DNA from: Salpingoeca rosetta
Lineage: Eukaryota > Protista > Choanoflagellata
Direction of reading: 5' to 3'
Assembly: GCA_033442325.1 (NCBI GenBank)
Contig: JAWQFM010000007.1
Span: 1,640,312 to 1,704,311 of the forward strand
Length of the DNA stretch: 64,000 nucleotides
Part shown: positions 1 to 64,000 of the stretch, piece by piece
Numbering within the stretch: position 1 is the stretch's first letter
Layout of the letters: every line of letters begins with the position of its first letter
Made by a program: the position numbers and the translations under genes
The notes under the pieces: generated by a model
The model's database searches: none
What the model saw: only the letters and a program-made list of their open reading frames with translations
Told to the model about the DNA's origin: nothing

Positions 1-177
1 TGTGGCTTCTGTCGAGTAGACAACATCATTATTATCACATTCATCGATCGTGCAACTGGATCGTGCCTTCTTCAGACATTCCCCCCCTCCTCCGCTTCAG
101 CGCATCTTTGCTTCCCCCTTCTTCATCCCAGCAGTGGACACGGGTGTACTGGTACACTATCGACCATAGCCACCATC

Positions 178-2131
178 ATGACCCAGATGAAGCCGACCAC
201 CAAACCAAGGCGCCGAAGCATCAGAGAGGTGAGCGCGCCCACGCCGGCCTGGTGTTGCCGCACAGACACAATAGGGGGGGGGGGAGAGTGTGTGTGTGTG
301 TGTGAACATAACACATGTGCGCGCCTGTCGACAAGTTCGTGTTGTTGCCACGCGAGTAGTCGCGGAGGTGGCGCCATCCAACTGCTGGATACTTTGTGGG
401 CGCCATCATCTCTCTCTCTCTCTCTCTCTCTCCCTCTCTCCCTCTCTCCCTCTGTGACCACAATAACACATTCGCGCGTGCTCGTGTACGGCCCTGCGCG
501 CGCTTTCTCATTTCCGCAATCGACTCTCTCTTCCCCATCTTGTTCAGGTGTTTGAGGCACGTCTTGGACGAAGCAGAACCACCGGCAGAAGAGCTAGCAC
601 AGGCAGCCACACCGGTCGCAGCAGCGATGGCGCGGACCACAACAACAACAGCCCCACCACCAACAACACTACCACCACCACCACCAACAACAACAACAAC
701 GACACCATCAACAACGGCGTAACGAGGAGTGCAAGAAGAAGTACAAGCGACAGGAGTGATCGGCTAGGCATCGACAGGAATTGGCGCCAACCAGGCCCTC
801 CCACAACCATAACCACCAGCACCAGCACCAGCACCACAGGAAGAGCAACAGGCGTGCCAACAGCAGCAGCAGCAGCTGCTGCTGCTACAGAAAACACACA
901 AGCTGCATTGGCAACAACCCGGGCCTTGACAACCGAAGAAGGGGACTTGACCCCGAAACGTGCGCACATGTCTGTGTCTGCACTCTCCAGTCGGCCACGT
1001 CCACCGGCTCTCGCGCTTGTGCCGCTGGAGTTGACAACGCCGCGCCACAAGGTCCAGGCACGCATGCACCCCTTGCCCGGTTTGGGTGACAGCAGGCTCG
1101 CTGCGTCTCCTGCAAGTACACCAGCAACCACCCCAACACTAGGATCAGCTACCCCAGCAACCGTAACAGCAACAGAAGCAACAGTCGAAGCATCATCGGC
1201 AGTCGCATCATCAGCTTCATCGTCTTCAACGTCGACAGCAGCAGGAGCAGCAACAGCAACACCAGGCGCACGCTCGCAACACCACAAGATCACTGTCCGT
1301 ATGGCTGATGCGTCCTTGCTCACCCGGCGCATGCGGTACAAGCGCAGCGTCAGCCTGGGCGATGTTCCGCTCGCCAGAGCACAGACACCAAAGCCCCTCT
1401 CGCTGCAGAACAAGCCTGGCCGTGTGACAAAGGCAAGCAGCGTCAGCACGGCCCAAGCTGCACCATCGCAGGTTTCGGGTGCCTCATTCAAGCCGTCGTC
1501 CTCCAATCCCGCCACTGCCGCCACGACAGCCGCCGCTGCCAGCACGTCAGCAGGCAACCGCAGCGTGTTCTTTCCAACACCATCACCGTCTTCGACCTCG
1601 TCGCCGTCTGCATCTCTATTGCCGTTTCCACTCAAGCAAGCGCCTTCGGCATCGTCCCATCGATCAACCACAACTCACACAGCAACCTTGTACCCGGTGG
1701 CCATCAAATTTCCTGAAGCCCAACAATGTGTGATTGGTGTTGTTGATTGGTTTTGCTGCGTCGCATACTTGGTGTGGTCGCGTCGGCACGTGTGTCTTCT
1801 ACTTGTCGATATTTAGTGTACTGTGTCTCGTGGGCGCACTGGTATTGCTCACTCGCTGCTGTTGGCTTTGCATGTGTTGTGTGTGTGTGTGTGCATCCAT
1901 GTGTGTGTGTATCCATGTGTGTGCATGTGCTGCAGACTATCGTGTGCTTGAGCAACGACTGGCCTCGTGCGAGGTGTCGATCAATGCTCTCAAGATGCAG
2001 CCTTGCATGCCTCCGCGCCTCCGCGCACGCGTGTTCCACTGGCTCGCCGATGTCTGCGATCGCGCGCGCATGACCCTCGACACACTCTTCTTCGCCATCA
2101 CCTACTTTGACACCTACTGCTCAGGTGCGTG

Positions 2132-2204
<73 letters not shown>

Positions 2205-3132
2205 CTGTTGGTGCACTTGTTGCTCACGCCTCACACGCCATTCCTGCTGCACGCGAATGTGCATGTGTTCAGTGCGCCATGGTGCCGTGACGGTCGCCAA
2301 CATGCAGCTGCTGGCCTGCGCCTGCCTGCGCCTTGCCGCCAAGATTGAGGTGCGATTTCTGTCGCAGTGGTATTACCACTGCGCATGCTCGCTACACCCT
2401 CCCGGGGGGGGGAGAGAGAGAGAGTGTGTGTGTGTGTGTGTGTGTGTTTGTGTGACAGTGAAGAGCACTCATCAACACGGTGTCAAACGTGCGCACTCAC
2501 GTATCCATGCGCTTGCATTTGTACACACATACACTCAAACAAACACATACACATACACTCACACTCACACACGTGCGTCAAATAGGAGACGCGTGTGCCG
2601 TCGCTGCGTCTGCTATCGCGCCTGACAGATGGCGCCTGTCAGCCAACGGGCATTGCGCAATTTGAGCTTGACCTTGCTGCGGTGTTGAAATGGCGTTTGA
2701 TCCGCAGCACCCCGCTGCACTGGACCCGTTTCTTCATTGGCGTGGCCCTCGGTGACCCTTCCACGCTAGTGGGCAGCGCCCCGAGCTGTGTCGACCCGGC
2801 CTGGCTCTTCCGCTCCTGCCAGGTAGAGGGTGTGGGTGTGTGGGTGTGTGAAGGTGTGTGTGTGTGTGTGTGTGAAGGCAGGTGTGAACGTGTGTGCATG
2901 TGTGTACATACACATGCGTGTGAACCAGAGGGAATGGCATCGGTTCTTCCCTTCTCACCTCTTCCACCTCCACCTCCGACTGCTGCGCGATACGTGAACA
3001 GGTGCTGCAGCTGGCCATGTCCGATGCGTGGGCGCTGCGCTTTGATGCGCGCCAGATGGCCGCCGCCGCCGTCCTCCTCTCCGCCACCCGCCCCATCGAC
3101 ATCCTCGCCGTCACAGGTAGAGAGAGAGAGAG

Positions 3133-3169
<37 letters not shown>

Positions 3170-4304
3170 CTGTGTGTGTGTGTGCCTGTGTGTATGTGTG
3201 TATGTGTGTATGTGTGTATGTGTGTGTGTGTGTCGATATCACCTCGCACCGTCGCCCTCATCACTCATGCTCGCATCATGCCCGCACGCTGCACATGATA
3301 CCCTTCCTTGCTTGTGCACGGTTGCAGGGCTTGACAAGTGCGCCTTGAGGACGTGTTTGCGCTGGATGCACTGCTTTGCACGTGTCATCAGTGAACAGGA
3401 GGCGTTTCCTTCCACCCTCACCCGCGTCCTGGTGCGACACCGCAATCCCCGCACATGCTCACTGGTCTCCGTGTTGCGCACTGTGCGCATGTGTGCACTC
3501 TGTGTGTGTGCGTGCGTGTGTGTGTGTGTGTGTGTGCGTGTGTGTGCGTGTGTGCGTGCGTGCGTGTGTGCGTGTGTGCGTGTGTGCGTGTGTGTGTGTG
3601 TGTGACACGTGACTGCAAGCCTTTCCCCTCACATGTTTGTGTTTCTGTTGTGCTTGTCAGGATGAGCCAGGGCGCGTGCACTGCGTCACTTGGATCAGCA
3701 CTGCCACAACCCTCCGCAAGGTGTGCGTGTGTGTGTGTGTGTGTGTGTAAGAGTGGGTGGGTGCAGGGCAAGTAGTGAGCGCTCTGACTCACCTTGTATC
3801 ACGCCCTCCTTCACACAGGCACAGGCCCTTGTGAAGACTGCGTTTCGGCAAGAGCCGCAGGCTTGTCCGCCCGCCAACAGCAGGGAGCCTGGTCTGCCGA
3901 CAACCAGCACAGTACTCGTCAGAAGCACGCCTCCAGTCAAGCGCGTCGCTGCGTGCGGTGTTGTTGGCGGTGGGGATGGCGCTGCCAACAGTGCGCTTGA
4001 CGAAGAGGTGCAGGCTGCTTTCAGCCAACCGGACGCGAGCGAGGAAGGTGTGGGCGTGGCAGCGACAGCATCGGCGGTCTCGACAGCACCTGCGCGCGCC
4101 ATCGCAGTTGGTTTCTGCCATGATGGAAGCAGTTGTGGGGCAAGTGGCCTCAAGCAACGAGGGGCGCTGGTGAGACAGCGTGCCAGTGCCCTGAGCAGCA
4201 CAGCGAGCAGCAGCGCCAGCAGCGACAACGAAGGCGATGATGATGAAGACGACGACACGGATGATGACGACGCACTGCTGGTTCGCGCTGCAGGTTCACA
4301 CTGA
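178..4304 (+). CDS. Cyclin E-like protein (multi-exon; long low-complexity N-terminus, then cyclin box)
   Basis: Exon 1 178-228 (MTQMKP...IRE|gtgagc) splices in frame to the 548-1727 exon. The cyclin box is on exons from 1936: RLRARVFHWLADVC...FFAITYFDTY, MQLLACACLRLAAKIEE, LTDGAC...ELDLAAVLKWRL, CLRWMHCFARVI. TDGAC, LKWRL and CxxWM are cyclin E-type features. Stop TGA at 4302-4304. The 3' exon joins are less certain. Confidence 0.8.
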
Positions 4305-4823
4305 CGCCAGAATACTGCCCGTCATGTGTGTGTGTGTGTGTGTGTGTCAACGTGTGTGTGTGCGTGTCCTTCCTTGCACATGCATCGCTTTGCACGTGTG
4401 CGTGTGTGTGTGTGTGTCTGCGTATGCGCGTGCTCGCCACTTGGCTCCAAGCAAACAATGTCTAACATAAAATAAAGTACAGATCTATTGAACTGAACAC
4501 GACAACTTGCTGTATTGGGATCAATATGAGAATGATACACGGCTTGTGGCACTCACATCAGTGCGCATACACTCAAGCAGAAAGAAGTTAACGAAGTAAC
4601 AACAAGGGGTTTATTGTAATTCCGTTACACACACACTGACGGGGGCTCACCTTGATGTCCCCAAGTTCCCCAAAACGCTCATCCCACAAATATAAAGCAC
4701 AAACGCCGCGCTGAAGAGCACGGGCACAAACACACAAATAGACAAACACACGAACAGACACAGACTCGCAAACAAACCCCCACAAACGCACGCAAAGCAT
4801 AATAAGCCTTCTCTTCTTCAATC

Positions 4824-5036
4824 CTATGCGTCTTCTTCAAGGTCGCGGTTGCTTCGTCGCTGCCATGCAGGGGGTTGGCTCGTGTCCTCCAGCATCTTGT
4901 CCTTTCGAAAGTACTCCTCCGCCTGTGTTCCGAGAAACCCAATGAGGATGGTCCCTGGCAGCAACAGTACCTTTGTTGCCCGCGTCACTACCACCCGCAG
5001 CGGTCCGACGGCCCCCAGCACTCGAATCCACCACAT
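4824..5036 (-). CDS. SMIM12 (UPF0767)-like 70-aa small membrane protein, single exon
   Basis: MWW...LLLPGTILIGFLGTQAEEYFRK...AWQRRSNRDLEE resembles the SMIM12 pattern (MW...PVAFVVGAVGYHLEWFIR...ERREDRKLDE). One hydrophobic segment, a true ATG, no microsatellite content. Confidence 0.6.
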   Translation of the reverse strand: MWWIRVLGAVGPLRVVVTRATKVLLLPGTILIGFLGTQAEEYFRKDKMLEDTSQPPAWQRRSNRDLEEDA

Positions 5037-5353
5037 TGTTAGGTGTGTGTATGTGTGTGAGTGTTACGTGTGCGTGTGTGTGTGTGTGTTACGTGTGTGT
5101 GTTTGTGAGTGAATGTGTGAGAGAAAGAGACAGAGACAGAGAACGGGAGGGAGAGCGAGAGGGAGAGAGGGAGAGAGGGAGAGAGGGAGAGAGGGAGAGA
5201 GGGAGGAGAGGGGGTGCGCGATATTGTGTGTGTGTGTGTGTGTGCGTGTGTGTGTGCAGAGGCAGTCCAGCCAGTCGTTCGTTTGTTGTCTTGTGCCTTC
5301 TTGCTTGTCGCAACAGCCAGCAACCAGTCGCGGTTGTAGAAAATTATAGCGAC

Positions 5354-7058
5354 ATGCCCCCAGTTTTCTCCAAACAAGACGACGATGATGATCTCGGAGG
5401 TGCGCGCCGCCCACTGCTTGAACAACATGACTTGAACCAACATCCATGACGACACGCATCACCACCATGACAACACGCATGCATCATGTGCCCTAACCGC
5501 AGTGCCAAGAACACTCGTGACATTCATGCACACGTGCATAGAGCCGTCTTGTTACGCTGTTTTTCTCACGCAAATGCATGCAACTGCCTCGTTCAGAATG
5601 GGCTGGAGGAAGAGCAGTCATACCCAGACGACACTCCCGCGCCAGTGGTGCTGAGGCGCAGGGTGGAGGACGACTTTATTGTGGATTGGGCACACCCGCT
5701 CGGTGCCGGGCGTAACGTCGTCACTTGCCGCCACCGGCGAACACACGAGGTGGCTTGCTGACACGACAAAGTGTGGGAGCGGGATGTGATGCTTGTGGGA
5801 TGATGCAAGCGTGAGCTGACGTTTACGTCACATCACAGCCACTCAACACCCTTGCTGTCGTGACAATGAGCAGCGAGGGCGTTGTCTTAGCATCGCGAGT
5901 GAAGAGCGTCTACTGCTGCAGCTTCTCACTCACTCACGTGTGCTCATTCATGTTGCTTGGCACACCACTCTGACACTGCAGCTCGGGGTCCTCAAGTATA
6001 TGCCCAAATCGGACGTGAGCTTGCACGAAATCTTCATGCTCCACTACTGCACCGTGCACTGTCCTGACCACGTGACGCGGCTCATTGCTGCCTATGAGAA
6101 CGACGTATACTTTGCTGACAACCCGCACAAGCCAGTTCGTTTTCACCTCATCATTCTCGAGTACATGAACGGTGGCACACTATTTGACCACGCTCGACAG
6201 CTCGGCTTTCAGTACACAGAACGCGTTGTCAGGTGTGTATGCGAATGTGAATGTGTGTGTGCACATGTGTGACTGTGTGATTGTGTGCGTGTGTGTGTGC
6301 TTGTGGGTGGACACGTGTGATTTTGTGCACATGTGCGTGTGTGTTTGTGTAAATGTGAACGTGCGTTGTGCGTGTGCGTGTGTGATTGTGTGTGATTGTG
6401 TGTGATTGTGTGTGATTGTGTGCGTGTGTGTGTGCTTGTGGGTGGACACGTGTGATTGTGTGTTTGCGTGCTGCGTGGCATCCTCGCGTGTGAGAGCATC
6501 TCTCCTTCCATGTCTCGCAATGCCTCTCGTTCTTTCTCTCGCTCCCCCCCTCGAAGTACACATCGGGTCACAGCTCTCAAATACGTCCACGGCTTCTTCA
6601 CGCCTGTGGGCTGCTCACGTCATTCTTTTCCTGTCGCACCTTCGACGCCCAACTATCCTCAATTGCAGCAACCTGTTTCGTCAGGTTGTTGAGTGCGTGG
6701 ATAAAATACACTCCTTGAACATCGCCCACCGGTCAGTGCTCATATCATGGCAAGCATGTTGCTCACCCAACGCATCTCGTGAACGCGGCGCCTCCCCTCT
6801 GCTTACTGTGCGTGTTATTACATACGCACACACTGACCTCTGCCACCCTGCCTACATTGCCGGCCACTGGCTCGCTGCACGCTCCCAACAGTGACATCAA
6901 ACCCGAGAACGTGCTGTTGTGCCATGATGGCGACGCAACACGCGTCAAGCTCACCGACATGGCCTTTGCACACTTCGACCGCGGGCACAGCATGGCCAGC
7001 GAGTGTGGTCAGTTGTGGGCACATGCGTATGTGAAAGCATGTGTGTGTGTGTGCATGG

Positions 7059-7110
<52 letters not shown>

Positions 7111-7512
7111 GTGATGCGAAATAATCGTCCGTGTGACCGTTTGCACTGCTACGCTCCCCTGAAATGTCCCTACTTGCTCTGCCGAACCGAACCTGCTCTG
7201 CTCTTTCTGCCCATACCTTCAACCCTGCCCCTTCGCCTCCACACCAACACACCACACCGCGTGCTGCACATGCAGGCACGCCCGAGTATCAGGCGCCGGA
7301 AACACAGATTGATCACCCGCGCGTGAGTCGACGTGGCGGCTTCTACACAAAGGCGTGCGACATCTGGTCTCTCGGTTCGTTGCGCGAATGGGCATGTTGG
7401 CTTCTATGTTCCCTGTTTTTATGTCATGGGACGTTCAGTCTCACACATTGTGAGCGTCCTATTCGCATCCCTCCGTCTATCCCTCTCTCTCTTTGTCACA
7501 CACACACACACA

Positions 7513-7546
<34 letters not shown>

Positions 7547-7909
7547 ATCCCCCCTCTCTCTCTATCCCTCTGTCTTTGTCTCTCACTCACTCACTCTCTC
7601 GCTCATCTCGTGTCGCTCATCTCCAAGCATTGCCCATTGTCACCCGGTGACGACCGTATTGTGCTCACTGCACCACATGTTTTTCACAGGCGTGACGCTG
7701 TATGTGCTGCTCTCCGGCACGTTCCCATTCCAGGGGCAGGACGTGCACTCCAAACTGATACAGGTGTGTGTCGGTGGTGATTTCTTGGACCCATAACACA
7801 CTCACACCAGACAAATAGCAGCACCACATGGCAAACGTTCACTTCCTTCATCCACACACACACACACACACGCACGCAAACACACACACACACACGCGCA
7901 AACACACAC

Positions 7910-7985
<76 letters not shown>

Positions 7986-9193
7986 GCACGCACCAACACC
8001 AACACCAACACCAACAACATGCCCCGCCTTCAATAAACGCATGCGTGCTCTTCTGGTCTTCGTGTCTGTCTCATCGCTTTTGCAAGGATTATTCGTTCCC
8101 ACCGGAGGCGTGGGATGATGTGAGCCAGCGTGCACAGGCGTTCACGTCAACGCTGCTCTGTGCACCGCCGCGACTGCGCCCGACAACTGCACGGCTGCTC
8201 GACCACCCCTGGCTTTGCGATCCTGACACCCTCAACAACGCCACGCTCAGGTGCGCAGTTGTCCCGCTGTTCACGTTCTGTGTTGATTCTATTGCTTTGT
8301 AGCCAAGCAGCCACCGATATCACAAACTACATGCACGTCGACACATATACAGACACACACAGGCCCACACGCACGCACGCATGCATGCACGCACGCATCC
8401 GCACCTTGCACACGTTCGTGCGTTCACCCCACCCCATTCATGCACGTGCTTTGCAGTGCTGTTGAGCGCCTCGGCGCACCGCTGAGACGGCCGAGCATTT
8501 GGAGAGAGGAGCAAGGGCAAGGCGAGGGCGGTGCGTTGGTTGGAGACGCGCGTGTTGCCAGGGGTGATGACGATGGTGGCGATGATGGTGATGCTCATCA
8601 TGTGAATGAGTGTAGTGAAGGTGGTGATAGTGGCGATGGTGGCATTACGCAGCGGAGACAGCAGCGACGTCGAACGCTTCATACCCCAAAGGCGCCATTC
8701 GTCACCATGGCAGCAAGCACTGTACGTTGTGTTTGTGTGTGGTGTGTGCGTGTTTGTTTGTTTGTTCGTGTGTTTGTGTTTGTGTGTGTGTGTGTGTGTG
8801 TCTACTTGTTCGTTTGTGCATTTTTTGTTCTCGTTTGCTTGTTTGTTTGTTTGTGTTTGTTTGTTTGGCTGGCTGGTTGGTTGAGTGCGCGTCACCGATC
8901 GCATATCGCCACGTGTGTGAGTGGTCCCGTATTGCTTTCGCCAACCGAATGTGCGCTTTGCGTCATGCGTTCGACAGCAACCGCCCTCCCGCCAATCGTC
9001 ACAAGACCGCCTCAGTCTGCCAGCAAAGTGCGTTGCTCATTTTGCTCCTCGCGTGTCGTCATGCTGTGCTGTGATGTGCGTTGTGGGATATGCTGTTGTT
9101 TGCTGCCAAGCTGTGATCTTTGCGTGCATCCCTCCACTCACACACATGAACATCTTTGTCGTGCAGATCACGGGCTGCCCAAGTTGCGCGTGA
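5354..9193 (+). CDS. CAMK-group Ser/Thr kinase, MAPKAPK5/PRAK-like, with atypical DFG motif
   Basis: Stitched exons give [40 protein letters not shown]|[38 protein letters not shown]|[25 protein letters not shown]...[13 protein letters not shown]. Start (5354) and stop (9193) are tentative. Confidence 0.8.
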
Positions 9194-10160
9194 AGCGAGT
9201 GTTGGCACCATGCACACAAACTCCCACGTCATCGACACGACACTGGTGGGGGCAAGTGGAAGAAGCAACAGGGCGCTTCTGCAACACACACGTGCATGTT
9301 ATCATGCGTTTCTCTAGGTGCCGCCTTCACATATGCACACACACACACGCACTCACTCACTCACTAACGCACACGCACACACATGCACACGCTCATGCTG
9401 GCAGGTTGATACGTGTGATTTCTGGGAGTCGCCCGTCACGACCGCGTCTATTGACGAATGAAGCTTTGGTGACTTGTATTCCTTTGTCATCTCGTGGGGG
9501 TGTCTGCTCGACGTTAACCGTTCTGTAACCGACGCCACGCGCACGCATAAACGTACACACATCGGTGCGTGGAGGTGAAGATAGAAGCAAGGCAGGGAAT
9601 TCAACCACACACAGGCACACACGCACACACACACACACACGCACTTCTGTGTCAAATCGTTCACCATCACGTGTTCCGCTCATCTGGATTGTTTAGACAG
9701 AGGGTGTTGCTAGCATGAAAGCAGAAAGGGGCGCTGGGAGAGGGCAAATACGCACACGCACGAAAGTGCGGTCAGGATATGCAAGGACAACAAGAAGCAG
9801 CAGCAACAGCACAAGTGCAAGGAAGAACTCAAGATGGCGAGAGGCGAGAAGGAAGCCGAGGCGGCCAGGGCTGATACGAGCAAGCCTGAAGAAACTGGCT
9901 GAAAATGGAGAACCCCATTTCAAATCAGCGCTGGTGATGGACCAAACAACCAACCAACCAGCCAACTAAAGCCACAACACATCAAATCACGCACGCAGAG
10001 CGGTTGAGAAAGCGGTGGAGCAAAGCAGGAAGCAGAAGGAGAGAAAAGATGAAAGAGGCGGGGATGGGGCGAGACGCGTTCACGCATATCCCTTCCCCAC
10101 GTGCGTCTCTCCCTTTGTTGGGCTTCATCGGCAGTTCGTGTGGAGACAAAAGAGGATCAG

Positions 10161-11565
10161 TTAGGCCTGCTGCTCGCTTTGACCATCGCCTGAACTGGCG
10201 GGAGACGAGGGCGATGAGTGCTGTGCTGCGTCGCATATGGACGATGTGCCACAATGGGGGCACACGCGAGGCTGGTCCAGCTGCTGTTCCAGCTGACGTA
10301 CCCGCGCCGTCAACAGCTCAACCTCTGTCAAGTGTGCGTGTGTGCGTTCCATTGTGTTGTGTTAATGGGCAGTTGCTCGCTTGTGGGAAGAAAGCACGCG
10401 CGAGACAGGGGGGGGGAGAGAGAGACAGAGAGAGAGACAGAGAGACAGAGAGACAGAGAGAGAGACAGAGACAGAGAGAGACAGAGAGACAGAGAGACAG
10501 AGAGAGAGAGAGAGAGGACGCATGGACGCGCAGTATGCTTCGGTGAACGCCACCATCGACAGCAATGTCAGCAGCGTCATGATGCACGGCTGCACACTTA
10601 CTCTGTTCGTACTGCTTGAGCAGACGCTCTCGCTCTTCCATCTCCTGCTTCTTCTTAATCCGGCATTTACGCACTGCCTCGTTGTTCCGCGCGCGCTTGA
10701 GGCGGTAGGCCTCCTCTGCAGCCGTATGTGACGGCACCTGTGTTTTACGCCTTCGATTCGCCTTGGACGAGCTGCCCGTGGGTGGTGTTGCAGAGGTGGT
10801 GGCAGAAGAGGTGGCCACGTCTTGGGTTGGCGTGGCGGGCTCTGCAGGGGAGACGGACGGTCCGGGCGAGTTTGATGGATTCGAGATGGGCTTGACGCCC
10901 TCAACGCAAGGGTCCGGCATTGGTGCCGTTGCTGCAGTGGATGCAGTGGCGGTACCGGCGTCAACGGTGGCTGTTGTTGTTGTTGCTGTTGTTGTTGCCG
11001 TCGTCGCCATCCGATTTGAACGCTTTGAAGCACCGCGCGCTGCCCGCGGCGCCCGCTTTGCACGGCGGCCATCGCGCTTGTGCGGTTTGCTCGACTTGGA
11101 CGCCATTGTCTCAGCAGGGGTGGTCGACGGCTGCTGCTGCTGTGGCTGTGGCTGCTGCTGCTGCTGTGGCTGTGGCTGCTGCTGTTGCATGGATTGCCAG
11201 TGGTGCAGGTACTGGAGATGGTGAAGGTACGACGCTGCCTGCGCATCAAGTTGAAGCCCAGCTGCGGCCATATGCGGGGGATAGGCCTGGCCCATGAAGC
11301 CAGGCTGTGACACCAAGTTCTGGTGGGGCGGCAGGGAAGACATCATCTTCGTTGAGGTTGGTCCGAGGCCAACAGGAACCGCCTGGGCTGGCGCGGGTGC
11401 GTGGTGGTGGTGTTTGGGTGGTTGGGGTGTCGACGCAGTTCCAACCTGAGGTGCCACACGGGCCTGGTGTGCTACCTTGGCCATCTCAAGCAGGGCACCC
11501 GCAGTGTCGTAATCACACGCAGACGGTGCCGCTGTCGTTGTTGTGACGGTGACAGCCGTTGACAT
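10161..11565 (-). CDS. C/EBP-like bZIP transcription factor (2 exons)
   Basis: Basic region AYRLKRARNNEAVRKCR. An intron (about 10601-10327; gtaagt...ttgacag) joins it to the zipper YEQKVELLTARVRQLEQQL. Q/H-rich N-terminal region. Confidence 0.85.
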
Positions 11566-11891
11566 GCTGTTGCTGCTTGTATGTAGTGCTGTTGTTCAGA
11601 AGAGAAGGTGAAGGTGGCAAAGCAGGTAATGCTTGAAGAATGGATGCTTCGCTGGCAAGGGGTTGCGCGGTGGCTGCTGCGCGGTGGTGGTAATGCGTGA
11701 GGGCGTGAACGTTGGCTCGTGTCGTAAGTGCTGTGGCTGCTGCTGTTGGGTGTTGTTGTTGCAGCGATCTTCGCGCTGATGACACAACACGCAGAATGTG
11801 TGAATTTGGGTGGATTGCGACACTCTTCGCCACGATTGCACAATGATTTCCCGCCGCGCAACTTTCAAACGCTTGTCAAAGTTTTGGTTGG

Positions 11892-11987
<96 letters not shown>

Positions 11988-12319
11988 GTGTGTGTGTGAG
12001 TGCGTGTTTGTTTGTTTGTTTTGTGCATGTGTTTGCTTGTTTGGAGTCTCACATCACCTCTTCTCTCACCAAGTCTCAGAAGTCTCTCTCACATCACTCT
12101 ACACTACTACATATCACCAATCCACACACTCACACACTCACACACACTCTCTCATTCATTGCTTTGCTCATTGTATTCTCGACGCTTGGACAAGTGCTGC
12201 CATCACCCTTCCTTAGCGCAGCAACGCAGCAAAAGACATCCCCGTCTTGGTGCCATGCAATGTGTAATGCAATGTAATGTACTTGTAACGTCAACAACAA
12301 AATGTAATAACGGGCACGC

Positions 12320-18691
<6,372 letters not shown>

Positions 18692-18760
18692 CTTCGTTGG
18701 TGGTCTTGTGTCTTCGTGTCTGTTTTGTGTGTGGTGTGTGTGTGTGCGTGCGTGCGTGTG

Positions 18761-18816
<56 letters not shown>

Positions 18817-19259
18817 GTGTGTGTGTGTGTGCGTGCGTGTGTGTGTGTGCGTGTGTGTGTTGTTGTTATTGTTGTTGTTTTTGATGTTGATGTGTATGTT
18901 GTGTGTGTGCGTGCGTTGTGTGTGTGTGTCAGTGGCAGGCAAGCGTCACACTGTTTACACGCTTCGTGCGATCAATATGTCGCACGCATCATCACATCGC
19001 GTCCATTAGAAAGCAGGCAAGAAACAAAGGGAGCAAAGGAAGCATTGTTGCTGCTGAGCACCATGCATGCATGGCAGTCACAGAATCGAGGAGCCACGAC
19101 CGATCACAGACGTCCACGTGGTAGTGTCACACCCACGCACAGATAAACGCATATCGCACCACTTGAACGCCCATTCGCATCGCGATTCCCGCCCTCACAC
19201 ACACACGCACACACACACACGCACATCTACACACACACGCACACATGTATTCTTGTGGA

Positions 19260-21637
<2,378 letters not shown>

Positions 21638-22660
21638 ATGGCTGGTGGACTGCATGGACTGTTAGCGCTGGCGGTGATGGGTGGCACGCTGGCACTGACC
21701 ACGTATGGGCTGCTGTGGTGGCAAGGGTTGCTGACGGCGGCTGTGGTCGCTTCGCTCTTTGTGCACTTGGATGTGCTGTACTTTGTACGAACGCTGTCGC
21801 TCTTCATCGGGCACGCACTCAACACTGCCCCACCATGCGGTACGCGTCGACGCGCGCATATGCGCCTGCTTTGTACAACTACCGACTTGTCCAACTACTT
21901 GCTCGCCTTTATTTGGCTTACAGCCTCTACACGCTGTGCTATTGTAGTGCACCCACTCACACGCACACACACACACACTCACACGCACACACTCACACGT
22001 ACACACACACACACACACTATCACACACATGTGCACACACACACACTCACACACACTATCACACACACACACACACACACATGTGCACACACACGCACAC
22101 ACACACACATCGTCCCCATGCTCCCCCTGTTCCAACGCAGACCTCTTTGAGACAGTGAACCTGCCAGGTCGACTCTGGCTCACTGATCTCGACTGGAACG
22201 TGAGTTGTTGGTGGTGCTCGGCTACTTGCGCTTCCTCATCAGTGTGCGTGCAATGCACTTGCGATCCCATGTCTCGGACACACACTTGCCACCCGCCTTT
22301 CTACCACCTCACATGGTGTACATGTCCTTGACGAACCGGTTGGACTTGTGGCTCTTCCCCGCTCCCTCCCTTAACTTGACTCCAGCTTCACATGAACAAC
22401 GCTCGCGTACGTTGACATGCGGGTGCGCGCATGGACCTGTATGTGTTGCCTGCATGATGGCAGTACGAGGTGGCTGCCCTATCTCAGCGTCACCTCCCAC
22501 TTTGTTAACGGTCTGGATTGCCTTGCACCACCACCACCACCACCACCACCGTTACCCCCACTCACTCAACACAGTACCCTCGGGAATGTGACATCGCCCG
22601 TTACAACCTCTGGAAGCACAACGGGGTGTTTGATGCCCTGAAGAAGCTCGGCGTGAGTTC

Positions 22661-22726
<66 letters not shown>

Positions 22727-23243
22727 GAACATGTGTGTGCGAGCAAATGTGTGTGTGCGTGTGCGTGTGCGAGCGAGCAAATGTGTGTGTGTGTGTGTGT
22801 GGGTCCGTAGCAGCCTTTGACCTCGTAACGCACCACACACGTGCGCCATGTTGCTGGCTGCAGGGATTCATGGTGCTTGGAGCGTGCACGACGCGGTTTC
22901 GTCGATCCATTGAGCCGTTTCAAGCCTACGACCTCACGTACGCAGCGTGCGTGTGTGTGTGTGTGTGTGTGTGTGCGTGTCTGTCTGTCTGTTTCACGCC
23001 CTCAGCGCACAGAGAGCCTTGTTGCATGTTTCGTTGGCTGGGAAGCGTGGGTGTGCTCACCCCGCAACGACACCGCCTTTCATGCCACACGCCATGTCAC
23101 AGCTCGCAGGTGCTGTGTTGGGATGAAAGCGCGTTCTATGTTGAGCAGCGCTTCGTCACGAAGGACGGATTTGTCAGGGTGAGGCGATGCCAAGGGAGGG
23201 GGCGAGAGTGCAGGCAGCGGAGGGACTGTACATGTGTGTGTGT

Positions 23244-23298
<55 letters not shown>

Positions 23299-23652
23299 CG
23301 TACAAGTGTGTGCGCGCTTTTGTTGGGCTCACTCACACTCGCTCGATCTCTGTCTGCATGCTGGTTTTGTTTGTACCGCTGACGTGCGTTCATTGCGGTG
23401 TGAACACGCGCACCAATGCACCATCATTCGTGCAACAGGCCATTTTCTTTGCCAAGCAGGCGATAGTCAAGACCACAACACACGATGTTCTCAAGGAGCT
23501 CGGCTTCAAGGTATGAGGTGTATGCGCGGGCGTGTATGTGTGCACATGCACATCTGTATGCCATGCGCCAAGTTCTCATCACCGTCCTTGACTCCTTCCC
23601 TCCGTCAAACACACACACACACACATCCACATACACACACACACATCCACGT

Positions 23653-23695
<43 letters not shown>

Positions 23696-23865
23696 CTACC
23701 CACCCCCCCCCCCCCCCACCACACACACACACATACATACACTCCCTACCCTTGCCCGCGGAGCAGGACACAACGAGCCCGGCGCCGCCAAAGCACTTGG
23801 TGGACTGGATGGCGTTTGACAAGGAGTGCCGCCGCGTCCTGCGGGTGGAGGCAAAGCTCGAGTAG
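21638..23865 (+). CDS. THEM6: THEM6-like hot-dog-fold thioesterase with N-terminal hydrophobic segments
   Basis: LDVLYFVR...[12 protein letters not shown]|LHMNNAR|YPRECDIAR...[18 protein letters not shown]...[22 protein letters not shown]; stop TAG at 23863-23865. Confidence 0.88.
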
Positions 23866-24075
23866 ACTCAACACACAAGACGCACCCACGCAGGCATGCG
23901 CACGCACGCACGCAGGAATATGTACACACATGCAAACAAAACACACCCACACACACACACTCTCTCTCCGTGTGGTGGCAAGTTGCGCTGCTGCTGCTGC
24001 TGCTGCTTCTCCATTTGCATTTGTCGTAGGTTTTACGGTAAACAGACCACCAAAACTGCAGAGGAATAAGTAACA

Positions 24076-24162
<87 letters not shown>

Positions 24163-24163
24163 G

Positions 24164-24609
24164 TCAGCTGTCTGCCTCGACCTTGTGAGAGGGCTGGTCC
24201 CATGCGCGGGCCCACGTCTTGTTCCCGTGCTCGTCCACCCGCATCTGTCTCGACATGCGTTCAGCGTCGATCTTCGCTCGTTCCTCCTTCCACCGCCGCT
24301 CCTATCAGTCGCACCAGCACAAGCACCAACAGCCCCGACAACAGCATTGACAAAACGTTTCCATAAATACACATACACAGGCATGAACATATGCGGAGGT
24401 GGATACGCAGGCAGGCGCAGCTGCACGAGTGGACGTGGCGCACGCAGTCAAACGACGTGTCGAGCACAGCATCCACCGCAGCAACTACAGCAGGGGATCA
24501 GGGCGTGCCATCGCGACACAATGGTCATTTGCAGAGACACTGACACCATGCAACATGGGGCGTACCTTTGCCGACATGGCACCGCCGGTTTTCCTTGCAT
24601 GCTGAGTTT

Positions 24610-24650
<41 letters not shown>

Positions 24651-24734
24651 CGCGCGCGCGCGTGTGAGTGTGTGCGTGTGTGCGTGTGTGCGTGTGTGTG
24701 CGTGAGGGTGAGACACACACACACACACAGAGAC

Positions 24735-24777
<43 letters not shown>

Positions 24778-26075
24778 TACACACACACACACAGTTAGGC
24801 GGGCGAACAAGTTGATCGACAGGCAGCAAGCTGCCGAAGAACAGGAGCACGCCCGAGTGCAATTGCTCATTGCTCACTGACAGAGACGCAAAAGCACTTC
24901 GGCGACAAGCCGTTGCAACCCCATTGTTGGCAGCACGCACCCCACGCCGAGAAGGGCCGCGCTCGCGCTCTGCATTGTGACGTCCACGCAGGCTCTAGAG
25001 CAAAACCGAGTTGGGGAGGGGGAACGGGGTCAAGTCATGGCAATGACAAATGGTTTGCACGGTGGGGAGGGATGATGGCGGTATGAGACAAAGACAACGA
25101 GCAGGAACATGGAACAATGCACGGACAGCATGTGTGTGAGTGTAGTTGCAGACAGATATTGAACCTGATTGACGACGCGGTTCTTCTCTGCGCCCTCACG
25201 CTGTTGCTCGTAATCAGCAATGAGCGCTTGTCGTTCCTTCTCCTCCGCAATGTTCTGCTTTCGCTTCGCCTGCACACAAAGGGAAAAAGAAGGATGAGAT
25301 TGCGTGTGATTTTCCACGTGTCGATGTGTCGCGGTGTACATCTGCACACGCTGTCACGCACACACACATATGGACACACACACACACACACACTCTCTCT
25401 CTCTCTCTCTGTGTGTCTGTCTCTCACTCTCTCACTCACTCACCACTCACTCACACACACACACACACACACACTCACTCACACACACACACACACACAC
25501 ACACACTCTCTCTCTTCGTCTCGCACACACACACACACTCTCTCTCTCTTCCCCTTGGGGTACCTCGTAGGCTTCCATGGCCTTTCGTTCGCGCTCTTGC
25601 TCACGCTCCTTTTGCCGTTGTTGTCGAGCGCGCTCAGCAGCAAGGCGATCCAGCTCCTTGTCCCGCGCAGCCTCGGCCTCGGCCGCTTGTTGGCGCCTCA
25701 CCAGCTCCTCATTCTTCTTGCGCAGCGCGGCAATGCGCGCATCTAACCAGAGAAGGGAGTGCACAGACACAAAGCCAACGGCCCAACATGAGCCCATCCA
25801 TGCGCACAGGCGCCAAGCAACACGCAACATGGTTTGAGCGACGCACGCGACCGGGTTTTGTGCAGCGGTCCAGTGTAACACCACCTCGCCAACTCTCTAG
25901 CAACTGTACCGTACCAAGTTCAGCCTCCTTCTTTGGGTCTCGACCTGGGATCAAAGCAAGCAAGCAAGCAAAAGAAAGAAGGAAGGGCAGGAAGGAAGGG
26001 ACGTGTGGCAAGACGAAGGAGTGACATGACGACGTGAGTGCTGCCAAACAATTCCTTCATCATGTCAACCAACCA

Positions 26076-26146
<71 letters not shown>

Positions 26147-26233
26147 CACACACTCCCTCGCTCACTCTTCGCAAATCATTGTCATCCTGCTCCGCTTGAA
26201 TCGACGGTTCACGACAGCACCTTTTGATGCCAT
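24164..26233 (-). CDS. CCDC9-like (DUF4594) coiled-coil protein
   Basis: MASKG|RDPKKEAEL|DARIAALRKKNEELVRR resembles the CCDC9 N-terminus (ELDKRIEALRRKNEALIRR). Last exon RWKEERAKIDAERMSRQ...WARAWD resembles WKQEREKIDQERL...WRREWD. Confidence 0.7.
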
Positions 26234-27666
26234 CTTTGGTTCTCGTTCATGAATGTTGCGAATGACCCGCGCCTAGGCTGAGGCACGTCGGAGAGTGCCC
26301 TTGCAGTTTGGCAGAATTGTGAACGATAAGCAATAATCATCGGCATGGGGTGCCCTGCCTTTATACTTACGTTCTGGGCAATTGAAGGAGGTCGTGGGAA
26401 ACGGAGTGACTTTGCAAACGGTTTGGGCAACGCGGGGTGGCGGATTGATACCTGCCGACGCAAACACAAGCAAACAAAGAAAGACGAGCAGAAGCAAGCA
26501 AGCAAGCAAGCAAGCGCGACTTCTGCAGCCGCGACCTTCCCATCGCCGCTGCCGCCTTCTCGTGCCTTGCATACATTGCTTACCCCAACAAGGAACTGCT
26601 TGACAGGCGGCTTGATCGCAAGGGCTTGGTCGCTCGCTCGATTCCATTCACATCACCAATCGTCTTGCTTGATCGTCGGCCACACCCTCTCAGCCGCAGG
26701 AACACCAAGCAGCACCAAGGACGGCGAGCAAGTCAGGAAGCAAGCAAGAAGCAACCACACACATCCCTCAACGCTCACCAGCGACGGCGGGCCTCCTACC
26801 CCCCACTAACCCACACACGCAAACAAGCATCATCAAGCCGGCTCCCATCTCCCAAGCAAGAAGGGCTCTTCCTTCCACCGAGCGTGTGTGATCGCTTGTT
26901 CAGGTGCCGCGACAGTGCCGCCGCCCCACCAAAACAAGACCTGCCAACGTCACACCTCGTGCAAGCGCTGTTCGACGTCACCACCGAGCCTACTTAAATT
27001 CGCCTGCTCCTTTGTTTTGCCGTAAGGCACACCCCCCGAACGCGGGTGAGTTCACACCACACCTGCTGCTGCTTCGCATCATTTCACCCCATACACAGGC
27101 GAGCCAAAGCAAGTGAGTGAGTGAGTGGGTGAGAGAGAGAGAGAGAGAGTGTGTGTGTGTGTGAGTGTGTGAGTGTGTGTCTGTGTGTCTGTGTGTCTGT
27201 CTGTGTGTGTGTGTCTGTGTGTCTGTGTGTCTGTGTGTGTGTGTGTGTCTCTCTCTCTCTGTGTGTGTGTGTGTGTGCAGAGGCGTTTGTGAGCCAGTAA
27301 TACGTGTGCCGTATGTGTGCGCGTGTGAGCAAGTAAGCTGGGGTGCGAGCGATGTAGAGGCTCTGCGTCGTGTTTGAAGGGGATTGACGGGTCGTCATTG
27401 TTCCTGTGTGGGACGTGCACATGACAAGGCAAACGATTGTGTGCTCAGTGAAGCCGTTGTCTCTCCTCTGACCTTTGCATACCAACTACGCTTCAGCCCA
27501 CACAACCCATGCATGCAGCAGCACGCGTCAGACACCCGCCCCTCCACAGCGAACATTTGCATGCACGCCAATACCCTCCCCTCCGCATCTTGGCTAACTT
27601 GCGTTCTTGCTTTTGTTGCTCCACTATACAATTAATCCTCCAGACACCCCGTTCCTCCGGCCAGCG

Positions 27667-27991
27667 ATGCTCAAGGGCGAAGACCAACAACCCCAATCTG
27701 GTAGCCCAACGTCACTGTCACAGGCGCAACAGGAGGTGTCTGCCGCTGCCACGTCCACCGCTGCCGACCGAAAACAGCATCGCAGTGCTGTCGCTTCTCC
27801 TGACACAAACCCAACACCAGCCGCATCTACAATGCCAACACCAACAACCCCTGCTGCAGGTGTACACGTGTCCAGCGCAGCAGAACCGCAATCACCAGGG
27901 CCTGGTGGGCACCAGCCACAAGATCAACAGCTACAACAACAAGATCAACAACAACAACAACAACAAGATCAACAACAACAACAACAAGATC

Positions 27992-28029
<38 letters not shown>

Positions 28030-28720
28030 GACCAGGAAGGCAACCAGGAGCAACAAAAGTCACAGGTCCCGCTGGAGGCGCAGGCGCCCCAGTCGCAGCC
28101 CTTGGCTCGGCAGCAACAGCACGCAGCGCGCACAGAAACACCCGGCAGCAAGCTGCCCACCCCGGTGCCACAGGCAGCATCCAGCGAACAGGCACCACAG
28201 GCCATGCATTCCAAGCCCACTGCAGATGCGCCCGCCGTGCACGGCCAGAACACCAGCAGTCAAGAGCAAGAAGACACCGCCAACGCTGCGGATACAGACG
28301 CGGGCGTGACAAGCGACGCTGGTGACGCAACTGCAAACGCGAGCGACGCCGCTGCCGACGGAACTGCGCACGCGAACACCAGCGCTTTGGCCAAGCGTAT
28401 GGGCCGCCTGTGCTGCCGCTTCTGCGGCAAGACGTTCACCACCAACGCACACGTCGTGCGCCATGAGCGTATACACACGGGAGAGAAGCCGTACGGCTGT
28501 CCGTACTGTGATCGGCGCTTCAATCAACGCGGCAACCTCAATGTCCACGTGCGCACGCACACAGGTGCGTGACTTGAATGCTCGAGTGTGTATGCCGAAA
28601 GGTGTGGATGTCTGCGTGAATGCATGCTTGTGTGCATGTATGCAATTGAGTGCAACACAACTACCGCGCGAGGACAGCTGCGTGCTCCACACAGCCACAC
28701 ATAGCAACACACGTATGCAT

Positions 28721-28769
<49 letters not shown>

Positions 28770-29915
28770 GATTCACACCCATACAGCAACACCCCCCCCC
28801 CCCAAGCAAACCTCAGCACCATTCGGTGCCCACGCGCTGTTTTCGTACTTGCTCACTCCAACCCCCCCCCCCCTTCTCCACCTCGCTCCCGCCCCCACTC
28901 CATCCTATCCCGCTTCCTTGCAAACTCCCATCACTGGCCCAATATGTTCATCCAAGGCGAGCGGCCGTACAAGTGCCGGTACTGCCAGAAGTCGTTCACC
29001 ACGTCGTCGTATCTGCGGGTGCACGAGCGCGGCCACCTGGAGCGCCTGCACGAGCTCATGATCTCCGCCGCCCAGCGCATGCCGCTGCACCCTGGCGCCG
29101 CCATCAACGCGGCCACCGTCGCGGCGTCTGGCGTCGCCCACCCCATGCCCATGCGCCCGCCAAGCAACGGCAAACGAAAGCGCCGCAGCCGCCGCAAGGA
29201 CAAGCAGGCCGACGACGCCGATGTCGCGGAGCCCGACAGCGGTGCTGCCGCCGGCACCGGTGCAAGCAGCCTTGCGTTTTCTCCAGAGGAAGTGCAGCGG
29301 CAAATGCGCCTGTTTGCTCAGCAGCACGGCCAGCAGCAGATGCAGCAACCCGTGATGCCACAGCAGCAAATGCAGCAACACCAGCCGAAACCAGCAGCAA
29401 CAACAACAACAGCTGCACAGCAGCAGCAGCAGCAACTGCAGCCGCTGCTCGCTGCAATGAGCCAGGCCCCGTGGACAATGGGGCTGCCCATGATGTCAAT
29501 CCCTCAAGCGCTGATGATGGGTATGAATCCTTCCATGTTTGGTATGTCATCTCCACAGCAGCAGCAACAACAGCAACAACAACAGCAACAGCAACAATCC
29601 TCTCAACAATCACCAGCGCACTCGATGCTCTCCTTTAACCCGCAGCTTTTGCAACAACAGCAGCAGCCGCAGCAGGGCTCCCCACGCCCTGGGCCTTCAG
29701 TGCCAGCCGCCATGCAGCCTGCCTCGACGTCGGCCCAAATGCAGGCTGCATCTCAACCGACATCCTCGTCCTCATCAATGCCGGGGCAGCAGCAGCATGT
29801 AGCCGCAATGATGGGACAGCTGCCGTTCATGAACCCGGCTGCGTTATCGCAACTCGCCATGCAATACGCACTCGCATCGCAAGCCAGTGGTGCCACTACG
29901 CCCCAATGGCCACAA

Positions 29916-29950
<35 letters not shown>

Positions 29951-30077
29951 CCCGAGACAGCCAGGGGTGTCCAATTTTGGCGATGCCATTGGCGGCCAGG
30001 CGGCTCCGCAGCCAAATGCTTACTCCTTGCAGCAACCCCAGCAGCAGCAGAAGCAACAACAACAACAAAAACAACAA

Positions 30078-30109
<32 letters not shown>

Positions 30110-30131
30110 ACGCCCTCCTTCTCAGCAATAA
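27667..30131 (+). CDS. C2H2 zinc-finger transcription factor (3 fingers, Q-rich flanks; 2 coding exons)
   Basis: [51 protein letters not shown]|[26 protein letters not shown]; intron about 28565-28956; NLS-like KRKRRSRRK; poly-Q tracts. Confidence 0.92.
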
Positions 30132-30557
30132 CTGCACACGTAACAGCTCCCTCCCCTCCCCTTACCACATTGCGATCAAACGACGCAATGCTCGTAGCGC
30201 TAGTGCTAGTGTATGCTGACCCCGAAGAAGCCTCACAATGGTCCACGCAGGTGCGGGTGATCATCCTGTGATGGCTTGATACGGACAACCACCCTATTTC
30301 AACGCGAGCATGCGCAACTGCGCCAGCTCAGGCTGCAGTAATGCACGCCCTCATTTTTCTTCTTCGTTTCCTTTTCTTTTGCTTTTTTTCCGTTGTTGTG
30401 CTGGTGTTGGCGCGCGCGCGTGTGTGTGTTTGCGGCAGCCTGTGTGCGTGCATGTTTTGCGCACGTCAAAGTTACGTGCGTGTGCTTGACTGTATGTCTG
30501 TACCTGTACGCACCTGTGCATGTGCGTGAAAGTGTTGCAGTTGTTTCACATCGACAA

Positions 30558-30750
30558 GTTTAGTCAGAGGAGAGCCCATGTGTTGGTTTGTGTGCATTTG
30601 TTCACCTCACACCGCGTGCGGCGTGTGTTGTCTGTTCCATCTCATCTCATCACGTTTAGTCAGAGGAGAGCCCATGTGTTGGTTTGTGTGCATTTGTTCG
30701 CACCGCGTAAGGGCGTGTGTGTTGTCTGTTCCATCTCATCTCATACACGT
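30558..30750. repeat. Imperfect tandem duplication of a unit of about 96 bp (2 copies)
   Basis: gtttagtcagaggagagcccatgtgttggtttgtgtgcatttgttc...gttgtctgttccatctcatctcat occurs at about 30558 and about 30654. Confidence 0.85.
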
Positions 30751-31767
30751 GTTTCGCTTCGCCCAGTATGTGTACTGTGCAATCATTTGGGGATTGTTTC
30801 CTCGTAGGCATCCTTCTCTCCTTCTCTCCTCCTCCTCTTCGCCCGTTTGTGTTAGCTTGCTTGTTGGCCCATCGGCCGTTTCGCTCGCCGTGTTACTACT
30901 GTTAGTACTGTTGATCCTCATGGCCTTCTTGAATTCATCCATTGGCTGTGTTTCTGGTGTTGCGTTCCTGTTCCACCTTCCCCTTATGTCACTGCTCACA
31001 CGAACAAGCGCGCGTGCGAGAGCAGGTGTGCATGCAGGCGTGAGTGCGCGTTGTCGTGAGCGGGCCAGCGCAGGTTTGTTCCCAGCAAGGCGCTATGTCA
31101 TGTTGCTGCTTGTCCTCGTGCTGCTTTCTTCGGCTGGTTCCGGAAGCACACCAAGGCCACGCACCCCCGCAACATCCCACATCTTGCCTCTCCTTGCTGG
31201 TCTGCGCTGCCACTGCTGCTGCCGCCGGTGGTGTTTCGTCGTGAGTTGTTGATCATGTGTTCACGCCTTGTACAGTCAGGCGTGCACGCCATCATGACCT
31301 CATTCGTGTGTCGCTCGTTCACACTTCCTCGCCCGTCGTCAGTGTGTAGTAGAAAATTCGCAAAATCTTTAACAATTCTTCACGATTGCGATTGTCCAGA
31401 CACACACACACAACAACACAAGCACCCCCTGGTTGTGGCGTTGTCTGTGCTCTGCGCTGCGTCGTGTGTTGTACGAAGGACTTGTTGCTTGTTTGGCCGT
31501 GTGTGTTTGTGACGGAGCAGCCAAAGAGGTGTGTGTGTGTGTGTGAACGGCGTGGTTGTTGAGTTTCTTCTTGTGGGGCTACGTCGACAGAGCAATTGTG
31601 CGATTGATTAGGCGCGAGAAGGAGGGAGGACCTCATTCTCATCGGGGTTGTTGTCGTGGTTGCTGTTGAATGCTCAACGACAAGTGTCAAGTTGTGTGTC
31701 GCATCAGTTGTTGTTCCCATCTCCGATACGTTTTTGTCTTTGTACCACACCCGAGCCATCCACTCCC

Positions 31768-33931
31768 ATGGGGTGTCGCATTAGCCAACATCGGCCAGGT
31801 TAGCACCTGCATGTCGCTGCTAGGCTGTGTTCCGCACGTGGGCGCTTCTGCCGTTGCACAGAGAGAGAGTGTGTGTGTGTGTGTGTTTGCGTATGTGTGA
31901 GTGAGGGAGTGAGTGAGTGAGTGTGAGAGAGTGTGTGTGTGAGTGAGTGAGTGAGAGAGAGACAGAGAGAGACACACAGAGAGACAGAGACAGAGAGAGA
32001 CACACAGAGAGACAGAGACAGCGTGTGTTTGTTTGCGTGTGTGTTTGTGTGTGTGTGTGTGCGTGTGCGTATGTGTGTGTGTGTGGGTGTTTGCGAATGT
32101 GTGTGTGTGTGTGCGTCACACACGCACAGACAATGCACGCGTGTATTGTCTCACCACACTCACGTTAATACATCTTTGTTTGATTCACGGTTGCTTTGTT
32201 TTCGTCTTGTGTGTCTGGACTCTGGGCAGAGATGTCAACGCACAAAGGGCAGTATGATGACGACGAACGTGTCGAGCACATCAGTGATAGACAAGGTCTG
32301 TGCAACACAGTGCGGAGCTTTCGCGCAACCTTCACAGTTCTGATGTGACTTGTTTGGATCGTGAACAGCTCATTCCACGATGCTTTTCCGCTGCTCGCAC
32401 TGATGCATTGACGATGCAACGTACATGTGCATGTACATGTGTGTGTGTTTTCGCGCGCTATTGGCAACAGATCACCTCGACCATGAGATCCAAGTACTGC
32501 ACAACGTGCTGCCGCTGTCATCAGGTGCGTGTCTGACCAAATACCTCGGGCGTGCTCATGCATGTTGGCTGCTCGTGTTGAGTCAGAAGCGCCAACCACT
32601 CTTGAGCACTCACAAACCGGTGTCGTTCCATGCGCCTCTTCCTGGTGGTGCTTGTCGTGTGCGGTCACAGAGGCGCCATCGCCGCCCTCCCGGAAGCTTT
32701 CACGGAGCACATCCCGCCGATTCTCGGTGGCAGAGGTGCGGCGCACGCGCGCTTCATGCATTCACCCACGCAACACTGTGCCCTTTGTTTTCTGTCAGGA
32801 TACCCTTGTGTCCATCATCTATCTTGCCCGCCCAAGCTCACATGTGTATGTGCGCGTGTGCGTGTGTGTGTGTCTGTGTGTGTATGTGCGCGTGTGCGTG
32901 TGTGTCTGTGTGTGTGTGTGTGTGTCTGTGTGTGTGTGTGTGCGCGTGTGTGTGCGTGTGTGTGTGTGTGTGCGTGTGTGTGTGTGCAACAGGACGATTT
33001 ACAGCCGCTAGAACTTGCCAATTCGCGCAAGTTCAACTCCACCTCCACCCTCTTTGTTGACAGCACCGTCAGCAGTCCAAACCTCGAGGAAACGCTTCGC
33101 TGGTTCGTCCATGTGTGTGTGTGTGTGTGTGTATGTGTTTGTGTGTGCGAACTGCCTTGTTCACGGCCACGCCTCACACAACCCTGTCTTGCCTCATGCA
33201 GCGTTGCCTTGGCACTTTCATATGTCGTCGAGGACGGCCACAAGTATGTGTCCAAAGCCCCCTCCCCCCAACCAGTAGTGCACATGGTGTTGTCTCCCGC
33301 GCATGTGTGTGTGTGTGTGTCTTTGTGCTGAGCTCCCACCGCTTGCACCGCTTGCACGTCCATACCTGCTCTCACGCCCATGGGCTGTGCCTCTTGTGTG
33401 TGCTGTGCTGTTGCTGCTCCCCAATTTCTGCAGGCAGGACAACCCTCGCCTCTTTAGCGAGAAATTCGACGAGAAGCGCCACCCAATCACCGTATGTCTT
33501 GCTTCATATGTGCACACGCACGTGCTGGTGCATGTGTGCACAAATGTTGCCGCTTTGCTTGTGCGAATGTGTGCGTGCGTGTGTGTGTGCTTCGTTCATG
33601 TCTGTCTATGCCCACTTCTCTGGCTGTCTATGCCCACTTTTCTGTCTATGGTTCTGTCCCTTCATTCCTGTCTGACTGGGTGTACGCCACACGCACGCGC
33701 GCGCACTCACACTCACACTCACACTCACACTCACACTCACACTCACACTCACACTCACACTCACACTCACACGCGCACCCACCCTCTGTGACCAGGATCG
33801 CGTACGGCGTGATTACGCTTCTCGCATTCCCAGCGAAAACCGCATCTACAAATTCATGTTTCAGCTGTTCAACTCAGCACAGGTACTATGTTTGCCCACC
33901 CTGTCTGTCTGCTCTATCACCTGTGCACAGC

Positions 33932-33991
<60 letters not shown>

Positions 33992-34948
33992 TATTTATAT
34001 GTATACGTGCACATACATGCACATACAACCCCCCCCACAAACACACACACACGCGCGCGCGTATGCCATCCTCATGATTGCTCATCCCACCCCATCCCAT
34101 CCCATCCCATCCCATCTCCTTGCTTTGCGCAACCCCAACAGCTGACAGCGGAGTGTGCAATCATCACGCTCGTGTACGTGAACCGCCTCATTGCGTACAC
34201 GAGCCTTACCCTGCACGCGTCCACGTGGAAGCGCGTTGTGCTTGGCGCCATCTTGCTTGCCTCCAAGGTGTGGGACGACCAGGCCGTGTGGAACGTCGAC
34301 TTCTGCAGCATGCTCCCGAGCGTCGCCGTCGAGGACATGTGAGCGCGGCACGCGCTTATTGCGCTTTTGTCTCGCAGTGCAGTGAGCGATGTGTGATGTG
34401 TGATGTGTGATGTGCATGCGTCTGCGCGTTCGCCCGTGTGTCTGGCCTGTTCTGTCCTGTCAATCCTGTCTGTTGTCTTCTATTCTGTCCTGTCCTGTTG
34501 TGTGTCGCTGTGCGTACGGCTCTCGAATTGTTTCTTCGATGCTCGTCGCCAGCGTAACGTCTTCCTGTCCAGCTTGCACCCACTGCTAACACGCCCCCCC
34601 CCGACACATTCCCTGCTGCTGCTCCGTCTCCTCTTGATCGTCGTCAGGAACGATTTGGAACGCACTTTCCTGGAGATGTTGGACTTCAACATTGATGTTG
34701 ACTCGTGCGTGTATGCAAAGTATTACTTTGAACTCCGTGCGCTGGCGGAAAAGTTTGAAAAGGACTTTCCTCTCAAGCCCCTCAACAAAGACCAGGCAAA
34801 GAGGCTTGAGGTACGTGTGCACGAGTGTGTGTTGGGGGGGGGGCGGTTGCTTGTGTCCACGTGTGTCAATGTATGTGTGTGTTCGTACGTGTGCGTGTCT
34901 GTGTGTGTGTGGGGGGGGGGGGTTGCTTGTGTCCACGTGTGTCAATGT

Positions 34949-35017
<69 letters not shown>

Positions 35018-35238
35018 AAACGTACGCGCGTGTATGTACACATACACGTATGCGTGTGGTTTTTGCTGATATGTGCAGCGCATCCTCTCACAAATCTCCC
35101 CCCCTCCACCTAATTGCGCTGTTGCTTGTCATGCAGGCGCTCTCTGAGCGGCGCCACGATCTCATGAAAGGGTTTGGCATGAGGGGCGCACAGAGCCTCG
35201 ACCCAGACGAGTTCAGAGCCAAGGCCATCATCTCGTGA
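31768..35238 (+). CDS. CCNY: Cyclin Y
   Basis: MGCRIS start; VEHISDRQ; [20 protein letters not shown]; [14 protein letters not shown]; [27 protein letters not shown]; [19 protein letters not shown]; [10 protein letters not shown]; ends in AIIS* as animal cyclin Y does. Confidence 0.95.
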
Positions 35239-36183
35239 TGCTCATGGGCGGTGTCTTGTGTTGGTTTGTGTTACCTTACCCTGCCTTGTCCCATTTTATT
35301 GGTGCTGTGTATTGCGTGCGCGTGTTTGTTTGTCATGTAATGTATGTGTGGGCGGGCGAGCAAACAGCATGGTCGACAGCTGGGCATCCCTCTCCCCGAC
35401 ACGCCCACGCCCACGCCCACGCCCACGCCCACGCCCACGCCCTTCTTCCTATTGCGAGCCAGCACCAACAAGCAAGACTGTAACAGCGGAGGGACACGCC
35501 TCGTGCTGCGAGACAGCATCCGTGTCCCGGCACCCCTTCACCACCACGCGCCCCACCCCCTTCCTCTACCTCCTCCCGCTGTGCTGCAACTGCGATCACA
35601 CCCGACAAGGGCTGCAGCGCGCGCACGTGTATGTGTCGTTCATTGCATATTGTTCAGGATAGCCCCATCCCCCAGACATATTTTGATGATGATTTGATGC
35701 CATTCGTGTTTGTGTCGCCATTGCTGTTGTACGTACTGGTGGCTGCACCCATCCATGCCTTGTGCGCTTCCTTGAGTAACTCGACTTGATGTGAATAAAG
35801 CAACAGCAAAGAACACCCACAGCAAACCTCAACAGCTTCAAACAACAATCCTCACGAACTTAAACAACAACGGGCCACCACGTGTTTCCAATACCGTTGC
35901 TGGTGCCGAGTCAGTGCGCGGTTCTGTCTACCGACTCCCCCTCATGATGAATAACTAGCCCGCACGACTTCATGGACAGACAATGAAGAGAAGATACATG
36001 GGAAACCAGAATGGGGTCGCAATAGCATGCAAGAAACAGCGGAGAGCAGTCCGCACCACGCTCTCCCCATCGCAAGCCACGAAATGCATTTATGCACAAG
36101 CTGCAACCCGTCTGCCTATTTTTGCACAGACACAAACACAATACACCCACACAATCAATAAACCGGAAATCGCGCATTGCTGC

Positions 36184-46788
<10,605 letters not shown>

Positions 46789-46807
46789 ATTGGAGGCTGT
46801 TGCTGCT

Positions 46808-46963
<156 letters not shown>

Positions 46964-47606
46964 GCTGCTGCTGCTGCTGCTACTGAATCTGGTGCTCTTG
47001 TTGCTGTCGTTGAGGGAGATGCTTGCGGCTGTTGCTTTGTGACTTGCAGCCTTAGACGAGTCGTTTTGAGGCTTGAATGCGTGCGCTCTGATAGAAGCTC
47101 AGCAGTCGTTGTTGAATTGCCCACCACAGCCAGCAAGTGCACAGGGGCAGACAACACACATGTCCTGTTCAGCAATTCTGAATCCGTGCAGGACGCTGTG
47201 AGTGTTCTTGGGCGTTTCTACAGGGGACGTGACGCGTAACAGCAGAGGCCGAGCACTGAAAGGCTTGCAAGGGTAAATAGATGTCGAGCAAGCTTACTTT
47301 GAGGAGTGTGGTATCAAGCAACAACAGGCACATAAGTGTATGTGTGTGTGTGTTGGAAAACCAAACACAGAGACAACCTCGCTAGAGAAGGGGAACTGAG
47401 TCACAAGAACGAGGCAGGGCAATGCATCAACTCACCAACTCAAGCGGTACACTTGGTGAGTGCACTTGTCACGCCCACAACTTCCACGTCGATCACTCAG
47501 CTCACCTGGCTCACGGCTCTGTTTCGGTTGCGGTTGATGACAGAGAACAAGTCATATGATCGAGGAAACAACAGCCTAGCGGCAGCACCCACGCCCTGTG
47601 TGTGTG

Positions 47607-47648
<42 letters not shown>

Positions 47649-47824
47649 CGCATGCGTAGGCATGCGTGTGTGTGCGTGTGGACGTGACATGGTGGAGGTG
47701 GTGTGGAGTGCTGTGTCAGCGGTGGTGGTTGTTTCCGAACCACAGGCCGGTTTTAAATGTGCATCAAATCAGAGTGGTGAAGCCAAAAAATAACCACAGA
47801 AAGGCGACAACAAAACGAAGCGCG

Positions 47825-49602
47825 ATGGTGGCAGTGGTTGCTTTGCTGGCGATCGCATGCTTCTTGCTGTGTGATGATGCTCACGGGCAGGAGGCGGTGG
47901 ACCTAGGAGACTTCTGGAACAACGATGCCCACTTCCAATATGTGTCCAAGGCTCGGTTCCCTTCCCCGCCCCCATCGACGCAGTATGCAAGTCAGTCAGT
48001 GGTCTTTGTTGTTGTTCGTGGTGGTGTTTGTGGTGGTGATTGCTGTTGCTTTTGGTGTTCGGGCGTGGCAGTCTATGGTGGGCTCACGATCGTGCAAGCA
48101 CGCACACGTGTGCAAATAAACACACACACACATACATACACACACGCACATACATACATACATACATACATACATACATACATACATACATACATACATA
48201 CATACATACATACATACATACATACATACATACATACATACATACATACATACATACATACATACATACATACATACATACATACATACATACATGCATA
48301 CATACATACATACATGTCGCTCATTGTTACGTGGCGTCGTTTTGCTTGGCTGTCATGATCAGTGAACGTGGGCTTCCAGTTTGTGACGCGCCCAGGGATC
48401 TGGTACTTGTTCCACAGCGAGTACGCGTTCACCACCCAGCCAAGCTACTGCAAGGCCGACTACGCACGCATTCTCGTGCGCAACAGCACAGACGAAGGCA
48501 GGACTTGGTCCGCAGGCACGGTGGTGGCGACGCCAATCCCGAACACTGCCCAGGAATGTGCCATCGTCGACGGTGCCGGCTTCTACGATGACGAAACAAA
48601 CACCTGGCACTACATCGCCCAGTGCTTAAACCGCACGGACCACTGGATGTTGTGCCACTACACACGCCAAGGCGAGACACCGACGGGGATGTTCACACCA
48701 AACCCATACAACCCGGTATGATTGCGTTTTGTGTGTGTTCTGCATGTGTGTGTGTGCGTGAGTGTGTGTATGTGTATGTGTGTGTGTGTGTGTTCTGTTG
48801 GCAAACTGTTGGAGTTGCACGATCTCCACGTGCTGGACAGTGTTGTGTGTGTGTGTGTGTGTGTGTTGAGGTCTGGGGGTGTTGTCCGTGTTCATAATGT
48901 GTCCGCTGATTTTTGGCTGATCCATTCAGGTGGTGTACGGTGGCCAGCTGTGGTCGCGGATCTGCGCTCTGCCACATGCTCATTGTGATGAAAATATGTA
49001 TGACGAAGGTGCGTTTTGACGTGGAATGCCAGGACGCGCATATTGTGTGCACGTTTGAGATCATGCTCGCGTTTGTACTCAAGTGTGTGTGTGTGTGTGT
49101 GTTCATTGCACTTGAGCTTTCAGGAACACCGGAGATTTTCACAAAAGTGGAGGGCAACTTCTACGTCACCTTCCATGGGTGGGATGCAAAAGCCGGCAAG
49201 AGCGCACGCGGCATCGCCATGACACCAAGTATGCATGTTCTTTTTGTGCGTGTGCGCGTGTGTGTGTGTGTGTGCGTGCGTGCCGAGGTGAAGTTGGAAG
49301 GTGGAGCTGACGGCATGCGAGCGTGTATCTTGCGCACACATCGCCTGACTGATTGCCGTGCGTGGAGCTTTGTTTGTTGTTATGTTGTGCCTGTTGTTGT
49401 CTCCCGGGCGTCATTCTTCTTCCCCCTCACTTCTGTACCTGCATGTTTCTTCCGGTGCCCTTGTTTGCTGCTGGTCTGCGTGAAGACTTTGTCGACTGGA
49501 GCGTGACGGGTGCAGGCCTTCCGGGCGACGCCATCTTCACCTCCAAAGACTGTGAGCACTGGAACGTCACCTGGGCAAAGGTTGGCCATTCACTTACCAT
49601 TG

Positions 49603-49637
<35 letters not shown>

Positions 49638-50029
49638 TGTCTGTCTGTCTCTCTGTCTCTCTGTCTCTCTGTCTGTTGGGGGAATGTGCTGGTGCGCCGT
49701 CGCCACTGTCTCATGTTCCATTGCGTACTCTGCCCTCGCTTTGGCCTTTGTATTCGTTGCCTTGCACAACCGCCACTATTCGTGATAATGTCTGCCACGC
49801 CCATGTTGTGCCCGTGAACACCAATTCCTCACCACCCCTGTCGTCTGCCCTATGTTGTGCGGCTGTGCTCATCAGGGCGGGTGCGTTGGCGGCGGCGAAG
49901 GCACGATGCTCGCCGCCAGTGACATCTTCTACCACCTGATTGAGGCACCAGATATCACGTGAGCAACACTACACCCGCCACACACACACACACACATACA
50001 CACATACACACACACACACCACACACCCG

Positions 50030-50064
<35 letters not shown>

Positions 50065-50710
50065 ACCCGCCACACACACACACATACACACACGGACACA
50101 CAGAGAAGCATGCTTTGCTCATAGAAGGAATGAGCAGGCGGTGCCTTGCTATCAAAGACGCACCTGTGAGTATCGCTTGTTGCTTCACGAACTGTGACCA
50201 ATATCGCTTTGCTCTTCATATGTGCGACTGATGTTGCAGGCTGGGTTGCCTCACCAAACCCGGGCTGCAGAACTGGGTGCTTGGTATGCTGCGCGCCCCC
50301 GGAATCGAGGCGACAGGGATGTGGCAGCAGTCATTCAACCCCATCGTTGTGCCTGCAGTCAAGCAAGGCTGCTACATTCAATATCACCGCCTCTTCAAGG
50401 TCAGACACGTACATTCTTTCCTTCACACACTGGTTCAGGTACACGCGACACAACACACACACACACAACACACACACACACACACACACAACACGCAACA
50501 CGCAACACGCAGCACACAGGCGCGCGTGTCGTAATCACCCACGTCCGACCCTCACAGAACGCCCGTGCTTTTGTCACTTCCTGTCTGCGTGAGCAGGGTG
50601 ACAACGCCACCTACCTTGAGTATTGGGCTGCAGATTGGATGCAGGTGTTCAAGCTTGTGCCTGGGCCCGGTCCTCGCCCCATCGTGGCCGGCCCGCCCCC
50701 AGACATCTAG
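47825..50710 (+). CDS. Secreted Asp-box (BNR) beta-propeller protein, probable glycoside hydrolase/sialidase-like fold
   Basis: Signal peptide MVAVVALLAIACFLLCDDAHG; Asp-box STDEGRTW; W/Y-rich blade motifs (VDGAGFYDDETNTWHYI, DEG|TPEIF...FYVTFHGWD, FVDW, FYHLIEAPD); about 8 exons with GT-AG joins; stop TAG at 50708-50710. Confidence 0.7.
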
Positions 50711-50867
50711 CGGCATGCACCCTGCGCTCGCTTCTCCAGTTCACCCATGTACCGTGCTTGTTATCCTGACATGCTGCCTGCTGCTGTTACCTGAGATGAA
50801 CAAACGCTTGTCGTCTGCACAATTTGGACCTCGCAAACTTCTTGTTGGGGGGGGGGGTTGTTTCACA

Positions 50868-50912
<45 letters not shown>

Positions 50913-51266
50913 GCACGCACACACACACACACACACACACATGACTCTTGTTTGGCAAGCTTGTGGTGCTGGGAGCTGATGCGCCTGTGTGTGATCTTGA
51001 CTTTATACGCGTGCCGTGTATGCGCTTGCACATCACGACAGTCAACGGATCAAACGCAAGCCGGCAACTGAGCTTCTCCAAGGCAACGAAGACTACCACG
51101 GCCACAGAGCCAAAAGCAAACAAACCCAACACTCACATCACGACAGCAGGCACTACGGGGGATCAAAGCAGGAACAAGGCGACACATCAACTTGAACACC
51201 AACAACATCTACTACGCTGCGCGTGGCTAAGCGCACGACCATGTCGAGGGAAACCATCGATTACAT

Positions 51267-55479
<4,213 letters not shown>

Positions 55480-55679
55480 GGTTGTCGTCGTGCTATCTGT
55501 CTCTCTCTGCTGAGCTGAGGATGGCGATAGTTGGTGGAAATGGTTGGTGAATTTTCTACAAACAAACCAATGTGGAGGAGTCTTCTGGCTATCAAACGAC
55601 TGAACAACCTGGACTAGCGGTGGGTGAACTGTGTGCGTGTTTCCAGCCAACCCCATCATCCATCCCTCCACCTGTTGAG

Positions 55680-55790
55680 ATGGCTGAAGGCACTGCGGCG
55701 GCGTGGGCGTGGACCAGGGAAGCAAACACACACGATGAAGAAGCTGGCGCGAGTACAAGGGAGCAGGGCCTGGAGGGCTGGGGCACTTAC

Positions 55791-55822
<32 letters not shown>

Positions 55823-56950
55823 CGACGACGAGGACAACGGCAACAAGGGCAACAACGATGGTGCTGATGGTGCTGATGCTGGTGACGAGGAGCACAACCC
55901 GCACCACAGCAACTCAGCACACACATCAGACGCAGCAGATACAGCAGATGCAACAGACACAACAACGGCGACGCAACCATCGCCCCCGCCCCCGCCCCCA
56001 CCCTGCGAGGTGTACATCTCCGTGAACACGGACGAAGGCCTGGCACAAGCGAGTGCGCTCGCGGAGGCGATCGAAGCTCGGGAGGTGAGGTGCGTGATTG
56101 GCGGGCGGAAGGTGCAGCAACACCGACTCAGCTCGACCAAGAGTAAGGATGACCTGCGCGATTCCAAGCTGGCCGTGATCATCGCCACTGCCAACTACGG
56201 CGGTGTGGACACCACGGAGGGCCGGCGCACGCGGCAGGAGCTTGAGTTCATCTTCCGCGAAGACAGGGCGTTCTACCTGATCAAGACGTGCGACCACTTC
56301 AAGGCGCCACGCGTGGACACCTGGCTCACGGATGAGCTCACCCGGTTCCTCTGGACAGCACCGCCGCCCGCGTCGTACAGCGAGCCCGACGCCGCCGTGG
56401 ACGTGCCTGCGGGCCTTGTCGACGATGTGCTCGCGGACATGGCCACAATGATGAAGCCTGGCAGCGATGCGACCGGCGGCGGCGTTGGCAGCGTCTCTGA
56501 CGAGCGGCGGCGGAAGCGGGAGAACGCGGAGCGCATCAAGCAACAGCGGGCACAGCAGCGCTCAAACCACTTCAACGCCGTGCTGAGACGAAGCCGCTGC
56601 ACTGCTGTTGCAAAGAAGCGCATTCAGCAGATCTTCTCCGGCGCCCTCGCCATCGTCGTCGAGTGAGTTGTCCGCTGTGTGTGTGTGTGTGTGTGTGTGC
56701 GTGCGTGCGTGTATGTGTGTGTTTGTGAGTGCTCTTGAGCTTCTGAAACACACCCTTCTACCCTTGTGTCATCCGTCTGGACGCTGGATATCTGGTCTTC
56801 TACCCCTACAGTTTGCACAAGCAGCATCTGGACGACTTTGCGTGCCACGCCCTCGGTATTGCACTCCAGAACAACACAAGCACAAAGGAGATCAGGTGCG
56901 CATGAACAAGTTTGTGTGTGTGTGTGTCTGTCTGTGTCTGTGTGTGTGTG

Positions 56951-56991
<41 letters not shown>

Positions 56992-58202
56992 GCATGTGCG
57001 CGTGCACTGCACTGGCTTTTTGGTGTATTGTGGGAGCGTTTGTGTGTGGATACCTCCAAAGCCTCGCCAACTCGTGGCATGTTTGTGTTTCCAACGCTGT
57101 CATGGCCAGGATGTATTGCAACGACTTCACCCCGAACGGCGTTGAGGCGCTGTGCCGCTCGCTGGAGACCAACCGCGCCCTGACAATGCTCTCGTCAGTC
57201 CATGTTGCGCCCCCGATACCTGTTGCGCAACTGCACATGTTACTTGCTTGTGCATGCTTCGCGCTCAATGCTAATCGCTTCATCCGGACAATATGTGTGT
57301 GTGTGCGTGCGTGCGTGTGTGTGTCTGTGTCTGTTTCTGTGTGTCTGTTTGTGTGTGTGCGTGTGTATATGTGTGCGTGTGTGCGTGCGTGTGTGCGTGT
57401 GTCTGTGTCTGTTTCTGTGTGTCTGTTTGTGTGTGCGCGTGTGTATATGTGTGCGTGCGTGTGTGCGTGTGTCTGTGTCTGTTTCTGTGTCTGTTTGTGT
57501 GTGCGCGTGTGTTGGGGGGGGGTATGTGTGTGTGTACGCGCGTGTGGGTGTGGTGTGGGTGTGTGGGTGTGCAGGTTGGCATCAAACAACGTGGGCAATC
57601 GTGGGGCCGCCGCGTTGGCTAGACTCGTTGAAACGCATCGCCACCTCAAAGAGCTCTGGTTGGATCCGGTGGGCGTGCCCAAATGCATGCCTGCGTGTGC
57701 ATGGCAATATGAACACGTACGCGTGATATGAATGATATGAATCCACTCACAACGTGCGCCTTTCCAACATGTACACCAGGTTGTGGAACACTGCGATTGG
57801 CGATGAAGGCGCGGTGGCGCTGGCCACAGCCTCAACAAAAAGCCGGTCCTTGGAGAAGATCGAGTGAGTCCCTTTGTGTGTGTGTGTGTGTCTGTGTCTG
57901 TGTCTGTGTCTGTGTCTGTGTCTGTGTGTCTGTGTGTGTCTGTGTGTGTGATCATGTGTGTGTGTGCATGTGTGTGCCGTGTGTGTTTGCCTGCCAGCGT
58001 CCCTGCCTTCCAGCCTTCCAGCCAGCCAGCCTCTGATTGCCTGGTGTTGTTGAACCTCGTAACACTCACTACTTCCTCTCCCACCTGACTGGTCGCAATT
58101 CCATCAAGATTGGAAGGCAACCGCCTATCGGCCAAAGGCATCACCAGGGTTGAGGCCGCCGCCAAGCAGAAGATTGGCAAACCCGTCGATGTGAAGCTCT
58201 AG
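55680..58202 (+). CDS. Intracellular TIR-like domain plus ribonuclease-inhibitor/NLRC3-type LRR protein (no NACHT/NB-ARC, no TM segment)
   Basis: Exon 1 (55680-56662) has an acidic tail, TIR-like VYIS...LAVIIATANYG...TRQELEFI...FYLIK and a charged helix. Four 84-nt LRR exons follow (e.g. LASNNVGNRGAAALARLV, LWNTAIGDEGAVALA), then a last exon LEGNRLSAKG...VKL*. Confidence 0.78.
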
Positions 58203-58527
58203 CCCTGCGCACATGTGTGTGTGTGTGTGTTCGTGTGTGCGTTCTCGCGCGCGCGCGTGTGTGTCTGTATGGTTACATGTGTACGCTGTGGGTGCTGTTG
58301 TTTCGCGCGGTGTGTTCGTTCTCTGGATTATGCTGTATTGCTTCAAGACGGTTACTTCTTGATTTACACCACCCACAACAATCACGCCACCCTGTGTGCC
58401 TGAGGCCAACAACGCAAAAGGCAATCTGAGAGAACGGGGTGGCCCAAATGAGCGATTCGATTGACACACGTCACACACGCACACACACATACACACACAC
58501 GCACACGCACACAAAGCGGCGTCGTGC

Positions 58528-59062
58528 CTACGCTGCTGGCTCCTGTGCAACACGCACGACAGCAATCCCAACCGCAGGAAGAACTGTGTCACCATTGATG
58601 ACTGATGCAGCGTCGGCTAAGGACAGCTCTTGCGTAATGTTGGCATGCACCGTGCCTTCCGCGCCCTGCTCAAAGCAAGTGAAGGATCCCATGTTGCGTG
58701 AGATGTGCATGTGCGCTGCGTGTCTATGTGTCTGAGTGTGGGTGGGTGTGCCTGTGTATCTATATGTCTGAGTGTGGGTGGGCGTGCGTAGCATGTATCT
58801 CTGTGTCTGTGGTCGCCTGTGCTGGAGCTGGATGGTTACAGTACGTGCTTTCATGCCCATGCCTTCGGTGTGAGAGCCGCAACAACACGGTGCCATCTGG
58901 GCCTCACCAGTTTCAGCGCGTCGCGGAGCACGTGAAGTATCCTCCCCTGCATACTCGCGCCAGACACCACAGCCACCGCATTCACGTGCGCTATTGCTAC
59001 AGATTTCGCAAACAGCGCAGCTTGCAGCGTAGCCCCAACCTGACACGCACAAATGTTGGCCA

Positions 59063-59098
<36 letters not shown>

Positions 59099-59120
59099 CG
59101 TGGCTGCGTGTTGTGCGCAT

Positions 59121-59184
<64 letters not shown>

Positions 59185-60608
59185 GTGTGTGTGTGTGCGT
59201 GTGTGTGTGTGTGTATGCGGACAAGTCTGTTTGTGCGCGGAACGTAGTGTGTGTGTGTGTGTGCGGCTTCACGCTGTCTAGGGAGTTCATCAAATCTATG
59301 TGCTCGAGATTGAGATTGAGTTCTGAATACTCGCAAGAGTCAGCTAATAACCTTTGACGGGTTGTGTTTATGTGTCTTCTAAATGGCTGTATGTAGTAAG
59401 TATTGTCCAGGCTCACGTATCGTAGTAGTCACCAGCGTGGGTGTCCCACTGCCGCCACTCACCTTAACAGGAACATCAGGGGTTTTTTTTCNNNNNNNNN
59501 NNNNNNNNNNNNNNNNNNNNNNNNNNNNNNNNNNNNNNNNNNNNNNNNNNNNNNNNNNNNNNNNNNNNNNNNNNNNNNNNNNNNNNNNNNNNNNNNNNNN
59601 NNNNNNNNNNNNNNNNNNNNNNNNNNNNNNNNNNNNNNNNNNNNNNNNNNNNNNNNNNNNNNNNNNNNNNNNNNNNNNNNNNNNNNNNNNNNNNNNNNNN
59701 NNNNNNNNNNNNNNNNNNNNNNNNNNNNNNNNNNNNNNNNNNNNNNNNNNNNNNNNNNNNNNNNNNNNNNNNNNNNNNNNNNNNNNNNNNNNNNNNNNNN
59801 NNNNNNNNNNNNNNNNNNNNNNNNNNNNNNNNNNNNNNNNNNNNNNNNNNNNNNNNNNNNNNNNNNNNNNNNNNNNNNNNNNNNNNNNNNNNNNNNNNNN
59901 NNNNNNNNNNNNNNNNNNNNNNNNNNNNNNNNNNNNNNNNNNNNNNNNNNNNNNNNNNNNNNNNNNNNNNNNNNNNNNNNNNNNNNNNNNNNNNNNNNNN
60001 NNNNNNNNNNNNNNNNNNNNNNNNNNNNNNNNNNNNNNNNNNNNNNNNNNNNNNNNNNNNNNNNNNNNNNNNNNNNNNNNNNNNNNNNNNNNNNNNNNNN
60101 NNNNNNNNNNNNNNNNNNNNNNNNNNNNNNNNNNNNNNNNNNNNNNNNNNNNNNNNNNNNNNNNNNNNNNNNNNNNNNNNNNNNNNNNNNNNNNNNNNNN
60201 NNNNNNNNNNNNNNNNNNNNNNNNNNNNNNNNNNNNNNNNNNNNNNNNNNNNNNNNNNNNNNNNNNNNNNNNNNNNNNNNNNNNNNNNNNNNNNNNNNNN
60301 NNNNNNNNNNNNNNNNNNNNNNNNNNNNNNNNNNNNNNNNNNNNNNNNNNNNNNNNNNNNNNNNNNNNNNNNNNNNNNNNNNNNNNNNNNNNNNNNNNNN
60401 NNNNNNNNNNNNNNNNNNNNCCCAAGGCTAGCAGCATCAGTGGTGTTCATGACTTTGCGCTGCTCCATGCCACCATGCTGCCAGTCTCATGTCAACATCA
60501 CATCCACGCTTCCCCACGGCCTGCGCACCCCCAAAAAGGCATGCAGGAGTACATTGAGGCAATCACCTTCATGGCATACATCAAGGATGGGTCGCTGCCA
60601 TCACCAGA

Positions 60609-60653
<45 letters not shown>

Positions 60654-60677
60654 ACACACACACACACACCCCACCCG

Positions 60678-60711
<34 letters not shown>

Positions 60712-60843
60712 AATCACCTGGTCATCTTGTGGATCAAAGACCGCTGTGTAAACTTGAACAAGGACGTGAGCCTCCGGCACAGGTGGCCACAAGTTGTCTG
60801 CCACGACTGCCTTACCACCCTCGTCCACAACAACAACCTTCAT
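58528..60843 (-). CDS. CRYZL1-like (quinone oxidoreductase-like 1, MDR fold); middle exons fall in the assembly gap
   Basis: First exon [10 protein letters not shown]...[17 protein letters not shown]|gtgatt. 3' exons [13 protein letters not shown]...[14 protein letters not shown]|[19 protein letters not shown] resemble CRYZL1 LFLKGATLAFLN...QGKYLCILKDVMEKLSTG. Confidence 0.65.
59492..60420. other. Assembly gap (Ns)
   Basis: Run of N. Confidence 1.
60539..60612 (+). other. Isolated exon fragment of translin-associated factor X (TRAX/TSNAX)
   Basis: aaag|[20 protein letters not shown] resembles TRAX GLQEYVEAVSF..FIKTRSL. It runs straight into (CA)n with no GT donor. Confidence 0.6.
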
Positions 60844-60961
60844 CGCTCAGTCGGCCAGCGCAGTGCAAGTCGTGAAGATTGGCCATGTCGCTCATAGCTT
60901 TCGGCATCCGCTCAACAACCAACCAACCAACCAACCAACCCTCTCTGCCCTTCGACCACAC

Positions 60962-62302
60962 ATGAACGTGAAGAGGTCCAGTCTGTCGCGTGTGCAGCGA
61001 GCGGCTGCATTACTGGTTGTGGCCACACTGGTGCTAGGAATACTGCTGTGGTCATCCCTCACTTCAGTACCCACTGCTAGGAAGGGCAATGGCGTCGCCG
61101 AGACTTCGCGACTGTCACGGGACATGGTGGTGCAAAGACTGTGGTTGAACTTTGGCGCTGCATATCACAACGCCACAGCTGTGGCTGCACAAGGTAGCAG
61201 CGACTCCAGCCACAACGGGTTCATTGTGGTGGAACACGCAAGCCAGCATGTGCCTGAGGATGTGGTGCGCGCAGCTTCTCGACGATGGAAGGCGTTCATG
61301 CGGCTCGCGCCAACGTTTGAGCAGCACACCCAGGCGTTTACTCGCGACCGCGCGATCGTCATCAGTGGTGGCGGGTACCAGCTCGAGTTCGTGTTCGCCA
61401 GCGTCCGCCTGCTTCGCCTATACGGGTGCACCCTCCCGATTGAGTTGTGGGTGAGCAGTGTTCGCGGTGAAGTGCCCTCCGTTACCCAGCGCCGTGCACT
61501 GGAACAAATTGGGGTGGAGGTGATGGATTTGGACGCATACGCCGGCGTGTTTCCAGAGTTGGCGGAGCAGATGCACCCTTCAAAGCCGAGCACCAAGCCA
61601 TACATTCTCAAGCAGCTAGCGCTTGTCTCCTCAAACTGCCGCCAGTGTTTGCTGCTCGACGCTGACAACGCAGCTGTGCGCGACCCAACCTACCTCTTTT
61701 CCGACGAGAACTTTGTGCGCACGGGCCATCTTCTCTGGCCAGACTTTTGGCACATGCGCACTGGCCCGGCGTCCATCCGCGCCATATTTGGGCTGAACGA
61801 CGACTGGGCCAGCACGAGCCCATGGGACGTCAGGACGGTGGAATCAGGGCAGATGGTCGTCGACAAGGCCCGTGCTTGGCGCACACTCATGCTGTCCGTT
61901 TACATGCAGCTGCAAACCGAGTTCTTCGACAACCAAGTGCGTGAACTGAGGTGTGGAGGGGCAGGAGGTGTGTGTGTGCGTGTATGTTTGCGTTGTGTAT
62001 GTGGGTGTTCATGCTCGACTGTGCGTGTGGGTGTTCATGCTCGACTGTGCGTGTGTGTGTGTGTGTGTTTGCAATGCGAACTTTGAGTCACGCGCTCACA
62101 CTCCCAGTTGTACGCTTTGGTCCATCGTGCCATGCCATGAATGTGTAGATGAGAGCTCTACATCATTTAGGTGGCGGCGGTGACAAGCAAACGTTTCTGA
62201 TTGGATGCCTTGCCACCAACTCATCGTGTCACATTATTGACCACCCAGTCGCTTCGGCTGCACGAATTATTGATGGCACTTTCTGCGGCCGCGCCATGGT
62301 GC

Positions 62303-62371
<69 letters not shown>

Positions 62372-62634
62372 TCTGTCTCTTGGCTTCGAGCTGTTAGTTG
62401 CCCTGTCTCTGTTTACCTTTGCGCCCTGTTGCGTCTCCAGTCATCACCTGTTTTATTGCTGGTCTCTGCCGTGACTCACTTCGGTTCCTTGTGCTGCTGT
62501 CGCCAACATCAACATGGGTAGCATGATAGTTCTGGCCAGATTCTGTTTGTACACGCCAATTTGGATAAGAAGAAGTTCCTTGCACGGGTTGCTTCAGAAG
62601 ATGGGTGGAGAGACTGGCGACATGAGTTCGGAGG
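60962..62634 (+). CDS. GT71 (MNN2/MNN5-type) alpha-mannosyltransferase, type II membrane protein; 3' end unresolved
   Basis: Short basic N-tail and TM anchor; RAIVISGGG, LLRLYGCTLPIELW, LLLDADN (DxD), LLWPDFW, ESGQMVVDK, GDKQTF, FCGRAMVQ, and a later exon ILFVHANL (about 62540). Confidence 0.88.
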
Positions 62635-62700
62635 GTGGCTCCATGCACTCGCTCACTCACCCTCACACCCACACACACACACACACTCACACACACAATC

Positions 62701-62947
<247 letters not shown>

Positions 62948-63047
62948 NNNNNNNNNNNNNNNNNNNNNNNNNNNNNNNNNNNNNNNNNNNNNNNNNNNNN
63001 NNNNNNNNNNNNNNNNNNNNNNNNNNNNNNNNNNNNNNNNNNNNNNN
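62948..63047. other. Assembly gap (100 Ns)
   Basis: Run of N. Confidence 1.
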
Positions 63048-64000
63048 AGCAGCAGCAGCAACAAGCATAGTTGTAGTTATGAGCATGTTCAGCTTCTTGA
63101 TCAACAAGACGTGTGCACAGATTAGTTAGAATGCATGGTCATCCTTGTCATCATCATCACCGTCCCTCTTGTGAAAGTCGTTGTTACGCTTGCAGTTGTT
63201 CGATATGTGTATTACCCCCTTCCTCAACCCGACACTTGTGTCATGATTTCCCTTCCCTTTCCCTCGACATCCCGCCAAAGTGATGCAAGCATGCTGTCGG
63301 TGTCGCTGCGCTGAGCCCACCCAACGTTACAATTCCCTTGTCATACATAATATGTGAAACCATAAACAGCATGGAATTCGTGGCCCTATTGACCATGTTG
63401 ATGTAGGGCAGGTGTGTGTGTGTGTTGTGAGTCTGTAGAAACACGACAGGTGGTGTGTGTGTTTACTGTAGGCAAACGCAACAAACAAGAACACAAGGAG
63501 AATGAACAAGCACAACAAGCTGCTGCCAAATCGACGCGGGCAGCACGCTCAAACAAACACAAGACAAGTGCACACACAGTGTGTGACATGTCGAACGTAA
63601 GACAAGCAGAGGATGTGCGTGTGTTTGTGTGTGTGCGTGCGTTAGCGTAGTGGTATGCTCACTTGTCTGAGTGTGTTTGTGTGGGTTTACTGTGTGATGT
63701 GGAAGACAGACGGGAACAAGGATGAATGAACACAAGTGAAGCACTCCCGCATTGTGGCAGAAACAACAAAGAGATTGGACGAAGAACAACACGCAAACAT
63801 ATGCAATACCGCACTTTGTGTGGAAGCAACACACAGCTTGAACGAAGAAAACGGAAGTGTAACAACCACAGCAGAACCGGTTGGATTGCAGAACTATTCA
63901 TGCTGTCTCCAGCTTTCCGGACATAAGCAAACACACCCACATGCACATGACACGGACTCGTCTCTTCCACACACCCCCCTCAACTCGCATGCAGCACTTG

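What the first reader, a model, noticed from the sequence alone, without database searches (positions are those of the whole stretch)
55680..58202. Cytosolic TIR-LRR protein without a nucleotide-binding domain: candidate minimal innate immune receptor/enzyme
Seen: no signal peptide or TM segment; a TIR-like block at about 56005-56355 (beta-A VYIS, beta-C LAVIIATANY, alpha-C TRQELEF); a basic helical linker; and about 5 RI-type LRRs. There is no P-loop or NACHT between them. Knowledge: the alpha-C glutamate is catalytic in NAD+-cleaving TIRs (SARM1, plant TNLs, bacterial Thoeris); TLRs have extracellular LRRs, a TM and TIR, while NLRs have effector-NBD-LRR. Inference: a third architecture coupling an NLR-style LRR directly to a possibly enzymatic TIR in an animal relative. 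The TIR call rests on motif pattern only.
Basis: partly seen in the sequence, partly recalled or inferred. Interest (0 to 1): 0.72.

Follow-up and report, generated by a model that had tools for sequence, protein, structure and literature searches.

The report
Soluble TIR-LRR gene in a choanoflagellate
This is an intact six-exon gene of the choanoflagellate Salpingoeca rosetta for a soluble protein that joins a very divergent TIR domain directly to five leucine-rich repeats; the fold call holds, but it is an odd offshoot of a large known-type TIR family and is probably not a strong NAD-cleaving enzyme.

Summary
Positions 55680-58202 (+) hold a six-exon, all GT-AG gene model of 470 aa: an acidic tail, a TIR domain, a basic helix and five 28-residue RI-type LRRs. 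Four of the LRRs are single 84-base exons. There is no membrane segment and no P-loop.

The TIR call is now tested. An AlphaFold model built with paralogues (pLDDT 84.5) matches only TIR domains (Z 11-13.7). Family profiles hit Roq1, RPV1 and SARM1.

The domain belongs to a large TIR_2/DUF4062-like subfamily. It has at least 24 other copies in this genome and 1145 representative clusters worldwide. Its members are fused directly to ARM, WD40, MORN, PDZ, SH2 or LRR-Roc-COR. So TIR plus repeats without an NTPase is the family's habit, not a unique third architecture.

This copy is the most divergent one. It keeps the catalytic-position Glu (E187) but has lost the SFRG-type Arg, the BB-loop Gly and 25 of 47 conserved positions.

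No annotated protein holding exon 1 was found. The scan had already noted TIR-LRR-Roco relatives elsewhere in this genome, but not this gene.

The parts
55680..56662 (+). Exon 1 (aa 1-327 plus two bases of the next codon). It holds the acidic low-complexity tail (aa 1-108), the TIR domain, the linker and the start of LRR1.
   Evidence: First in-frame ATG; donor GA|gtgagt; GC3 0.73 in this frame.
56004..56462 (+). TIR domain (aa 109-261), with elements bA-aA-bB-aB-bC-aC-bD-aD-bE-aE.
   Evidence: AF2 with the paralogue alignment gives pLDDT 84.5 and pTM 0.82. Foldseek's 27 best matches are all TIR domains (E from 3e-5) and TIR domains fill most of the top 50, with a few other Rossmann-like folds further down. 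The 50 best VIA-align entries are all TIR, Z 10.9-13.7. The best ESM Atlas hits are TIR_2 clusters, 0.96. Pfam on this copy alone is sub-threshold: TIR_2 E 0.063, DUF4062 E 0.053.
56238..56240 (+). GAG codon for E187, the residue at the catalytic-Glu position of NADase TIRs.
   Evidence: The family E-L pair aligns with 'EEL' of Roq1 and 'DEL' of RPV1 in the profile-to-PDB alignment. It is at least 90% conserved in the family.
56490..56633 (+). Basic helical linker (RRRKRENAERIKQQRAQQR...KKRIQQIF).
   Evidence: One long helix in the single-sequence AF2 model, with pLDDT 79-92 over aa 271-300. No Pfam match.
56812..56895 (+). Exon 2, 84 nt, RI-type LRR cassette.
   Evidence: cag|...|gtgcgc, phase 2; repeat register.
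57110..57193 (+). Exon 3, 84 nt, RI-type LRR cassette.
   Evidence: LRR_6 E 0.16.
57575..57658 (+). Exon 4, 84 nt, RI-type LRR cassette.
   Evidence: LRR_6 E 0.048; single copy in the genome at DNA level.
57780..57863 (+). Exon 5, 84 nt, RI-type LRR cassette.
   Evidence: LRR_6 E 0.0043.
58109..58202 (+). Exon 6: last LRR, C-terminal tail and TAG stop (58200-58202).
   Evidence: Acceptor aag|, in-frame stop.

Best explanation
The locus is a real, intact Salpingoeca rosetta gene for a soluble 470-aa protein. Its parts, in order, are an acidic disordered tail, a TIR domain, a basic helix and a short five-repeat RI-type LRR arc. The TIR belongs to a large TIR_2/DUF4062-like subfamily whose members put the TIR at the N-terminus of repeat scaffolds. 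The LRR cassettes have the same 84-base exon design as those of the TIR-LRR-Roc-COR paralogues, so the gene looks like such a receptor without its GTPase half (inferred). The TIR is the fastest-evolved copy and has lost several positions that the family, and NADase TIRs, conserve. I therefore think it most likely acts as a TIR adaptor or regulator. In that reading the LRR binds a partner or ligand and the TIR joins, nucleates or caps assemblies of other TIR proteins, with weak or no NAD+ cleavage of its own. The gene structure, fold, family membership and divergence are shown. The adaptor/regulator role is inferred.
For: Gene model and coding signal. Locus bounds: the AP-3 mu gene lies head-to-head, with a putative start codon at 55479 (-), read by eye and 200 bp from this ATG, and a Mannosyl_trans3 gene lies downstream from 60794. 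There is no Roc match near the window, while Roc lies 3-10 kb downstream of seven paralogues. TIR fold. Family: 24 other genomic copies at E<1e-3; 19 of 22 match TIR_2; profiles hit Roq1, RPV1, RUN1 and SARM1; 1145 representative clusters with ARM, WD40, MORN, PDZ, SH2 and Roc-COR partners. Same LRR exon design as the Roco paralogues. Divergence: 22 of 47 conserved positions kept against 64-100% in the other copies; end branch 4.29 against a median of 0.45; R11->N, G43->H with an insertion of low pLDDT, F77/S78->R/R. An ORF that stays open across six exons despite this divergence argues for selection.
Against: No annotated or assembled protein holding exon 1 was found at 180-572 aa or 571-1816 aa, although the S. 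rosetta proteome is in that collection. The Glu at the catalytic position is kept, so catalysis is not excluded. A TIR homodimer prediction gave no answer. No orthologue was found, so conservation of the architecture cannot be judged.
Confidence: 0.5

Rival explanations
1. One reading: a minimal NTPase-free immune sensor-enzyme. A ligand bound by the LRR clusters or releases the TIR, which then cleaves NAD+ or makes a cADPR-type signal through E187.
For: E187 aligns with the catalytic Glu of Roq1 and RPV1. The closest folds are NADase TIRs: SARM1, RUN1, RPV1 and AbTir. Another S. rosetta TIR (F2UB80) makes cADPR in a Glu-dependent way (preprint 10.64898/2026.04.20.719644).
Against: The tested S. 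rosetta TIR is a different, C-terminal TIR. This copy lacks the Arg of the S-x-R motif, the BB-loop Gly (loop modelled at pLDDT below 50) and the aromatic or Trp position before the Glu. It has no oligomerising NTPase, and the self-association prediction gave no answer.
Confidence: 0.2
2. A decaying or silent remnant: a truncated copy of a TIR-LRR-Roc-COR gene that no longer does anything.
For: It is the most divergent copy. It has no Roc-COR. It is absent from the annotated proteome at the lengths searched. No orthologue was found.
Against: All six exons stay in frame with GT-AG borders and no stop. GC3 is 0.74-0.84 against about 0.52 in the introns. Divergence of about 4 changes per site under no selection would have broken a 470-codon frame. 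Several runs hold about 0.5-0.6 of the sampled words, about the share that exons plus UTRs make up, but their library type is only guessed.
Confidence: 0.12
3. An incomplete model: further exons, hidden in the 0.9-kb assembly gap at about 59490-60400 or reached by skipping exon 6, add an NTPase or another domain.
For: There is an assembly gap 1.3 kb downstream. The LRR-bearing paralogues continue into Roc-COR. No RNA check was possible.
Against: Exon 6 ends in an in-frame stop after a C-terminal tail. No Roc match lies on this part of contig C7. No Walker A occurs in any frame up to 59480. The gap is too short for Roc-COR, which takes roughly 400 aa or more in P0007. The next gene has its own N-terminal hydrophobic start.
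Confidence: 0.1

Closest known systems
S. rosetta TIR-LRR-Roc-COR proteins (e.g. PTSG_12838, XP_004989891.1 = P0007)
   Same: The same TIR subfamily at the N-terminus, and RI-type LRRs built from 84-base exons in the same phase and register.
   Different: They carry Roc and COR-A after the LRRs and a helical region after the TIR. The window gene stops after five LRRs, has a basic helix instead, and its TIR is far more divergent.
S. rosetta TIR-ARM proteins (e.g. PTSG_10764, named a DUF4062 domain-containing protein; PTSG_08034) and the TIR-WD40 and TIR-MORN proteins of the same subfamily
   Same: An N-terminal TIR joined directly to a repeat scaffold with no NTPase and no membrane segment.
   Different: The repeat type differs (ARM, WD40 or MORN instead of LRR), and their TIRs keep the family consensus.
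Plant TIR-NB-LRR receptors (Roq1, RPV1, RUN1) and SARM1
   Same: The best sequence-profile and fold matches, with a Glu at the catalytic position.
   Different: They have an NB-ARC (plants) or ARM-SAM (SARM1) oligomerising part and keep the W-x-x-x-E and S-F-R-G type motifs, which this copy lacks. Plant LRRs are not RI-type (own knowledge).
Toll-like receptors, including choanoflagellate TLRs and 'Kinase TLRs' (Richter et al. 2018, PMC6040629)
   Same: LRR and TIR in one protein.
   Different: TLRs run signal peptide, extracellular LRR, TM, then cytosolic TIR. Here the order is reversed and there is no signal peptide or TM.

Membership tests
TIR domain superfamily (Pfam clan STIR: TIR, TIR_2, DUF4062) | Flavodoxin-like fold with five parallel strands alternating with helices aA-aE. 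| tested here: met
   The AF2 model (pLDDT 84.5) has the bA-aA-bB-aB-bC-aC-bD-aD-bE-aE order. The 50 best VIA-align entries are all TIR, Z 10.9-13.7 over 113-140 residues. Foldseek E from 3e-5.
TIR domain superfamily (Pfam clan STIR: TIR, TIR_2, DUF4062) | Significant sequence-profile match to TIR models. | tested here: inconclusive
   This copy alone scores TIR_2 at 14.2 bits (cut-off 28) and DUF4062 at 14.2 bits (cut-off 24.7). Through its family, 19 of 22 paralogues match TIR_2 (best 4e-7), 35 of 81 representatives match at <=1e-4, and the family profile hits Roq1 at 3e-5.
NAD+-cleaving (enzymatic) TIR domains | Catalytic Glu on helix aC. | tested here: met
   E187 with L188 aligns with 'EEL' of Roq1 and 'DEL' of RPV1.
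NAD+-cleaving (enzymatic) TIR domains | Supporting active-site and assembly residues: the Arg of the S-F-R-G type motif, the BB-loop Gly and the Trp/aromatic residue four to five residues before the Glu. Their roles are from my own knowledge of RUN1 and SARM1 studies. | tested here: not met
   The family keeps R11 and G43 (at least 90%) and F77. The window copy has N, H (with an insertion, pLDDT below 50) and R at these positions.
NAD+-cleaving (enzymatic) TIR domains | Measured NADase or cyclase activity. | not testable with these tools
   Needs a biochemical assay.
RI-type (ribonuclease-inhibitor-like) LRR, Pfam LRR_6 | Tandem 28-29-residue repeats of the form LxxLxLxxNxIGxxGAxxLaxaL. | tested here: met
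   Five repeats of 28 residues are in register. The 84-base exon cassette design is the same as in the LRR_6-positive paralogue P0007.
RI-type (ribonuclease-inhibitor-like) LRR, Pfam LRR_6 | Pfam LRR_6 over its cut-off. | tested here: inconclusive
Each exon cuts a repeat in two. Per-exon E values are 0.0043, 0.048 and 0.16, with scores of 12.5-17.4 bits against a cut-off of 23.4.
NLR / STAND receptors | A NACHT or NB-ARC NTPase with a Walker A motif between effector and repeats. | tested here: not met
   No G-x4-GK[ST] in the model or in six frames of 50000-59480. No NTPase Pfam hit on exon 1.
ROCO proteins | A Roc GTPase plus COR domain. | tested here: not met
   The genome-wide Roc scan finds none near C7:1.696 Mb, while seven TIR paralogues have one 3-10 kb downstream.
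Toll-like receptors | Signal peptide, extracellular LRR, TM helix and C-terminal TIR. | tested here: not met
   The maximum 19-residue hydropathy is 1.02, and the TIR lies N-terminal to the LRR.

The most novel reading that the evidence does not exclude
An NTPase-free, soluble LRR-gated TIR enzyme in the sister group of animals. Ligand binding to the five-repeat LRR clusters the protein, perhaps through the basic helix, and E187 then cleaves NAD+ or makes a cADPR-type signal. This would be a minimal cytosolic sensor-effector simpler than TLRs, NLRs or Roco receptors.
Probability: 0.13. Interest if true: 0.75.

Novelty: new variant of a known kind. Interest (0 to 1): 0.4.

Why it matters
Choanoflagellates are the closest relatives of animals, so their TIR proteins bear on how innate-immune signalling was assembled. 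This gene shows that an RI-type LRR arc can sit directly on a TIR with no NTPase or membrane anchor. It belongs to a large family (1145 representative clusters) in which TIR is routinely fused to bare repeat scaffolds. That family, more than this divergent copy, is the natural place to test whether repeat-gated TIR enzymes work without a STAND or Roc switch. The gene also appears to be missing from the public S. rosetta protein set at the lengths searched.

Tried and rejected
- **Read laying:** There is therefore no read-level evidence on splicing.
- **Single-sequence AF2:** mean pLDDT 46.9. It was usable only for the linker helix.
- **Pfam on this copy:** the whole exon-1 ORF gave nothing, and the TIR segment gave only sub-threshold hits.
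- **Word searches:** exon 1 found nothing. A two-row alignment designed to reach proteins of 571-1816 aa found no protein holding exon 1.
- **Metagenome scan:** no relative.
- **BLASTP of the linker against the post-TIR region of paralogue L017:** no similarity.
- **Tree:** the window copy sits on a 4.29 branch and its pairing with L023 is long-branch attraction. Descent from the Roco clade could not be shown.
- **Complex prediction, TIR x2:** no answer. This counts neither for nor against binding.
- **Pfam on short AP-3 mu N-terminal exon pieces:** one call ended in an error and the other gave nothing. A PDB phmmer search settled the identity of one piece.
- **Paper searches for 'TIR-LRR' and for S. 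rosetta + TIR + Roco:** nothing useful.
- **NLR, TLR or ROCO membership:** rejected (see Membership tests).

Full report
**Gene model.** The stretch reads as one gene on the + strand with six exons: 55680-56662, 56812-56895, 57110-57193, 57575-57658, 57780-57863 and 58109-58202. Every intron is GT-AG. The CDS is 1413 nt and ends in TAG at 58200-58202, giving 470 aa. Exons 2-5 are each 84 nt in phase 2 and each carries one 28-residue repeat. Third-position GC is 0.74 in the CDS (0.84 in the TIR part), against 0.51-0.54 GC in the five introns and both flanks. The joined protein was built only inside scripts, for translation, hydropathy and motif checks.

**Absence of TM and NTPase.** The highest 19-residue hydropathy mean is 1.02, so there is no signal peptide or TM helix. 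There is no Walker A motif in the model or in any frame of 50000-59480.

**Locus bounds.** The upstream neighbour lies on the opposite strand.
- Its C-terminal exon matches Adap_comp_sub.
- A piece at 54378-54509 (-) matches residues 74-112 of AP-3 mu-1 (E 7e-5).
- Its likely start codon, read by eye ('[13 protein letters not shown]'), is at 55479 (-), 200 bp from this gene's ATG.

Downstream there is no coding-like ORF before an assembly gap at about 59490-60400. A Mannosyl_trans3 gene then begins at about 60794. So there is no room upstream, and little downstream, for hidden NTPase or TM exons.

**TIR fold.** On its own this copy gives only sub-threshold Pfam hits (TIR_2 E 0.063, DUF4062 E 0.053) and a poor single-sequence model. 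The evidence beyond that is as follows.
- The ESM Atlas feature search puts TIR_2 clusters first, at 0.96.
- The genome holds 24 other places that match the domain at E<1e-3.
- With an alignment of 21 paralogues (A1), AlphaFold gives pLDDT 84.5 and pTM 0.82, with the bA-aA-bB-aB-bC-aC-bD-aD-bE-aE order.
- Foldseek's 27 best PDB matches are all TIR domains (Roq1, TIR-1/SARM1, PdTIR, RUN1, RPS4/RRS1, L6; E from 3e-5). TIR domains also fill most of the top 50, with a few other Rossmann-like folds lower down.
- All 50 best VIA-align entries are TIR domains, Z 10.9-13.7.
- Nineteen of 22 family members match TIR_2 and 18 match DUF4062.
- The family profile hits Roq1, RPV1, RUN1 and SARM1.

**Family context.** A profile search of 1.84 billion representative proteins finds 1145 clusters at E<=1e-3 and 217 at E<=1e-30. 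Many of the top hits are annotated S. rosetta proteins: PTSG_12838, 10764, 09915, 02597, 02868, 03080, 06287 and 06434. This also confirms the organism. Others come from metagenomes and other assemblies, and P0001 is at most 55% identical to any S. rosetta copy.

The partners of the TIR are ARM (LRRK2-type), WD40, MORN, PDZ, SH2, Smr and RRM+MLLE, and, in one subgroup, LRR-Roc-COR.
- Five paralogues have RI-type LRR exons after the TIR exon.
- Seven have a Roc match 3-10 kb downstream on the same strand, whereas nothing of the kind lies near the window.
- Their LRR exons share the window gene's design exactly: cag|N + 27 codons + NN|gt, in the same repeat register.

The window gene thus looks like the front half of a TIR-LRR-Roc-COR gene. 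The tree cannot show that descent, because the window TIR sits on a branch of 4.29 changes per site against a median of 0.45.

**Catalytic competence.** A deeper profile (126 sequences) aligns the family's E-L pair (E187-L188 here; codon 56238-56240) with 'EEL' of Roq1 and 'DEL' of RPV1. From my own knowledge of those proteins, that is the catalytic-Glu position.

The family also keeps the Arg that aligns with the Arg of plant 'SFRG', a BB-loop Gly, and an aromatic residue just before the position of the Trp in W-x-x-x-E. The window copy has Asn, His (inside an insertion modelled at pLDDT below 50) and Arg-Arg at these places. Overall it keeps 22 of 47 positions that at least 80% of the paralogues share. 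The other copies keep 64-100%.

A frame that stays open across six exons despite such divergence argues for selection, but for a changed role.

**LRR part.** The five repeats fit the RI-type pattern. Three exons give weak LRR_6 hits, and each exon splits a repeat, which lowers the scores. Exon 4 has no near copy elsewhere in the genome.

**Expression and annotation.** Local scripts did read the whole window file for six-frame motif scans and composition.

In the run search, several runs of guessed type hold 0.51-0.59 of the sampled words, and others hold 0.88-0.89. About 0.5-0.6 is the share that exons plus UTRs make up. This hints at mature mRNA but is not evidence.

No protein holding exon 1 was found at 180-572 aa or 571-1816 aa, although the annotated S. 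rosetta proteome is in that collection. The gene seems to be unannotated or modelled very differently.

**Mechanism.** I commit to a TIR adaptor/regulator role at about 0.5. The short LRR arc binds a partner or ligand, and the TIR joins or modulates assemblies of other TIR proteins of this expanded family, with little catalysis of its own. The rivals are:
- an LRR-gated NADase (0.2);
- a silent remnant (0.12);
- an incomplete model (0.1).

A preprint (10.64898/2026.04.20.719644) shows Glu-dependent cADPR production by another S. rosetta TIR, F2UB80. That is a C-terminal TIR of a different type, so it shows only that enzymatic TIRs exist in this organism.

**Novelty.** Richter et al. 2018 (PMC6040629) listed cytosolic choanoflagellate TIR proteins with Ank, Arm and SH2 partners, and TLR-like types. 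I found no description of a soluble TIR-LRR(RI) protein without an NTPase. It is a new variant within a known kind, not a new category. Earlier notes of this scan describe TIR-LRR-Roco relatives on other pieces of the genome. I verified that link independently.

Noticed in passing
window 51270-55479 (-): An AP-3 complex mu-subunit gene lies head-to-head with the TIR-LRR gene. Its likely start codon (55479, read by eye) is only 200 bp from the TIR-LRR ATG, which suggests a shared bidirectional promoter region.
   Followed up: partly
L020:3941-7849 (+) = G000:C17 about 622.2-626.1 kb: One 1303-aa open frame joins the same family's N-terminal TIR to four RRM and five MLLE domains, a poly(A)-binding-protein-like body with a TIR on it.
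   Followed up: no
L010:190-1983 (-) = G000:C17 about 81.5-83.3 kb: This paralogue has the TIR (its first strand and helix are missing from this open frame) followed by a PDZ domain.
   Followed up: no
P0009, P0012, P0048 (S. rosetta PTSG_03080, PTSG_06287, PTSG_06434): Annotated S. rosetta proteins of the same TIR subfamily are named by UniProt for SH2, 'SecA family profile' and Smr domains. The TIR module is highly promiscuous in its partners.
   Followed up: no
window 60794-62086 (+): A putative mannosyltransferase gene (Pfam Mannosyl_trans3, E 2.9e-25) with an N-terminal hydrophobic anchor is the next gene downstream.
   Followed up: partly
window about 59490-60400 and about 62900-63000: Runs of N (assembly gaps). 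The first lies 1.3 kb after the stop codon of the TIR-LRR gene.
   Followed up: no
window 56490-56520 (+), aa 271-280: 'ERRRKRE' at the start of the basic helix looks like a classical nuclear localisation signal. The N-terminus carries a run of 13 Asp.
   Followed up: no
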